Shown in pieces: positions 1 through 64,000 of a stretch of 64,000 nt of DNA. The notes below the pieces were generated by a model that was not told where the DNA came from, searched no databases, and worked only from the letters and a program-made list of their open reading frames with translations. How positions within the stretch are numbered: the stretch's first letter is position 1; each line of letters starts with the position of its first letter. The stretch covers positions 1 to 64,000 of the forward strand of contig JBDRVN010000001.1 in NCBI GenBank assembly GCA_039801885.1. The letters are read 5' to 3'. The DNA is from a candidate division WOR-3 bacterium (GTDB lineage: Bacteria > Hydrothermota > Tepidihabitantia > Tepidihabitantales > DTDR01). The position numbers and the translations under genes are program-made.

Positions 1-261
1 AATTTCTAAATCTTCTTCTTTTAAATATTTAGGAATTATACCTCCATGAACGATTAGCGAAGCAGCTTCGTAAGGACAACCTTTGGGCACCGCTAACATA
101 TGAACACCAAGTAAATCAAGTTCTTTAACTAAAGAATTTTTATACCCCTGGTTAAAAGTTAGCAAAGAAAAAAGTAGAAAGATAGCAATGGCAATACCAA
201 AAATTGTGAGCAAAGTCCTTGTTTTTCTTCTTAAAAGATTTTTAATAATTAAAATAAACAT
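1..261 (-). CDS. ABC transporter permease, MacB/FtsX family (5' part; runs off the window)
   Basis: Manual translation from ATG at 261: MFILIIKNLLRRKTRTLLTIFGIAIAIFLLFSLLTF..., a typical MacB-type permease N-terminus. Confidence 0.8.
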   Translation of the reverse strand, partial: MFILIIKNLLRRKTRTLLTIFGIAIAIFLLFSLLTFNQGYKNSLVKELDLLGVHMLAVPKGCPYEAASLIVHGGIIPKYLKEEDLEI

Positions 262-262
262 A

Positions 263-613
263 TTATTTAAATTTTAAACCCTTGCCGATAATTAGTGGTT
301 CCCCATTTTTTATTTCCACCTTGCCGTAAACAATTACTTCTTTGCCAATTCTTTGGGGAATAGCAAATTGAGAAGGCGCCAAATCCACATAGATTTGGCC
401 AGTTTCATCTTTAATAAAAAACCAACAGCCACTACCACACTCAGCAACAATTTTACCAGTTATTAAAATATCTTTATTTTGATATTCCTTTGGTGAATTA
501 AGAATCTCTTTGATCGGAATTGACGAAAGGTTTTGGGGTATTTCTTTTCCGTATTTATCTTTTACTTTACAAGAGAATAATAAAGTAATAATTAAAGGTA
601 TTAATTTTTTCAT
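263..613 (-). CDS. OB-fold lipoprotein
   Basis: Lipobox-like LLFSC; OB-fold pattern (ITGKIV..C..GCWFFIKDETGQIYV..VIVYGKV). Confidence 0.6.
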   Translation of the reverse strand: MKKLIPLIITLLFSCKVKDKYGKEIPQNLSSIPIKEILNSPKEYQNKDILITGKIVAECGSGCWFFIKDETGQIYVDLAPSQFAIPQRIGKEVIVYGKVEIKNGEPLIIGKGLKFK

Positions 614-1146
614 TTTTCCTCCTTTAAAATTTGATAAACAATTAACATCTTTTTTACCGAAAAGGCGATCGCCTTTGATGCCTTTTCAGCTCCTTTTATG
701 GGTTTAATTGTTTTATTTATTTCAATGGTGTCTTGGAAACTTTTGCCAGTAAACTGATTTAAAAAATTCTCGCTTCTCAATTCTTTACTTTTTATCTCCC
801 GGTCCCTTTGGATTAAAACTTTTTGAACTCTATTTAAAGTATCTAAGCCAATAACTACTTCAATTGCTCCATATTGTCCTTTTTCGGTATGGGTAAGAAC
901 CGTGCCAATTCTTTTTTTACCCAGAAAAATTTGATAAAAAGTGAATTCCGTCTCATCGGGATCTAATTCCTTATTAATAAATTTCTCAATTTTTTCTTTT
1001 TCTTCCTTATCGTATCTTCTAATAATACTTTTATAACCTGTTGCCTTAGGGAAAACTTTTTTAATATCCTTATCCGGATTACGCCAAATACAGACTCCGG
1101 CAAAGATAATCTCGGTTATCAATAGAGATAGAAATAGTTTTTTCAT
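610..1146 (-). CDS. Exported FMN-binding-domain-like protein (RnfG/NqrC-like fold)
   Basis: Signal peptide; KGQYGAIEVVIG, FLNQFTGKS, IKGA..AS.AI pattern; the flavinylated Thr/Ser motif is degenerate. Confidence 0.6.
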   Translation of the reverse strand: MKKLFLSLLITEIIFAGVCIWRNPDKDIKKVFPKATGYKSIIRRYDKEEKEKIEKFINKELDPDETEFTFYQIFLGKKRIGTVLTHTEKGQYGAIEVVIGLDTLNRVQKVLIQRDREIKSKELRSENFLNQFTGKSFQDTIEINKTIKPIKGAEKASKAIAFSVKKMLIVYQILKEEK

Positions 1147-1931
1147 ATTTTAAAATTTCCTTGGATTATTGGTTTAAATTCTTTTTTGAATAGATAATTA
1201 ATTCCTAATTTTAACTCTAAAAATCGCCAATCTTTTGCTAATTCTAAATTGAGATTATTTTCTTTTTCCCAATATTTATAACCAAATTTTGTTTCTAATT
1301 CCCAAAAAGGAATAAAAGTTAAAACAAAAAATATCCCTTTCTTTTTGGTAAAAGAATAGACAAATTCACTTTTTAAATCAAAAAGGAGATAGATAAGGTT
1401 GATATCAAAGGCAGCAAATTTTTCTTTCTCTTTTAAAAAAGTGAAGCCAAATTTGCTTTTTTCTTTATCTAAGCCTAACCTTAAAGTAAAAACGAGATTT
1501 TTAAATTCCCAATCGGAAAAGGAATAATTAAAATCAAAAAGAAAATCTTTTAGATAACCAAAGAAAGAAACACCAATATTTTTCTTATAACCTAAAACAT
1601 CTTCATACAAAGGTTGGAAGATAAGGAAATGAGTTTCATAATATTTCAAAAGAGAAAAGGGAATATCAAATCGGCCAATTTTTAAATTTAAAATTCCCAT
1701 CGGACTTTTTAAGTAAAAATATTCATCGCCGTAATGTTGCCAAAAATGATTATTAAAATGAGAAGCGAAGGGAATTTGAAAAAAGATTAGTAGTCGGTCA
1801 TAATCCTCACCAAAAACAAATCGGAAATCAATCTCTGAACCGTGGAGAATAAATTCTTTATCGCAACGCCAAGTAAAATATCCATCAATTTTATAAGAAA
1901 AGTTAAACAATAAAAATAACAAAATAATCAT
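1143..1931 (-). CDS. Hypothetical outer-membrane beta-barrel-like protein
   Basis: Likely start MIILLFLLF at 1931 (ATGA overlap with the upstream stop); LKIGRFDIPF porin-like motif; aromatic-rich strands. Confidence 0.5.
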   Translation of the reverse strand: MIILLFLLFNFSYKIDGYFTWRCDKEFILHGSEIDFRFVFGEDYDRLLIFFQIPFASHFNNHFWQHYGDEYFYLKSPMGILNLKIGRFDIPFSLLKYYETHFLIFQPLYEDVLGYKKNIGVSFFGYLKDFLFDFNYSFSDWEFKNLVFTLRLGLDKEKSKFGFTFLKEKEKFAAFDINLIYLLFDLKSEFVYSFTKKKGIFFVLTFIPFWELETKFGYKYWEKENNLNLELAKDWRFLELKLGINYLFKKEFKPIIQGNFKI

Positions 1932-2482
1932 AAATATTTTAATATCTCTTTGATTATTGAAATTATCTCCCTGGGATTTTCTCCTAATATAACAAACAAA
2001 GGCTCTTTTCCTAAACCAGCCGTCTCGTAAAATATCTGAGGAATTTCCTTGTATCTTTTGTAAAGATAGGCAATTTTCCAAGGCATGGACTTTTTATCTT
2101 TTAACCGAAATCTTTCTGGTTCTTTCTCACGATCAATCACACCAATTTTTATTTTTCTTTCTTTCACAACTTTTTTAATTATCTTTAGCATCTTTCTGTC
2201 AAATTTAAAATTAATTGCGGAAAAATATTTTTTATTATATTTTCTTACTTCTAGCAGTAGCCGGGCAAGATGGTCAGAAGCACCAAATTTTATTTTTCCT
2301 GCCGGATAAGGCTTATTATTAACAACTGTTATTCTACCATCAACACCAGCAATATCTTTTATTTTTTTCATATTTTCTTTACCGTAAACAAAATTTGTCC
2401 GCACTTCCGGAATCAAATAAATAAATTTCTTTTCTTTCTTTAGTTCCTTAACCGCTTTTTCTAATTCTTTTATTATTTTCAT
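1928..2482 (-). CDS. thiN: Stand-alone ThiN-type thiamine-phosphate synthase domain protein
   Basis: LIPEVRTNFVY, DIAGVDGRI, FGASDHLAR, SAINFKF, GLGKEPL motifs. Confidence 0.75.
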   Translation of the reverse strand: MKIIKELEKAVKELKKEKKFIYLIPEVRTNFVYGKENMKKIKDIAGVDGRITVVNNKPYPAGKIKFGASDHLARLLLEVRKYNKKYFSAINFKFDRKMLKIIKKVVKERKIKIGVIDREKEPERFRLKDKKSMPWKIAYLYKRYKEIPQIFYETAGLGKEPLFVILGENPREIISIIKEILKYL

Positions 2483-3495
2483 AAAACACTAAAATAGGCA
2501 TTCCAAAAGGGATCCACTTTTACTGGTCGAAGTTCTTCTTCTTTACCATCCTTTTTTATAAAAACTCTTTCTTTTTCAATAACCTCGCCAATCTCCCAGG
2601 CAGAAATTCCGTTTTCTTTAAGATCTTTTATCAAATCTGCTGTCTTTTCTTGGGAAAGAGTAATAATTAATGTTCCTTCACTTATTGAGATTAATGGGTT
2701 AATTTTAAAATAATCACAGATGACCTTCACTTCTTCTAAAATTGGAATTTTCTCTTCATAAATTATTACACCTACCTTACTGGCTTCGGCAATTTCGTAC
2801 ACTCCATTTAAAAGTCCGCCTTCAGTTGCATCGTGCATCGCATTTGCATATTTTCTGGCAGTTAAAGCATCTTTCACAACGGTCATCTCCCAAATTAGTT
2901 TCTTTGCTTTTTCAATCAATTTTTTATTAATAACCTGTTTTAATTTATCTTCGGCTTGATATGCCAAAATTCCTGCTGCTTCAATTGCTGGTCCTTTAGT
3001 AATTACTATTTTATCACCAATCTGAGCATTATTGGGAGGTGTTAATTCTTCCTTCTTACCAAACCCCCATACTGTGCAACCGCCATTTAAAGGATAACTA
3101 ATTCCTGGATAAACACCAGTGTGACCGCCAACAATTGCGATCCCTAATTTTTCACATTCTAAAGAAATTTGTTTCCAAAATTCCTCTAAGGTTTTTATAT
3201 CGGTTCCGGGAGGCAAAAGAAGTGATATTGTTAAATATTCTGGTTTCACACCTAAAACCGCAACATCACTAGCACAGATATGAACGATAAGAAAACCAAA
3301 AAAAGGCATTATTACCGGCATACCAAATGTTGGGTCGCAAGCAACTGCCATTACTTTTTCTTCATTAATTTCAATTACTCCAGCATCAACTCCGTGCATC
3401 GGTTTAATAAGAACTTTTTGGTCAAATTTCCCCAAGTTAGGAAAAATAATTCTGTCAAAAACTTCTTTATCAATTTTGCCAATTTTGGGCAACAT
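2479..3495 (-). CDS. AIR synthase-related (PurM-like) ATP-binding protein
   Basis: GKI..GVDAGV, DP, SDVA, IVGGHT, MHDATEGGL, ISEGTL motifs of the PurM/HypE/ThiL superfamily. Confidence 0.8.
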   Translation of the reverse strand: MLPKIGKIDKEVFDRIIFPNLGKFDQKVLIKPMHGVDAGVIEINEEKVMAVACDPTFGMPVIMPFFGFLIVHICASDVAVLGVKPEYLTISLLLPPGTDIKTLEEFWKQISLECEKLGIAIVGGHTGVYPGISYPLNGGCTVWGFGKKEELTPPNNAQIGDKIVITKGPAIEAAGILAYQAEDKLKQVINKKLIEKAKKLIWEMTVVKDALTARKYANAMHDATEGGLLNGVYEIAEASKVGVIIYEEKIPILEEVKVICDYFKINPLISISEGTLIITLSQEKTADLIKDLKENGISAWEIGEVIEKERVFIKKDGKEEELRPVKVDPFWNAYFSVL

Positions 3496-3497
3496 AA

Positions 3498-3902
3498 TTA
3501 CCTCTCTTTTAATAAATCTTTTAATGTTAAAGTGCTAAGTATTTTCTTCCAATTTTTACTCAACAATTGCCATAATCTCCTTGCCTCACAATATTTTGAC
3601 CTTTTACAGATTTGTGAATTTAAAACACAATCAACTAAAGAAATTTCGCCATCCAAAGCCTTAAAGATCGCCAATAATTTAATCTCCTTTGGTTTTGAAG
3701 TAAGTAAATATCCCCCCTCCTTTCCTCTAACACTTCTTACCAAACCGGCTTTTAAAAGAAGATTTATAATCTTTTCGGCATACTTAATTGGTATCTCTTG
3801 CTTTTGGGCAATAAATTTTAATGATAATGGCTCTTTTTTATAATTTCTACCCATTTGAATCATCAGTCTTAATCCGTAACGTAAAATTGTCGTTACTCTC
3901 AT
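3498..3902 (-). CDS. Rrf2 family transcriptional regulator
   Basis: YGLR..M, LVRSVRGKEGGYLL, three C-terminal Cys (potential Fe-S ligands). Confidence 0.9.
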   Translation of the reverse strand: MRVTTILRYGLRLMIQMGRNYKKEPLSLKFIAQKQEIPIKYAEKIINLLLKAGLVRSVRGKEGGYLLTSKPKEIKLLAIFKALDGEISLVDCVLNSQICKRSKYCEARRLWQLLSKNWKKILSTLTLKDLLKER

Positions 3903-4161
3903 TTCCTACTATTTCTATCTGAATAATTATAATTAAAATTTTAAAAAAGTCAATAAATTGTTTTGTGAAAAATAAAATTGAAGGATAATAGATTTTTATT
4001 AAACTTTTGCTTTTAGAGATATTTCTTTGTAATTTAAGGTAATCAAAAGTTAAAAAAATTATGCTAAATTGTTCATTGGGTAATATAATTAAAACCTTTT
4101 AGTTACTATTTTATTATTGACTTTTATAAATTTAATAAAAATTAATAACTTTATATTTTTG

Positions 4162-4189
4162 TTGACTTTTATTTATGATAAATTATAAT
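4162..4189 (+). promoter_or_regulatory. sigma70-type promoter for the mre operon
   Basis: TTGACT-N16-TATAAT ending 5 nt before the GTG start. Confidence 0.6.
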
Positions 4190-4194
4190 AAATT

Positions 4195-5238
4195 GTGTTT
4201 GGGTTTTTTGCTTCTATAAAGGAAAGATTTAGTAATGAGATCGCTATTGATTTAGGCACTTCTTCTACGCTTATTTATGTGAAAGGTAAGGGAATAATGT
4301 TAAGAGAACCTTCTATTGTTACTGTTGATGAGAAGAATCATACGCCGATTGCAGTTGGCTTAGAAGCGAAAAAGATGCTTGGCAGAACTCCGGAAGGTTT
4401 AAAGGCAATAAGACCAATGAAAGATGGCGTTATTGCTGATTTCAGTTTAGTAGAAGTAATGTTAAGAACTTTTATTGAGAAGGTCCAAAGAAAAAAATTA
4501 TTTGTAAGACCAAAAGTTATTATTTGTGTTCCTTCTGGTGTTACCGAAGTTGAAAAAAGGGCAGTCAGAGATTCGGCAGAAGCTTGCGGTGCTCGTGAAG
4601 TATATTTAGTATCAGAACCAATTGCTGCGGCGGTAGGTGTTGGTTTACCGGTTGATGCACCAACGGGGAATATGATTATTGATATTGGTGGTGGAACAAC
4701 AGAAATTGCTGTTGTTGCTTTGTCGGGAGTAGTAACTTGTAATTCTATCAGGGTTGCCGGTGACGAAATGGATGAGGCGATCATCAATTATATCAAAAAG
4801 AATTATAATTTAGTAATTGGCGAACAAACTGCCGAAATGATAAAAATCCAAATTGGGCAAGCCTATCCAACTGGTCAAGAAGAAGAAATGGAAGTTAAAG
4901 GCCGGGATTTAGTTTCAGGAATTCCCAAAACAATTAAACTTACCTCTTTAAAAATTCGTGAAGCTTTACAGGAACCGGTATCAATTATCGTTGGTGCAGT
5001 AAAAAAAGCTTTAGAAAGGACACCACCGGAATTGGCAGCTGATATTGTGGACCATGGTATCTATATGACCGGTGGCGGTTCTTTATTAAAAGGACTTGAT
5101 AAATTGATTAGCGAAGAAACAAATTTAAAGGTTTATGTGGCAGAAAATCCTATTGACTGTGTGGTATTAGGTGCGGGGAAAATTTTGGAAGATATAAAAA
5201 AGAATTCTAAACTATTATTAAAAACCGATTTTTCCTAA
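4195..5238 (+). CDS. mreB: Rod shape-determining protein MreB
   Basis: IDLGT, RPMKDGVIADF, DIGGGTTE, TGGGSLL. Confidence 0.97.
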   Translation: MFGFFASIKERFSNEIAIDLGTSSTLIYVKGKGIMLREPSIVTVDEKNHTPIAVGLEAKKMLGRTPEGLKAIRPMKDGVIADFSLVEVMLRTFIEKVQRKKLFVRPKVIICVPSGVTEVEKRAVRDSAEACGAREVYLVSEPIAAAVGVGLPVDAPTGNMIIDIGGGTTEIAVVALSGVVTCNSIRVAGDEMDEAIINYIKKNYNLVIGEQTAEMIKIQIGQAYPTGQEEEMEVKGRDLVSGIPKTIKLTSLKIREALQEPVSIIVGAVKKALERTPPELAADIVDHGIYMTGGGSLLKGLDKLISEETNLKVYVAENPIDCVVLGAGKILEDIKKNSKLLLKTDFS

Positions 5239-5241
5239 AAT

Positions 5242-6081
5242 TTGTTGATATCCAAGAAAAGAAGCGAAAAAGAAAAATATCTTTCTCTTATCTTTATTTT
5301 TCTATCTTTAATTATCTTTTTCTTTCCAAGAGATTTTAAATTAAAAATATCTCTTTTGCCTAATTCTATTATTTTAAAACCTTTATTAATTGTTAGACAA
5401 TTTTTATTATCTTTAAAAAACTATCAAAAGGAGAGAAATTATCTTTACGAACTTTTTTTGAGAGAGAATTTAACCTTAGCCCAATTAAAAAAAATCTCTA
5501 ATCTTTCTTCTTTTTCTTTGGAATCTTTAGAGAATGCTTATATTATAAGAAGAGCAAATATTATCAGTCGAGATAATTCTTTAAGGAAGTATTTAATTAT
5601 TGATAAGGGTTTAAGAGATTCAATAATGGTAAATCTTGCTGTTGTCTCTTATGAAGGAGTTGTGGGGAAAGTTATTGCTTGTAGCGATGAAATAAGCGTT
5701 GTAGAAACTTTTTATTCTCCTTATTCTAAAATCTCCGCAAAAGTTAAAAGAAACAATTATCTTACCTGTGTGGGCTGTAAAGGTGCTGTCTTGTATTTAG
5801 ACTATTTAGATGAAAAATGTGATATTATGGAAAATGATACAATTGTCTCAACAGAAATTGGCGGAATTTTCCCTGAAGGATTAAAAATTGGTGTTGTAAA
5901 AAAGATTGAAAGAAAAGGGAACGGTACTTTTAATATAATAATTGAACCAGCAGTTAATTTGCTTAAAATTGATGATGTTTATATCTTACAAAAGAGAACA
6001 AGAAAAATTAAAAAAGACGAATTGGAGTTATTATTAAAACAGTTGGAATTGAAATTGCCGGAAATAAAATTTATAAAATGA
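5242..6081 (+). CDS. mreC: Rod shape-determining protein MreC
   Basis: N-terminal TM, IIDKG, GVVGKV, GGIFPEGLKIG; follows mreB. Confidence 0.88.
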   Translation: MLISKKRSEKEKYLSLIFIFLSLIIFFFPRDFKLKISLLPNSIILKPLLIVRQFLLSLKNYQKERNYLYELFLRENLTLAQLKKISNLSSFSLESLENAYIIRRANIISRDNSLRKYLIIDKGLRDSIMVNLAVVSYEGVVGKVIACSDEISVVETFYSPYSKISAKVKRNNYLTCVGCKGAVLYLDYLDEKCDIMENDTIVSTEIGGIFPEGLKIGVVKKIERKGNGTFNIIIEPAVNLLKIDDVYILQKRTRKIKKDELELLLKQLELKLPEIKFIK

Positions 6082-6473
6082 AAAAAATCTTCTTAATAAT
6101 CCTGATTTATCTTTTTTTTCTTTTAGAAAACTTATCTCCCAATATTTTCCCCAAAATTAGTATCACCCTTTTCATTTTTTCTTGTTTTTCTTCTTCTTTA
6201 TTATTTTCCACCCTTTTAGGTCTTTTCTTAGGACTTTTATTTGATTTAAATAATCCAGCAATTTTCGGTCTTAATATGTTTATCTTCTCTAGTATCGGTT
6301 TTCTTCTCCCCTATCTACGTCACTTTATCCTACCAACAACTTATAATATTTTATTTTCCTTAATTTTCACTCTTTTTCTCTTTTTTATTATTAATCAAAA
6401 TTTTTTTTTAATAAGTTTTCTTTTAACATTATTGTTTTTCTTTTTAATTAAAAAGTATGAAAAGAAAATTTAA
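6078..6473 (+). CDS. mreD: Rod shape-determining protein MreD
   Basis: Hydrophobic, GLFLGLLFDL..FG motif; position in the operon. Confidence 0.75.
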   Translation: MKKIFLIILIYLFFLLENLSPNIFPKISITLFIFSCFSSSLLFSTLLGLFLGLLFDLNNPAIFGLNMFIFSSIGFLLPYLRHFILPTTYNILFSLIFTLFLFFIINQNFFLISFLLTLLFFFLIKKYEKKI

Positions 6474-8253
6474 AAATTTCATCATTTTTGCCTTTTTGCT
6501 TTTTTTAATTCTTTTTAGTAGAGTTTTTTATTTACAAGTTTTAAAGGGAGAAAGATACGAAAGATTGGCTTATAACCAAAGAATAAGAAAAGTTATTTTA
6601 AGGGCACCGAGAGGAAAAATATTTGATGCCAAAGGTTTTTTAATTGCTGACACCAAATTATCTTATAATTTATCTATATTACCCCAAGAGATTGATACCG
6701 GTTTTATATTTCAATATCTTCCCAAAATCCTTGATATTGATAATTATAATTTAAGAGAAAAAATAACGGAATATAAAAATTATCCTTATCCAATTTTAAT
6801 CAAAAGAAATTTATCAAAAGAAGAGATAATTAAATTAGAAGAGAATTTGATATTTAAACAAGGGATAAGAATTGAAATTAGTCCGCGTAGGAATTATCCT
6901 TTTAAAAATGTCTCTTCCTTGGCAATTGGTTATTTAAATGAAACTTCCCAAGAAGATTTAAATAAAGATACCCTTTATAATTTTGGTGATTTGGTTGGTA
7001 GATATGGAATAGAAGGATATTACGAAAAGATTTTAAGAGGGAAAAATGGCCTTGCCTTAATTGAAGTAGATGCTCGCGGAAAAGAAATTCAACCTTTTTC
7101 CGAAGCAAAAGAGATTCCGGCGATTCCCGGTGCTGATATTTATCTCTCTTTAGATATAAATTTAAACTTATTATGCGATTCTTTACTTAATAATTATTTG
7201 GCTGGTTTAATATTAGGCATCGAACCGACTACCGGAAGAATTATTATTTTTTCCGGAAAACCAAATTTTGACCCAAACATATTTTTAGGATTAAATCACG
7301 AAGAATGGCAAAGATTAATAAAAGATAAAAGAAAACCATTATTCTCCCGAATTGTTGCTGGTGTTTATCCGCCTGGTTCTACTTTTAAACCTTTTATTGC
7401 CTTAAAAGCTTTAAATAACAAATTAATAAATAGAAACTTCCGATTTTCTCCCTGTGATGCTCAATACAAAATTGGCAAAAGAATTTTCCGATGCTGGCAG
7501 CGCCATGGTTCTTTAAATTTGATTGATGCGATTGCTTATTCTTGTAATATCTATTTTTACCAATTGGGAATAAAATTAGGATTAAAAGAAATTTTAGAAT
7601 TAATAAAAGATTTAAATATCCAAAAGAAAACCGATATTGACTTATTAGAAGAGATAAATTCCCGGATCCCTAATTACCAAACTGCTCCTTTAGGAAAAGT
7701 AGCTAATCTTTCTATTGGACAAGGTGAAATAGCATTAACACCAATTAAATTAGCACAAATTTATTGCGGAATATTTAATAACGGCTTTGTTCCCCAACCC
7801 CATTTTCTTGATTCAATAAAAAATACCAAAATTTTCCACAAAGATTTTTTAGATTCTTTAATGAAAAAGAATATTATCAAAATTGCTATTAATGATAAGA
7901 ACGAAACCCTTTATCAATATATAAATAAATTTTATCAAATCCCTTTTCCTCAAAAAGCGATAGAAACTGTGAAAGAGGGCTTATTAGCGGTGGTAGAAAA
8001 GGGAACCGGTAGAAGTGCGAGTGTTAATGGTTTAAAAATTTATGGAAAAACCGGAACTGCCCAAAATCCTTTTGGCAAAGATCATGCTTGGTTTGTTGGC
8101 TATGCCGAAAAAAATAATAAAAATTTATTATTAGTAATTCTTTTAGAAAATGTTGGTGCCGGTGGCGCTTATGCTGCACCGGTAGCAAGAGAAATTTTTG
8201 CTCGATACTTTTCGGAATATGTGGCGGAAGGGAAAAACAATTTTAATAATTAG
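6457..8253 (+). CDS. mrdA: Penicillin-binding protein 2
   Basis: APRGKIFD, PGSTFK (SxxK), SCN, KTGTAQ. Confidence 0.95.
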   Translation: MKRKFKNFIIFAFLLFLILFSRVFYLQVLKGERYERLAYNQRIRKVILRAPRGKIFDAKGFLIADTKLSYNLSILPQEIDTGFIFQYLPKILDIDNYNLREKITEYKNYPYPILIKRNLSKEEIIKLEENLIFKQGIRIEISPRRNYPFKNVSSLAIGYLNETSQEDLNKDTLYNFGDLVGRYGIEGYYEKILRGKNGLALIEVDARGKEIQPFSEAKEIPAIPGADIYLSLDINLNLLCDSLLNNYLAGLILGIEPTTGRIIIFSGKPNFDPNIFLGLNHEEWQRLIKDKRKPLFSRIVAGVYPPGSTFKPFIALKALNNKLINRNFRFSPCDAQYKIGKRIFRCWQRHGSLNLIDAIAYSCNIYFYQLGIKLGLKEILELIKDLNIQKKTDIDLLEEINSRIPNYQTAPLGKVANLSIGQGEIALTPIKLAQIYCGIFNNGFVPQPHFLDSIKNTKIFHKDFLDSLMKKNIIKIAINDKNETLYQYINKFYQIPFPQKAIETVKEGLLAVVEKGTGRSASVNGLKIYGKTGTAQNPFGKDHAWFVGYAEKNNKNLLLVILLENVGAGGAYAAPVAREIFARYFSEYVAEGKNNFNN

Positions 8254-9385
8254 TTTAACTTTAATTATTCTCGGTTTTCTTACTATTTATCTTACCGGTG
8301 GGAAAAACTATCTTTTTCGTCAAATTGTTTTTTTTATACTGGGATTATTTCTTTTAACATTATCAATGAGAATCCCTTTAAAAATAGTTTTTGATTTAAG
8401 TCTTTATTGGTATCTATTTTCCATTATTTTATTAATATTGGCTTTATTTCTTTCGAAGAATAGTGCCAAGAGGTGGTTAGATTTTTATTTCTTTACTTTT
8501 CAACCCTCCGAGATAGCAAAAATTACTTATGTTTTATTTTTAGCCTATTTTTTATCTAACCAAAAAAAATTTGATTTTAACTTTAATTCCCTATTTTTAC
8601 CAGTTTTGATAACTTTACTACCAATTTTTTTAGTTTTAATTGAACCCGATTTGGGCTCAGCCTTTTCTTTTCTTTTTACCTTTGCTGTTCTTTTATATTT
8701 TCGAGGATTTTCCTTTTCCCAAATTTTTATTCTTTATTCACCATTATTTTCTTTTATCTTTGGTTTTTCTTTATTAACCTGGATTATATACTTTCTATTA
8801 CTCATTTTCATTGCTTTTAGAAAAAATACTATCTTTTATGGTTTTGGAGTTTTGGCAATAAATAGTTTTTTCGGACTTTTAAATCCCTTAATCTGGCAGA
8901 ATCTAAAGGAATATCAAAAAGAAAGAATTATCGCCTTTTTGGCTCCTTATTTGGATCCAAAAGGAATGAGTTGGAGTGCTATTCAAGCCCAGATTGCGAT
9001 CGGTAGCGGTAGAATCTTGGGGAAAAGTTTTTTTCATCCACCATTAAGCAGATTAGATTTTATCCCTAATCCCCACACCGATTTTATCTTTGCTACTTAT
9101 TCAGAGAAATTTGGTTTAATCGGAGTAATCTTCTTGATCTTATTATATTTCTTGCTTCTCTATCAGATTTATCATTATCTAATTAAAAATATTGATTTAA
9201 AATACCAACTGGCAATTGCTGGTTTTGGTGCCATTTTTCTTTACCATATTTTTGTAAATTTAGGAATGGTATCAGGAATTTTGCCTGTTACTGGTTTAAC
9301 TCTGCCTTTCGTTTCTTATGGTGGAACTTCTTTAGTTAGTAACTTGATAATAATCGGGTTAATCCTAAATTTAATTAATCAATAA
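8198..9385 (+). CDS. rodA: Rod shape-determining protein RodA (start may be ATG 8219)
   Basis: FQPSEIAK, EPDLG, AIGSG, HTDFIF, PVTGLTLPFVSYGGTS. Confidence 0.93.
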   Translation: MLDTFRNMWRKGKTILIISLTLIILGFLTIYLTGGKNYLFRQIVFFILGLFLLTLSMRIPLKIVFDLSLYWYLFSIILLILALFLSKNSAKRWLDFYFFTFQPSEIAKITYVLFLAYFLSNQKKFDFNFNSLFLPVLITLLPIFLVLIEPDLGSAFSFLFTFAVLLYFRGFSFSQIFILYSPLFSFIFGFSLLTWIIYFLLLIFIAFRKNTIFYGFGVLAINSFFGLLNPLIWQNLKEYQKERIIAFLAPYLDPKGMSWSAIQAQIAIGSGRILGKSFFHPPLSRLDFIPNPHTDFIFATYSEKFGLIGVIFLILLYFLLLYQIYHYLIKNIDLKYQLAIAGFGAIFLYHIFVNLGMVSGILPVTGLTLPFVSYGGTSLVSNLIIIGLILNLINQ

Positions 9386-10404
9386 TGGAAAATATAAAAT
9401 CTTTTACTATTAAACAATTTAAAGAATTGGTAAAAAATTTCAATTGGCAAGAATATAATGCTTATCAAATATTTCAATGGCTTTGGCAGAAGAAAGTTAA
9501 TGATTTTTCTTTAATGACCAATCTTTCTAAATCAAAAAGAGAATATTTAAAAAATAATTTTATAATTGGTGAACTAAAAATTCTTGCTACTAAAAAAGCA
9601 AAGGATGGAACCGAAAAATTTCTTTTTGAATTATCTGATAATAGTAAAGTCGAAGCTGTCTTCATTCCTAAAGAGAAAAGAAGAACAATTTGTATATCTT
9701 CCCAAGTAGGCTGTCCATTAAAATGTCTTCTTTGTAATAGTGGCAAAATTCCTTTTAAAAGAAATTTATATTTCTATGAGATTTGCGATCAGATATTAAT
9801 GATTGAGAAACAATTAAATATCAGACCAACAAACATTGTTTTTATGGGAATTGGCGAACCATTATTAAATTTAGAAGAAGTCTTGAAGGCAATCCAAGTT
9901 ATTAATTCGTCTATTGGCTTTGGAATAAGTGCCAGAAAAATTACTATTTCTACCGCGGGAATTATTGAAGGTATATATCGTTTATCTGAAATAAAAAATA
10001 AAATAAAATTAGCAATCTCTTTAAATGCCACCAAAGATGAGATTAGAGAGTATTTAATGCCCATAAATAAAAAATATCCCCTTTCCGAAATTTTAAAGGC
10101 TTGTGAATACTACTGGCAGAAAAAGAGAGAAAGAATAACCTTTGAATATGTTTTGATAAGAGATATTAATGATAGCGAACAAGATGCCTATAATTTAATA
10201 AATATGTTAAGAAAGATTCCCTGCAAAATCAATCTAATTCCCTTTAATCCCTTTTCAGAGGTTTCTTTTCAGCCACCTTCTTTAAAAACAATAGAAAAAT
10301 TTATGGAAATATTAGCCGAAGCCAATTATACCGTAACTTTAAGAAAAAGCCGCGGCCAAGAAATCCTTGCTGGTTGTGGCCAACTTGCTTATCAAAATTA
10401 TTAA
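9385..10404 (+). CDS. rlmN: Dual-specificity RNA methyltransferase RlmN (radical SAM)
   Basis: CISSQVGCPLKCLLC, FMGIGEPL, C-terminal GCGQL. Confidence 0.95.
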   Translation: MENIKSFTIKQFKELVKNFNWQEYNAYQIFQWLWQKKVNDFSLMTNLSKSKREYLKNNFIIGELKILATKKAKDGTEKFLFELSDNSKVEAVFIPKEKRRTICISSQVGCPLKCLLCNSGKIPFKRNLYFYEICDQILMIEKQLNIRPTNIVFMGIGEPLLNLEEVLKAIQVINSSIGFGISARKITISTAGIIEGIYRLSEIKNKIKLAISLNATKDEIREYLMPINKKYPLSEILKACEYYWQKKRERITFEYVLIRDINDSEQDAYNLINMLRKIPCKINLIPFNPFSEVSFQPPSLKTIEKFMEILAEANYTVTLRKSRGQEILAGCGQLAYQNY

Positions 10405-10477
10405 AAACTAATTAAATAATTACATTGAAAAATAATAAAATTTTAATATAATTTTTTTTAATTAAAAGGAGTTATAT

Positions 10478-11065
10478 ATGGAAAAGGAGATTTTGGAAAT
10501 TAGATGGCATGGACGAGGTGGACAAGGTGCTAAAACTGCTGCCTTGCTTTTTGGGGAAGCAGCATTAGAAACGGGAAAATATATCCAAGCCTTTCCAGAG
10601 TATGGTCCTGAAAGAATGGGTGCACCGGTAACTGCTTATAACCGAATTTCCTCTTCCGAAATTAGGATTCATTCCGGAATAAAAAATCCTGATATCTTAG
10701 TAATATTAGATACAACCCTTTTTGATGCTTGTAATGTTTTAGAAGGATTAAAAGAAGATGGAATTATTTTGGTAAATACTAAAGAATCGCCAGAGAAAAT
10801 TAGAGAAAAATTAGATTTAAAAGGAAGTAAAATAAAAATTTACACCGTTGATGCGTCAAAAATTGCTATTGAATGTCTAAGAAGAGACATCCCTAATACA
10901 CCGATGCTTGGTGCTTTGGTAAAGATATTGGGCATTCTAGATTTCCAAAGTTTTTTTAATTCAGTCAAAAAAAGATTGCAAGAAAAATTTCGTGGAAAAG
11001 AAGCTCTCATTGGGAAAAATCTGGAAGCAATCAAAAGAGCCTACGAGGAGGTAAAAAGTGACTAA
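10478..11065 (+). CDS. porC: Pyruvate/2-oxoacid:ferredoxin oxidoreductase gamma subunit
   Basis: EIRWHGRGGQG, YGPERMGAP, PNTPMLGA. Confidence 0.92.
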   Translation: MEKEILEIRWHGRGGQGAKTAALLFGEAALETGKYIQAFPEYGPERMGAPVTAYNRISSSEIRIHSGIKNPDILVILDTTLFDACNVLEGLKEDGIILVNTKESPEKIREKLDLKGSKIKIYTVDASKIAIECLRRDIPNTPMLGALVKILGILDFQSFFNSVKKRLQEKFRGKEALIGKNLEAIKRAYEEVKSD

Positions 11066-11372
11066 CAAGGAAGATAAAAAAGAGTGTTTAATTGTTAGCT
11101 GGAAAGATTTAACCTGTGGTGCTTTAATTAAAGATTTAAAAAGAATAAAAGAAAACAAAACTGGTGCTTGGCGAAGTCAGAAACCAATTTTTAATAAAGG
11201 AAAATGTGTTAATTGTTATCGCTGCTGGATGTATTGTCCAGAAGCAGCAATTATGTTAGAAAATAATAAGGTAGTAGGTATTAATTATGATTATTGCAAG
11301 GGCTGTGGTATCTGTGCTAATGAATGTCCTAGAAAAATTCAGGCAATTACAATGGAAAGGGAGGTAAAATGA
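11058..11372 (+). CDS. porD: Pyruvate/2-oxoacid:ferredoxin oxidoreductase delta subunit
   Basis: KTGAWR and two CxxCxxCxxxCP motifs. Confidence 0.92.
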   Translation: MTNKEDKKECLIVSWKDLTCGALIKDLKRIKENKTGAWRSQKPIFNKGKCVNCYRCWMYCPEAAIMLENNKVVGINYDYCKGCGICANECPRKIQAITMEREVK

Positions 11373-12538
11373 TTTTAGCGAAAACTGGAAATGAAGCAAT
11401 CGCTTATGCTATGAAACAAATAAATCCAGATGTGGTGGCTGCCTACCCAATTACTCCTTCTACCGAAATTGTACAAATTTTTTCTTCCTATGTTGCTGAT
11501 GGACTTGTTGATACTGAATTTGTTGCCGTGGAAAGTGAACATTCGGCAATGAGTGCCTGTATTGCTGCTGCTGCTTCTGGTGCCCGGGCAATGACGGCTA
11601 CTTCCTCGCAAGGATTAGCATTAATGCATGAAATGCTTTTTATTGCTTCTGGTTTAAGGTTACCAATTGTCTTATGTTTGGTAAACCGCTCTCTTTCTTC
11701 CCCATTAAATATCCATTGTGATCATACTGATTCTATTGCTTCTCGTGATTCGGGTTGGATACAGATTTTCTGCGAAGATGCCCAAGAGGCTTATGATACA
11801 ACAATTTGTGCTGTAAGGATTGCAGAAAAAACCTTTTTACCGGTGATGGTAACAATTGACGGATTTATTATTTCTCACTGTATGCAAAAAATTGAGGTTC
11901 TTTCTGACGAAGCAGTGAAATCTTTTATTGGCGAATATAAACCGAATTATAATCTTTTAGATGTTGATAATCCTATTACTCTTGGACCAGCTTGTTTGCC
12001 CGATTCGTTCTTTGAACACAAAAGAGCCCAAGCCGAAGGAATGAACCAAGCATTAACCCATATTGAAGACGTATTTAAAGAGTATAAGGAAAAATTTAAT
12101 CGGAAATTATCTATTTTGGAAGAATACCAAACTAATGATGCTGAAGTAGCTATCCTGTGTATGGGTTCTACCGCCGGCACAGCAAAAGTAGCAGTAAACA
12201 ATTTAAGAAATAGAGGTTATCAAGTAGGTTTATTTAAATTAAGAGTTTTTCGTCCAATTGTGGCAAAATATCTTCAAAAAGCTTTAAAAAACATTAAAAT
12301 TTTAGGTATCTTAGAAAGAATGGAAGGATTGAGTGCCTTTGGTGGTCCTTTATTTAATGAAGTCCGTTCAGTTTTATATGATGAACCAGAAAGATTAATC
12401 ACTATTTCTTATGTTTATGGATTAGGCGGAAGAGAAATTACACCGGAAGAGATCGAACAGGTATTTTTAGAATTATTATCTTTAAAAAATAAAAGAAAAA
12501 AAGATATTGAAAAATTTAGATATATTAATGTGAGGTAG
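11369..12538 (+). CDS. porA: Pyruvate/2-oxoacid:ferredoxin oxidoreductase alpha subunit
   Basis: AAYPITPST, ESEHSA, TATSSQGL, YGLGGR. Confidence 0.93.
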   Translation: MILAKTGNEAIAYAMKQINPDVVAAYPITPSTEIVQIFSSYVADGLVDTEFVAVESEHSAMSACIAAAASGARAMTATSSQGLALMHEMLFIASGLRLPIVLCLVNRSLSSPLNIHCDHTDSIASRDSGWIQIFCEDAQEAYDTTICAVRIAEKTFLPVMVTIDGFIISHCMQKIEVLSDEAVKSFIGEYKPNYNLLDVDNPITLGPACLPDSFFEHKRAQAEGMNQALTHIEDVFKEYKEKFNRKLSILEEYQTNDAEVAILCMGSTAGTAKVAVNNLRNRGYQVGLFKLRVFRPIVAKYLQKALKNIKILGILERMEGLSAFGGPLFNEVRSVLYDEPERLITISYVYGLGGREITPEEIEQVFLELLSLKNKRKKDIEKFRYINVR

Positions 12539-12539
12539 T

Positions 12540-13469
12540 ATGAAAAGTATAATGGATTTATTAAAAGAAGAAGAACTTTTTAGTTCCGGACACCGAGCTT
12601 GTGCCGGATGCGGTGAAGTTTTAGCAGTAAGACAAGTGTTATTAGCTAGTAAAAAACCGATTGCCTGTGCAATGCCTACTGGTTGTTTAGAAATTGTTTC
12701 GACAATTTTCCCTCATACAGCCTGGCAAGTTCCTATGTTTCATTCAGCCTTTGAAAATGCTGCAGCAACAATTTCCGGTATGGAGGCTGCTTACCGGATT
12801 TTATTAAAAAAAGGAAAGATAAATAAAAAAATCTATTTTATTGCTTTTGGTGGTGACGGCGGAACCTATGATATTGGTTTTCAAGCTCTATCAGGAGCAA
12901 TTGAAAGAAGACATAGTTTCTTATATGTTTGTACTGATAACGAGGCCTATATGAATACCGGAATTCAACGTTCTTCTGCAACTCCCCAATTTGCCCATAC
13001 TACTACTTCACCAAAAGGAGAAGTATTACCAGGAAAATTACAACCAAGAAAAGATATAATGGAAATTATTATTGCCCACGAAGTGCCTTATGCTGCCCAA
13101 ACTACCGTTGCTTTTTTCCAAGATTTAGTTAAAAAGGTAGAAAAAGCTCAGTCTTACGACGGTCCAACTTTTATTAATATCTTGGTTCCTTGTCCTCTGG
13201 GCTGGGCACATTCGCCGTCATTAACAATTGAAGTCTCCCGTTTAGCTGTAGAAACAAATTTCTGGCCCCTTTATGAATACGAAAAGGGAGTTTATCGTCT
13301 AACCTATCAACCCTCCCAAGTTAAACCAATAACCGAATGGTTAAAGCTTCAAGGAAGATTTGCTCATCTTTTTGAAGAGAAAAATAAGCATCTCTTAGAA
13401 GAATTTCAAAAATATGTAGATGAGAAATATCAAAAACTTCTTAAAAAATGTGAGTTAAGTGAAAAATAG
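12540..13469 (+). CDS. porB: Pyruvate/2-oxoacid:ferredoxin oxidoreductase beta subunit
   Basis: GHRACAGC, GGDGG, DNEAYMNTG (TPP binding). Confidence 0.93.
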   Translation: MKSIMDLLKEEELFSSGHRACAGCGEVLAVRQVLLASKKPIACAMPTGCLEIVSTIFPHTAWQVPMFHSAFENAAATISGMEAAYRILLKKGKINKKIYFIAFGGDGGTYDIGFQALSGAIERRHSFLYVCTDNEAYMNTGIQRSSATPQFAHTTTSPKGEVLPGKLQPRKDIMEIIIAHEVPYAAQTTVAFFQDLVKKVEKAQSYDGPTFINILVPCPLGWAHSPSLTIEVSRLAVETNFWPLYEYEKGVYRLTYQPSQVKPITEWLKLQGRFAHLFEEKNKHLLEEFQKYVDEKYQKLLKKCELSEK

Positions 13470-13980
13470 CCTTCTTTTACATACTTGTTGTGCAATCTGC
13501 CTCTTAAATCTTTTAGATTCCTTAAAAGAAAATTTTAAAATTACTATTTTTTATTACAATCCAAATATTCATCCCTTTCAAGAATATGAAAAAAGGCTAA
13601 AAGCTGTTGAAAAAATATGTCAATTTAAAAATTTGGAATTAATTACTCCTATTTACACACCGATCATTTTTTTAAACAAAACAAAAGAATACCGGAAAGA
13701 AAAGGAAGGTGGGAAAAGATGCGAAATCTGTTTTCAGATAAGATTAGAAAAAACAGCCCAATTTGCTAAAGAAAATAATTTTTATTATTTCTCTACCACT
13801 TTAATTAGTAGTCCCCAAAAAGATAAAAATTTAATAGATAAGATTGGCAATAAAATCGCAAAAGAAAAAAATATTAATTATTTTTCCTTAAAGGAAGTTT
13901 CTTTTTTGAAAAAAGAAGAAATTAAAAAATTAGATATTTATTCTCAAAAATATTGTGGCTGTATCTACTCTTTCTATTAA
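13459..13980 (+). CDS. queH: Epoxyqueuosine reductase QueH
   Basis: LLHTCCAIC, YNPNIHP..EY..R, RCEICF..RL, Y.QKYCGC. Confidence 0.9.
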   Translation: MKNSLLLHTCCAICLLNLLDSLKENFKITIFYYNPNIHPFQEYEKRLKAVEKICQFKNLELITPIYTPIIFLNKTKEYRKEKEGGKRCEICFQIRLEKTAQFAKENNFYYFSTTLISSPQKDKNLIDKIGNKIAKEKNINYFSLKEVSFLKKEEIKKLDIYSQKYCGCIYSFY

Positions 13981-14578
13981 AAAATTAATAAATAAAATTA
14001 AAAGATGTAAAAAATGTTCCCATTTGAAAAATTGTAAATCTATTTTTTCACCGGTAATAAATACTAAGTTATTAATTATTGGACAAGCACCGGGCAAAAA
14101 AGAGAGTGAATTAGGTCTGCCGTTTGTTGGAGCAGCCGGAAAGAAACTTTTTTCTTGGTTTCAAAAGATTGGTATAAAGGAAGAGGAGATAAGGAAAAAT
14201 TTTTATATCACTCAAGTAATAAAATGTTATTTAGGAAGTAATCGAATACCCAAGTCAAAGGAACTAAAAAATTGTCTACCCTATCTTCATTCCGAAATAG
14301 AACTTTTAAAACCAAAATTAATCATTCCCATTGGAATTTTGGCAATTAAAGCAATCTTAGGAGAAAAGAAAATTAATGAAGTAATTGGAAAAACTTTTAA
14401 ATGGAAAGATTCCTTAGTAATCCCCCTTCCCCATCCGTCAGGTGCCAATGTTTGGTTAAATAAAAAAAAGAATCAGAAAAAATTAAAAAAAGCCTTAAAA
14501 AAAATAAAAAACTATTTCAAAGCAATAAACATTACTCTTAAGGAATCCCTTTTTGCTGGTAAAAATGTAAGGTGTTGA
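13955..14578 (+). CDS. Uracil-DNA glycosylase superfamily protein (family 4-like)
   Basis: CxxC, IGQAPG, PFVGAAG, KC, LPHPS. Confidence 0.85.
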   Translation: MAVSTLSIKKLINKIKRCKKCSHLKNCKSIFSPVINTKLLIIGQAPGKKESELGLPFVGAAGKKLFSWFQKIGIKEEEIRKNFYITQVIKCYLGSNRIPKSKELKNCLPYLHSEIELLKPKLIIPIGILAIKAILGEKKINEVIGKTFKWKDSLVIPLPHPSGANVWLNKKKNQKKLKKALKKIKNYFKAINITLKESLFAGKNVRC

Positions 14579-15261
14579 AAGATTTTAATTTTTCTAAAAC
14601 CGACTTTTTTTAAAAGTTTAATTAGAGTTTTATATTCGTACCCTCTCTCCTGATGAATTTCTATAAAAAATTCCTTTTTATCTTTCAAATAGCATTTCAA
14701 ATAAAGGGTAGAAATTTTTAACTTTTTATCAAATTTATTTTCCCAAAGGGTTTTTAAACTTTCACTTTCTCTTACAAATTTGTTATTAGCCCAAAACTTT
14801 TCCAAAACAAAAATAGTATTCATATCAAAACTAAAAATTCCTTTTTCTTTTAAAAATTTATAAATTAAAGAAAAACATTTCTCTAAATCATCTTCTTTTA
14901 ATAGATAATTAATACTGTCATAAAAAGATACAGCAGCATCAACTTGGATATCTAAATTAAAATTAGTAATATCACTTTCAACTATTGTGAGATTATTTTT
15001 TAAATCCGGATAATTCTCTATTTTCTTTTTAAAAATATTAAGCATCTCTTCACTCTTATCCACACCGATAACTTGATAACCTTTTTTTAAAAGAATAATT
15101 GAAGGAATTCCTGTGCCACAAGCCAAGTCTAAAATAATCTTTGGTTTAAGATTAAAAAAATTCCAAATATCAATCACATATTCTACCCAAGCATCATAAT
15201 TTACCAATTTCAACATAAACTCATCATAAAATTGAGCAAATTTAGAAAAAGGTTTTTTCAT
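14512..15261 (-). CDS. Class I SAM-dependent methyltransferase
   Basis: ILDLACGTG, GVDKSEEML, DSINY, FDMN. Confidence 0.9.
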   Translation of the reverse strand: MKKPFSKFAQFYDEFMLKLVNYDAWVEYVIDIWNFFNLKPKIILDLACGTGIPSIILLKKGYQVIGVDKSEEMLNIFKKKIENYPDLKNNLTIVESDITNFNLDIQVDAAVSFYDSINYLLKEDDLEKCFSLIYKFLKEKGIFSFDMNTIFVLEKFWANNKFVRESESLKTLWENKFDKKLKISTLYLKCYLKDKKEFFIEIHQERGYEYKTLIKLLKKVGFRKIKIFQHLTFLPAKRDSLRVMFIALK

Positions 15262-15514
15262 TAATTATATTCTATAAGAAATAAAAGTAATTTTCAACTG
15301 TTGTTGCGATTTTAAAAAATTATTAACCCAATGACCTCTCTTAATACATTTACTATTTTATCTTGGTATTTTAAAAATTTTGACTATATTATAATACAAC
15401 TGGTTATTAAATGTTTTTGATGACATATTTGTTTATTAACGTTGGAAGGAATGTAAATTTTTGCGTGTAGAGTCTTTTGGTTATTCAATAATGAAACGGA
15501 AGTGAAAAAAAATA

Positions 15515-15700
15515 CACAGGAAAAGAAAAATCCCTGTGGAGGGAATAATACGGGGTATGGCTATATGGTATCAATAATGCCTTTATTAATGGGAATAATA
15601 CTATGTTTATTAAAGGTAATAATAATCCCTTTATTAGTGTTAAAAATAATAAGATTATTAATGGCTTTAATAATAAGTCTATGTTTAAGAATTATATACC
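15515..15700. repeat. Hairpin plus degenerate 12-bp-period array (intergenic element, copy A)
   Basis: CACAGG-N12-CCTGTG, then units cctttattaatg/ggaataatacta/tgtttattaaag/gtaataataatc/cctttattagtg/ttaaaaataata/agattattaatg/gctttaataata. Confidence 0.55.
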
Positions 15701-15935
15701 GCTTAAATGATTTATTAGGGATAGACTGGGAAGCAACACCGTCCAACAAAAAAAATAAATAAAAGGTAAGATTAGAAACTAAAGAAATTCTTTGAATATT
15801 AAGCTCAAACCAAGAGACAACTGATTTATCTGTATGGCATGTAAATAGGAAACGGTTAAATCTATCTTAACCTGTTATTTAATTTTATTGACTTTTTAAA
15901 AAAGATTAAGTAAAATTAAAAAGATTAATTTTTAA

Positions 15936-16214
15936 ATGACAAAATTTGCTCAAAAAGTTTTAGCAATTGTGAAAAAGATTCCCAAAGGTAAAGTGATGAC
16001 TTATAAAGAAATTGCGATAAAATTAGGGGATAAAAATCTTGCACGAGCGATTGGTCAAATATTAAAAAGAAACCCTTATCCAATAGTTATCCCTTGCCAT
16101 CGAGTAATAAGAAGCGATGGGAAAATTGGCGGTTATTCTTTAGGAATAGAAAAGAAAAAAGAACTATTAAGAAAAGAAGGAATTTTAATAGTTGGCAATA
16201 AAGTAATTAGATGA
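15936..16214 (+). CDS. O6-methylguanine-DNA methyltransferase (MGMT domain only)
   Basis: IPKGKVMTY, ARAIG, PCHRV active site. Confidence 0.9.
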   Translation: MTKFAQKVLAIVKKIPKGKVMTYKEIAIKLGDKNLARAIGQILKRNPYPIVIPCHRVIRSDGKIGGYSLGIEKKKELLRKEGILIVGNKVIR

Positions 16215-16861
16215 GCAAAATTATTAGATTACAAGTTGGAGAAGTACTTACTAATACTTATATTATAAAATCTAAAGATGAAATTATAATAATTGATCCG
16301 GCTTTTGATAGTGAAAAAATTATAAAAGAGATTAAGAATCTGAAAGGATGTGTTAAATATATTATTAACACCCACGGACATATTGACCATATCAGCAGTA
16401 ATAATGATTTATTAAAAGAATTCAATTGCCAGTTATTAATTCATGAATTGGATAGCAAATTATTAACTTCACCCGGCAGAAATCTATCTCTTCTTTTTGG
16501 TTATTCCTATGTCTCTCGTAATGCTGATCTATTACTAAGAGATGGTGATATAGTAAAAATTGGTGATTTAGAATTAAAAGTAATCCATACACCAGGACAT
16601 ACTGAAGGAAGTATTTCTTTATATGGCAATGGATTTATTTTTACCGGCGATACCCTTTTTTATGATTCTATTGGTCGCACTGATTTTCCTGGTGGCAATG
16701 AAAGAAAACTTTTTGAATCATTGAAAAAATTAACTAAGATAATAAAAGATGAACAAATAGTCTATCCGGGTCACGGAGAATTTGGTAATTTTTATAAAAT
16801 TAAAAAAATTAACCCTTTTTTAAAATTATTTGAGGAGGAAGTATGGCAAAAATCAGAGTAG
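16211..16861 (+). CDS. MBL-fold metallo-hydrolase (glyoxalase II-like)
   Basis: THGHIDH, TPGHT, GDTLF, GRTD, PGHG. Confidence 0.9.
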
Positions 16862-17931
16862 CAATTATTGGTGTTGGTAATTGTGCTTCTAGTTTAGTTC
16901 AAGGAGTATATTATTACAAAAATGCTAAAGAGGGAGATTTCATACCGGGAATAATGCATGTGAATCTTGGTGGTTATCATATTTCTGATATTGAATTTAC
17001 TGTCGGAATTGATATTGACAAAAGGAAAGTAGGAAAGGATTTAGCCCAAGCGATTTTTACCTATCCTAATAATACTTATAAATTTTGCGATGTTCCAAAG
17101 TTAAATGTAAAAGTAGTCCGCGGAATGACCCATGATGGTTTAGGATATTATCTTTCTCAAATTATTGAGAAAGCACCCGGACCAACTGCTGATATTGTCG
17201 GAATTTTAAAAGAAACCAAAACTGATGTCGTAGTGAATTTTCTACCGGTAGGAAGTGAAGAGGCAACAAAATGGTATGTGGAACAGACATTAAAAGCAAA
17301 GTGTGCTTTTGTCAACTGTATTCCGGTATTTATTGCTTCGGAAAAATATTGGCAAAATCGTTTTAAGGAAGCAAAATTACCAGTTATCGGTGACGATATT
17401 AAATCCCAAGTAGGAGCCACTATTGTCCATCGAGTCTTATCCAACCTTTTTATTGAAAGAGGAGTGAAAATTGAAAGAACAAGTCAATTAAATGTTGGTG
17501 GTAACACTGATTTTCTAAATATGTTAGAACGTTCCCGGTTGCAGTCTAAAAAAATTTCTAAAACCAGAGCAGTAACTTCTTTAATACCCTATGATATTGG
17601 TGAAGAAAATATTTATATCGGACCTTCTGATTATGTTGCTTGGTTAAAAGATAGAAAATGGGCTTATATTCGAATTGAAGGAAGAACTTTTGGTGATGTT
17701 CCTTTAAACTTAGAATTAAAATTAGAAGTCTGGGATTCGCCAAATTCTGCTGGAGTAGTAATTGATGCTATTCGGTGCGCAAAATTAGCATTAGATAATA
17801 ATCTGAGCGGCGCGATCGTTGAGCCTTCTTGTTACTTTATGAAAACACCACCAAAACAGATACCCGACCATATTGCCCGCGAAAAATTAGAACAATTTAT
17901 TAAAAAATACGGCTTAAAATCTAAAAAATAA
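16843..17931 (+). CDS. ino1: myo-Inositol-1-phosphate synthase
   Basis: [37 protein letters not shown]. Confidence 0.95.
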
Positions 17932-17933
17932 AA

Positions 17934-18566
17934 TTGCCCGGCATTTTAATAACTTTTGAAGGAATTGAAAGATGTGGTAAGACAACACAGGCAAAATTAC
18001 TTTATGAATATCTAAAGCAAAAAGGGATTCCGTGTATATTAGTTCATGAACCGGGAGGAACAAAGATTGGCGAAGAAATCAGAAAAATTCTTCTTGATAA
18101 AAAAAACATTAAAATGAGCCCAAAAACTGAATTTTTTTTATACCTGGCTGCTCGGGCTCAATTATTAGCAGAAATTATTTTTCCTTCCCTTCAAGAAGGG
18201 AAAGTAGTAATTTGCGATCGGTTTAGCGATTCCACATTAGCCTATCAAGGCGGTGGTCGGAATTTAAGCTTAGAAAAAATAAGTCAGATTAACAGATATG
18301 CTACTGATAAATTAAAACCAAATCTTACTATTCTTATTGATATACCTGTTTCAATAAGTCAAGAGAGAATTAAAAAAGAAGAAAAAGACCGCTTAGAAAA
18401 AGAAGATGAAGAATTTCATAAAAGAGTAAGGAATACCTATCTTTTTTTAGCCAAACGAGCACCCAAAAGGATAAAAATTTTTGAAGGAGATAAGAGTATT
18501 GAAGATTTGCATTTGGAAATCAGAACAAAAGTAATTCAATTTTTAGCAAAAGAAGGAGTAATATGA
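17934..18566 (+). CDS. tmk: Thymidylate kinase
   Basis: FEGIERCGKTTQ, EPGG, DRFSDSTLAYQG. Confidence 0.95.
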   Translation: MPGILITFEGIERCGKTTQAKLLYEYLKQKGIPCILVHEPGGTKIGEEIRKILLDKKNIKMSPKTEFFLYLAARAQLLAEIIFPSLQEGKVVICDRFSDSTLAYQGGGRNLSLEKISQINRYATDKLKPNLTILIDIPVSISQERIKKEEKDRLEKEDEEFHKRVRNTYLFLAKRAPKRIKIFEGDKSIEDLHLEIRTKVIQFLAKEGVI

Positions 18567-20092
18567 ATAAAAATAAAAAAATTATTATTGTTTTAATTAT
18601 TTTTATTATTGCTTTAATATTTTCTTATTTAGGAACAAATCTTTGGGCGCAAAGGCAAAATGTTTTTCAATCTCTTCAAACCTTTTCTAAAATTCTTGAT
18701 ATTATCATTAGAGATTATGTAGAAGAAACAGATACGGAAGATTTGATAAAATCAGCAATTGATGGAATGTTAAATTCTTTAGACCCTTATACTCAATATT
18801 TAACCGAAGAAGAATATAAAGATTTAAGAATTAAAACCGAAGCTCAATTTGGGGGAATCGGAATTCAAATTGGTATGCAAGAAAATCAATTAACCGTAAT
18901 TTCACCTATCGAAGGAACTCCGGCTTATCGGGCGGGAATAATTGCTGGAGATAAAATAATTAAAATTGACGATGTTTCAACCGAAGGAATCTCCTTAGAA
19001 GAAGCGGTTAAAAAATTAAGAGGTGAGCCAGGAACAAAAGTAAAAGTAACGATAAAACGAGAAGGGGTAGAGGAAGAATTTAATTTTATTTTAATAAGAG
19101 AAATTATTAAGATTCACGCAATCCCTTATGCCGGCAAAATTGATGAAGAGATCGGCTATATCCGTTTAGCTGATTTTTCAAACTTAGCAGAGGAAGAATT
19201 AAAAAATACTTTGGACTCTCTTTTTGGTAAAGAAAAAATAAAAAAATTGATTTTTGATTTAAGATCAAACTCCGGTGGTCTATTGCAAGAAGGCGTTAAT
19301 GTAGCAAGTTCTTTCTTAGAAAAAAATAATCTTGTGGTAAAAGTAAAAGGGAGAAATCCGGAAACGGAAAGAGATTTTTATGTATGGGAAGAATCTAAAT
19401 ATAAAAATTATCCAATGGTTGTCCTTGTTGACCGAGGAAGTGCCTCGGCTACTGAAATTGTTACCGGTGCTTTACAAGATTACGAAAGAGCATTGATAAT
19501 TGGCGAAACTACTTTTGGTAAAGGGTCTGTTCAGAATATTCGTCCCTTAGATAATAACACTGCTCTTAAAATTACTACTGCTTATTGGTATACCCCCAGT
19601 GGTCGTTGTATTCATAAAAGAATAAAAAAAGATTCCTTAAAAGAAATTAAAAAGACTTATCGTACGCTTGGTAAAATGAAACGAGAAATTTATGGCGGCG
19701 GCGGAATTGCTCCAGATATTTATTTGCCTTACCAAACTCTTTCTAAATTAATGACCAAACTACGTCAAGAAAATGTTTTCTTCAAATTTGCTGTAAAGTA
19801 TTATTCCGAACATAAAGAATTAAAATTGCCGATTATTGTTACCAAAGATTTAATCGAAAAAGAATTTATACCTTATTTAAAAGAAAAGAAAATTGAATTT
19901 AATGAAGAAGAAATATGGAAAAACGAAGAAGAAATAAAAAGAGATTTATCAATTGAGCTTGCTGAGAAGATCGGTGGACTTAGAGCAAGATATGAAACCA
20001 TTCTTAAATTTGACCCTCACATAAAGAAAGCTATTGAATTATTAAAGAAAACCTCCTCTCAGGAAGAACTTTTTAAAATTAGTTTAAGATAA
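18563..20092 (+). CDS. ctpA: S41 carboxyl-terminal processing protease
   Basis: LDPY, PDZ GGIGI, DLRSNSGG, SASATEI, TFGKGSVQ. Confidence 0.93.
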   Translation: MNKNKKIIIVLIIFIIALIFSYLGTNLWAQRQNVFQSLQTFSKILDIIIRDYVEETDTEDLIKSAIDGMLNSLDPYTQYLTEEEYKDLRIKTEAQFGGIGIQIGMQENQLTVISPIEGTPAYRAGIIAGDKIIKIDDVSTEGISLEEAVKKLRGEPGTKVKVTIKREGVEEEFNFILIREIIKIHAIPYAGKIDEEIGYIRLADFSNLAEEELKNTLDSLFGKEKIKKLIFDLRSNSGGLLQEGVNVASSFLEKNNLVVKVKGRNPETERDFYVWEESKYKNYPMVVLVDRGSASATEIVTGALQDYERALIIGETTFGKGSVQNIRPLDNNTALKITTAYWYTPSGRCIHKRIKKDSLKEIKKTYRTLGKMKREIYGGGGIAPDIYLPYQTLSKLMTKLRQENVFFKFAVKYYSEHKELKLPIIVTKDLIEKEFIPYLKEKKIEFNEEEIWKNEEEIKRDLSIELAEKIGGLRARYETILKFDPHIKKAIELLKKTSSQEELFKISLR

Positions 20093-21454
20093 ATAATTTT
20101 TCTTCACATAATCTATAGCATCTTCTTTTTTTTTAATTTTTCCTTCTAAATATAAATCTTCTATTTCTTGAAGAATTTTTTTAAAAATTGGACCCGGCTT
20201 TAATCCTAAATCAATCAGGTCGTATCCACTGATTAATCTTATTTTCTTTTTCTCTTCTTCCTCTTTTCTTTTTAATTTAATCATTCTTTTTATTGCCTTT
20301 TCTAAATGTTTAGTATAGCCAGCAGTAGCATAACCGTCAGCATAAGTAAGAATCATTAGTCCAAAGGCATAATTTCCTAAATCACGAAAAAATCTTCTTA
20401 TTGCCCGGTCGGTTAAAACGGGTGCTGAAGATAAAAGATGAAGACGCATATGATAAAATATCAATTTAGTAATATGTTGAATATCATCATTAGATAGTTT
20501 TAAATCTTTTAAAACCTTCTTCATAATTTTTGAGCCAACTGTTTCGTGTCCATAAAAATGGACTTCTCCATTTTCACTATTTTTTATTGTCAGTGGTTTA
20601 GCAACATCATGAAATAATCCCGCCAATTTTAAGACTTCTTTACTATGAGATATTGAAAAATATTCTTTCCATTCTTTTTGGAACTGACCAAAAAACTCCT
20701 GATTAGCAATAATCTCTTCAATTTTTTTGTAGGTTTTTAAAGAATGGTTTACTAAATATTTTTCTTCAAAAAAAGGATAATTTAAAGGGAAAATTTGCGC
20801 TAAAAGTTTTATCTCATAAAGTTTTTTAATATAAGGATAACTTTTATCGGTTGCTAAAATTCGAAAAAATTCGTAACTTATTCTTTCCTTTGCCACATTG
20901 CTCAACGAGATTTTTTTACCAATTTCAAAAATCTTTTTGTCAATCTTAAAACTTAATTCACAGGCAAATCTCATTGCTCTTAATATCCTTAACGGATCCT
21001 GATAAAGTACCAAATTATTAGTTAAACGAATCTTTTTATTTTTCAAATCTTTTATTCCATTAAAAGGGTCAATTAACTTCTTTTCTTTAAAAGAAAAGGC
21101 AATAGCATTTATCGTAAAATCTCTTTCCGAAAGGTCATCGATAATTGTTTTTTTATTAAGACCTTTAAAATCAAAAATGGTTTTATAAGCCACGACTCTT
21201 GCCTCATCATCTGCTTCCGATAAAATAATAAGTTTACCTTTTATTTTCTCTCCGAAAATTTTTGCTCCCTTTATTCCACTATCGTTCACTATAAAATCAA
21301 AATCAACAGGTTCTTTATCTAAAATAATATCTCGGATAGTTCCGCCTACTAAATAAAAATCACTTTTTTTATAAATTTGGGAAAGAATTTCTACCCCTTT
21401 ATTCAAAATTGGCTGTTTTTTTATATAATCAATTATTTTTCTAAGTTCTTCCAT
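20084..21454 (-). CDS. Class II tRNA nucleotidyltransferase with HD domain (probably CC-adding type)
   Basis: VGGTIRD, DFDF, RDFTINA, DPLRILRA.RF, ERI..E, HD..K. Confidence 0.88.
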   Translation of the reverse strand: MEELRKIIDYIKKQPILNKGVEILSQIYKKSDFYLVGGTIRDIILDKEPVDFDFIVNDSGIKGAKIFGEKIKGKLIILSEADDEARVVAYKTIFDFKGLNKKTIIDDLSERDFTINAIAFSFKEKKLIDPFNGIKDLKNKKIRLTNNLVLYQDPLRILRAMRFACELSFKIDKKIFEIGKKISLSNVAKERISYEFFRILATDKSYPYIKKLYEIKLLAQIFPLNYPFFEEKYLVNHSLKTYKKIEEIIANQEFFGQFQKEWKEYFSISHSKEVLKLAGLFHDVAKPLTIKNSENGEVHFYGHETVGSKIMKKVLKDLKLSNDDIQHITKLIFYHMRLHLLSSAPVLTDRAIRRFFRDLGNYAFGLMILTYADGYATAGYTKHLEKAIKRMIKLKRKEEEEKKKIRLISGYDLIDLGLKPGPIFKKILQEIEDLYLEGKIKKKEDAIDYVKKNYLS

Positions 21455-22748
21455 ACCAATAAATCAAAGAAGGCAATTTAGGTCCTTCTTCTTTTATTAA
21501 AATTACCTCTTTTAATCTTCTTTTTACTTCTTTTAATTTTTCTTTATCATTGGCGTGAATTTCTAATATAGGCTCTCCTCTTTCTACTTTTTCTCCAAGT
21601 TTTTTAGCAAAAATAAAACCAACAGAATAATCAATTTCATCTTCAATTTTTGTTCGTCCACCACCTAAAAAATTACAAAGAAATCCTATTTTTTTAGTAT
21701 CAATATAAAAAATATAACCTTTTTGCGGAGCAAGATAATATTCTTGGTATTTTGCTTTTGGTAATAAATTATAATTCTCAATTATCGCTTCTTCTCCACC
21801 TTGATTTTTTATCATCTCTTGAAATTTTCTCAAAGGCTTTCCTTCTTTAATTAATTTATTTAGTAGCTCTTCTAATCTCTCTTCACTTTTAATAAGTTTG
21901 GTTCTTAGAAGAAATTCTTTTGCGAAAGTAAATACAATCTCTTTCAAATCTACCAGTTGGTCGCCCTTTAAAAATTCAATTGCTTCTATCACCTCTAAAC
22001 TATTTCCTATTGCTTTACCTAATGGCTGGTTCATATCAGTGATAAAAACACTTATTTTCTTTTTTATTAATCTTCCAATCTTTATTATCGTTTCGGCTAA
22101 CTTTTTAGCTTCAGCAAATTTTTCTAAAAAGGCACCATTTCCGGTTTTTATGTCCAATAATAAAAAATTTATTCCTTCTGCCAATTTTTTACTCATAATA
22201 CTCGCAGTAATAAGAGGGATTGATTCAATAGTAGATGTCGCATCACGGAGAGAGTATAAATATTTATCCGCGGAAACGAGATCTTCCGTTTGTTTGGCAA
22301 TAAAAAATCCGATATTTTCGATTGCCTCTTTGCATTCCTCATAAGTAAGTTTTGTTTTAAAATTTGGTATAGAAGATAGCTTATCAATCGTGCCACCGGT
22401 ATGGCCTAAGGATTTACCAGCAATCATTGGGATTTTAAATCCTAAAGCAGCCAAAATCGGAGTTAAAATCAAAGAAACTTTATCACCCACTCCGCCGGTA
22501 GAATGTTTATCAACTACATATTTTTCTTTAAATTTAAAAATTTTGCCGGATTTCATCATTGCTAAAGTTAAATTAGTGATTTCTTTAAAATTCAAGCCTT
22601 GAAAATAAATTGCCATTAAGAAAGCAGAAGCTTGGTAATCAGGAATTTTTTTATTTATTAAATTTTTAATAAAAAATTCAATTTCTTTCTTAGTCAACTC
22701 TAATCCATCTCTTTTTTTTCTAATTAAAGAAAGAAAATTAATTTCCAT
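21441..22748 (-). CDS. pdp: Pyrimidine-nucleoside/thymidine phosphorylase
   Basis: KKRDG, DKHSTGGVGDK, LGHTGGTIDKL, SIMSKK. Confidence 0.93.
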   Translation of the reverse strand: MEINFLSLIRKKRDGLELTKKEIEFFIKNLINKKIPDYQASAFLMAIYFQGLNFKEITNLTLAMMKSGKIFKFKEKYVVDKHSTGGVGDKVSLILTPILAALGFKIPMIAGKSLGHTGGTIDKLSSIPNFKTKLTYEECKEAIENIGFFIAKQTEDLVSADKYLYSLRDATSTIESIPLITASIMSKKLAEGINFLLLDIKTGNGAFLEKFAEAKKLAETIIKIGRLIKKKISVFITDMNQPLGKAIGNSLEVIEAIEFLKGDQLVDLKEIVFTFAKEFLLRTKLIKSEERLEELLNKLIKEGKPLRKFQEMIKNQGGEEAIIENYNLLPKAKYQEYYLAPQKGYIFYIDTKKIGFLCNFLGGGRTKIEDEIDYSVGFIFAKKLGEKVERGEPILEIHANDKEKLKEVKRRLKEVILIKEEGPKLPSLIYWYGRT

Positions 22749-22822
22749 TTTATATTATAATTTAAGACTTGTGTTTTTTCAAATTTTGACATTTAGCAAA
22801 TTTTTATTATGATTAATAAATA

Positions 22823-23278
22823 ATGATAAGGAATAAAATAACTAAGAAGCGATTAGATAAAGGACCGATAGCAATTATTGAATGTCCCGAAAAAATACCG
22901 TGCAATCCCTGTGTAAACTCTTGTCCGAAAGGAGCAATTGTTATTGAAGATTCTTTAATTGAAATTCCCAAAATTGATTACGAAAAATGTGTTGGCTGTT
23001 TTTTATGCATTCCTAAATGCCCAGGGTTAGCAATCTTTGGAGTTCACTATAATTACACAAAGAAGGAAAGTTTACTTTTTCTACCTTATGAATTTTTACC
23101 AAGACCTAAAAAAGGAGATATTCTGTGGGGACTTGATCGTAATGGCAAAAAGGTTTGTAAGGTAACTGTTGAGAAAGTTATTGAAAATCCTAATTTTAAT
23201 CGCTGTGCTATCATCCAAATCAGAGTAAAAAAGAAATATTTCGATAAAATTCAGATGATTAGTTATGAAAAAAAATAA
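22823..23278 (+). CDS. 4Fe-4S ferredoxin-domain protein
   Basis: IPCNPCVNSCP and CVGCFLCIPKCPG; PYEFLP tail; clustered with BFD and FAD oxidoreductase genes. Confidence 0.8.
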   Translation: MIRNKITKKRLDKGPIAIIECPEKIPCNPCVNSCPKGAIVIEDSLIEIPKIDYEKCVGCFLCIPKCPGLAIFGVHYNYTKKESLLFLPYEFLPRPKKGDILWGLDRNGKKVCKVTVEKVIENPNFNRCAIIQIRVKKKYFDKIQMISYEKK

Positions 23279-23534
23279 TTTTATTATTTGTCGGTGTGAA
23301 GATATCACTTATAAAGAAATTGAAGATTTAATTAAAAAAGGTTTTACTTTGGAAGAGATTAAAAAATTGACACGGTGTGGAATGGGGTATTGCCAAGGAA
23401 GAACTTGTTTTAACATTCTTATTCGTTTATTAAATCTCTGCGAACAAAATCTTATTCCTAAAAAAAGGCCGCCTTTAAAACCTATCGCTATTAAAGAGAT
23501 TATAAAATATTTTGAAAATGAAAAACAGCTTTGA
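23265..23534 (+). CDS. BFD-like (2Fe-2S)-binding protein
   Basis: ICRCEDI..IKKLTRCGMGYCQGRTC..RPP. Confidence 0.85.
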   Translation: MKKNNFIICRCEDITYKEIEDLIKKGFTLEEIKKLTRCGMGYCQGRTCFNILIRLLNLCEQNLIPKKRPPLKPIAIKEIIKYFENEKQL

Positions 23535-24651
23535 TGCAGTAATTATTGGTGCTGGAGTAATTGGTGCGGCTACCGCATATTATTTGACTGAATTAGGATT
23601 AAAAGTGGCAATTATTGAAAAAGATTATCCCACCGCCGGTTCTACAAGTAGATGCATCGGCGGTGTTCGCCAACAATTTGCTCACCCACCAACAATCCAG
23701 TTAATGATTCAATCAGTAAAGTTATTAACCGAATATCAGAATGATTTAAAATGGAATATCGAATGGTATCAAGGCGGATATCTTTTTTTAGCTCATTCGG
23801 AAGAAAAAAAAGAAAGTTACCTAAAAGCAATAGCTATTCAAAAAGAATTTAATTTACCAGTAAGTTTTTTATCTCCCGAAGAATGTCAAAAAATTGTTCC
23901 GGAATTAAATTTAGAAGGACTTTTAGGCGGTGTTTTTTGCCCAACGGATGGCCAAGTTAATCCTTTTAAATTAACTTTTAATTATTTAAATGAGATAAAA
24001 AAGAAGAAAGGCAAACTTTATAATTTTCAAAAAGTTATCAAAATTGAAATCAAAAATTCAAAAGTAATTGGGTTAAAAACCAATAAAAATGAATATTTTT
24101 CTTCACCAATAATTATCAACTGTGCTGGACCTTTTGCTAAAGAAGTTGGGAAATTAGTAAATTTAGATATTCCAATAGAACCAGAAAGACACGAAGCAAT
24201 TGTGACAGAAAAAATTGATAAATCTTTTCCCTGTATGATTGTTGATTATCGAGAAGACGGTTGCTATTTTGTTCAAAAACATACTACAGGAAATATTGTT
24301 GGTTGTTATACACCAATACCTAATATCCCAGGTTATTCTTTAGATTCTTCTTTTGAATTTTTTATTGAAATGTCAAGAAGAATGGTAAGAATAATCCCTA
24401 AATTAAAAGAAATAAGAATTTTACGCCAATGGGCAGGAAGCTATGAAATGACTCCGGATGGTAATCCAATTGTTGGTGAAACCCCGATTGAAGGATTTTA
24501 TCTAAATTGTGGAATGTGTGGGCACGGTTTGATGTTTGCTCCAGCGATTGGTAAAGCTTTGGCTTATTATATTGTAAAAAAAGAATTTATATTGCCTTTA
24601 AAGGATTTTTCTCTTTTTCGAGATTTTTCTAAAAAAGAAGTAATGAAATAA
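23512..24651 (+). CDS. FAD-dependent oxidoreductase, sarcosine oxidase beta / dye-linked proline dehydrogenase family
   Basis: IIGAGVIG, GSTSRCIGGVRQQF, RQWAG.Y.MTPDGNP, GHGLM.AP. Confidence 0.88.
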   Translation: MKMKNSFDAVIIGAGVIGAATAYYLTELGLKVAIIEKDYPTAGSTSRCIGGVRQQFAHPPTIQLMIQSVKLLTEYQNDLKWNIEWYQGGYLFLAHSEEKKESYLKAIAIQKEFNLPVSFLSPEECQKIVPELNLEGLLGGVFCPTDGQVNPFKLTFNYLNEIKKKKGKLYNFQKVIKIEIKNSKVIGLKTNKNEYFSSPIIINCAGPFAKEVGKLVNLDIPIEPERHEAIVTEKIDKSFPCMIVDYREDGCYFVQKHTTGNIVGCYTPIPNIPGYSLDSSFEFFIEMSRRMVRIIPKLKEIRILRQWAGSYEMTPDGNPIVGETPIEGFYLNCGMCGHGLMFAPAIGKALAYYIVKKEFILPLKDFSLFRDFSKKEVMK

Positions 24652-24702
24652 ATATTGATTTTTATGAAAAAAATATTTATAATAACTAATTAAGGAGGAA
24701 AA

Positions 24703-24990
24703 ATGGCTTATTATATTTTATTAACAAAATTGACTGATGAAGGAAGAAAAACTTTGAAAGATTATCCACAGAGACTAAAGGAAGTAAACGAAGAAGTAGA
24801 AGAGATGGGAGCAAAGATTATTGCCCAGTACGCGATTCTTGGCGATTATGATTTTATTAATATTTTAGAAGCACCGGATAATGAAACGATTGCTAAAATC
24901 TCCACCGAACTTGGTTCAAGAGGAACAATTCAAATAACTACTTATGGCGCAATTCCCATCGATGATTTTTTAAAAGCAATTAAAAAATAG
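24703..24990 (+). CDS. GYD domain protein
   Basis: Y..L...TDEG, LGDYDF....EAPD; AGGAGG SD. Confidence 0.8.
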   Translation: MAYYILLTKLTDEGRKTLKDYPQRLKEVNEEVEEMGAKIIAQYAILGDYDFINILEAPDNETIAKISTELGSRGTIQITTYGAIPIDDFLKAIKK

Positions 24991-24998
24991 GAGATTTT

Positions 24999-27239
24999 AT
25001 GATTTATTTTTTATTAATCAGTTTTATATTTAATCAGCAATTAATTTTAAACGGTAATTTTGAGGATAGTTTAAACTATTGGCAGATTAGTAGAGGAACA
25101 GGAACTACTGATTTAAATGTATCTCCTTATCATCATCCCGACCCAGATAACGAAGTTTATCTCTACAAATATGATGCTGATTATATAAAAATATTTCAAA
25201 TAATTGAGATCCCTCATATTTATTTAAATTTTTCTTTTAGTGGTAAATTATTGGCAACCGAACTTAATCCTTCGGCTCCTTATTTTGCTTTTTCATCAAT
25301 AATTTTAGAATATCTGGATGAAAACGAGAATTATCTTGGCCGCACAATGTTTATTTATAAGACTCCGCATTGTTCTTTGACTAATACCTCTAATCAACAC
25401 CTTATTGAAATTACCGATACTCTTTGGGACGATTATAATTTAAATATTTTTGAAGAATTTGCCAATTTACCAGCAATAAATCCTTTTGCGGTCAAAAAAA
25501 TAAAAGTTGTTCTTTTTGATTCCACAAATGGTTGTTGAGCAGGTCACTGTTGGGCGAAGGTCTTCGCCGACGATATTTCTTTAATTCCAGTTTTTGGCGT
25601 TGTTGCTTATCGTTGGTTAATTGATGATAATCCACCGAGAGGTAACGGTGACGGAATTATTAATCCTGGTGAAGAGATAAATTTGCCTATTTGGGTAAGA
25701 AATTATTCTTCAAGACAAGTTAATAATATTATTGGTAAACTTAACTTACAATTTCCTGATCCGAATGTTACTTTAATTGATAGTGTAAAGAATTTTGGTA
25801 ATATTTTACCCCAGGATTCAGCATTTACTGGTGAGGAAGGATATCTTTTCCAAGTAGCAAATAATTGTACTAATGGCTATCGAATTAATTTTATTTTAAA
25901 ATGTGAAGACGAACTTGATAGTTTTTGGCTTTCTTCTGTTTATTTAAAAGTGGGAACTGCTCTTTTTAGAACCGGAATTGTTTATGCCTTGGATACACCA
26001 CCGGGAAATAATAACCGAAGATTAGACCCGGGTGAAGAATGTGCGATTGCTATTCAGTTAAGAAATATTGGCTACGGAAATGGCTATAATATTTATACAA
26101 TTCTAAAATCAGCCGATACCAGTTTGAGAATAATCGATTCAATTGGTATTTACGGAAATATTCCGGCCGGTGAAAGCAGTATGAATTTATCTAACCTTTA
26201 TTATGTTTATGCTAGTCCAAGAATTATTCCTGAAACACCTATACCTTGTACTTTGAAAATTTATGGTGATAATTTTTCTCAAATTCTACCATTTATTATT
26301 ACGGTTGGTGAATTAAGACCTTGCGATCCAGTAACCGATGGTTTTTATTGGGTTTATGAAGATATTGATACTTTCTATTCGGAATGTCCAAATTATGAAT
26401 GGGTTGAAATAAGAGGTCAAGGCGTGCGTTTAAATTTAGGAGATGATGAAACATCGGTAATTGATTTACCAGGTTACTTTGGGTTAATTAAATATTACGA
26501 TACCTATTATAATCAAATATCTATTTGTTCTAATGGTTGGGCAGCAATTGGTTATACTACGAGAGCTGATTATTCCAACACTCCTTTACCTTCCCAAATA
26601 CCAAATCAACTTGCTTGTTCTTGGGATGATTATTATCCACCAATCGGTGGCGGTATTTGGTATTATTTTGACTCTTTAAATCATCGGTTAATTATTGAAT
26701 GGGATTCTGTCCATTATTTCTCACCAAGAGACCAGTGGGATAAATTTCAGATTATTATTTATGATACAACTGTAAGAACAATTAATGGTAATAATGTTAT
26801 CTTTTTCCAATATTATTCTAATAATTACTATCTCTCTAATACTGTTGGTTTTCAAAATCTAACAGGGACTTCTTTTATTAACATTCTTTATAACACTCAA
26901 ATTTCTCGAGGTTTTGATAGTTTAAGACAAGGAAGAGCAATTAAAATTACTCCTAACCCTCCTCAGGTATCAATTGAAGAATCTTCTAATAAAGAAATAA
27001 TAAGAAAAACAATTATTTCCCAAAAGAAAAAGATAAAATTCTACTCGCAAAAAGATAAAGAATATACTATTTTTATTTACAATCTTAATGGTCAGTTAAT
27101 AAAAAAAGAAAATAAATATTTTAAAAAAGGTTGGCAAACCTATAATATTGATAAAAAACTACCAAAAGGCATCTATCTTATCTTTTTAAAAACTACTGAT
27201 GAAAAAATCTCAAAATTTAAAATCCTAATGATTGAATAA
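24999..27239 (+). CDS. Candidate secreted selenoprotein, 746 aa with Sec at codon 180: CBM-like domain, two Ig-like domains, a further domain and a T9SS-like tail
   Basis: ORFs 24999-25538 and 25683-27239 are in the same frame; the only stop is TGA 25536-38; read-through gives ..STNGC-U-AGHCWAKVFADDISLIPVFG..GNGDGIINPGE.. Confidence 0.75.
25549..25571 (+). promoter_or_regulatory. Putative bacterial SECIS hairpin
   Basis: GTT-G-GGCGAA[GGTC]TTCGCC-GAC; the apical loop starts with GG, 20 nt after the in-frame TGA; GC-rich stem in an AT-rich gene. Confidence 0.7.
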
Positions 27240-28546
27240 TGGAAGAAACAAATAAGACAAAAGAATTATTAAAAGCAATAAAAGATGGGAGGATTGATGA
27301 AATCCTTGCAAATATTAGTTATTCTGACATACCGATTTTAGAAAAAGTTGGTGTTCTTCTCAATATCTATTCCGATCCCAATTATGCCAAAAAGATATTT
27401 GAAAGAATTCTTGATTTAGACCCAGAAAATCTTTCGGCAAAATATTCATTAGGTTTTGCCTATTTTCGGTTAGAAGATTGGAACAAAGCCCTTTTCTATT
27501 TTCAAGAAGTTCTAAAAAAAGACCCAACCAATAGCCCCTGCTGGCAGGAAGTAGGAATAATTCAAATGAAAATAGGAGAATATGAAAAGGCATTAGAATC
27601 TTTTCACAAAGCGATTGAATATTCGCCTTTTGATGCCCTTCCTTATTTTCAATTAGCTAAAGTTTCTTCCCAATTACAAAATTATGGAGAGGCTTTAGAA
27701 TATATTAACAAAGCAATTGAATTAAGACCAAAAGATATAAAAATCATTAAAGAAAAAGCGAATATTTTAATTAATTTACAAAAATATGAAGAAGCCCTTG
27801 CTCTTTTACAAGAAATAATCGAAGAAAACCCTAACGATTTGGATGCACTCTTAAATATCAGTTTTATCTTTTGTCAACTTAAAAAATATGATTTAGCATT
27901 AAAGTTTGTTAACCAAGCAGTAAAATTAGCACCAAACGATTCAAAGGTATTGGTGACAAAGGGATATATTTTAGGTAAATTAGGAAGAATAAAAGAGGAA
28001 CTAAAATATTATGAAAGAGCAACAATAATAAATCCCAATGATTGGCAAGCCCATTTTAACCAAGGTGTTTTATATTACGAACTTCAAGAAAAAGAAAAGG
28101 CATTAGAATCTTTTGAAAGGGCATTAAAATTAAACCCCGATTCTTCTGAGGTTCATCATAATATAGGAATTTTATATTTAGAGAAAAAAGAAGGAGAAAA
28201 GGCGTACTATCACTTATTAAAAGCCGTTCAACTAAATCCAAAGATTGGTAATTATTGGTATTCCTTAGGATTGCTTTATTTAGAAACTGGGGATGCCAAA
28301 ACTGCTTCCCAATGTTTTGATGAAGGTTTAAAATATGACCTCAATTCCTATTTATTATTTTCTGGTAAAGCATTAGCATTAAAAGAAATGAATCGCTTAG
28401 AAGAAGCATTAAGGTTTATTAATGAAGCAATTACAATTAATCCTAACTACTTCCAATTGTGGTATGATAAAGGCGAAATCCTTGAAAAAATGGGAAGAAA
28501 AGAAGAAGCCCAAGAATGTTTTAAAAAAGGAAAGGAATTGGTATAA
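27239..28546 (+). CDS. Tetratricopeptide repeat protein
   Basis: About 11 consecutive 34-aa TPR units. Confidence 0.92.
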   Translation: MEETNKTKELLKAIKDGRIDEILANISYSDIPILEKVGVLLNIYSDPNYAKKIFERILDLDPENLSAKYSLGFAYFRLEDWNKALFYFQEVLKKDPTNSPCWQEVGIIQMKIGEYEKALESFHKAIEYSPFDALPYFQLAKVSSQLQNYGEALEYINKAIELRPKDIKIIKEKANILINLQKYEEALALLQEIIEENPNDLDALLNISFIFCQLKKYDLALKFVNQAVKLAPNDSKVLVTKGYILGKLGRIKEELKYYERATIINPNDWQAHFNQGVLYYELQEKEKALESFERALKLNPDSSEVHHNIGILYLEKKEGEKAYYHLLKAVQLNPKIGNYWYSLGLLYLETGDAKTASQCFDEGLKYDLNSYLLFSGKALALKEMNRLEEALRFINEAITINPNYFQLWYDKGEILEKMGRKEEAQECFKKGKELV

Positions 28547-28587
28547 TTTATATCTTGACAATAGTTGCTTTTTCAGTGGTATCGAAT

Positions 28588-28779
28588 ACAAATTATTTTT
28601 AAAGAGATTTGTTATAAAGATAGGAACGTATCCCCTCTGTCTTTTTGTTTGTCTTAGCAAGTGTTTTATCCATAATCTTAATTATTATCTTAGTGTAGAA
28701 CTTTTTAGATATATTAATTATATTAATATTGAACTTTTGAAGTTATTTATTAAACAACTTTATAAGTGTCTTATTAGAG
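28588..28779. repeat. Inverted repeat + hairpin + degenerate 12-bp-period array (copy B)
   Basis: ACAAAT-N13-ATTTGT; GATAGGAACGTATCCCCTCTGTC; units gtctttttgttt/gtcttagcaagt/gttttatccata/atcttaattatt/atcttagtgtag/aactttttagat..aacttttgaagt/tatttattaaac/aactttataagt/gtcttattagag. Confidence 0.65.
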
Positions 28780-28834
28780 AATAACTTAATTTTACCGATA
28801 ATAATATTTTTTATATTAACTGCCAGGGAAGTTA

Positions 28835-29491
28835 TTATATATCATATATCCCATAATCTATTTTCTTTTTTCTTTTTCTAAAAAATAGACCCATTATTAG
28901 ACCAATAACAAAACCTCCAATATGGGCTGACCAAGCAACACCGGAAATTCCCATTGAACTATATAATAATTGTAATAGAATCCATATACCCAGGAAAAGG
29001 AAGGCAGGAACCAAAGCAATTCTTAGAAAGAAACCAATTGGTATTAACGTTAATATCCGAGCATTAGGAAATAAAATTAAATAAGCACCAAGAACACCGG
29101 AGATCGCACCAGAAGCACCAATCATTGGAACTTGGGAATATGGATTTCTTAAAATATGAAGAAAAGAACCTGCTAAACCGCTTAAAAAATACATAACAAA
29201 AAACCAAAAATGACCCAATATATCCTCAACATTATCACCAAATACCCATAAATAAAGCATATTACCAAGAATATGGATAAAATTACCATGTAAAAACATT
29301 CCAGTAAATAAAGTAAGAAGTCTTTCACCGTTAATTATCGAAACTGGAATTATCCCATATTCTAAAATAAAATCTCTTAAATAAGTGCCCAGTGTTAATT
29401 CATATAGAAATATTAAAACATTAATTATTAAAATTAAATAAACAAAAATAGGTCTCTTTAATGAAGGAATATCATCTCTTAATGGTATCAT
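28835..29491 (-). CDS. Rhomboid family intramembrane serine protease
   Basis: MIPLRDD start, MFLHG..HILGNM.YLWVFGDNVED, GASGAISG, AHIGGF. Confidence 0.93.
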   Translation of the reverse strand: MIPLRDDIPSLKRPIFVYLILIINVLIFLYELTLGTYLRDFILEYGIIPVSIINGERLLTLFTGMFLHGNFIHILGNMLYLWVFGDNVEDILGHFWFFVMYFLSGLAGSFLHILRNPYSQVPMIGASGAISGVLGAYLILFPNARILTLIPIGFFLRIALVPAFLFLGIWILLQLLYSSMGISGVAWSAHIGGFVIGLIMGLFFRKRKKKIDYGIYDI

Positions 29492-29960
29492 CTTTTTCAA
29501 TTAACACAACACAAAAACAACTTACCACATCTTTAAAGTTAAACCCTTCCCAGGTCTTTGCTTTAATTCCGATATTTTCTTTATTTACATTTAGGATTTT
29601 TAAAATATTTTCTTTCATCTTGGAAATATAGGGCATAATCTTTGGTCTATCAATTATAATAACCGCATCAATATTTCTTATTTTATAACCTTTCTTTTTC
29701 ACCTTTTTGTAAACTTCTTTTAAAATAATTGAAGAAGAAAGCCCTTTTATCTTTTCATCGGTATCTGGAAAATAATACCCAATATCGTATTCACCGATTG
29801 AACCTAAAAGGGCGTCACTTAAAGCATGAAAAAGTATATCAGCATCGGAATGGCCGGATAATCCATAAGAAAAAGGAATCTTAACACCACCAATTATTAA
29901 CTTTCTTTTCTTTCTTAATGGATGGGAATCAAAACCTAAACCAATTCTTATCTCTTTCAC
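29472..29960 (-). CDS. ispF: 2-C-methyl-D-erythritol 2,4-cyclodiphosphate synthase
   Basis: RIGLGFDSH, GHSDAD..HALSDA, DIG..FP, KAKT.E. Confidence 0.95.
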   Translation of the reverse strand: MKEIRIGLGFDSHPLRKKRKLIIGGVKIPFSYGLSGHSDADILFHALSDALLGSIGEYDIGYYFPDTDEKIKGLSSSIILKEVYKKVKKKGYKIRNIDAVIIIDRPKIMPYISKMKENILKILNVNKENIGIKAKTWEGFNFKDVVSCFCVVLIEKDDTIKR

Positions 29961-30988
29961 ATAATTATCAACTTAAATAGGTCTTCTTTTCCTTTACTTT
30001 TTATTCTTAGATAGTAAATTCCTTTTTGGTATTTTTTATTATCTAAAATGATTTTTTCCTTTATGTTTTTTTTATAAAGAATTTGGCCAACAGTATTAGT
30101 TAAAATAACTTCACTTTCTTGTTCTTTAAGATCAATCATCAAGCAATTTCGCCAAAGAATAGTCCTATTTTTTTCATTGTTTTTTTCAAAAATTCCGGTA
30201 AAAATATCTTTCAAATAAACATTTGAATTTCTTTTTAGTTCAGCAAGCAAAATCCATATACCGAAGTTAAACCACATTCTTTCAAGAATATTAGTACTAT
30301 CTTTTACCAGCCAAAGAGAATCTTTATACCACATAATATCATTAATTCTCATTGTATCTCGCCAAAGAAAATCCATATAAACACCAGCGGTTCTCATTAT
30401 TGTATAGTTTCTTATTTTATAAGCATTAGGAATTAAACCATAAGGAGTTTGGACATTCTCTATATTAATTACCCGAGAAGAATCAGAAATAAAAGTAATC
30501 GTATCGTTTGGTATCCCTTCGCCATCTATATCCAAAATATATCTTCCGCCACTTAAACCCAATCGCCAGAAAAGATTTATTGAAAAAGGTGTTTTATAAA
30601 GAGTTTCTTGGATAATTGTGTCAAATAAAGCACCTATCAAACATAAATATGGTCCATATTCAAAAAGGGTATCATAATATTCTTGAATTTTTCTTTGAAG
30701 AAATTTATTTTGAGAAAAAATATTAGGAGATAGATATTTAATTTTTAAACTTTCCGGATAAAAAGTTTTCCTAATATAAGCCGTATTTCCTTGCCATAAA
30801 GTCTCCTTTACTATTGATTCACTAATTATCCCATCATAAAAATAAATTTCGGTTGTCTCCGAAGGGAAAAATTGCGTTATTGTTTCACAAATGGAAAAAG
30901 TATCTAACGCCCATTTACCTTGAAAAACACCTAAATAAGAACCTACCGGCCCATTAAAGTTAATTAAAAAAACAATCAAATATACCAT
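29957..30988 (-). CDS. Secreted hypothetical protein with T9SS-like C-terminal domain
   Basis: Short hydrophobic N-terminus; C-terminal N..GQ..KGIYYLRI..FKLII. Confidence 0.6.
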   Translation of the reverse strand: MVYLIVFLINFNGPVGSYLGVFQGKWALDTFSICETITQFFPSETTEIYFYDGIISESIVKETLWQGNTAYIRKTFYPESLKIKYLSPNIFSQNKFLQRKIQEYYDTLFEYGPYLCLIGALFDTIIQETLYKTPFSINLFWRLGLSGGRYILDIDGEGIPNDTITFISDSSRVINIENVQTPYGLIPNAYKIRNYTIMRTAGVYMDFLWRDTMRINDIMWYKDSLWLVKDSTNILERMWFNFGIWILLAELKRNSNVYLKDIFTGIFEKNNEKNRTILWRNCLMIDLKEQESEVILTNTVGQILYKKNIKEKIILDNKKYQKGIYYLRIKSKGKEDLFKLIIM

Positions 30989-31038
30989 CGTTTCCTCCTT
31001 GTTTATTTCCTTAATTATAAAAATTTATAAATTTTTTG

Positions 31039-32394
31039 TCAATAAACAATAAGTTTGTAAGTCTTTTTGTTCTTTTCTAAAAGGATAAAATAGATACCTG
31101 GTGAAATACTTCTTATTGCTTCCAACTTTTTGACCTTTGATCTCTTTATTAAATTTCCTGAGACATCATAAATTGATATATTGTCATTAATAGAAATATT
31201 GAAAGGAATTCCCGATTTCCATATTGAAGGAATAACCGTGCCTTTATTATCAAATTTTTTTATCTTTTCTTCTTCAATTGCTAATATTCTCTCCAATACT
31301 TGTTCTGCCCAAAAACAACGCAAGGCAAGTTGAGAAGTATCCCGATTTTGAGGACCTTGGCTAGAATCTCCATAAGGTGAACCAATAACAGCAAAATATA
31401 AAGTTATCATTGAATCGGGTAAAATTTCAAAAGGACCGCAAGAAAATAAACCTCTTTTATCTCCAGGTGTTTCATCAATTGAATCATAAGGTTCATATTC
31501 TCCGGTTAAATGATTATAACCTAATAATGTCAAATATCTTGCTGGGTCTTCGACCGGATCCTCTTCGATTGTCCATTTCTTAAAAGCAGTAAGATTTAAA
31601 TTATTTGGTGCTTTTAATAATCTAATAGCAACTGTTCCTGGTGTTCCTCTTTCCCATACCTCACTCGGTAATTCAATATTATTATAATCGTAGAAAAATC
31701 CAACATTTTTTATTCTAAAAGTATCTGAACCAATTTGGAAAAGTTTATTAAGAATTAAACCCGCCATATCATCATAGTAAATACCAATATCGGCATCAAT
31801 TATTATTCCCAAATAAACAGAATTTAATCCAAAACCTGATGAATTTATCAGTTGGTATTTTAAGATAAATATATCCTGAGCAATTGAATCAGAAAAACCA
31901 TAAACAGTTAAATAAACATCAATTCCTAAAGGTCTTCCTGTTGCCTGATGCTGTTGCGGATTGGAATCACAAAAACACATCCATAAATCCATTTGAGAGC
32001 GGGGCTCTTGGGGTGCTAAAGGAAAACGATTTCTTGGTGGTGGCCAATCACCAGGATACTTATAAATCCTATCGGAATCATTTAAAGGCTGTCGCCAATA
32101 ACGACAAAGAGTCGGGTACATCTCAGTACTTCCGGAATTGATACAATAACTGAAGGTAACCAATGTTTCATTATTAACCACCGCTCCTATCCAAATTCCT
32201 GCTCCATAAATATAATAATTTCTTAATGGCTGTGGCCAGGTAGCACCCGCTTCCGGAATACCGCCACTTAAATCAACACCCCAACGACCATCATTAGTAA
32301 AAGGACAACGCCAATGATTCAAATCAAACCATTCTGTATCATAAATACCAAAGGAAATTATCGGAAATATTAATATTATTAACATTTTTTTCAT
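31039..32394 (-). CDS. Secreted protein with T9SS-like C-terminal domain
   Basis: Signal peptide; IYDVSGNLI..PGIYFI..YKLIV tail; core resembles 36673-37842. Confidence 0.7.
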   Translation of the reverse strand: MKKMLIILIFPIISFGIYDTEWFDLNHWRCPFTNDGRWGVDLSGGIPEAGATWPQPLRNYYIYGAGIWIGAVVNNETLVTFSYCINSGSTEMYPTLCRYWRQPLNDSDRIYKYPGDWPPPRNRFPLAPQEPRSQMDLWMCFCDSNPQQHQATGRPLGIDVYLTVYGFSDSIAQDIFILKYQLINSSGFGLNSVYLGIIIDADIGIYYDDMAGLILNKLFQIGSDTFRIKNVGFFYDYNNIELPSEVWERGTPGTVAIRLLKAPNNLNLTAFKKWTIEEDPVEDPARYLTLLGYNHLTGEYEPYDSIDETPGDKRGLFSCGPFEILPDSMITLYFAVIGSPYGDSSQGPQNRDTSQLALRCFWAEQVLERILAIEEEKIKKFDNKGTVIPSIWKSGIPFNISINDNISIYDVSGNLIKRSKVKKLEAIRSISPGIYFILLEKNKKTYKLIVY

Positions 32395-32420
32395 AGCTTC
32401 CTCCTTGTAAACACTAAAAA

Positions 32421-32457
32421 ATTATATACTTGATTTTATAAAAAGTCAAGTTATAAT
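32421..32457. promoter_or_regulatory. Overlapping divergent sigma70-type promoters
   Basis: Minus strand TTGACT-N17-TATAAT; plus strand TTGATT-N16-TATAAT, 5 nt before the lpdA ATG. Confidence 0.6.
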
Positions 32458-32462
32458 ATTTT

Positions 32463-33839
32463 ATGAGTGATTTGATAATTATTGGTGCTGGTCCGGGTGG
32501 CTATGTGGCAGCAATTCGGGCTTCCCAGCTTAATAAAAAAGTAATTTTGATTGAAGAAAAAGAAGTGGGCGGTGTCTGTTTAAATTCCGGTTGTATTCCA
32601 ACAAAAAGTTTATTACATTTGGTAAAGGTATTAGAAGAAAGTAAAAACCTAAAAAATTACGGTATTGAATTTTCTTTAAATAAAATTGATATCAAAAAAA
32701 TAAGAGAATTCAAAGATAGGGTTATTTTAAGATTAAGGAAAGGAATTGAATTTCTTTTAAATAAATATAATATTGAATTGATAAAAGATAAGGCAGTTTT
32801 TGAAAGTGAGAAAGAAGTGAGATTATTAAAAAGTAATAAAAAAATAAAAGGGGAAAAATTTATTATTGCTACCGGTTCAAAGCCATTTTTTATTAAAAAT
32901 TTCAAAGAAAACAACGAAGTTATTTGGACATCGGAAGAGGCATTAAATTTTGAGAAGATACCGGAAAAATTATTAATAATCGGTGCCGGAGTTATTGGTT
33001 TAGAATTGGGAACAATTTATTCTTCTTTTGGCTCAAAAGTTATCTTCGTTGAAATCACAAACCAAATTTTGCCGGGCGTTGATTTGGAAATTGCCAATTA
33101 TTTAAAAAATCTTTTAGAGAGAAAGGGATTTATCTTTTATTTAAATTCAATCTTAAAAGAGATAGATATAAATAAAAGAAAAGCAAAAATTGAGACAAAA
33201 GAGAAAGGCGAAATTGAGGTTGATTTTGATAATATTTTATTAGCAGTGGGCAGAAAACCAAGGAGTGATGAGTTAAATTTAAATAATCTTCTTTTAGATA
33301 ATTTTGGTTATATAAAAACTGATAAAAAAATGATGACAAATATTTCAGAAATTTATGCTGTTGGTGATATTAGAAAACCTCCTTTACTTGCTCATAAAGC
33401 AATGTATGAAGGAAAAAAGGTTATTGAAATAATCTTTCAAGATATTGAAGAAGAAGAAGTCTTTATTCCTAATTGTATTTATACTGAACCGGAAATTGCA
33501 ACAATTGGTATGAATGAAGAAGAAGCAAAAAATAAGGGATTAGAAATTACTATTTCCAAAATTCCTTTATCAGTAATTGGTCGCTCTTTAACGATGGGAA
33601 AAAGTGAAGGCTTTGGAAAGATAATTTATGAAAAAAATAAAAAAGAAATTTTAGGTATTCATCTTATCATGCCTAATGCCTCAGAGATTATTGGTGAAGG
33701 AAGTATTTTCTTAAATTTGAAATTAAACTTAGAAAAAATAAAAAATGTTATTCATCCCCATCCAACATTATCGGAGATTATCGAAGAGATTTTTTTATCC
33801 GTAATAAAAGAAGCAATTCACACTTTACCTTATGGATAA
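32463..33839 (+). CDS. lpdA: Dihydrolipoamide dehydrogenase
   Basis: GAGPGGYVAA, GGVCLNSGCIPTK, LAHKA, HPHPTLSE. Confidence 0.95.
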   Translation: MSDLIIIGAGPGGYVAAIRASQLNKKVILIEEKEVGGVCLNSGCIPTKSLLHLVKVLEESKNLKNYGIEFSLNKIDIKKIREFKDRVILRLRKGIEFLLNKYNIELIKDKAVFESEKEVRLLKSNKKIKGEKFIIATGSKPFFIKNFKENNEVIWTSEEALNFEKIPEKLLIIGAGVIGLELGTIYSSFGSKVIFVEITNQILPGVDLEIANYLKNLLERKGFIFYLNSILKEIDINKRKAKIETKEKGEIEVDFDNILLAVGRKPRSDELNLNNLLLDNFGYIKTDKKMMTNISEIYAVGDIRKPPLLAHKAMYEGKKVIEIIFQDIEEEEVFIPNCIYTEPEIATIGMNEEEAKNKGLEITISKIPLSVIGRSLTMGKSEGFGKIIYEKNKKEILGIHLIMPNASEIIGEGSIFLNLKLNLEKIKNVIHPHPTLSEIIEEIFLSVIKEAIHTLPYG

Positions 33840-34710
33840 TTTAATTGAAAAATTTTTGGAATATTTAGAAAAAGAGCGAAACTACTCCCAAGAAACAACC
33901 CGAGCGTATAAAAATGATTTATTACAGTTTAAAGAATATTTAATAGACCGAGAAAATATTGATAATCTCTTAAAAGTTAATTATGAAATGATTAGAAATT
34001 TTATTGGTTATCTTTTAAAATACGGTTACGATAAGAAAAGTACCTCTCGGAAATTATCGGCAGTTAAATCTTTCTATAAATTTTTAAGGAACAATAAAGT
34101 GCTTAAAAAAAATCCAGCAGCAGGAATTAAATCACCAAGATTGGAAAAAAGATTGCCAACTTTTCTAACGGAAGTTCAAGTAAAAGAAGTTTTAGATTTA
34201 CAACCACCAACTGAAATAAGTTATCGAGATAAAGCAATCTTAGAACTTTTATATGCTTCGGGATTACGGGTTTCGGAATTAGTTAATTTAAAAATAAGTG
34301 ATGTTGATTTTGAAAATAAAGTATTAAAGGCAAAAGGTAAAGGTGGAAAAGAAAGGATAATTCCTTTTGGCAGTTATGCCTTAAAGGCAATAAAAAATTA
34401 TTTACAAGAAAGAAAAGATAATTCGCCCTATCTTTTTGTATCAAAATTTAATAAAAAATTGAGTAACCGCCAGATTCAAAAGATTGTAAAGAAATATTTA
34501 AGTAAAATTCCTAATCCGCCGGCAACCAATCCCCATACTTTCCGACACAGTTTTGCAACTCATCTCCTTGACCGAGGTGCCGATTTAAGGGCTGTTCAAG
34601 AACTTTTAGGTCACAGTAGTTTAGAGACAACCCAAATTTATACCCATTTAACTATTGGCAAATTAAAAGAAATCTATAAAAAAACCCATCCCCGAGCAAA
34701 ATTAAATTGA
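33832..34710 (+). CDS. xerC: Tyrosine recombinase XerC
   Basis: YS..T.RAY..DL, RD.AILELLYASGLRVSEL, GKGGKER, PHTFRHSFATH, LLGH....TTQIYTH. Confidence 0.88.
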   Translation: MDNLIEKFLEYLEKERNYSQETTRAYKNDLLQFKEYLIDRENIDNLLKVNYEMIRNFIGYLLKYGYDKKSTSRKLSAVKSFYKFLRNNKVLKKNPAAGIKSPRLEKRLPTFLTEVQVKEVLDLQPPTEISYRDKAILELLYASGLRVSELVNLKISDVDFENKVLKAKGKGGKERIIPFGSYALKAIKNYLQERKDNSPYLFVSKFNKKLSNRQIQKIVKKYLSKIPNPPATNPHTFRHSFATHLLDRGADLRAVQELLGHSSLETTQIYTHLTIGKLKEIYKKTHPRAKLN

Positions 34711-34740
34711 TTTTTATTATATTTATGATATAATTCTTTT

Positions 34741-36531
34741 ATGTTTAGCATATCAAAAATTAGAAAAAATATGCGGACAATTATGTTAATTGTTGCTATT
34801 GCTTTTGTTGGCGGATTTCTTATGTCCGAACTCTGGACAGTATTAAGGGAAGGTCGTTTAGGAGGAAATCCAATAAGAAAAGGAATTTTAGGCTATGTTG
34901 GTAAGAAGCCAATAAAATTAAACGAATATCAAAATATTTTAAATTATTTAACTTACAAATATTTAAGAACTAACCGATTAAAAGATATTTCGGAAGAAGA
35001 AAGAATAAGATTACAAGAAGAAGCTTGGCGCTATTTGGTTGATAATAAAATCTGGCAAGAAATATTTAAAAAGAATGATATTAATGTAACTAATGAAGAA
35101 CTTTTTGAAATAATGAAAGCCAACCCACCGGAAGAGTTGAAAAATTCACCTGAATTAAAAGATAGTTTAGGAAATTTTGATTATCAAAAATATTACCAAA
35201 TTTTAACTAATCCCGAAAATCAAGCCTACTTTGCGGTCTATGCCCAGGAATTGTTAGAATTTCTACCAAAAGAAAAATTTCGTTTAGATTTACAAGCGGC
35301 TGTCCAAATTTCTAACAAAGAGGCAGAGTTTTTTACCGAATTACAAAGGACAAGAATTGTTGCTACCCATATTTTCGTTCCCCTTTTGACACCTGATGAT
35401 ACTATGCCAATTTCCGAAAAAGAATTGAAAACTTATTATGAAAAAAATAAAAAGAAGGATTTTAAAATTCCTAAAACTGCTAACCTTAAATATATTGAAA
35501 TTCCAATTACCTTAACAGGCAATGATAGTAATGAAGCAAAATCAATTATTGATGATGTTTATAACGAATTAAAGAAAGGTGAAGATTTTGGAATTTTAAT
35601 GCTTGATTTCTCAGAATTCTTAGAAGATACTGGTGGTATTTGGTATGAATTTAAAAATTTGGATAGTTCAACCCAAAAGATTTTAAAAATTTTACAACCA
35701 AATGGATTTTCTGAACCATTTTTAAAAAGCGATACTTGGAAAATTATTCAATTAAGAGAAAAGAGAGGCGACAGTTTAAAACTACGTTCAATTAGTGTCA
35801 GAATAAAAATCTCTACCGCTACTATTGAAGCGATTTTGGATACTCTTGAAAAATTTCAGGAGGCGGCAAAAGAAGAGAATTTTGATAGTGTTGCCTTTAG
35901 ATATTTTAATCAATATCCGAGACCAATTACTATTACTGAAGGTCGCCAACCATTTTGGTTAAGATTAGCCAGCCCTAACCAAATAGAAGAATTTGCTTTT
36001 AATTCTAAAATTGGCTCTATTTCACCACCTCTCTTAACAAGTACTTCTTATATTATCGCCTATTTAGAAAAAGTAAACAAGGGAGGTTATCAACCTTTTG
36101 AAAGAATAAAAACATCTTTAACTTACCAGATAAGAAGGGAAAAGGTAAAAGAAAATAAAAGAAAAATTGCTGAAGAGATAAGAACAATGTTATTAAGAAA
36201 TGAGAATATTGATGTTATCCAAAATAAATATCCTTTTTGCCAAATTGGTCATAAAGAAGATTTTATGAGCTTTGATTTTTGTTCAAGAAATCGGGGACCA
36301 GAATTTGCCGGAGCCCTTTATTCTTTAAATTCCGGTGAGGTCTCACCAGTAATTGAATTAGATTGGGGATTTTTTGTTATGAAATGTGAGGAAAGAAATC
36401 TCTTAGGAGAAATTCCAATTGATAATTATCGGAATCAAAAAGTAAATCAGTTTATCCAAAGTTTCTGGGAAGAACTTACCAAAGAAGAGAAAATAAAAGA
36501 TTTTCGCCATCTTTTACATACCAAGGAATAA
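34741..36531 (+). CDS. PpiD/SurA-like periplasmic chaperone
   Basis: N-terminal anchor, SurA-N-like region, degenerate parvulin segments (GEVSPVIE..WGFFV). Confidence 0.75.
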   Translation: MFSISKIRKNMRTIMLIVAIAFVGGFLMSELWTVLREGRLGGNPIRKGILGYVGKKPIKLNEYQNILNYLTYKYLRTNRLKDISEEERIRLQEEAWRYLVDNKIWQEIFKKNDINVTNEELFEIMKANPPEELKNSPELKDSLGNFDYQKYYQILTNPENQAYFAVYAQELLEFLPKEKFRLDLQAAVQISNKEAEFFTELQRTRIVATHIFVPLLTPDDTMPISEKELKTYYEKNKKKDFKIPKTANLKYIEIPITLTGNDSNEAKSIIDDVYNELKKGEDFGILMLDFSEFLEDTGGIWYEFKNLDSSTQKILKILQPNGFSEPFLKSDTWKIIQLREKRGDSLKLRSISVRIKISTATIEAILDTLEKFQEAAKEENFDSVAFRYFNQYPRPITITEGRQPFWLRLASPNQIEEFAFNSKIGSISPPLLTSTSYIIAYLEKVNKGGYQPFERIKTSLTYQIRREKVKENKRKIAEEIRTMLLRNENIDVIQNKYPFCQIGHKEDFMSFDFCSRNRGPEFAGALYSLNSGEVSPVIELDWGFFVMKCEERNLLGEIPIDNYRNQKVNQFIQSFWEELTKEEKIKDFRHLLHTKE

Positions 36532-36536
36532 AATTT

Positions 36537-36608
36537 GCCGATGTAGCTCAGAGGCAGAGCAACGGTTTCGTAAACCGTAGGTCGGCGGTTCGAATCCGCC
36601 CATCGGCT
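36537..36608 (+). tRNA. tRNA-Thr(CGT)
   Basis: Cloverleaf; anticodon arm ACGGT-TTCGTAA-ACCGT; GTTCGAATCC. Confidence 0.95.
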
Positions 36609-36672
36609 TATTGTTGACTTTTTCTAATTTTTTATTTATATTTTTTGTTAATTATAAAAAGGAGGTTAAAAT

Positions 36673-37842
36673 ATGGTCTATTTAGTAATTTTATTACAAA
36701 TAATTAACTTTAATCCTAACTTAGATTTAACAATTGCCCGTCACGATACCGGTAATATAATCTTGCAAGTTACTGACCGAGCTCATATCGGTGGCGAAAC
36801 TACTGGAACAGCAAACATTCCTTATGGTTTAAGATATCCAAGAACTGGAACCGACCATTTATTCTTTGGTGGATTTGGAATTACTAATTCCCGAACCTAT
36901 GTTGCTGATGGACATTATGCCCCTAACTATAGTATTGATCGAGATTTTAGAATTCGGGATATAATTCATCGGGTTTCAAGATATGGTCTTCAAGAATATG
37001 AAGCCAGTTATATTGATTCCGGACATCCAACTCCTAAAAATATAAAGGTAACCCAATATACCCTTGCCTCTCCTGATCCTAATTACGACGATGGTGTAAT
37101 AATGATTTTCACAATAAAAAATGAAGGAGATACCCAAATTGATAGTCTTTATGCGGGAATCATTTTGGATTTAGATATGGCAGGCGGTACCTCTGATTTA
37201 GCCTATACTGATACTATAAGAAGATGTGTATATCAAAGACGTTCCGCAGCAGAAAATCCGACCGTAGGAATAAAAATTCTTTCACCAGCAACTTGGGCAA
37301 ACCTTGCGTGCCTTTATAATCCCACTTATGTCCATCCTTATTATGGATTACCCGATACTTTTAAATATAAATTTCTAACAGGTATTATAAGACAATATTC
37401 CGGTGTAACATCAAGTGATTGGTCAAGTGTTGCTTCAGTTGGTCCTTTCAGTTTAGAACCACAGCAAGAATATGTTTGTGCCTTTGCTATTTTGGGTGGA
37501 GCTTCAATAAACGATTTCCTAGCGAATGCTGATAGTATTCAAGCCTTCTATGACCGACTTGTTGGTATAAGTGAAAATAAAAATGAGAAGAAAGTAGTTC
37601 TTTTGACAAATCCAATAATTTTAAGTTACCAATCTAAACTTCAATTAAAAGTAAATGCTGATGAAGAATTGAAAATAAATCTCTATGACCTTTGTGGAAA
37701 ATTTGTTGACTGCCTTGGGAAAATAAATGGGAAAAAAGTTCACACCTTAATTTTGAATAAAGATTATTCCAAAGGAATTTACTTTTTAAGGGTAGAAGGA
37801 AAAGAAAATTACCTAACTAAAAAATTGATTTATTTAAAATAG
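36673..37842 (+). CDS. Secreted protein with T9SS-like C-terminal domain
   Basis: AGGAGG SD; short hydrophobic N-terminus; LYDLCGK..KGIYFL..KKLI tail. Confidence 0.7.
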   Translation: MVYLVILLQIINFNPNLDLTIARHDTGNIILQVTDRAHIGGETTGTANIPYGLRYPRTGTDHLFFGGFGITNSRTYVADGHYAPNYSIDRDFRIRDIIHRVSRYGLQEYEASYIDSGHPTPKNIKVTQYTLASPDPNYDDGVIMIFTIKNEGDTQIDSLYAGIILDLDMAGGTSDLAYTDTIRRCVYQRRSAAENPTVGIKILSPATWANLACLYNPTYVHPYYGLPDTFKYKFLTGIIRQYSGVTSSDWSSVASVGPFSLEPQQEYVCAFAILGGASINDFLANADSIQAFYDRLVGISENKNEKKVVLLTNPIILSYQSKLQLKVNADEELKINLYDLCGKFVDCLGKINGKKVHTLILNKDYSKGIYFLRVEGKENYLTKKLIYLK

Positions 37843-37846
37843 CTTA

Positions 37847-38545
37847 TTAACTTCTTGGACCGAAGATCAAAGTTCCAATTCTAATGAGATTAGCGCCTTC
37901 TTCTATGGCAATTTCAAAATCACTACTCATTCCCATTGAAAGATAAGGTAAAGATATTTTAAATTTATCTTTAACTTTTTCTTTTAATTCATAAAGAAGA
38001 CGAAAGGATTTACGTGAATTTTCTTTATCTTCAATCGCACTAACTGGACCTAAAGTCATTAATCCTTTTAATTTTAAGTGGGGTTGATTTAAAACATATT
38101 CTACTAAACTATCCAAATCTTCCGGTAATATGCCAAATTTTGTATCTTCAAAAGATGTATTTACCTGAATGAAAGCAGAAATAACTTTATTTTCTTTTTC
38201 ACATACTTTTTCTAATTCCTCAGCCAGTTCAATTCTATCTAAAGATTGAATACAAGAAAAATATTTTATTGCTTTTTTAACCTTATTAGTTTGTAAATGA
38301 CCAACAAAATGCCATTCGACATTCTTAAATTCATTATTAATTACCGGAATTTTTTTTATTGCCTCTTGAACTCGGTTTTCTCCTATTTTATCTAAACCAC
38401 AATTTATCGCATCTTTTATTCTTTCTATATCAATTCCTTTACTAATTGCCACAATTTCTATCTCCTCTTTTTTTCTACCAACTTTATTACAAACCTCTTC
38501 AATTCTCTTCAATAGATTTTCAATATTTTTCTTTATATCAATCAT
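37847..38545 (-). CDS. yggS: PLP homeostasis protein YggS
   Basis: VAISK, GENRVQE, WHFVGHLQTNK, LSMGMSSDF, IRIGT.IFG; start placed at ATG 38545. Confidence 0.93.
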   Translation of the reverse strand: MIDIKKNIENLLKRIEEVCNKVGRKKEEIEIVAISKGIDIERIKDAINCGLDKIGENRVQEAIKKIPVINNEFKNVEWHFVGHLQTNKVKKAIKYFSCIQSLDRIELAEELEKVCEKENKVISAFIQVNTSFEDTKFGILPEDLDSLVEYVLNQPHLKLKGLMTLGPVSAIEDKENSRKSFRLLYELKEKVKDKFKISLPYLSMGMSSDFEIAIEEGANLIRIGTLIFGPRS

Positions 38546-38606
38546 AATATAATATAAATAAATCCTCTCTATTTTCAAGATGATAGGGGTAGGGGGTATA
38601 TATATG

Positions 38607-38654
38607 TAAGTTATTGATAATTAAAGACTTATTATGGTATAGGGTTATCCCTAT
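38607..38654. repeat. Inverted repeat + hairpin (short copy D of the intergenic element)
   Basis: TAAGT-N15-ACTTA (38607-31) and ATAGGG-TTAT-CCCTAT (38639-54). Confidence 0.55.
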
Positions 38655-38809
38655 GACAATATGGGATACATTATAAATTAAGAGCTGGTAAAAATCTAAA
38701 AAATAAATTTTCAATAAAATATTTTGTTAATTGACTTTTTTATTTTATTTTATTATAATTATTTAGATAATAAATTTAATGATCAAATTATCCCTTAATA
38801 TTTTTTTGT

Positions 38810-39796
38810 ATGGAAAAAAGAGAAGAGTATTTAATTAAAATTTCTGTTCCTTTTAAAGGAATTGACCCAATAAAAATTCTTGGTTTCCAAGATGAATATC
38901 TTAATTATATCTCCCGATTTTTTGGTTCCCAAATTATTGCCCGCAAAGACCGGATAAGAATATTAGGACCAAAAGAAGAAGTTTATAAAATTCGTGAACT
39001 CTTTTTAAATCTTATGAGACATATTAAAAAAAATAATTTTTTAACAAAGGAATTAATTAATGAAGAAATTAAATTGGTAAAAGGTGAAGAGTTTCTTAAA
39101 GAAGAGAAAAAGGAAAAGCCAAAAGAAAAAATGAAGACTGAATATGCTATTGCCACTTCAAAAAAAATCATCTTTCCCCAGACAAAACATCAAGAAGAAT
39201 ATCTAAAAGCCATTGATGAATCTGAAATAGTAATTTGTATTGGTCCGGCCGGAACAGGAAAAACTTATTTAGCTGTCGCTAAAGCAGTATCTTATCTTTT
39301 AAACGGCAAAGTGGCAAGAATAATTTTAACGAGGCCCGCCGTAGAAGCCGGTGAACAACTGGGATATTTGCCTGGTGATTTAAAAGAGAAAGTTGCACCT
39401 TATTTAAGACCCCTTTATGATGCCCTTTATGATATGATGCCGATAGAAAAAGTAAAAAGAATGATCGAGGAAGAGATAATTGAAATTGCTCCTTTAGCAT
39501 ATATGCGTGGAAGAACCTTATCCGATGCTTTTATTATTTTAGATGAAGGTCAAAATACCACAAAGACCCAAATGAAAATGTTTCTCACTCGTTTAGGTTG
39601 GAATTCCAAGGCGGTAGTAACCGGTGATATTACTCAGATTGATTTAAGTTCTAAACATTCTTCCGGTCTTATTGATTGTGAAAAAAGATTAAAAAATATT
39701 AATGGTGTCAGAATTATTTATTTTGACAAAGGAGATGTTACCCGACCAGCAATCGTTTCGGAAATCATCAAAGCCTACGAGGAAGAAGAAAGTTAA
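38810..39796 (+). CDS. phoH: PhoH-like ATPase
   Basis: GPAGTGKT, RPAVEAGE.LGYLPG, YMRGRT, DEGQN, GDITQID. Confidence 0.95.
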   Translation: MEKREEYLIKISVPFKGIDPIKILGFQDEYLNYISRFFGSQIIARKDRIRILGPKEEVYKIRELFLNLMRHIKKNNFLTKELINEEIKLVKGEEFLKEEKKEKPKEKMKTEYAIATSKKIIFPQTKHQEEYLKAIDESEIVICIGPAGTGKTYLAVAKAVSYLLNGKVARIILTRPAVEAGEQLGYLPGDLKEKVAPYLRPLYDALYDMMPIEKVKRMIEEEIIEIAPLAYMRGRTLSDAFIILDEGQNTTKTQMKMFLTRLGWNSKAVVTGDITQIDLSSKHSSGLIDCEKRLKNINGVRIIYFDKGDVTRPAIVSEIIKAYEEEES

Positions 39797-40163
39797 GATA
39801 AATATCTTTGGTGTTAAAAATTTAAAATTAAAAAGAGAGGTAGAAGTAATCGTTAATAAGGTTTTAAAAGATGAAGAGATAAAGACTTCCGAATTGAATA
39901 TCATCGTTTGTGATGACCAATTTATCAAAAAGTTAAATAAAAAATTTCTAAAAAGAGATTATCCAACAGATGTTTTATCTTTCAATTTTGATAAAAATTT
40001 TCTTGGAGAAATATATGTTTCCAAAAATCAAACATTAAAACAGGCAAAAAAGGATAAGGTAAAATACGGGTATCGTTTAAAATATTTAATCCTTCACGGA
40101 CTCTTTCATCTTTTATCTTATTCCCATTCGGAAATAGAAAAATTGATAGCAAAATATTTATAG
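39702..40163 (+). CDS. ybeY: Endoribonuclease YbeY (true start uncertain, probably near 39790)
   Basis: LN..F...DYPTDVLSF, GEIYVS, HGLFHLLSYSH. Confidence 0.88.
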   Translation: MVSELFILTKEMLPDQQSFRKSSKPTRKKKVKINIFGVKNLKLKREVEVIVNKVLKDEEIKTSELNIIVCDDQFIKKLNKKFLKRDYPTDVLSFNFDKNFLGEIYVSKNQTLKQAKKDKVKYGYRLKYLILHGLFHLLSYSHSEIEKLIAKYL

Positions 40164-41387
40164 ATGGGGTATTTAATTATAATTCTTTTAATCCTATTGT
40201 TATTTTCGTCTTTATTTTCTGCCTCGGAAACTGCTTATTTTTCTCTTTCTCAAGAAGATTTAAAAAAATTAAATCTTGAAGAACTAAGAAAAAATGAACA
40301 TTCCTTTCTTTTAACAATTTTATTAGCCAACCTATTAGTAAATATTTCTTTCGCTTCCTTAGCAACCCTTTTTAGCCTCAATCTTTTTTTCAATAACTTT
40401 GACCACTCTTTACTTTTAACCTTAACTTCTATAATATCAACCTTTATCATTCTTTTTTTGGGTGAAATTTTACCCAAAATTTATGCTACCAATTTTCCTT
40501 TAAAATTCGGCAATTTTCCTCTTTCCTATTTTAAAAAAATTTCTTCTTTTTTTAACCCCTTTTCTCAATATTTTCAAAAAATATTTATCTTCCGTTTTCT
40601 TCCCAAAAGCGAACCCTTTCCTAATAAAGAGGAATTAAAGACTTTAATCAATTTTGGCATTGAAAATAAAGAACTTACTAAAGAAGAAGGCGAAATTCTT
40701 CATAATCTAATCGAATTAGAAGAAAGGAGAGTAAACGAAATTATGACACCACGAAATAAGATATTTGCTCTTAACAAAGAATTGTCCATAAAAGAAGCGA
40801 TAGAAAAAATTAAAGAAAATCCCAAATCAAGAATTCCTATTTATGAAAATAATATTGATAATATAATTGGTGTTGTGTATTTAAAAGATATCTTAGAGTT
40901 ATTCCTTTCTGATAATTTTAATCCACCAAAAGATTTAAAGTTAGAAAATATCAAAAAACCAATAAGTTTCGTTTCAGAAATCCAAAGATTACCGGTAATT
41001 TTTGAAGAATTAAGAAAAAAAGGCTCTCATATTGCCTTAGTTATCGATGAATTTGGTCAAATTTCTGGGTTAGTAACTTTAGAAGATTTTTTGGAAGCAA
41101 TCTTTGGAGAAATAACCGATGAATATGATTTTAGAGAAGAGTTGCCTTATATAAAAATAAGTGAAAATAGTTATTTACTTAGCGGCGAAATCGATTTAGC
41201 CACTATTAACCGATTAACTAACGATGCATTAAAAGAGATTGATTTTCCTCGACTTTCTCTCTATCTTATTGAAAAATTAGGAAGACTGCCAGAGGTAGGA
41301 GATGTAATAAGAGAGAAAAACCTGTTATTTGAAATAAAAGAAGTTAAAAAAAGAAAAATCGAAAAAGTTTTATTAAGAATTTTGTAA
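40164..41387 (+). CDS. CNNM/hemolysin family protein (DUF21-CBS-CorC)
   Basis: FSASETA, GEILPK, IMTPR, SRIPIY, DEFG..GLVTLED. Confidence 0.92.
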   Translation: MGYLIIILLILLLFSSLFSASETAYFSLSQEDLKKLNLEELRKNEHSFLLTILLANLLVNISFASLATLFSLNLFFNNFDHSLLLTLTSIISTFIILFLGEILPKIYATNFPLKFGNFPLSYFKKISSFFNPFSQYFQKIFIFRFLPKSEPFPNKEELKTLINFGIENKELTKEEGEILHNLIELEERRVNEIMTPRNKIFALNKELSIKEAIEKIKENPKSRIPIYENNIDNIIGVVYLKDILELFLSDNFNPPKDLKLENIKKPISFVSEIQRLPVIFEELRKKGSHIALVIDEFGQISGLVTLEDFLEAIFGEITDEYDFREELPYIKISENSYLLSGEIDLATINRLTNDALKEIDFPRLSLYLIEKLGRLPEVGDVIREKNLLFEIKEVKKRKIEKVLLRIL

Positions 41388-42307
41388 TGGAATTTTTATT
41401 AGCAACAATTTTTATATTATTTCAAGGAATTTTGAGTGGCACAGAAACAGCAGTGATTCGGGCTAATTGGTTAAGATTAAAATTAAAAGCAAAAGAAAAG
41501 GGAATAAGCGAAAAGAAAATAAAGTTCTTAGAAAATAAAGAAGAAAATTTAATTATTACTTTAATTGGCACCAATCTTTTTGTCATTTTTGCTGCCTCTT
41601 TTTATTCCAGTTTTTTTATTCAAAATTTGGGCAAAAATTTTGTTTTTCTTGCTATTATTTTTTCAACAACCCTTTCTTTTTTTATTGGCGAACTCTTACC
41701 TAAAATTTTAGCCAGCAATCATCCGGAAATTTGGCTATTACTCTTTTCTTCTTTTTATCGCTTTTTTTATTATCTCTTCCAAATAATTAGTCATCCTCTT
41801 TATTTTTCCTTAAAAGTTATCTTTTTATCAATAATAAAAAAAAGAAAGAGTCTTCCTCTTCTTAAAAGAGATTTATTAACCTATCTCCAGGAATTTAAAA
41901 AAAGTAAGGTTATTGCTCAGCAGGTATTAGAAGCCAAAAATATAAAAGTTAAAGAGATAATGATACCAATAGAATTAACTGTTGCCATTCCCGTTGATGC
42001 TGATATTTCTAAAATTTTAGAGGTAATAAGAAAATATCGTTATTCCCGATATCCAATATATCAAGATAGTAAAAATAATGTCATTAAAATAATAACTTTA
42101 AAAGATTTATTATTCTCTCCCCAAATAAAATATCGTTCTCCTTTATTTGTTCAGGAAACTCTCCGGATTACGGAAGTTTTCTCCGAAATGCGAAAAAAAA
42201 GAGAACATTTAGCAGTTGTTGTTGACAAAAATAACAAGACTATTGGAATAGTAACCTTAGAAGATATTATTGAAGAAATGGTGGGTGAGATAAGAAGAGA
42301 AGGTTAA
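41387..42307 (+). CDS. CNNM family protein (DUF21-CBS)
   Basis: SGTETA, GELLPK, YSRYPIY, GIVTLEDIIEE.VGEI. Confidence 0.88.
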   Translation: MEFLLATIFILFQGILSGTETAVIRANWLRLKLKAKEKGISEKKIKFLENKEENLIITLIGTNLFVIFAASFYSSFFIQNLGKNFVFLAIIFSTTLSFFIGELLPKILASNHPEIWLLLFSSFYRFFYYLFQIISHPLYFSLKVIFLSIIKKRKSLPLLKRDLLTYLQEFKKSKVIAQQVLEAKNIKVKEIMIPIELTVAIPVDADISKILEVIRKYRYSRYPIYQDSKNNVIKIITLKDLLFSPQIKYRSPLFVQETLRITEVFSEMRKKREHLAVVVDKNNKTIGIVTLEDIIEEMVGEIRREG

Positions 42308-43023
42308 TGGGTATCTTAAAAAAAACAAAAGGAATTATTCTTTTAAGAAAAAATTTTCGTTCCACAAGCAAAATTATTGATTTTTATTCCCAAGAATATG
42401 GTCGTTTACTTCTATTAGCCAAAGGAGTAAGAGAAGGAAAAAATTATTTAAACGGTTCTTTAGAACCTTTAAATTATTGTGAAGTAGTTTTTTATAAAAA
42501 AGAAAACCAAACTTTTTATTTTATTAAAGATGCTGTTCTTTTACATAACTTCCCTCTGATTATTAAAGAATATCAAAAATATTCTCAAATTTTGGAATTA
42601 AATAAATTTCTCTCTTTAATCTTGCCATTAGAAGAAAAAAATGGAGAAATTTTTAAACTCTATTTTCTTACCCTTTTTTTTATTAATTTCATTCCTTATA
42701 ATAAAATTAAAAACATTATTTTATCTTTTTATTTAAAATTCATTACTCTCATCGGTTTCCAACCTTCTTTATTAGAATGTTTAAAATGCGGAAAAAAGAT
42801 TTTTAAAAAAGAAAATATATTTTTTAATACGGAAAAAGGCGGAATATTTTGTAGTGATTGTCAAAAAGAAAATAATAATTCTTTTTTGATTGATAGAAAG
42901 ATTTTAGAAAATTTACAATACCTATCCTTTGCTTCTTACTCTCAATTATTAAATTACCAAATTTCTCCCGAAACCGAAAAAATGATAAAATTTTATCTAA
43001 ATTATCATTTATTTGTTCATTGA
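42307..43023 (+). CDS. recO: DNA repair protein RecO
   Basis: GIIL....AKGVR, GF.P.L..CxxC..GG..CxxC. Confidence 0.88.
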   Translation: MGILKKTKGIILLRKNFRSTSKIIDFYSQEYGRLLLLAKGVREGKNYLNGSLEPLNYCEVVFYKKENQTFYFIKDAVLLHNFPLIIKEYQKYSQILELNKFLSLILPLEEKNGEIFKLYFLTLFFINFIPYNKIKNIILSFYLKFITLIGFQPSLLECLKCGKKIFKKENIFFNTEKGGIFCSDCQKENNNSFLIDRKILENLQYLSFASYSQLLNYQISPETEKMIKFYLNYHLFVH

Positions 43024-43076
43024 CTTTAAAAAATTTTTCGTTATGATAATAAATCATTTTAAATAAGGAGGAAAGA

Positions 43077-44522
43077 ATGATTTTGAAATTATATAATGGC
43101 AAAGAAATACCAATTGATATGTACAAAACAAGAGTGGTACAAAAGATTCGGCTTCCGGCAATTGAAGAAAGGTTGAAAGCAATTGAAGAAGCCGGTTACA
43201 ACACTTTCCAATTAAAAACAAAAGATGTTTTTTTAGATATGTTAACGGATAGTGGTGTTAATGCCATGTCGCAAGAACAATGGGCAGGTTGGATAACTAC
43301 GGATGACGCTTATGCTGGTAGTATGACTTTCTATAAATTTGCCGAAATTGTGGAAGAGATTTTAGGATATAAATATGTAATGAATGTTCATCAAGGAAGG
43401 GCAGCTGAGCATCTTTTAGCTAAAGTCTTTATAAAACCGGGAACGATTGTTGCTACAAATTATCATTTTACAACAACGAAAGCCCATATTGAATTGGCCG
43501 GTGCTGAGTGTATTGAAATCTATACTGATGAAGCCTTGAAAACAAAAAGCACTTTTCCTTTCAAAGGGAATATGGACCCAGAGAAATTAAAAGGATTAAT
43601 CAAAAAATACGGTAGAGAAAGAATTGCTTATGTGCGAATGGAAGCTACTACTAATTTACTTGGTGGTCAACCTTTTTCAATGGAGAATTTGAGAGAAATA
43701 AGGAAGATATGTAACGAACATAAGCTATTACTTGTATTAGATGGCAGTTTAGTTGCAGAAAATGCTTATTTAATTAAGAAAAGAGAACCTGGTTACGAAA
43801 ATAAAACTGTTGCCCAAATTGTAAAAGAAATCTGCTCAATACCTGATTTATTTTATTTAAGCGGTAGAAAAAACACTTGCGTCCGCGGTGGTTTTATTGC
43901 GACTAATAATAAAGAATTATTTGAAATGATCCAACCTTGGTTACCGGTATACGAAGGATTTTTTACTTATGGTGGTATGTCAATGAGAGAAATTGGCGCA
44001 ATGGCTGAAGGTCTAAAAGAAATGGTTGAAGAAAATGTAGCTGGTTGCGCAATTGAACAAATTAAATACTTTGTTGAAAAATTAGAAGAATTAGGTATTC
44101 CCGTGGTTACTCCTTCTGGCGGGCTTGCCTGCCACTTAGATGCGGAAAAGTTTTTACCCCATATTCCAAAAAATGAATATATTGCTGGCGCACTCACTGC
44201 TGCTTTTTATATTGCTTCGGGAATAAGAGCAATGGAAAGGGGCACTATCTCTATGGATAGAGATAAAGAAGGTAGAGAAGTATATGCTGATTTAGAACTA
44301 ACAAGAATTGCTTTGCCGCGTAGAGTATTTAACCTTTCTCATATTGAATATGCAATTGACCGAATACTTTGGCTTTATAAGCATCGAGATTTAATTAAAG
44401 GTTTAAAATTTGTATATGAACCACCGGTATTGAGATTCTTCTTAGGGAAATTAGAAGCAATAGATAATTGGGGAAAAGATCTATGCGAAGCTTTCAAGAA
44501 AGATTTTGGAAAAGAATTATAA
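43077..44522 (+). CDS. PLP-dependent beta-eliminating lyase, tyrosine phenol-lyase-like (TnaA/Tpl family)
   Basis: AGYNTF, DMLTDSG, HQGRAAE, HFTTT, YEGF.TYGG, MERG, LRFF. Confidence 0.9.
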   Translation: MILKLYNGKEIPIDMYKTRVVQKIRLPAIEERLKAIEEAGYNTFQLKTKDVFLDMLTDSGVNAMSQEQWAGWITTDDAYAGSMTFYKFAEIVEEILGYKYVMNVHQGRAAEHLLAKVFIKPGTIVATNYHFTTTKAHIELAGAECIEIYTDEALKTKSTFPFKGNMDPEKLKGLIKKYGRERIAYVRMEATTNLLGGQPFSMENLREIRKICNEHKLLLVLDGSLVAENAYLIKKREPGYENKTVAQIVKEICSIPDLFYLSGRKNTCVRGGFIATNNKELFEMIQPWLPVYEGFFTYGGMSMREIGAMAEGLKEMVEENVAGCAIEQIKYFVEKLEELGIPVVTPSGGLACHLDAEKFLPHIPKNEYIAGALTAAFYIASGIRAMERGTISMDRDKEGREVYADLELTRIALPRRVFNLSHIEYAIDRILWLYKHRDLIKGLKFVYEPPVLRFFLGKLEAIDNWGKDLCEAFKKDFGKEL

Positions 44523-44532
44523 ATTAATTAAT

Positions 44533-45348
44533 TTACCAACGACTACCAAAGGAAATAAATTGCCAATTATCGTTTTCTTTTTTGAAAAACATTTCTACCC
44601 CTCTAATTCTTAAATGAGAATTTTTTTGAGATTCATAAACAATTGGAATAATATCAATATAGCCTTTAGCGAAATTATCAAATATTCGAATAGTGCCAAA
44701 ATCAATATAATATCTTAATTTTAAACGATAAGCATATCTTTCTATTTCATCTAAGTTAAGCCATTTTATCCGCATATTATGGAAAGAAATATTATGTTCT
44801 AATTCTCTTTCTTTTTTTAAAATTACTAAATAATTTTCTTTTTTAAATTTTGGAATTATTTCGCTAATTCTATTCTCATAAAAAGCTATTTCAATCATTT
44901 TTTTTAAAATCTTTTTCATCTCTTCTTTATTTTTATTGCCATAATTAAATTTATTATGATCTAATATTTTAGAAATCCAAACCAAATACCAAGTATCATT
45001 TAAATTAAGCCAATTAGTAGCAATATAATAGTAATCTTTACTTTTTTCAAAATAAATATAAGTGGAAATAATTGCTGAATAACGAGTTGGATTTATATAT
45101 CTTGTCCTTACGGCAGCAATTTTTCTATCTTTCAACCATTCTTTTAGAGCCTTTGCAAAACTATCGTAACTAATTTCTTTCCGAAAAGTAGGATTAAAAA
45201 GTTGATAAATTAATAAAAAATTAGATTTTTGCAATGCTCGATTAAATTGAGAAGATTTTTCTAAAATTTTTAAAAAATCAAATTTCTTATCATTATTTCC
45301 ACAGCTAATCAGAAAATTTATTAAAAAGGGAATTATTAAAAAATTCAT
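44533..45348 (-). CDS. Hypothetical lipoprotein
   Basis: Lipobox-like LISC; 271-aa ORF with NTF2-like W.L./W.F endings. Confidence 0.55.
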   Translation of the reverse strand: MNFLIIPFLINFLISCGNNDKKFDFLKILEKSSQFNRALQKSNFLLIYQLFNPTFRKEISYDSFAKALKEWLKDRKIAAVRTRYINPTRYSAIISTYIYFEKSKDYYYIATNWLNLNDTWYLVWISKILDHNKFNYGNKNKEEMKKILKKMIEIAFYENRISEIIPKFKKENYLVILKKERELEHNISFHNMRIKWLNLDEIERYAYRLKLRYYIDFGTIRIFDNFAKGYIDIIPIVYESQKNSHLRIRGVEMFFKKENDNWQFISFGSRW

Positions 45349-45355
45349 AGATAAA

Positions 45356-45431
45356 CGGGCCCGACCGGATTTGAACCGGCGCTCTTCGCCGTGACAGGGC
45401 GACGTGTTTATCCAGGCTACACTACGGGCCC
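45356..45431 (-). tRNA. tRNA-Asp(GTC)
   Basis: Reverse complement folds as a cloverleaf; TCGCC-CTGTCAC-GGCGA. Confidence 0.95.
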
Positions 45432-45469
45432 TTTTTATATTATAAAAATTTTATTTTTAAAGTCAATCA

Positions 45470-48283
45470 CTAATAAAGAATAATAAATTTTTTAAAATTT
45501 CTGTTAAAACCGGTTTCTAATACAACAAAATATAAACCAGAAGCCACTTCTCTTCCCTCTTTGTCTTTTCCTTCCCAATAAGCGCCGATCTCTTCTAAAA
45601 ATTCTTTCTTTTCATATCTTCCTGGTGTAGTTAATTTTTTCACATCTAACTCTCTCTCAAAAATCAATTTTCCATTCAAATTATAAATTTTTAAATTTGC
45701 CCATTTAGAAGGGTTTTTTAATCTTAAAGGAAAATAAACTTTTTTATCTTTATCTTTTTTGATAAAAGGCTGAGGATATATATCACCAATTTCATCTTCG
45801 TAGTAAGAAATAATTTTTCCCCGATAAACTTTTAATAAAGAATCAATATTAGGAATTCCATAACCTAAAGTGCAAGAAGGAACGCTTTCACTTGCTGTTT
45901 TAAATAATGCTTCTCTAACTTCTTCTATTTTCCAATCTGGATGCACTTCTAAAATTAGTGCACAAAGTCCAGCAATCAAAGCAGTAGCTGAAGAAGTTCC
46001 TATTGAATATTCAAAGGCACCATCTTCATCAGGTTTAGCCACTACTGCATTATAGGCTAAAGCCACTAAATCAGGTTTTATTCTATCATCCGCTGTGGGA
46101 CCGGCACCGCTTCCACGCCAGCAAGACGAATCGGGCATAACTCCACCAATAGTTAAAACTCCATCAGCATCGCCTGGTGCTACTAAATAAGGTTTAGGCC
46201 AAGGATATCTTAAACTATCGCTTCCCCGATTTCCCATGGCAGTCACAATTATTAATCCTCTTTGGGCAGCAATGCTTGCCGCTAAAGAAGTTATTGCTGT
46301 CTTCCCATCAAATTCATTATCTTCATACCAACCTCGGTATCCCAAAGAAGAAGAAATTATTTGGGCAGCATTTTTTTCACACCATTCAAGCCCTTTTATC
46401 CAATTATCTTCTTCAATAATATATTCATAATATTCACCAGTTTTATATTTATATTCTTCAGTTTTTGCAACTAAGAATTCGACAGCCGGAGCCACACCGA
46501 CTAAATATCTGGGAGTATAACCAGCAATTAAAGATGCCATTCGAGTTCCGTGATAAGGCTGCTCTTTAAAATCGTCATCTTCTTCGTAATCGGTATTATC
46601 ATCACCTTGAGAGTTGTAAATTAACCAAATATCATTATTAAATTCATAAAGAACTGGGTTAAAATGAAATTCGTTAGTATCGTTAAATAGAATATTTTTA
46701 CTATTAAAATCTAAAAAATAAATATTTGAGCCCATCTCATAAGTTAAATAAAATTTATCTTTTATTAAAAAATCAAAATTGCCTAAAAAGGATTTATTTT
46801 CTAAAATTATTTCTTTTTCTTTCCATTTTTCTCCAAAATCAATTGAATAAGAATAAACTAAATTAACTAATGGTGGATTCCCATATTCTTTTACTAAAAG
46901 ATAAATAGTATCCCTATTATTTTTGATTTGAAAATCAGAAACATTAATAAAAGAATTTAGACTATCTAACTGGTAATTTTCTCCGTCATTGGTTTTTAAA
47001 TAGTAAATCTTACCTTCTCTTGATAAGCAAAAGATATAATAATTTAAACTATCTTTAAAAAGAATAATAGGCTTTTTTATCTTTTGGTTAAAAGAATAAA
47101 CTGTTTTCGTCTCTTGCCAAACAATTTCTGAACCAATAATATTTGCCTTCTTAATCTTTAATATTGAATCTTTATATGTAAATGTAAGATATAATTTATT
47201 ATCTGAGTATAATAAATAAGGTTCTTTACCATTTTCTATTTTAACTGTTCCTTGAAAATTAGTATAATAAAAATAACCGAAATATATCTCCTTATTTTTT
47301 TCATAAAGGTCTGAGCCATCAAAGGCAATAAAAGTCATATTTATTTGATTATTAGTGAGGGAAAAAGTGTGAAAAACCATTGGAGTTAAATAATAAGAGA
47401 CTGATTTTATTGGTTGCCAATTATTTCTTTCGTAATAGGTATAAACGAGCGTTCTTTTTGGCATTCCTAAATATTGGGTATCGGTTATAAAAAATAACAA
47501 AAGTAATTTTTCACCATTAACATTAAAAAGGTAATCTATTTTCGGATTTTCTATCATTCGGAAATTTTTTAAATTTGGGATACTCTCTTTTTGAAAACTA
47601 TTAGATTTTTTCACAAGAAAAAAATCACAACCAGCAAGAAAATCGTGCTCTTTTATCACTTTAATACCTTCTACTGCTTTATTAACTGTAGTATCATCTG
47701 GACTTTTTCTTTTTCTTCTTAAACCGGTGTCCAACAATCCAATCCTCACACCCGAACCATAAACTCCTTTCTTATGAACTTTATCTACTCCTAACATAGC
47801 AATTTGACAATAAGAATAGCCATAAAAAGAAGTATCCTTTTTTTCTTCTTTTGTTATTTTTATAGTTTTAGGAACCTGAAAACTGATTGCTTTTAATGGA
47901 CGAATATCATAGATAAAAGGCAGATTTTTTAATAAAGGTAAAATTTCTTTTGGAATTTCGCAACTAACACCGTTTAACCAGTTTGAAACATATCTTATTT
48001 TTACTCCCAACTTTCTTAATTCTTCAATATATTTTTCGTAAACCGGCAGGTCATAAAAATCATATATTTCTCCGATATTTTTTAATCTTCTTTCAATTGT
48101 TTTAGGATTAAGTTTATAGTCAAATTTTTCTAAAATATTTTTATAATCCTTCTCGGTAGTAAAACCTTTGTCAGTAAAGAGTATCCAATATTTTTCATTA
48201 TTCTCGCTCATCAATCTTTCATAATCAATTTTCAAAGGAAAACGATAAAAATTATAAGAGAATAACAAAAAAATTATTAACAT
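45470..48283 (-). CDS. S8 subtilisin-like serine peptidase with internal insert and FlgD/T9SS-like tail
   Basis: LDTG, HGT, AMGN, KPDLVA, GTS; tail WEGKD..G..VASGLYF. Confidence 0.88.
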   Translation of the reverse strand: MLIIFLLFSYNFYRFPLKIDYERLMSENNEKYWILFTDKGFTTEKDYKNILEKFDYKLNPKTIERRLKNIGEIYDFYDLPVYEKYIEELRKLGVKIRYVSNWLNGVSCEIPKEILPLLKNLPFIYDIRPLKAISFQVPKTIKITKEEKKDTSFYGYSYCQIAMLGVDKVHKKGVYGSGVRIGLLDTGLRRKRKSPDDTTVNKAVEGIKVIKEHDFLAGCDFFLVKKSNSFQKESIPNLKNFRMIENPKIDYLFNVNGEKLLLLFFITDTQYLGMPKRTLVYTYYERNNWQPIKSVSYYLTPMVFHTFSLTNNQINMTFIAFDGSDLYEKNKEIYFGYFYYTNFQGTVKIENGKEPYLLYSDNKLYLTFTYKDSILKIKKANIIGSEIVWQETKTVYSFNQKIKKPIILFKDSLNYYIFCLSREGKIYYLKTNDGENYQLDSLNSFINVSDFQIKNNRDTIYLLVKEYGNPPLVNLVYSYSIDFGEKWKEKEIILENKSFLGNFDFLIKDKFYLTYEMGSNIYFLDFNSKNILFNDTNEFHFNPVLYEFNNDIWLIYNSQGDDNTDYEEDDDFKEQPYHGTRMASLIAGYTPRYLVGVAPAVEFLVAKTEEYKYKTGEYYEYIIEEDNWIKGLEWCEKNAAQIISSSLGYRGWYEDNEFDGKTAITSLAASIAAQRGLIIVTAMGNRGSDSLRYPWPKPYLVAPGDADGVLTIGGVMPDSSCWRGSGAGPTADDRIKPDLVALAYNAVVAKPDEDGAFEYSIGTSSATALIAGLCALILEVHPDWKIEEVREALFKTASESVPSCTLGYGIPNIDSLLKVYRGKIISYYEDEIGDIYPQPFIKKDKDKKVYFPLRLKNPSKWANLKIYNLNGKLIFERELDVKKLTTPGRYEKKEFLEEIGAYWEGKDKEGREVASGLYFVVLETGFNRNFKKFIILY

Positions 48284-48298
48284 TTTATTTCTCCTTGA

Positions 48299-48586
48299 TT
48301 AACTTAAATAACCAAATCTTTGCAAAAAAGGAAACCAACGAGTAATAAGGAAAATTCCCATAAATATAATTCCTATTACTGCACCAACAATCCCTAAAAT
48401 AAGATATAGCTTACCAATTCTTCTAATCTTTTGGCTACCAGCAGAAAGAAAGACAATTCCTAAAACAATTCCCACAATTGGACAAAAGAAAGATAAAAAA
48501 GCACCGTAAACAATTCCTAGCAAAGCAAAGAAATCAATAAAAAAATTTAATTTTTCAAAATTTAACTGGGTATTTTCGTTATTCAT
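48299..48586 (-). CDS. Small membrane protein
   Basis: AGGAGG SD; hydrophobic helices (SFFCPIVGIVLG). Confidence 0.65.
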   Translation of the reverse strand: MNNENTQLNFEKLNFFIDFFALLGIVYGAFLSFFCPIVGIVLGIVFLSAGSQKIRRIGKLYLILGIVGAVIGIIFMGIFLITRWFPFLQRFGYLS

Positions 48587-48608
48587 TTTTTCCTCCTTTA
48601 CTATTATC

Positions 48609-48681
48609 TACCCCGCGCAGGAGTCGAACCTGCAGCCCTCGGATTAAGAATCCGATGCTCTGCCAGTTGAGCTAGCGGGGC
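48609..48681 (-). tRNA. tRNA-Lys(CTT)
   Basis: TCGGA-TTCTTAA-TCCGA anticodon arm on the reverse strand. Confidence 0.95.
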
Positions 48682-48692
48682 AAAATTTAAAA

Positions 48693-48766
48693 TGCGCCCG
48701 GCGCGACTCGAACGCGCAGCCTACGGGTTCGAAGCCCGGCGCTCTCTCCAATTGAGCTACGGGCGC
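48693..48766 (-). tRNA. tRNA-Arg(TCG)
   Basis: CCGGG-CTTCGAA-CCCGT anticodon arm. Confidence 0.92.
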
Positions 48767-48771
48767 AGATA

Positions 48772-48845
48772 GGTGAGCGACGGGAGTCGAACCCGCAACC
48801 CGTGGAGCCACAGTCCACTGCTCTACCAATTGAGCTACGCTCACC
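48772..48845 (-). tRNA. tRNA-His(GTG)
   Basis: GTGGA-CTGTGGC-TCCAC; encoded G-1 and C discriminator. Confidence 0.95.
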
Positions 48846-48854
48846 ATAAATTAT

Positions 48855-48928
<74 letters not shown>

Positions 48929-48931
48929 CTA

Positions 48932-49006
48932 TCGGGGAGACTGGATTTGAACCAGCGACCCCCTCGTCCCAAGCGAGGTGCGCTTGCCAGGCTGCGCTAC
49001 TCCCCG
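48932..49006 (-). tRNA. tRNA-Pro(TGG)
   Basis: CCTCG-CTTGGGA-CGAGG. Confidence 0.95.
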
Positions 49007-49204
49007 ATATATATTATAAATATAAAGAAAATTATCTTTTAGTCAAGTTGAAAAGTAAATTAATAAAAATATTAAGATAAAGAATGGTTTTAAATTTCAA
49101 AAAGAGTAAAAAAGAGACTAAAAGAAACTTGGCAAATATATTTGACACAATAAAAGATTTAAAAGTTGCATCCGATGCAAAAAATTTTTAAGCAAAATTT
49201 TTTT

Positions 49205-49415
49205 ATAAGTCCTTGTATTTCAAATACTTATCTTAAATTTAGAAGAAAGATAGGGAACGTCTCCCCCTATGGTCTTATCTCCGTCTTATTAGGCATTTTA
49301 ATCTTCGTTCTAATAGAAAGATTAATAATAGTTTAAATAGGTGGATTATCGTTAATTCTATTAGCACTATTATTATTAATTCTAACAGGGGTATTTTTAA
49401 TAATCTATAAAGGTA
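49205..49415. repeat. Inverted repeat + hairpin + degenerate 12-bp-period array (copy C)
   Basis: ATAAGT-N15-ACTTAT; GATAGGGAACGTCTCCCCCTAT; units gtcttattaggc/attttaatcttc/gttctaatagaa/agattaataata/gtttaaataggt/ggattatcgtta/attctattagca/ctattattatta/attctaacaggg. Confidence 0.65.
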
Positions 49416-49601
49416 TATCTCTAATAAACTCCCGAAGATTATAATTATAGATGTTAATAGGAGTAGATATTCTATCTATAATTTATAAAATAGTTATTTA
49501 AAATAGACTAATATCAAAATAAATAAAGAAGATAAAAATTGAATTAAAGTAAAAATTTAGATATAATTTATAATATGCAATTTTTAATTCAAGGAGGAAA
49601 A

Positions 49602-51398
49602 ATGAAAAAAGTAAATTTTATATTATTTTTTTGTCTCTTCTTTACCTTTTCTTTTTTAAGAAGTGAAGAAATAAAAACGGAAGCCAAGGTATATTTCAAA
49701 ACTGCTGATGAACTTTTCACAAAAATGGGTGAATTATTTTCGGAATTAGATATTGCTACTGCTGGTGAAACTGATAAAGAGTGCTATATTGTAATTATTA
49801 CAAATAAAGAACAATTAGAAAAAATAAAAGAAAAAGGATTTAAAGTAGAAATAAGTTATCATAATATTAAAGATAAATTTAGAGAAATGACCGGTGTCGA
49901 TCCGGACAATCCTCAACTTCTTAGGGATTTTGGTTATTTCTTTACTTATTGGGAAATGATTGATACTATTCAAAGATTAGCAAATAATTTTCCTAATTTA
50001 GTAAGAATTTATGATATTGGCAGAAGCCACCAAAATCGTCCTTTGTGGTGTGTGAAAATTAGTGATTATCCTGATTCTAACGAAAATGAACCGGTTGTCT
50101 TTTTTAATGCTGCTACTCATGCTCGAGAACCTTTAGGAGTTTCTGTACTTATTTACTATATCACCTATCTTTTAAACAATTATGACCCGACAAATTCTGA
50201 TAATTTAATAACTTGGCTTATTAATAATCGGGAAATTTATTTTGTGCCAGTTATGAATCCTGATGGTTATGTTTATAATTCAGATTCTGGAGGTGCTTCG
50301 GCTAATTGGCGAAAAAATAGAAGGATAATTCAATCTCCTTATGTTGGTGTGGATTTAAATAGAAATTATGGTTATAAGTGGGCATACGATAACATTGGCT
50401 CTTCACCTAATCCAAGTAACGAAGCCTATCGGGGGCCGGAAAGATTTTCCGAACCCGAAACCCGAGTTATAAGAGATTTCATGCTTTCTAAAAAGATAAG
50501 GGCACAAATTGATTACCATACCTATGGTAGATATAATATGTATCCTTGGGGATATGATACTTTTACACCACCGGATGTAAGAACTTTAAGAGAAGTTGTT
50601 GATTCTTTTAGATTTTACAATACTTATTCTACTTCCCGAACTGGACAAATTGCCAAGGTTTTATATACGGCCAATGGAAGTTCAGTAGATTGGGAATATG
50701 CTGATACTTTATGGGAAGGCGAAAGAAAGTTCGTTACTTATGCTTTTACCATTGAAGTTTCTACCAATGATTTCTGGTATGGTTGGAATGACAGCGCCTT
50801 TATTAGGCAAGAATGTCAGAGAAATTTAGGAGTAAATATTTATCTCACAAAAGTTAGTGGTGCTTTTTTAGAATTAAAAAATGTAAAAATTTATGATTTT
50901 TATGGCAATCAAGATAGTATTTTAAATCCAAATGAATCTGCCTATATTTATCTCACGATTAAAAATCGAGCAATTCATCCTCTTGATTCTGCTTATAATA
51001 TTCTTATCCGACCAATTACCGAAAATCCTTATTTAATTATTATTGACACTATGTTTAATACCCAAAATATTATAAGAAATGATAGTCAAATTGGCCTCTT
51101 TAAAGTTTATGCAAACGAAGGAGTTCCCTCAGAGAGTATAGCGATAAATTTAAGCTGTAATTATTTAAATGATAATTCTTTTATAAATCAAACATTAAAA
51201 TTTAAAATCCTTGTCCAACCTTCTCAATTAGTAGAAGAGAAAAAAGCAAGAAATATTAAAAATATTATTACTCCTGACTTTTGTAAAAAATACTCCCTTT
51301 ATTTGCCCACCGGTCAGAAATATAAAGGTGGACTTAAAAAGGGAGTTTATCTCTTTTTAAAGGAAAATAAAGGATATAAAATTTTAATAATAAAATAG
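49602..51398 (+). CDS. M14 zinc carboxypeptidase (carboxypeptidase T-like), secreted
   Basis: HARE, NPDG, WRKNR, GVDLNRNY, FSEPET, DYHTYG; AGGAGG SD before ATG 49602. Confidence 0.92.
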   Translation: MKKVNFILFFCLFFTFSFLRSEEIKTEAKVYFKTADELFTKMGELFSELDIATAGETDKECYIVIITNKEQLEKIKEKGFKVEISYHNIKDKFREMTGVDPDNPQLLRDFGYFFTYWEMIDTIQRLANNFPNLVRIYDIGRSHQNRPLWCVKISDYPDSNENEPVVFFNAATHAREPLGVSVLIYYITYLLNNYDPTNSDNLITWLINNREIYFVPVMNPDGYVYNSDSGGASANWRKNRRIIQSPYVGVDLNRNYGYKWAYDNIGSSPNPSNEAYRGPERFSEPETRVIRDFMLSKKIRAQIDYHTYGRYNMYPWGYDTFTPPDVRTLREVVDSFRFYNTYSTSRTGQIAKVLYTANGSSVDWEYADTLWEGERKFVTYAFTIEVSTNDFWYGWNDSAFIRQECQRNLGVNIYLTKVSGAFLELKNVKIYDFYGNQDSILNPNESAYIYLTIKNRAIHPLDSAYNILIRPITENPYLIIIDTMFNTQNIIRNDSQIGLFKVYANEGVPSESIAINLSCNYLNDNSFINQTLKFKILVQPSQLVEEKKARNIKNIITPDFCKKYSLYLPTGQKYKGGLKKGVYLFLKENKGYKILIIK

Positions 51399-52900
51399 AA
51401 AAGAACAACAAGAATTGAGAAATAAATAAACCAATCACCAAATTGACGATAAATAGTATTTTTTAAAAACATCTTTACATTACCAAAAATTATCTCTTCT
51501 TTAAATAAGTTTGATTTTTGATAAATCCTACCAAAAGGGTCACAAAACAAACTAATTCCATTGTTTGCACATCTTATCAAAGGGACTCCGTTTTCAACTG
51601 CTCGAGCAATTGCCAATTCGTAATGTTGATAAGGACCGAAAGTTTTGCCAAACCAACCATCGTTCGTAATATTAACAATCATTTTGGCACCTCTTCTTAC
51701 AAATTCTCTTATCAAATCAGGAAAGATCGATTCAAAACAAATAGCACAAGAAAAAGAAGTTTTATCAGTCTGAAAAACAGTATAATCTTCTCCCTTTGAA
51801 TAATTTCCCATATCCACTGTTTCAATTAATTTAAAAATTTTTATCTTTTCATAATAGGGAATTCTCTCGGAAAAAGGAACAAGATGAATTTTTCTATATT
51901 CACCGACAATTCCCTTTTTGGGAGCAAATAAAACCGCTCCATTATAATACCTAAATCCTTTTTCATCATTTTCGTAACGGGGAGTGCCAATAAAAAGATA
52001 GCAATTATAAGTATCAGCAACACTTTTTAAAAATTCTTTATAAGGTGAATCAACAGTAATATCAATTAAAGAAGCGGTTTCGGGATAAATTATTAAATGA
52101 GGTTTTTCTTTCACACTTTTTTTAGTCATTGATAGTAATTGAGTTAACAATTTTATCTGTTCTTCTTTTGTACCTTTTTCTTCCGGCGAGACGTTTGGCT
52201 GTAAAAGAACTGTTTTAAAATAATCTGGCAATATTTTGACACGAGAAAAATAATAAAAAGTAGATAAACCGGTAATAATAATTATTAACAAAACAAATGG
52301 CCGCTTATTATTGACAAATAGTAGTTTGTAAATCGTAAAATTAATAAAAACTACCAAAGCCGAAACTCCATAAATTCCCCAAATTGAGGCAGTATTTAAA
52401 AAAACTAAATTATTTGTTTGGGTATACCCCACTAAACCCCATGGAAAACCAATTTCGGATTTTGTTCTAATAAACTCTAAAATTGGTAAAATAAAAGGAG
52501 CAAAATAAAGAGAAGTTATTTTTGTTAAATAAGAAAATAAAGCAAAATATAAAGCAAGATAGAAAAAAAGAATTATAACCCCAATAAATAATAAAATTCT
52601 TGTTGAAGAAGCGATCTGTGGTTTTAAAAAATAAAGCCACCAAAGATGGCTAATAGAAAATAAAAACCCATAAATAAAACCATAAATAAAAGTTTTTTTA
52701 GGCGATAACCTTTCTATGTAATAAAATAACGGTATAAAAGAAAAATAAGAAACAAAAAAGAAACCAATTGGCGCATATCCTAAATTAAGAATTAAAGGAG
52801 ATATAAAAAAGACTAATTTATTAACGGAGAATTTTGACTCTTTTCCCTTCAATTTTCCATCGACCCTCGGCAAAAAGTCTAATTGCCATTGGATAGGCAA
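51347..52900 (-). CDS. lnt: Apolipoprotein N-acyltransferase (true start probably further downstream)
   Basis: GFPWG..GYTQ, QPN, YPE, K.HLVPFSE, ICFE, NITNDGWF, R.ANNGIS. Confidence 0.93.
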   Translation of the reverse strand: MPIQWQLDFLPRVDGKLKGKESKFSVNKLVFFISPLILNLGYAPIGFFFVSYFSFIPLFYYIERLSPKKTFIYGFIYGFLFSISHLWWLYFLKPQIASSTRILLFIGVIILFFYLALYFALFSYLTKITSLYFAPFILPILEFIRTKSEIGFPWGLVGYTQTNNLVFLNTASIWGIYGVSALVVFINFTIYKLLFVNNKRPFVLLIIIITGLSTFYYFSRVKILPDYFKTVLLQPNVSPEEKGTKEEQIKLLTQLLSMTKKSVKEKPHLIIYPETASLIDITVDSPYKEFLKSVADTYNCYLFIGTPRYENDEKGFRYYNGAVLFAPKKGIVGEYRKIHLVPFSERIPYYEKIKIFKLIETVDMGNYSKGEDYTVFQTDKTSFSCAICFESIFPDLIREFVRRGAKMIVNITNDGWFGKTFGPYQHYELAIARAVENGVPLIRCANNGISLFCDPFGRIYQKSNLFKEEIIFGNVKMFLKNTIYRQFGDWFIYFSILVVLFYFIIKILYPLFSFKKR

Positions 52901-53432
52901 TATGTTCTTCTTTTAAAACTCTTTCGGCTAATGTTTCTGGAGTATCTTCGTCTTCCACGGGAACTATCCTTTGAATAATAATTGGTCCACCATCAACATC
53001 TTCATTAACAAAATGAACAGTACAACCAGAAAATTTTGCTCCACTTTCAATTACTGCTTGATGAACCTTTTCACCATATAGACCTTTAAATGCCGGTAAC
53101 AAAGCCGGATGGATATTCATAATTCGGTTTCGGTAATACTCTATAAAATAAGGGGTTAAAACTCTCATAAACCCAGCTAAACAAATTAAATCCGGTTTAA
53201 ATTCTTCTAACTTTTTAGTCAACTCTTTTTCAAATTCTATCCGTTCTTTATTCTTATGAGAGATTACAAAGTTAGGAATATTATGCCTTTTAGCCCTTTC
53301 CAAGGCATAAGCATTCTCCACATTACTAATTACACAAACAACTTTTCCTGGAATAAAACCATTTTCGCAGGCATCAATAATTGCCTGTAAATTCGTTCCC
53401 CGACCAGAAACTAAAACAGCAATTCTAATCAT
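52821..53432 (-). CDS. purN: Phosphoribosylglycinamide formyltransferase
   Basis: SGRGTNLQA, LAGFMRVL, NIHPALLP, GCTVHFV..VDGGPII. Confidence 0.96.
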   Translation of the reverse strand: MIRIAVLVSGRGTNLQAIIDACENGFIPGKVVCVISNVENAYALERAKRHNIPNFVISHKNKERIEFEKELTKKLEEFKPDLICLAGFMRVLTPYFIEYYRNRIMNIHPALLPAFKGLYGEKVHQAVIESGAKFSGCTVHFVNEDVDGGPIIIQRIVPVEDEDTPETLAERVLKEEHIAYPMAIRLFAEGRWKIEGKRVKILR

Positions 53433-54066
53433 TAACCCAAATTTTTTTTATTTCTTCTATTAACTTCTTAACATCGGAGAAATTAATTAAACCGGTCTCA
53501 ATTCTTAAAGAATGATTAACAACGCTAACACCTACTCCGGCACTAATGATTTCGATGTTTTTAATATTCTTTTCTTTTAAGAAAGCAACTATTTCCGAGT
53601 TTAAAAGTTCATAAAGATTTTTATATCCTTTCGGATTTAATTTTGTTAAAGCACCACGAATAAGAATATTTAATTTTCTTGCCAAATTAGGAATGGCATC
53701 CCGATAGTAATTTACAATCGCAAATTTATTTCCCGGTTCAGAAACGAAATAAACAATTTTTTTATACTCATCAACGATTAAATAAATATCTTGATTAAGA
53801 AAAGATGTTTTAAAATTAGGTTTCAAAGGTATTTTATTTACCAAAGCATTTGAGCAAAAGGGACCGACAATTTCTTCCTTTTGTAAAACTTTCTGAGCCT
53901 GTTTATCTGCCCGCACCTCATCAATTCCGTAATTTTTAAATGCCTGATAAAGACCAATAATCTCATGAAAAATAGGAATATTTTTTAAAATTGCTCCACA
54001 ACCAACTTTTTCGTTTAAATATTCGGAAGAAATGATTAAAAATTTTTCTTCTTCTCTCCTAACCAT
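53425..54066 (-). CDS. Hypothetical protein
   Basis: 213-aa ORF overlapping both neighbours in an operon; no motif recognised. Confidence 0.55.
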   Translation of the reverse strand: MVRREEEKFLIISSEYLNEKVGCGAILKNIPIFHEIIGLYQAFKNYGIDEVRADKQAQKVLQKEEIVGPFCSNALVNKIPLKPNFKTSFLNQDIYLIVDEYKKIVYFVSEPGNKFAIVNYYRDAIPNLARKLNILIRGALTKLNPKGYKNLYELLNSEIVAFLKEKNIKNIEIISAGVGVSVVNHSLRIETGLINFSDVKKLIEEIKKIWVND

Positions 54067-54685
54067 TTTTTATTTCTAAAAAATTATAAAACTTTTCTTT
54101 ATTTTCTTCTTTTAAATAATAATTTACATTGCCTAAAATTAATCTATTCTCTAAAAGCCATTCAATAAGATTTTTGTGAGAAACAAAACGATAATAAAAC
54201 TTTTCCGCATAGGGCTTTTGAGATAAATTATCAAGCACCATTGCTGTTAAAATATAAGGGGCGCTATTAAGGCTAATTTGATAACCAGCAGGATAAATAT
54301 CTCTTTCCGGAATTATCTCAATATCTTTAATATTTCCTTCAGAAAAAATTTGATAAGGATCAACCTGAGGTAAAAAACCAATTTTATAAGCCAAAATTCC
54401 CATTCCAGCATTTTCTAAAAGATTATCTTTCTGTCCGCCTTTCATCACCATTCTAATTAAAAAATTTTTTACTTTAAATCTTTTTATTAACTCTTTAAAA
54501 ACTTCTTTAACTAAAATCTTCCCAAAACCTTTTCTCTGATAGTCCTTAAAAACATAAACATCGTAAAGAACACCTTTATCACCTTCCACTTCACCAAAAC
54601 CTTCACCAATTAATTTCTCGCCAGAAAATAAGGAAATTTTTAAACCTCTTTTTAGTTCCAAAATTTTTAATTCGTAATTATTCAT
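54059..54685 (-). CDS. GNAT-like acetyltransferase domain protein
   Basis: VYV..DYQRKGFGKILV (motif A). Confidence 0.65.
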   Translation of the reverse strand: MNNYELKILELKRGLKISLFSGEKLIGEGFGEVEGDKGVLYDVYVFKDYQRKGFGKILVKEVFKELIKRFKVKNFLIRMVMKGGQKDNLLENAGMGILAYKIGFLPQVDPYQIFSEGNIKDIEIIPERDIYPAGYQISLNSAPYILTAMVLDNLSQKPYAEKFYYRFVSHKNLIEWLLENRLILGNVNYYLKEENKEKFYNFLEIKNG

Positions 54686-56184
54686 TTTCCTAAATTGGGA
54701 TTTAATCTTATTGCTTTTTCTAAATATTTTGTCGCTTCTTCTTTTTTCCCCAAATCCCGATATAAGAGTCCTAAATTATACAAACCAATATAATTATTGG
54801 GTTGTAAATTTATCAATTTTTTATAATATTGAATTGCTTTTTCTTTTTTATTCCATTCGGTATAAAGTCTTCCTAATTGAAAATAAAGTAAAGGATTTTT
54901 TTTATTTAGTTTTAATGCGCTATAATAGCTTTTTTCTGCTAAAAGAAAATCTTTCTTTTGGAAATAAGCATTTCCTAAATTAAAATAAGCTTCAAAATAA
55001 TTAGGTTTCAATTCTAAGGCTTTTTGAAAATTTTCAATTGCCTCAGGGATTTTATTGAGATTTAAATAAACATATCCACGATTACAATATACTTGCGATA
55101 AAATATTTTCTTTATCTTCTTTAAGAAAATCATAACTTAAGATTTTTTCATATAATCTTAAAGCCTCCTCGTACTCTTGTTTTTTTGCCAAAATATTACC
55201 GAGTAAAAGATAATTTTCATAGGAATCACAACTAATTTCGCAGAGAATTTTGGCTACTTTCTTAGCATTTACCAAATCTTCTTTAGAAAAATAAAGCAAA
55301 GAAAGATTTTTTAAAGTTAAAAGGTATTCATTTTTTAATGATTTTTTACTTTCTAAAATTTTTCTTAAAAATTCTAAATTTCTAATTGCTAAATTATAAT
55401 CATTTATTTTGCTGGAGTAAAAATTAACATAATAACTGAAAAATTGTAAAAAGTAAATTGTCAATCCAAAATCAATCGGCACATAAGAAAGGGGTGAAGA
55501 ATATGTAACTTCCCAATAAAGTAATTTATTATCCACTTTTATTGCTAAAAGAAAGTCTTTTTCCCTTTTAATAAAATTTATTGAATAATTAAACATTTTT
55601 AAAATATAGGCTTCAATAATTAAGAGATATAAAAAAGGTATTTTTTTTCGCATTCGGTAAAAGAGAATCGCCTCTTTAAAATTGAAAAAATCTTCTGTTA
55701 TTGGCGGTCGCAATTCTAATAAAGTATCTCTTAATGCCATAAGAGAGTTTAACCGATATTCTTCTTCTTTACTAATTTTAACAAAGCTTTTATTAAATTT
55801 TTCTTTAACCAAAAAATAAATTTTACTGATTTCTAAACTAATTTCTAAGGCATCATTAAAATTTACGGAAGAAACAGATATTAAAGGATAAATAAAACCG
55901 GAAGCGCTACCAATTACTCTTTCAATTGCTATAATTTTTTCTTCCCAAAATTCTGGTTTATTAAAAAATTCTTCATAAGAAAAATAAGAAAACTTAAAAA
56001 GTTCTTCCATTTTTTCTCTTTCGTCTTCGGAAAAAAATTTTTCTCCCACCGCTATTTTTTTTAATTCTTCTTTTTCTTTCTCATTCAATAAAATCAATCC
56101 TTCTTTTTCTTTATTAAGCAAATCGGCTGCTTCTTTTTTCCTTTTTTCTATTTCTTTTTCTAATAATAAAATATAATTTTCCAT
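54682..56184 (-). CDS. TPR protein with uncharacterised N-terminal domain
   Basis: About six C-terminal TPR units. Confidence 0.8.
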   Translation of the reverse strand: MENYILLLEKEIEKRKKEAADLLNKEKEGLILLNEKEKEELKKIAVGEKFFSEDEREKMEELFKFSYFSYEEFFNKPEFWEEKIIAIERVIGSASGFIYPLISVSSVNFNDALEISLEISKIYFLVKEKFNKSFVKISKEEEYRLNSLMALRDTLLELRPPITEDFFNFKEAILFYRMRKKIPFLYLLIIEAYILKMFNYSINFIKREKDFLLAIKVDNKLLYWEVTYSSPLSYVPIDFGLTIYFLQFFSYYVNFYSSKINDYNLAIRNLEFLRKILESKKSLKNEYLLTLKNLSLLYFSKEDLVNAKKVAKILCEISCDSYENYLLLGNILAKKQEYEEALRLYEKILSYDFLKEDKENILSQVYCNRGYVYLNLNKIPEAIENFQKALELKPNYFEAYFNLGNAYFQKKDFLLAEKSYYSALKLNKKNPLLYFQLGRLYTEWNKKEKAIQYYKKLINLQPNNYIGLYNLGLLYRDLGKKEEATKYLEKAIRLNPNLGK

Positions 56185-56281
56185 AGATATTAATTATAAA
56201 TTAAGCCGTTTCAAAAATCAAATATCTTTGAAATCTAATAAACCTTGAAAAATTATGATTATTAAGTAAAATATTTAAAAT

Positions 56282-56355
56282 GCGCCCGTAGCTCAATTGG
56301 AAAGAGCGACGGACTACGAATCCGTAGGCTGGAGGTTCGAGTCCTCTCGGGCGCA
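56282..56355 (+). tRNA. tRNA-Arg(ACG)
   Basis: ACGGA-CTACGAA-TCCGT. Confidence 0.96.
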
Positions 56356-56364
56356 TAAAATTTT

Positions 56365-56814
56365 ATGAAATTTACTGATATTTCTTTTATGGAAGAAGCA
56401 ATTAAGGAAGCCGAACTTGCTTTAAAGGAAAATGAAGTACCTGTTGGCGCCGTAGTAGTATATAAAAACAAAATAATTGGTCGAGGTCATAATCAAATGG
56501 AAAAGTTGAAAGATCCTACTGCCCACGCTGAAATGATCGCAATTTCTTCTGCTTGTAATTATTTAAAGGACTGGCGATTGAAAAACACAACTATTTATAT
56601 CACTTGTGAACCTTGTTTAATGTGTATGGGAGCAATTTTATTAGCAAGAATAAAAAAAATTGTTTATGGGACAAAAGAAGAGAATTTTGGCTTTTTCTCT
56701 AATTACTCAAGATTTTATAAATCTATTCAAGAAAAAGTTGAAATAATTAATGGAATAAAAGAAGAAGAGACAAGAGACTTGTTAAAAAAGTTTTTTGAGG
56801 AGAAAAGAAGATGA
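56365..56814 (+). CDS. tadA: tRNA-specific adenosine-34 deaminase
   Basis: EVPVGAV, DPTAHAE, EPCLMC.GA. Confidence 0.93.
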   Translation: MKFTDISFMEEAIKEAELALKENEVPVGAVVVYKNKIIGRGHNQMEKLKDPTAHAEMIAISSACNYLKDWRLKNTTIYITCEPCLMCMGAILLARIKKIVYGTKEENFGFFSNYSRFYKSIQEKVEIINGIKEEETRDLLKKFFEEKRR

Positions 56815-59800
56815 TAAAAAATTGGAGAGGTGGCCGAGTGGACGAAGGCGCGCGACTCGAAATCGCGAACCCACCTAAAAGTGGGTCGGGGGTTCGAATC
56901 CCTCCCTCTCCGCTTTTTTTATTTATAATTATTTTCAACTTACTTTTTAGTGAACCTTTCGTTGTAAAAAGAAACGAAAACTTAAGAGAACCAAATTTTT
57001 ATAATAAAGTAATAAAGCGATTTTCTCATTATAAATCCCGGAGAAATAAAAAATTATATTCTTTACCCAAAAGACTTACTTTAAATAAGCAAAATATTGA
57101 CACAATTAGAGTGTTAGCAATCAGAGTAGAATTTCAAGAAGATGATGATACTTTAACAACGGGAAATGGAAAAATGGATTTAATGGGTTTTTTAACCGAG
57201 CAAGATGGACTTTATTATGACCCACCCCATACTAAAAAATATTTTGAAAATCTTCTTTTAGGTTTGAGAAATTATTTCTGGCACAATTCTTTGGGAAAAC
57301 TTCATATTGAATTTAAAGTAATGCCCGAAGGAGCATTAGATGCCTATCAACTTCCCCATTCAATAAAATATTATGGCGATACTATGTGGAAATGGCCAAA
57401 TTATGATTTTCGCGGAATAGAAATGGGGCTTTGTCGTCTTATGGAAGATGCTTTTATTCTTGCTGACCAGGATACAAATATTAATTTTAGTGATTATGAT
57501 TATTTTATAATCTTTCATGCTGGTTCCTGTGCTCAAACTGACATTAAAGAAAACTCACCTTTTGACCTATGGGCTGCCACAATTAATAGTGAAGCATTAG
57601 AATATTATTTAGGGAAACCCTATATTGAAGTGGATAATGGAAATAAAAGAATTGATATTGCCTGTATTTTACCAGAAATGACTAGGCAGGATACTTTATT
57701 ACCTAACGGAAAAATAAACTATGGTGGAATGATGGGAATGCTCGGACTTTTTACTCATGAATTCGTTCATCTTTTAGGCGGTTATGATTTGTATGATGTA
57801 ACTGGTTATTCTATGGGGGTCGGCGGCTGGAGTTTGATGGGCTACGGAGGCTGGCTTGGTGGTTATGATTGTCCACCAGGAACTATTCCTGCTTATCTTG
57901 ACCCATTTCATAAAGTCTTATTTGGTTTTTTTGAACCAAAAGTTATTAATCTTTCATTAGATAGTCTATTTTGCTTTACAATGGCTATGGACTCATTGCT
58001 ATTTTCTGAGAAAGATACTCTGCCGTTTATATATAAAATGACAATTTCGGAAGATGAATATTTTCTTATTGAAAACCGACAAACCGATGTCCGCAAAAAA
58101 GATACAATTGTCGTTAAAAGAGAAAACGGCGTTGTTATTGGTGTAGAAGATGGTGAATATGATTTCTTTTTACCTGGCGGCGGCATTTTAATTTGGCATA
58201 TTGATGAAAAAATTATTAGGGAATACGGTCCTTATAACGCGATAAACATCAATCCCGCTCATAAAGGTGTTGATTTGGTAGAAGGAGACGGGATTCAAGA
58301 TTTTGATAAATTTATTTATCAGGATTATTATGAAATGATTGGTTCTAAATACGACCCTTTTTTCAAAGGTGGTTTTTTAGATAGTTTAACCGAAAATACT
58401 AATCCCAATAGTGATGGTTATTATGGAAAGACTTATTATCGCTTTCGTATTCTTTCTGAACCAGATACAGTTATGTATTTTACTTTTCAGAATAGATTAT
58501 TAAGAAAAGAATTGACAAAAAATTTTTCCGAGCCCTTATTATCTCCTTTGGCAGCAGATTTAAATTGTGATGGTAAAAAAGAAGTAATAATTCCTTGCTC
58601 AACAGGAGTAATTTATGCTTACGAACCCGATGGCAACCCTTATTTAGGTTATGAAATTCTTTGCCAATTACCATCAGAAATAACAGCCGATTTATCTATT
58701 GGTGATATTACCGGTGATAGTTTATTAGAAATAATAATAATCTCTTATGACCGCATTGTTGTTATTGATGCTTTCGGAAACTTTCTTTTTGATTTATTTT
58801 TAAACGGCGAAATAAAAAGTGAAGCATTACTTTACGATGGTAATAACGATAATAAGAAAGAAATTATTGTTGGAACTGAAAAAGGTTATCTATATATAAT
58901 TAACGGTGAAGGAAGAATAAGAGAAAATTTTCCTATAAGACTAATGGGAAAAATAAAATTGACACCAGCAATTTGTGATTCTCAGATTGTTGTTCTTACT
59001 GATGATAACCAATTATATTTACTATCTTTGAATGGCAATATAAAAATTGGCTTTCCAATTTCTCTTTCCAACTCTCCTTTCTCTTCTCCCTCATCTCCAA
59101 TTATTTCTGATTTTAATAATGATGGAAAAAAAGAAATTCTATTATTAATTCCAATTAATTTAAATTACAAATTATTTATTATTTCATCTGATGGAAATAT
59201 AAAATATTCTTCTCAAGAAATTATGGAATATCCTTCTTTTTCTTCCTTAGCAATTGGTGATGTGAATAATGATGGCAATTATGATATAATTGTTTTTAGT
59301 AAAAATAAAATATTTGCCTTTAATTATAATCTTACTTTAATTAACAACTTTCCGATTTTTTTTGATTCTACTTATTTAAAAGAAATTATTTTAAATGGCT
59401 ATCTTTTCTATGAAGAAATATCTTTTTATTTTTATACTTCACCGGTTATTGGTGATTTTGATGGTGATGAAATTTGTGATATCTTTGCTGGACTTCCCAA
59501 CTTTGGTTTTTCTATAAATAAAAAACAAAAATTATTTACTACCGGTGGGATAAAAACTATTCCGTTTATTACTGATTTGGACAATGATTCTTTTGTTGAA
59601 TTACTTATAACTACCGAAGATAATTATTTATATGTCTATAATACCTTTGGTAAAGAGAATAACATATTTTGGCAGACAAAATTAGCAACTACCGAAAGAG
59701 ATGGGAGGGTTTTAAAGGAATTAGAAAGAAAAGTTACTTCTGATAAATCACTTATCAGTTATTTTTATATTTATCCCAATCCCATTACCATTAATGATCA

Positions 59801-60035
59801 AAAGGGATATCTAAGATTTTATCCCACCCAAGAAATAAAAGAAGCAAAGATTGAAATTTATGATTTTTCTTTCAAAAAAGTATTTGAAGATAAGATAAAT
59901 AATTTAAAAATCTTAGATAATGAATATAGAATTGACATCAGAAAATTTAAAACCGGTATTTATCTTTTGAAACTGGAAGTTAATTCTCAAAATAATAAAG
60001 AAATAAAATATTATAAGTTTGGTGTTGTAAAATGA
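56811..60035 (+). CDS. M6 (immune inhibitor A-like) metalloprotease with FG-GAP/VCBS repeats and T9SS-like tail; 5' end overlaps tRNA-Ser
   Basis: VEFQ.D, IFHAG, HEFVHLLG.YDLYD, WSLMG.G, EYFLIENRQ, ILIWHIDE; D.N.DG..E repeats; YPNP..TGIY. Confidence 0.85.
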   Translation: MIKNWRGGRVDEGARLEIANPPKSGSGVRIPPSPLFLFIIIFNLLFSEPFVVKRNENLREPNFYNKVIKRFSHYKSRRNKKLYSLPKRLTLNKQNIDTIRVLAIRVEFQEDDDTLTTGNGKMDLMGFLTEQDGLYYDPPHTKKYFENLLLGLRNYFWHNSLGKLHIEFKVMPEGALDAYQLPHSIKYYGDTMWKWPNYDFRGIEMGLCRLMEDAFILADQDTNINFSDYDYFIIFHAGSCAQTDIKENSPFDLWAATINSEALEYYLGKPYIEVDNGNKRIDIACILPEMTRQDTLLPNGKINYGGMMGMLGLFTHEFVHLLGGYDLYDVTGYSMGVGGWSLMGYGGWLGGYDCPPGTIPAYLDPFHKVLFGFFEPKVINLSLDSLFCFTMAMDSLLFSEKDTLPFIYKMTISEDEYFLIENRQTDVRKKDTIVVKRENGVVIGVEDGEYDFFLPGGGILIWHIDEKIIREYGPYNAININPAHKGVDLVEGDGIQDFDKFIYQDYYEMIGSKYDPFFKGGFLDSLTENTNPNSDGYYGKTYYRFRILSEPDTVMYFTFQNRLLRKELTKNFSEPLLSPLAADLNCDGKKEVIIPCSTGVIYAYEPDGNPYLGYEILCQLPSEITADLSIGDITGDSLLEIIIISYDRIVVIDAFGNFLFDLFLNGEIKSEALLYDGNNDNKKEIIVGTEKGYLYIINGEGRIRENFPIRLMGKIKLTPAICDSQIVVLTDDNQLYLLSLNGNIKIGFPISLSNSPFSSPSSPIISDFNNDGKKEILLLIPINLNYKLFIISSDGNIKYSSQEIMEYPSFSSLAIGDVNNDGNYDIIVFSKNKIFAFNYNLTLINNFPIFFDSTYLKEIILNGYLFYEEISFYFYTSPVIGDFDGDEICDIFAGLPNFGFSINKKQKLFTTGGIKTIPFITDLDNDSFVELLITTEDNYLYVYNTFGKENNIFWQTKLATTERDGRVLKELERKVTSDKSLISYFYIYPNPITINDQKGYLRFYPTQEIKEAKIEIYDFSFKKVFEDKINNLKILDNEYRIDIRKFKTGIYLLKLEVNSQNNKEIKYYKFGVVK
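56824..56912 (+). tRNA. tRNA-Ser(CGA)
   Basis: GGAGAGG acceptor stem, CGCGA-CTCGAAA-TCGCG, long variable arm CCCAC..GTGGG, GTTCGAATCC, G discriminator. Confidence 0.95.
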
Positions 60036-62509
60036 ATTTTTTTTTGACAATCTTAATAATTTTCTATTCTGAGCAATTAATAAACGATTCAATTATTAAA
60101 AATGATTTTTTAATTAATGATGATAATATTGGCGGCGCCACCCAAGAAATTCCTAAAGGTACTTCTTATGGCATAAGAATAGCAATTACTTTTGGAGATT
60201 TCCGAGACGGCAATTGTTCGCCCTATTTTTTAATCCTTGATTTAAATGGCCAAAGGTTAATTGAAGAAAAAAGAGCAAGTGATGATGGTGGATTGAAATG
60301 GAAAGGGGAACCAGCGGTTGCCTTTTTCAATAATCGGATTGTAATTGTTTGGGAAGATAGAAGAAGTTGTAATTCTGATATCTATTATCAAATTTTTGAT
60401 TCTTTGGGAAACGGAATTTTAAGTAACCGAAAAGCAAACGATGATAATACTCAAAATGACCAAAGAGGTGCATCAATAGCCTTTCTGCCTAATGGAAATT
60501 TTATAATTGTTTGGGAAGATTGGCGCAATGATTATGGTGATATTTATGCCCAAATCTTTGATGAAAATGGCAATAAAATTGGCAATAATTTCCGAGTTAA
60601 TGATGATCCTATTGGATTTGCTTGGCAATATTCAGCACATATTGGTGTAAAAAGTAACGGCGAGTTTATTATTGTTTGGGAAGACGGCAGAAACGGCAAT
60701 TGGGATATTTATGGTCAGATTTTTGATTCTAACGGTAATCGGATAGGCAATAATTTCAAAATCAACGATGACAATACTTCGGCTTGGCAATTCTCTTCAA
60801 GAATTTGTGTCAATAAAAATAATTATTGGTTAGTAGTTTGGGAAGATGAAAGGAATGGCAATTGGGATATTTACGCACAAATTTTTGATTCTCTAAGTAG
60901 AAGAATAGGTAATAACTTTATTATTAATGATGACAATACTCTTACTAACCAAAATTTACCAAGTTGTGCAGCCGATACCCTTGGTAATTTTATTATTGCC
61001 TTTGCTTGTAATCGGAACGGTAATTCTGATATTTATAAACAAAGAATTACTCAAGAAGGAATAAAAATTGGTAATAATGAATTGATAAATGATGATGTTT
61101 CTAATACTTACCAAACTTCCCCTTGGGTTATCTCGCTGGTTAATAACTATCATTTAATTTTGTGGCAGGATAATAGAGAGGGAAATGACGATATTTATGC
61201 CCAATTTTATGATGGAAATAATGTAAAAATTGGTATCAATTTTAAAATTAATAGGGATAATGCTTCTTCCCACCAAAGATGTCCATTTATTTCTGCAAAT
61301 CAAGAAGTTTTTGGAATTTGTTGGGAAGACGAGCGAGAAGAAGATTGTCATATTTATACTACTTTCTTTGATACCTTAGGAAATTTTTTAACCACTAATA
61401 GAAAAATCAGCGAAGTTAGTTATAATTTTTTTTCTTCTTTGGCAATTAATTCTTATAATAAATCTCTTCTCTCTTGGTTAACCGTAAGGGAAGTAAATAC
61501 TGATGTTTATGGTCAAATAACCACTACCTTTGGAAACTTAATTGGGAATAATTTTAAAATCAACGATGATACCAATAATAGTTTTCAAGATTGGCCAATT
61601 GTCGCTTGTTCTCCAATTGGAAAATTTTTAGTAATTTGGACTGATTATCGAGAAGAAAGGGCAACAATCTATGGACAATTTTTTGATTCCTTGGGTAAGA
61701 GAATTGGGAATAATTTCAAAGTAAGTGATAATAATGAGGGAAATGCCTTATACGGATTTTTAACTTTTGCTGATACTATTCCGGTATGTGTCTGGATGGA
61801 TAATCGTTTAAGTGATTATAATATCTATTTAAAAATCGGCAATAACCAAAGTATCTTAGTAAATGATGAAACAAATGATTTTCAAGGTTATCCAACTTGT
61901 GCCTTTAAAGATTCAATAATTGTTGTTAGTTGGGAAGATGAAAAAAATGGCAATACTGATATTTATTGCCAGATCTTTAAGATTAATGGTGAGCGAATTG
62001 GCAGGAATATCTTAGTAAATGATGATAATACTAAATATGAACAATACTCACCTTCTATTGCCTTTACTAATGATGGTGAGTTTATTATTACTTTTTGTGA
62101 TTTTAGAAAAGGATATGGCGATGTTGATGTTTATGCTCAAAGATTTGATTATTACGGTAATAAAATTAGTAATAACCGATTGGTCCATGAGCCTGATTTG
62201 TTTTTTGGAAATAATCAATGGACCTTATCCCAAAGTATTTCGGCTGTAAATGGTAATCTCGCTTTCTGTTGGGTCGACAATCGAAGACATAAAGGCTGGG
62301 ATATTTATTGTAAAATTGTAAAGAAAAATTATTTGTTTTTAGAAGAAAATAAAAAAATAAAGATTATTTCTAAATTAGATTTCAAAAAGAAAGAAATTTT
62401 TTCAATAATGGGAAGGGTACATAAAAGAAATTTAAAAACCGGCATCTATTTTGTAAAAAGAGGTAAAGAGTTTAAAAAAGTTATTTATTTGAAAGGAGGA
62501 AAAAAATGA
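60032..62509 (+). CDS. Secreted tandem-repeat (beta-propeller-like) protein
   Basis: About 12-13 repeats of ~60 aa: P..A...G.FIIVWED.RNGN.DIY.QIFD..GN.IGNNF.INDD; reduced T9SS-like tail. Confidence 0.75.
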   Translation: MNFFLTILIIFYSEQLINDSIIKNDFLINDDNIGGATQEIPKGTSYGIRIAITFGDFRDGNCSPYFLILDLNGQRLIEEKRASDDGGLKWKGEPAVAFFNNRIVIVWEDRRSCNSDIYYQIFDSLGNGILSNRKANDDNTQNDQRGASIAFLPNGNFIIVWEDWRNDYGDIYAQIFDENGNKIGNNFRVNDDPIGFAWQYSAHIGVKSNGEFIIVWEDGRNGNWDIYGQIFDSNGNRIGNNFKINDDNTSAWQFSSRICVNKNNYWLVVWEDERNGNWDIYAQIFDSLSRRIGNNFIINDDNTLTNQNLPSCAADTLGNFIIAFACNRNGNSDIYKQRITQEGIKIGNNELINDDVSNTYQTSPWVISLVNNYHLILWQDNREGNDDIYAQFYDGNNVKIGINFKINRDNASSHQRCPFISANQEVFGICWEDEREEDCHIYTTFFDTLGNFLTTNRKISEVSYNFFSSLAINSYNKSLLSWLTVREVNTDVYGQITTTFGNLIGNNFKINDDTNNSFQDWPIVACSPIGKFLVIWTDYREERATIYGQFFDSLGKRIGNNFKVSDNNEGNALYGFLTFADTIPVCVWMDNRLSDYNIYLKIGNNQSILVNDETNDFQGYPTCAFKDSIIVVSWEDEKNGNTDIYCQIFKINGERIGRNILVNDDNTKYEQYSPSIAFTNDGEFIITFCDFRKGYGDVDVYAQRFDYYGNKISNNRLVHEPDLFFGNNQWTLSQSISAVNGNLAFCWVDNRRHKGWDIYCKIVKKNYLFLEENKKIKIISKLDFKKKEIFSIMGRVHKRNLKTGIYFVKRGKEFKKVIYLKGGKK

Positions 62510-63099
62510 TTTTTCTTTTAATTTCTTATCTTTTTAGTTTAAATCCCAAATTTTACGCCTTCTCTTCGTTAGTTGTCCCCGGAACCGGTGAATTACTTTT
62601 GAAAGAAAAGAAAGGCGAATATTTTATCTATTCCGATATTATCTTTATTTCTTTTTATCAGACTTTTAAATTCTTAGCAAAAAGGGATAACCAGAATGCT
62701 AAGATTTTTGCCTGCCAGTATGCAAAAGCAAACTTTTCCCAAAAGGAAAAATATTTTAATCTTTTAGAAATCTATTCTTCTAATGAAGAGTATAATGAAG
62801 AGGTTTTAAAGGATGCTAGAAATCTGTTTCCTGACGACCCGGAAAAACAGAAAGAATATTTAAGAAAAAATGGTTATTTTGATAACGATGCCTGGCGTTG
62901 GGAAAATAATTCTTTAAAGCTTGATTATTTTAGAAAAAGAAGAGAAGTAAGAAATAAAAAAATGGTTTCTTCTTTTTTCCTTTCCGGTTCAATTTTATTG
63001 AGAATTGGTTCTTTCTTAAACTGCTTATTTTTTAGTAAGAACAAAAATCTTTCATTAGAATTTCTTCCTTCAGGTCTTAAAATAAGTTATAATTTTTAA
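62506..63099 (+). CDS. Hypothetical envelope protein
   Basis: GGAGG SD; S.VVPG.GE motif, W.W, terminal YNF. Confidence 0.55.
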   Translation: MIFLLISYLFSLNPKFYAFSSLVVPGTGELLLKEKKGEYFIYSDIIFISFYQTFKFLAKRDNQNAKIFACQYAKANFSQKEKYFNLLEIYSSNEEYNEEVLKDARNLFPDDPEKQKEYLRKNGYFDNDAWRWENNSLKLDYFRKRREVRNKKMVSSFFLSGSILLRIGSFLNCLFFSKNKNLSLEFLPSGLKISYNF

Positions 63100-63100
63100 T

Positions 63101-64000
63101 ATGGAAACTTTAAAAACGGATATTTTAGTGATTGGTAGTGGTATTGCTGGTCTATGGTATGCTTATAAAATTGCTGATTTTGGTAGTGTTTTATTAATTA
63201 CTAAAAAAGAGAGTAGTGAAAGTAATACCAATTATGCCCAAGGTGGAATTGCCGCAGCAGTTGGTGAAGATGATTTACCAACTATCCATTATGAAGATAC
63301 GGTAAAAGCCGGTGAAGGTTTGGCAAAAGAAAATATTGTCAAAATTGTTTGTGAAGAAGGTCCGAGGCTGGTTTATGAGTTGTATAATTTGGGCGTAGAA
63401 TTTTTAACTTATTATAACTCTTTTGGTAAATTAAGATTTGAATTGGGAAGAGAAGGCGGTCATTCGCGAAGAAGAATTGTCCACGCAAAAGATTATACCG
63501 GATACGCAATTGAAAAAGCATTAATAAATAGAGTGAAAGAAAAAAATGTAAAAATAATTGAAAACTGTTTTCTTATCGATCTTTTGGTAAAAGATAACGC
63601 TTGTTTTGGTGTTTATGCTTTTGACCAAAAAGAAAAGAAGTTTATAAAGATATTATCCCATCTTACATTATTAGCAACCGGTGGTTTAGGACAAATTTAT
63701 CTTCACACAACTAATCCACCAATTGCTACCGGTGATGGAATTGCTATCGCTTTAGAAAAGGGAGTAAAAATTGCCAATATGGAGTTTATCCAATTTCATC
63801 CCACTTCTCTATTCGGCAGAAAAATAAATGGCCGCTCCTTTTTAATCTCAGAAGCAGTAAGAGGAGAAGGCGGAATTTTAAAAACTTTAGATGGCAAGAC
63901 TTTTATGGAAAAATATCATCCCTTGGCTTGTTTGGCTCCCAGAGATGTTGTTGCCCGGGCAATTGATAACGAATTAAAGAAGAGAAAAGAGGATTATGTT
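63101..64000 (+). CDS. nadB: L-aspartate oxidase (3' end outside the window)
   Basis: Manual translation: DILVIGSGIAGL, SNTNYAQGGIAA, REGGHSRRRIVHAKDYTG, EFIQFHPT, LISEAVRGEG, LAPRDVVARAI. Confidence 0.95.
   Translation, partial: METLKTDILVIGSGIAGLWYAYKIADFGSVLLITKKESSESNTNYAQGGIAAAVGEDDLPTIHYEDTVKAGEGLAKENIVKIVCEEGPRLVYELYNLGVEFLTYYNSFGKLRFELGREGGHSRRRIVHAKDYTGYAIEKALINRVKEKNVKIIENCFLIDLLVKDNACFGVYAFDQKEKKFIKILSHLTLLATGGLGQIYLHTTNPPIATGDGIAIALEKGVKIANMEFIQFHPTSLFGRKINGRSFLISEAVRGEGGILKTLDGKTFMEKYHPLACLAPRDVVARAIDNELKKRKEDYV

Follow-up and report, generated by a model that had tools for sequence, protein, structure and literature searches.

A complete tRNA-Ser(CGA) gene is nested on the sense strand, free of in-frame stop codons, within the long open reading frame (ORF) of an M6 metalloprotease in the 64,000-nucleotide stretch of DNA analyzed here (the window), and the only hydrophobic core of the encoded protein begins at the base that follows the tRNA. 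On balance, the sequence data make it probable that the protease is translated from an ATG located upstream of the tRNA, such that the tRNA would be read as a long n-region of a signal peptide in competition with its own maturation. A stronger form of this proposal, whose chances we judge to be even, holds that a working elongator tRNA is obligatorily dual-coding. All protease would then be made by a restart at the tadA stop codon followed by translation of the tRNA, this route would be mutually exclusive with tRNA maturation, and the arrangement would have arisen by loss of a start codon and have been kept by selection throughout one genus of uncultured WOR-3 bacteria.

The features of the locus are collected in Table 1. 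The tadA sequence ends in AGA AGA TGA, its stop codon being overlapped by the ATG that opens the long ORF, and the GAGGAG that lies 8 nt upstream of this ATG doubles as two Glu codons at the TadA C terminus. Both the overlap and the Shine-Dalgarno (SD)-like element had been pointed out in the initial annotation and were found in the sequence, and the translation confirms that the frame runs open from the ATG through the whole tRNA into the hydrophobic core. The N terminus of the long ORF is MIKNW RGGRVDEGARLEIANPPKSGSGVRIPPSP LFLFIIIFNLLFSEP, of which (W)RGGRVDEGARLEIANPPKSGSGVRIPPSP corresponds to the tRNA read in the protease frame. The core (56913–56948) starts directly after the tRNA discriminator and has no canonical start of its own. 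Indeed, as had been claimed, no ATG, GTG, or TTG intervenes between the tRNA end and the hydrophobic stretch; the first canonical in-frame start is a GTG located 197 nt 3′ of the tRNA and 66 codons inside the conserved mature protein (RVLAIRVEF), and ATG is absent from every frame over ~190 nt 3′ of the tRNA in the window sequence. A further in-frame GTG, at position 56838, lies within the tRNA itself.

Table 1. Features of the tRNA-Arg/tadA/tRNA-Ser/M6 protease locus in the window
Feature	Coordinates	Strand	Basis
Candidate operon promoter (TTGAAA, 16 nt, TAAAAT), 5′ of tRNA-Arg	56245..56272	+	10/12 consensus matches only
tRNA-Arg(ACG), TadA substrate, first gene of the cluster	56282..56355	+	71.6 bits; ARAGORN and Rfam
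tadA (tRNA adenosine deaminase), 149 aa	56365..56814	+	PF14437 2e-35, PF00383 2e-31
GAGGAG, SD-like, 8 nt 5′ of the ATG at 56811	56797..56802	+	Sequence reading
ATG, proposed initiator, overlaps the tadA stop as ATGA	56811..56813	+	Sequence and ORF translation
tRNA-Ser(CGA), 89 nt, no encoded CCA	56824..56912	+	ARAGORN and Rfam
Signal-peptide h- and c-regions: core LFLFIIIFNLLF, then SEP	56913..56957	+	Translation; aligns with orthologue cores
GTG, first canonical in-frame start 3′ of the tRNA	57111..57113	+	Sequence scan
M6 metalloprotease long ORF, 1074 codons	56811..60035	+	Pfam and translation
825-aa repeat protein, ATG overlaps the protease stop as ATGA	60032..62509	+	Translation

The gap between tRNA-Arg and the tadA ATG is about 8–9 nt. 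An ATGA overlap is reused in the same operon, at the junction between the protease gene and the gene for the 825-aa protein, for which a Pfam search returned no match. When two metatranscriptome runs were compared with positions 56200–57700, only tRNA-sized pieces, mostly from other organisms, and one 320-nt contig (56305–56624) were recovered, with zero coverage from 56914 onward. The host chromosome is ~1.6 Mb in size, and intergenic spacers are present elsewhere in it.

The protease translation matches the peptidase M6 family (immune inhibitor A-like; PF05547) with 36 bits against a cut-off of 22, where only profile positions 224–287 of 294 are aligned. It also includes the zinc motif HEFVH, FG-GAP repeats (PF13517), and a T9SS C-terminal sorting domain (PF18962; 31 bits, cut-off 27, residues 987–1062). 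Because of the sorting domain and the HEFVH motif, the protein is expected to need a Sec signal. It is very improbable that the genus makes no secreted protease, either because the gene is 5′-truncated and decaying or because a cytoplasmic protein is produced from a downstream GTG, TTG, or ATG, although the NCBI model from one sister species (P0005) does begin at a downstream TTG and lacks a signal peptide. Arguing against decay or a cytoplasmic product are full-length open frames of 1074–1080 codons in all five genus genomes that hold the gene, purifying selection (dN/dS of 0.08–0.14 at dS of 0.60–1.44; 15 pairs from six genus sequences), retention of the sorting domain, and the downstream starts themselves, which vary by species and lie inside conserved mature sequence. 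Judged from these sequence comparisons, the protease gene is needed, and its translation must begin at or before the tRNA end. Gene models disagree as to where this occurs: some begin with M and continue through the tRNA, one from NCBI places the start at an ATC within the tRNA, and a second from NCBI is truncated.

The order tRNA-Arg/tadA/tRNA-Ser/M6 is kept throughout the taxonomic order to which the genus belongs. Of 20 loci scanned for a tRNA-Arg gene 5′ of tadA, 18 have one and the other two (L006 and L013) end too early, and tRNA-Ser(CGA) lies 5′ of the protease gene in 51 of the 55 loci examined, with the other four (L006, L052, L055, and L057) stopping at a contig end before the tRNA position. 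Recent insertion of the tRNA is rejected because no locus with sufficient upstream sequence lacks the gene. Outside the genus, an ordinary start and a hydrophobic core follow the tRNA in 36 of 42 loci, and the other six are ambiguous. The nine genus loci (six distinct sequences) all lack ATG, GTG, and TTG for 113–260 nt 3′ of the tRNA; their first canonical in-frame starts lie 38–87 codons inside the conserved mature part, and no hydrophobic core follows them. The frame through the tRNA is open in every one of these loci, as well as in three database proteins. The initial annotation had named relatives with a normal start after the tRNA and a closed tRNA frame as the observation that would speak against dual coding, and this pattern was found outside the genus only, being absent from all nine genus loci.

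These nine loci comprise five species genomes and four independent metagenome contigs (L021–L024), the latter being the genus-type loci among nine recovered by a metagenome scan and contributing one new sequence. Because the sequences are related, the genus counts overstate independence. An assembly error or frameshift is rejected as the source of the missing start because the same layout recurs in the five species genomes and four independent contigs, and because no ATG occurs in any frame for ~190 nt past the tRNA.

The nested tRNA looks functional rather than like a remnant and, by sequence, is structurally constrained. Rfam places it at 56824–56912 with 57.7 bits (cut-off 29), and ARAGORN at 56824–56913. 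Of the 45 tRNA genes recovered from the assembly (91% complete), it alone is Ser(CGA), and its cloverleaf is kept in the alignment, with compensatory changes at 12 of 26 pairs, some of them inside the genus. An open frame across a tRNA is not rare alone, given that, among 135 tRNA-by-frame combinations in the genome, 59 are open and 14 are preceded by an ATG with no stop in between; it is the genus-wide retention of the combination that, on the alignments, exceeds chance. The tRNA frame lacks a stop in the genus because the anticodon stem carries C30-G42 (numbered by alignment column), whereas among 29 loci outside the genus, 27 have a T-A pair at this position that gives an in-frame TGA. The same C-G pair that removes the TGA is shared with the outside lineage L007 (nearest outside family) and also occurs in L025, and L007 has its own ATG after the tRNA despite its stop-free tRNA frame. 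The stop-free frame is common to L007 and is therefore a pre-existing condition, not an adaptation; adaptive opening of the frame is unsupported. When the tRNA stretch is read as codons, these are rare ones for a genome of 31% GC, and the encoded peptide provides the positive charges (K and R) found in the n-regions of the orthologues themselves.

The initial annotation equated the tRNA with exactly 30 codons (56823–56912) and noted that removing these 90 nt gives a normal signal peptide. The tRNA is indeed covered without a stop, but it is 89 nt long and the 30 codons include one leader base, so the removal is arithmetic with no mechanism attached. The normal-looking signal peptide that remains is the one observation in favor of the tRNA acting as an intron, wherein RNase P and RNase Z would excise it and the flanks would be ligated to join MIKN to LFLF.... 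Because of the extra leader base, removal of precisely the tRNA throws the downstream sequence out of frame and into a stop, and we know of no bacterial pathway that ligates tRNA flanks. We therefore give this arrangement hardly any credence.

All nine genus loci have an in-frame ATG 4–19 nt 5′ of the tRNA with no stop between. The background level is low, as only 2 of 27 other loci have a comparable in-frame ATG within 20 nt of the tRNA. The spacings in the genus are 13, 10, 19, and 4 nt, which differ by multiples of three (3, 6, and 9), and each genus tadA-tRNA spacer holds one ATG only. In three more database proteins, known from protein sequence only, the initial M lies 13, 7, and 4 nt 5′ of the tRNA. 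Length differences between the ATG and the mature part are all multiples of three (+6 before the tRNA in L003, and −3 and +9 after it), and the lone 1-nt length difference, between L005 and L022, falls between the tadA stop and the ATG. In the sequences compared, it is only from the ATG on that length changes preserve the frame.

Measured from the first base of the tadA stop, the ATG is offset by −1, +2, +4, or +5 in the nine genus loci. As independent proof of its use, this tracking of the tadA stop is weakened by the chance level, wherein 7 of 27 other loci have an ATG near the tadA stop and 5 of 27 have ATGA at the stop (for the offset count, the tadA end was unplaced in L035, L036, L038, and L042, and tadA was not found in L013 and L025). 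The GAGGAG element occurs in the window species only and not in the sister species. Conservation among relatives, which the initial annotation had proposed as a check, thus holds for the upstream ATG and the frame at all nine genus loci but not for the SD. The missing start, the open frame, and the upstream ATG in all nine genus loci together favor, rather than prove, the dual-coding tRNA suggested there.

We propose that an ancestor of this WOR-3 genus lost the protease's own start codon together with its charged n-region, probably by deletion, which would have left the hydrophobic core abutting the 3′ end of tRNA-Ser(CGA). Translation would take place on the unprocessed tRNA-Arg/tadA/tRNA-Ser/M6 transcript, on which a ribosome finishing tadA may restart at the ATG that overlaps the tadA stop or lies no more than 5 nt from it. 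The 89-nt tRNA sequence would then be read as ~30 codons to give an unusually long n-region with a net charge of +3 ahead of the hydrophobic core. On export, signal peptidase would probably remove the entire extension, and the mature T9SS protease would therefore be unchanged. Cuts by RNase P and RNase Z at the tRNA would detach the start codon from the rest of the ORF, such that each transcript might yield the tRNA or protease translation, but not both. Translation would have to come before maturation, with ribosomes on the tRNA sequence holding it unfolded. Against such read-through, a folded tRNA would mask the bases just 3′ of the ATG, and ordinary 30S initiation there would therefore be poor. 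The lack of SD conservation and the rarity of the tRNA codons also appear to count against it.

Termination-reinitiation coupling at ATGA and TAATG overlaps was reportedly described by Huber and colleagues in 2019. According to Huber et al. 2023 (PMC10666635), this process requires overlaps or very short distances, and the genus loci resemble such gene pairs in that the start overlaps, or lies no more than 5 nt from, an upstream stop on the same strand in nine of nine cases. Unlike coupled pairs, tadA and the protease are not subunits of one complex, and a full tRNA structure stands 4–19 nt after the restart site.

A start at a near-cognate AUA, AUU, or AUC among the first one to six codons after the tRNA is an unlikely but serious alternative, in which the tRNA would never be translated and the upstream ATG would be coincidental. 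The template would be either the 3′ fragment processed by RNase Z, with a U-rich leader of 0–12 nt, or the precursor, and the product would carry a short signal peptide without an n-region. Short leaders from tRNA processing look usable, since genes here start 7–25 nt after tRNAs (tRNA-Asp, 7 nt, then ATG; tRNA-Arg, 8 nt, then tadA). Likewise, a short start after the tRNA is not absurd, since signal peptides without a charged n-region exist in the host (MNFLIIPFLINFLISC and MNFFLTILIIFYSEQ, the latter being the N terminus of the 825-aa downstream protein), and the metagenome relative L025 has a TTG start 9 nt after the tRNA that reads MIFFLILPLLFN. In three distant orthologues, the protease appears to use SD-preceded CTG or ATT starts, which also weighs against read-through. 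These starts add some weight to ATA or ATT as the noncanonical initiator that the initial annotation had offered as its second option, whereas CTT, also listed there, is an implausible initiator.

Ile codons occur among the first six post-tRNA codons in 8 of 8 genus sequences compared, but at no fixed position: even at the best positions, only 5–6 of the 8 have Ile. The window species and L002 have their first ATH at codon 5, and a start there would retain only IIFNLLF as a hydrophobic core. In E. coli, infC and pcnB have AUU starts, as stated in Hecht et al. (bioRxiv 10.1101/063800), and the genus proteases resemble such genes in having no ATG, GTG, or TTG before an essential N-terminal part. 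In the genus, unlike in those genes, the near-cognate codon is neither positionally conserved nor preceded by an SD; the bases before it, CCCTCCCTCTCCG, resemble an anti-SD instead. According to the same source, AUA, AUU, and AUC initiate at about 0.1–3% of AUG in E. coli. A near-cognate start would also leave unexplained the retained in-frame upstream ATG and the frame-preserving changes before the tRNA.

Initiation inside the tRNA on an unprocessed transcript, at the T-loop ATC (56898) or at the GTG noted above, would retain the full hydrophobic core while translating the tRNA only in part, and we regard it as improbable. The T-stem G-run lies at SD-like spacing from this ATC (GGGGG, 5 nt, ATC), and NCBI model P0003 of a sister species begins MPPSPFF, which by comparison with L002 corresponds to the T-loop ATC. 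However, the P0003 start is a pipeline call and not evidence. The G-run and ATC occur universally in T-arms and sit in a stable hairpin, which gives no sign that either was selected for initiation. By the account of Hecht et al. (bioRxiv 10.1101/063800), ATC initiates weakly, and a start within the tRNA leaves the conserved upstream ATG unexplained.

For translation through the tRNA from the upstream ATG, the closest precedent, as described in Mukai 2021 (PMC8124441), is the predicted nesting of selC (tRNA-Sec) in the selB ORF of Alphaproteobacteria. A literature search for tRNAs nested in bacterial ORFs returned only this paper and one review with the same phrase. In both cases, a bacterial ORF holds an entire sense-strand tRNA gene, the nesting is conserved within a clade, full-length translation and maturation of the tRNA are proposed as either/or outcomes, and the evidence is bioinformatic only. 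In Alphaproteobacteria, the stretch encoded by selC is a C-terminal extension that the functionally linked host protein can do without, and selB is provided with a start of its own. Here, in contrast, an ordinary elongator tRNA separates the signal-peptide core of an unrelated, secreted protease from the only canonical start, and no protease would therefore be made unless ribosomes read through the tRNA.

In mitochondria, tRNA excision defines mRNA ends (tRNA punctuation), and the mRNAs begin at their own AUG or AUA following excision. The locus resembles mitochondrial tRNA overlaps in that coding sequence abuts or contains a tRNA, whose excision would set mRNA ends, but it resides on a bacterial chromosome of ~1.6 Mb with intergenic spacers elsewhere. 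Animal mitochondrial tRNA genes overlap or nest in protein genes, as cited in PMC8124441.

Genes of this type are silently lost or mis-called in annotation, with pipelines disagreeing on the start. If read-through is correct, the locus would add to bacteria a second example of a tRNA gene with a protein-coding role, and a stricter one, wherein the tRNA separates the only canonical start from an essential signal peptide, as opposed to the dispensable tail described for selC and selB. Read-through would also mean that ribosomes are able to win against RNase P and RNase Z on a natural transcript, that signal peptides tolerate arbitrary 30-residue inserts, and that a gene can survive the loss of its start codon by capturing the stop-overlapping ATG of an upstream gene.

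The long ORF encodes an M6 (immune inhibitor A-like) metalloprotease that carries HEFVH, FG-GAP repeats, and a type IX secretion C-terminal sorting domain. As the initial annotation had proposed, its ATG at 56811 overlaps the TGA stop codon of tadA, GAGGAG is located 8 nt 5′ of this ATG, and the frame reads MIKNW, the tRNA, and then LFLFIIIFNLLFSEP. The claim that no canonical start codon follows soon after the tRNA also holds, wherein the next in-frame candidate is GTG 57111, 66 codons inside the conserved mature sequence. The tRNA length had been given as 90 nt but is 89 nt, a value that contradicts a model in which the tRNA is cut out like an ‘intron’. The tRNA-crossing frame includes a UCG codon (56886–56888), which is the codon decoded by this same tRNA-Ser(CGA). 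This is probably a coincidence, and the codon is absent from the branch of genus loci L005 and L022. The protease gene is joined through an ATGA overlap (same operon) to a gene for an 825-aa protein (60032–62509) with many ‘W.D.R...DIY.Q’ repeats, for which no Pfam match was found.

Features of the tadA, tRNA-Ser, and protease locus
Feature	Position	Strand	Remark
Promoter-like site	56245-56272	+	candidate
tRNA-Arg(ACG)	56282-56355	+	
tadA	56365-56814	+	
tRNA-Ser(CGA)	56824-56912	+	89 nt
Long ORF, 1074 codons	56811-60035	+	

By the public names of its close relatives, the organism belongs to candidate division WOR-3. Protease orthologues are present in 55 of the 66 species genomes of the order (E ≤ 1e-60). 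We examined 55 loci, of which 51 derive from 51 genomes (that of the window included) and four from independent metagenome contigs (L021, L022, L024, and L025; L023, a duplicate of L022, was left out of the count). In each of the 51 loci with sufficient upstream sequence, the protease gene resides directly 3′ of tRNA-Ser(CGA); the other four end at a contig edge. A normal start codon after the tRNA, which is the pattern that speaks against translation through it, was found outside the genus but not within it. Specifically, ATG, GTG, or TTG followed by the hydrophobic core of the signal peptide occurs after the tRNA in 36 of 42 outside-genus loci, mostly within 60 nt and in many cases with an SD, whereas this is true for 0/9 genus loci. 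The remaining six outside-genus loci all belong to GC-richer distant lineages and gave no clear call. Three of these six carry a strong SD and then CTG (L037, about 1812–1830; L040, about 1785–1800) or ATT (L041, about 1816–1825), with a good signal peptide thereafter and no canonical start before it. These codons look like real protease starts, which suggests that near-cognate starts occur within the order.

The genus set comprises five species genomes and four metagenome contigs, whose nine loci represent six distinct sequences. In every one of the nine, a canonical start is absent for 113 to 260 nt 3′ of the tRNA, the hydrophobic core starts at the first base past the discriminator, the protease frame is stop-free across the tRNA, and an in-frame ATG is present shortly 5′ of it. 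Public models of the genus protease conflict, wherein three of five database proteins (P0001–P0005) begin with M and cross the tRNA. For P0001, P0002, and P0004, available as protein sequences only, M precedes the tRNA-encoded peptide. One NCBI model opens at a TTG further 3′ and has no signal peptide, and a second (P0003) starts at the T-loop ATC inside the tRNA, implying initiation at this codon, a minor variant among the rival readings.

Within a single genome, a tRNA-crossing ORF is not beyond chance. Among 135 tRNA-by-frame combinations in the window genome, 59 are stop-free across the tRNA, and 14 can be traced upstream to an ATG without meeting a stop. Because open tRNA frames are this common, the case must rest on the relatives. 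The distance from ATG to tRNA is 13 nt (L001, L004), 10 nt (L002), 19 nt (L003), or 4 nt (L005, L022), and P0001, P0002, and P0004 imply 13, 7, and 4 nt. These distances all differ by multiples of 3, as do the post-tRNA length changes (−3, +9), and the single 1-nt length difference (L005 versus L022) falls outside the proposed ORF, in the stretch that separates the ATG from the tadA stop. The ancestral ATG has been lost in L002 and replaced by an ATG one codon further on. Each genus tadA–tRNA spacer has one ATG only, the in-frame one; a stop-free in-frame ATG no more than 20 nt from the tRNA is found in 2 of 27 outside-genus loci. Without constraint, the ATG would mostly be lost at a synonymous divergence of 0.6 to 1.4, and a fair reading of the four frame-preserving changes would be roughly (1/3)^4, numbers that are indicative rather than a formal test because the genus members are kin.

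The protease gene and the tRNA are both under constraint. Pairwise dN/dS for the protease is 0.08 to 0.14 at dS 0.60 to 1.44 (15 pairs). The tRNA-Ser(CGA) cloverleaf is kept, and 12 of its 26 pairs show compensatory changes, some of them between genus members in the variable arm. This tRNA is the sole copy among the 45 tRNA genes found in the window genome (1.56 Mb, 31% GC, 91% complete), wherein UCG is used 3.7 times per 1000 codons (6.9% of Ser codons). We therefore rejected a protease pseudogene and a decayed tRNA turned plain coding sequence. Selection on the protease gene likewise contradicts a dead gene or a cytoplasmic protein.

Other genes also adjoin tRNA 3′ ends. The TadA substrate tRNA-Arg(ACG), whose A34 is converted to inosine, is located directly 5′ of tadA in 18 of 20 loci scanned (L001–L020). 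The tadA ATG is only 8 to 9 nt past the tRNA 3′ end and lacks an SD, and an RNA-library contig of 320 nt (56305–56624, 1 mismatch) bridges the two genes. Elsewhere in the window genome, several genes start 7 to 25 nt past the 3′ ends of tRNA-Asp (contig C1), tRNA-Cys (C20), tRNA-Val (C18), and tRNA-Ala (C32); on C1, 7 nt and an ATG open the lipoprotein MNFLIIPFLINFLISC. In this compact genome, tRNA ends seem to serve as mRNA starts in a punctuation-like manner. ARAGORN also reports tRNA-Ser(GCT) and tRNA-Ser(TGA) overlapping by one base (3027–3123, 3123–3212) on the minus strand of contig C63 (3027–3212), and the genome has a tRNA-Sec gene.

The genes that start 7 to 25 nt after tRNAs lend some support to the main rival reading, wherein the protease initiates at AUA, AUU, or AUC directly after the tRNA, as do signal peptides without charge in the same organism, the protease start at TTG 9 nt 3′ of the tRNA in metagenome contig L025, and the apparent CTG and ATT starts of the three relatives. 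However, such a start would leave the retained upstream ATG unexplained, its codon position is not conserved and its SD is absent among genus sequences, and the resulting hydrophobic core would be too short in two species. Near-cognate codons are also described as weak initiators (bioRxiv 10.1101/063800).

In L007, the nearest outside lineage, the tRNA is followed by 8 nt, ATG, and then MKENHQKKKNW and the core. This locus already has a C-G anticodon-stem pair that yields a stop-free frame through the tRNA; a T-A pair at the same position creates an in-frame TGA in 27 of 29 outside-genus loci. Since L007 is open there while having its own ATG, the open tRNA frame was a precondition, not an adaptation. 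An L007-like background that lost its spacer, start codon, and n-region by deletion would have the present genus layout.

Our literature search for bacterial ORFs that contain an entire tRNA found only Mukai 2021 (PMC8124441), which describes selC nested in the selB 3′ end, claims to be the first to report such a case, and presents purely bioinformatic evidence. The present case likewise has bioinformatic support only. It differs from selC/selB as described there in its tRNA type, tRNA-Ser(CGA), in the location of the tRNA within a putative signal peptide at the 5′ end of the ORF, and in the lack of an alternative canonical start for the protease.

Counted from the first base of the tadA stop, the genus ATG is always at −1 to +5. 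Termination-reinitiation is described as requiring overlaps or very short spacers (PMC10666635), and the genus spacing has this geometry. We infer that a ribosome terminating on tadA would already cover the first tRNA bases, keeping the tRNA unfolded, and could restart at the ATG without an SD. This SD-independent restart would fit the comparison of genus species, in which no conserved SD was found before the upstream ATG. The translated tRNA would provide a 34-residue n-region with a net charge of +3, ending ...GVRIPPSP ahead of the core; orthologues have K/R-rich n-regions of their own. Processing of the tRNA by RNase P and RNase Z, in turn, would part the start codon from the ORF and thus put protease translation in competition with tRNA production.
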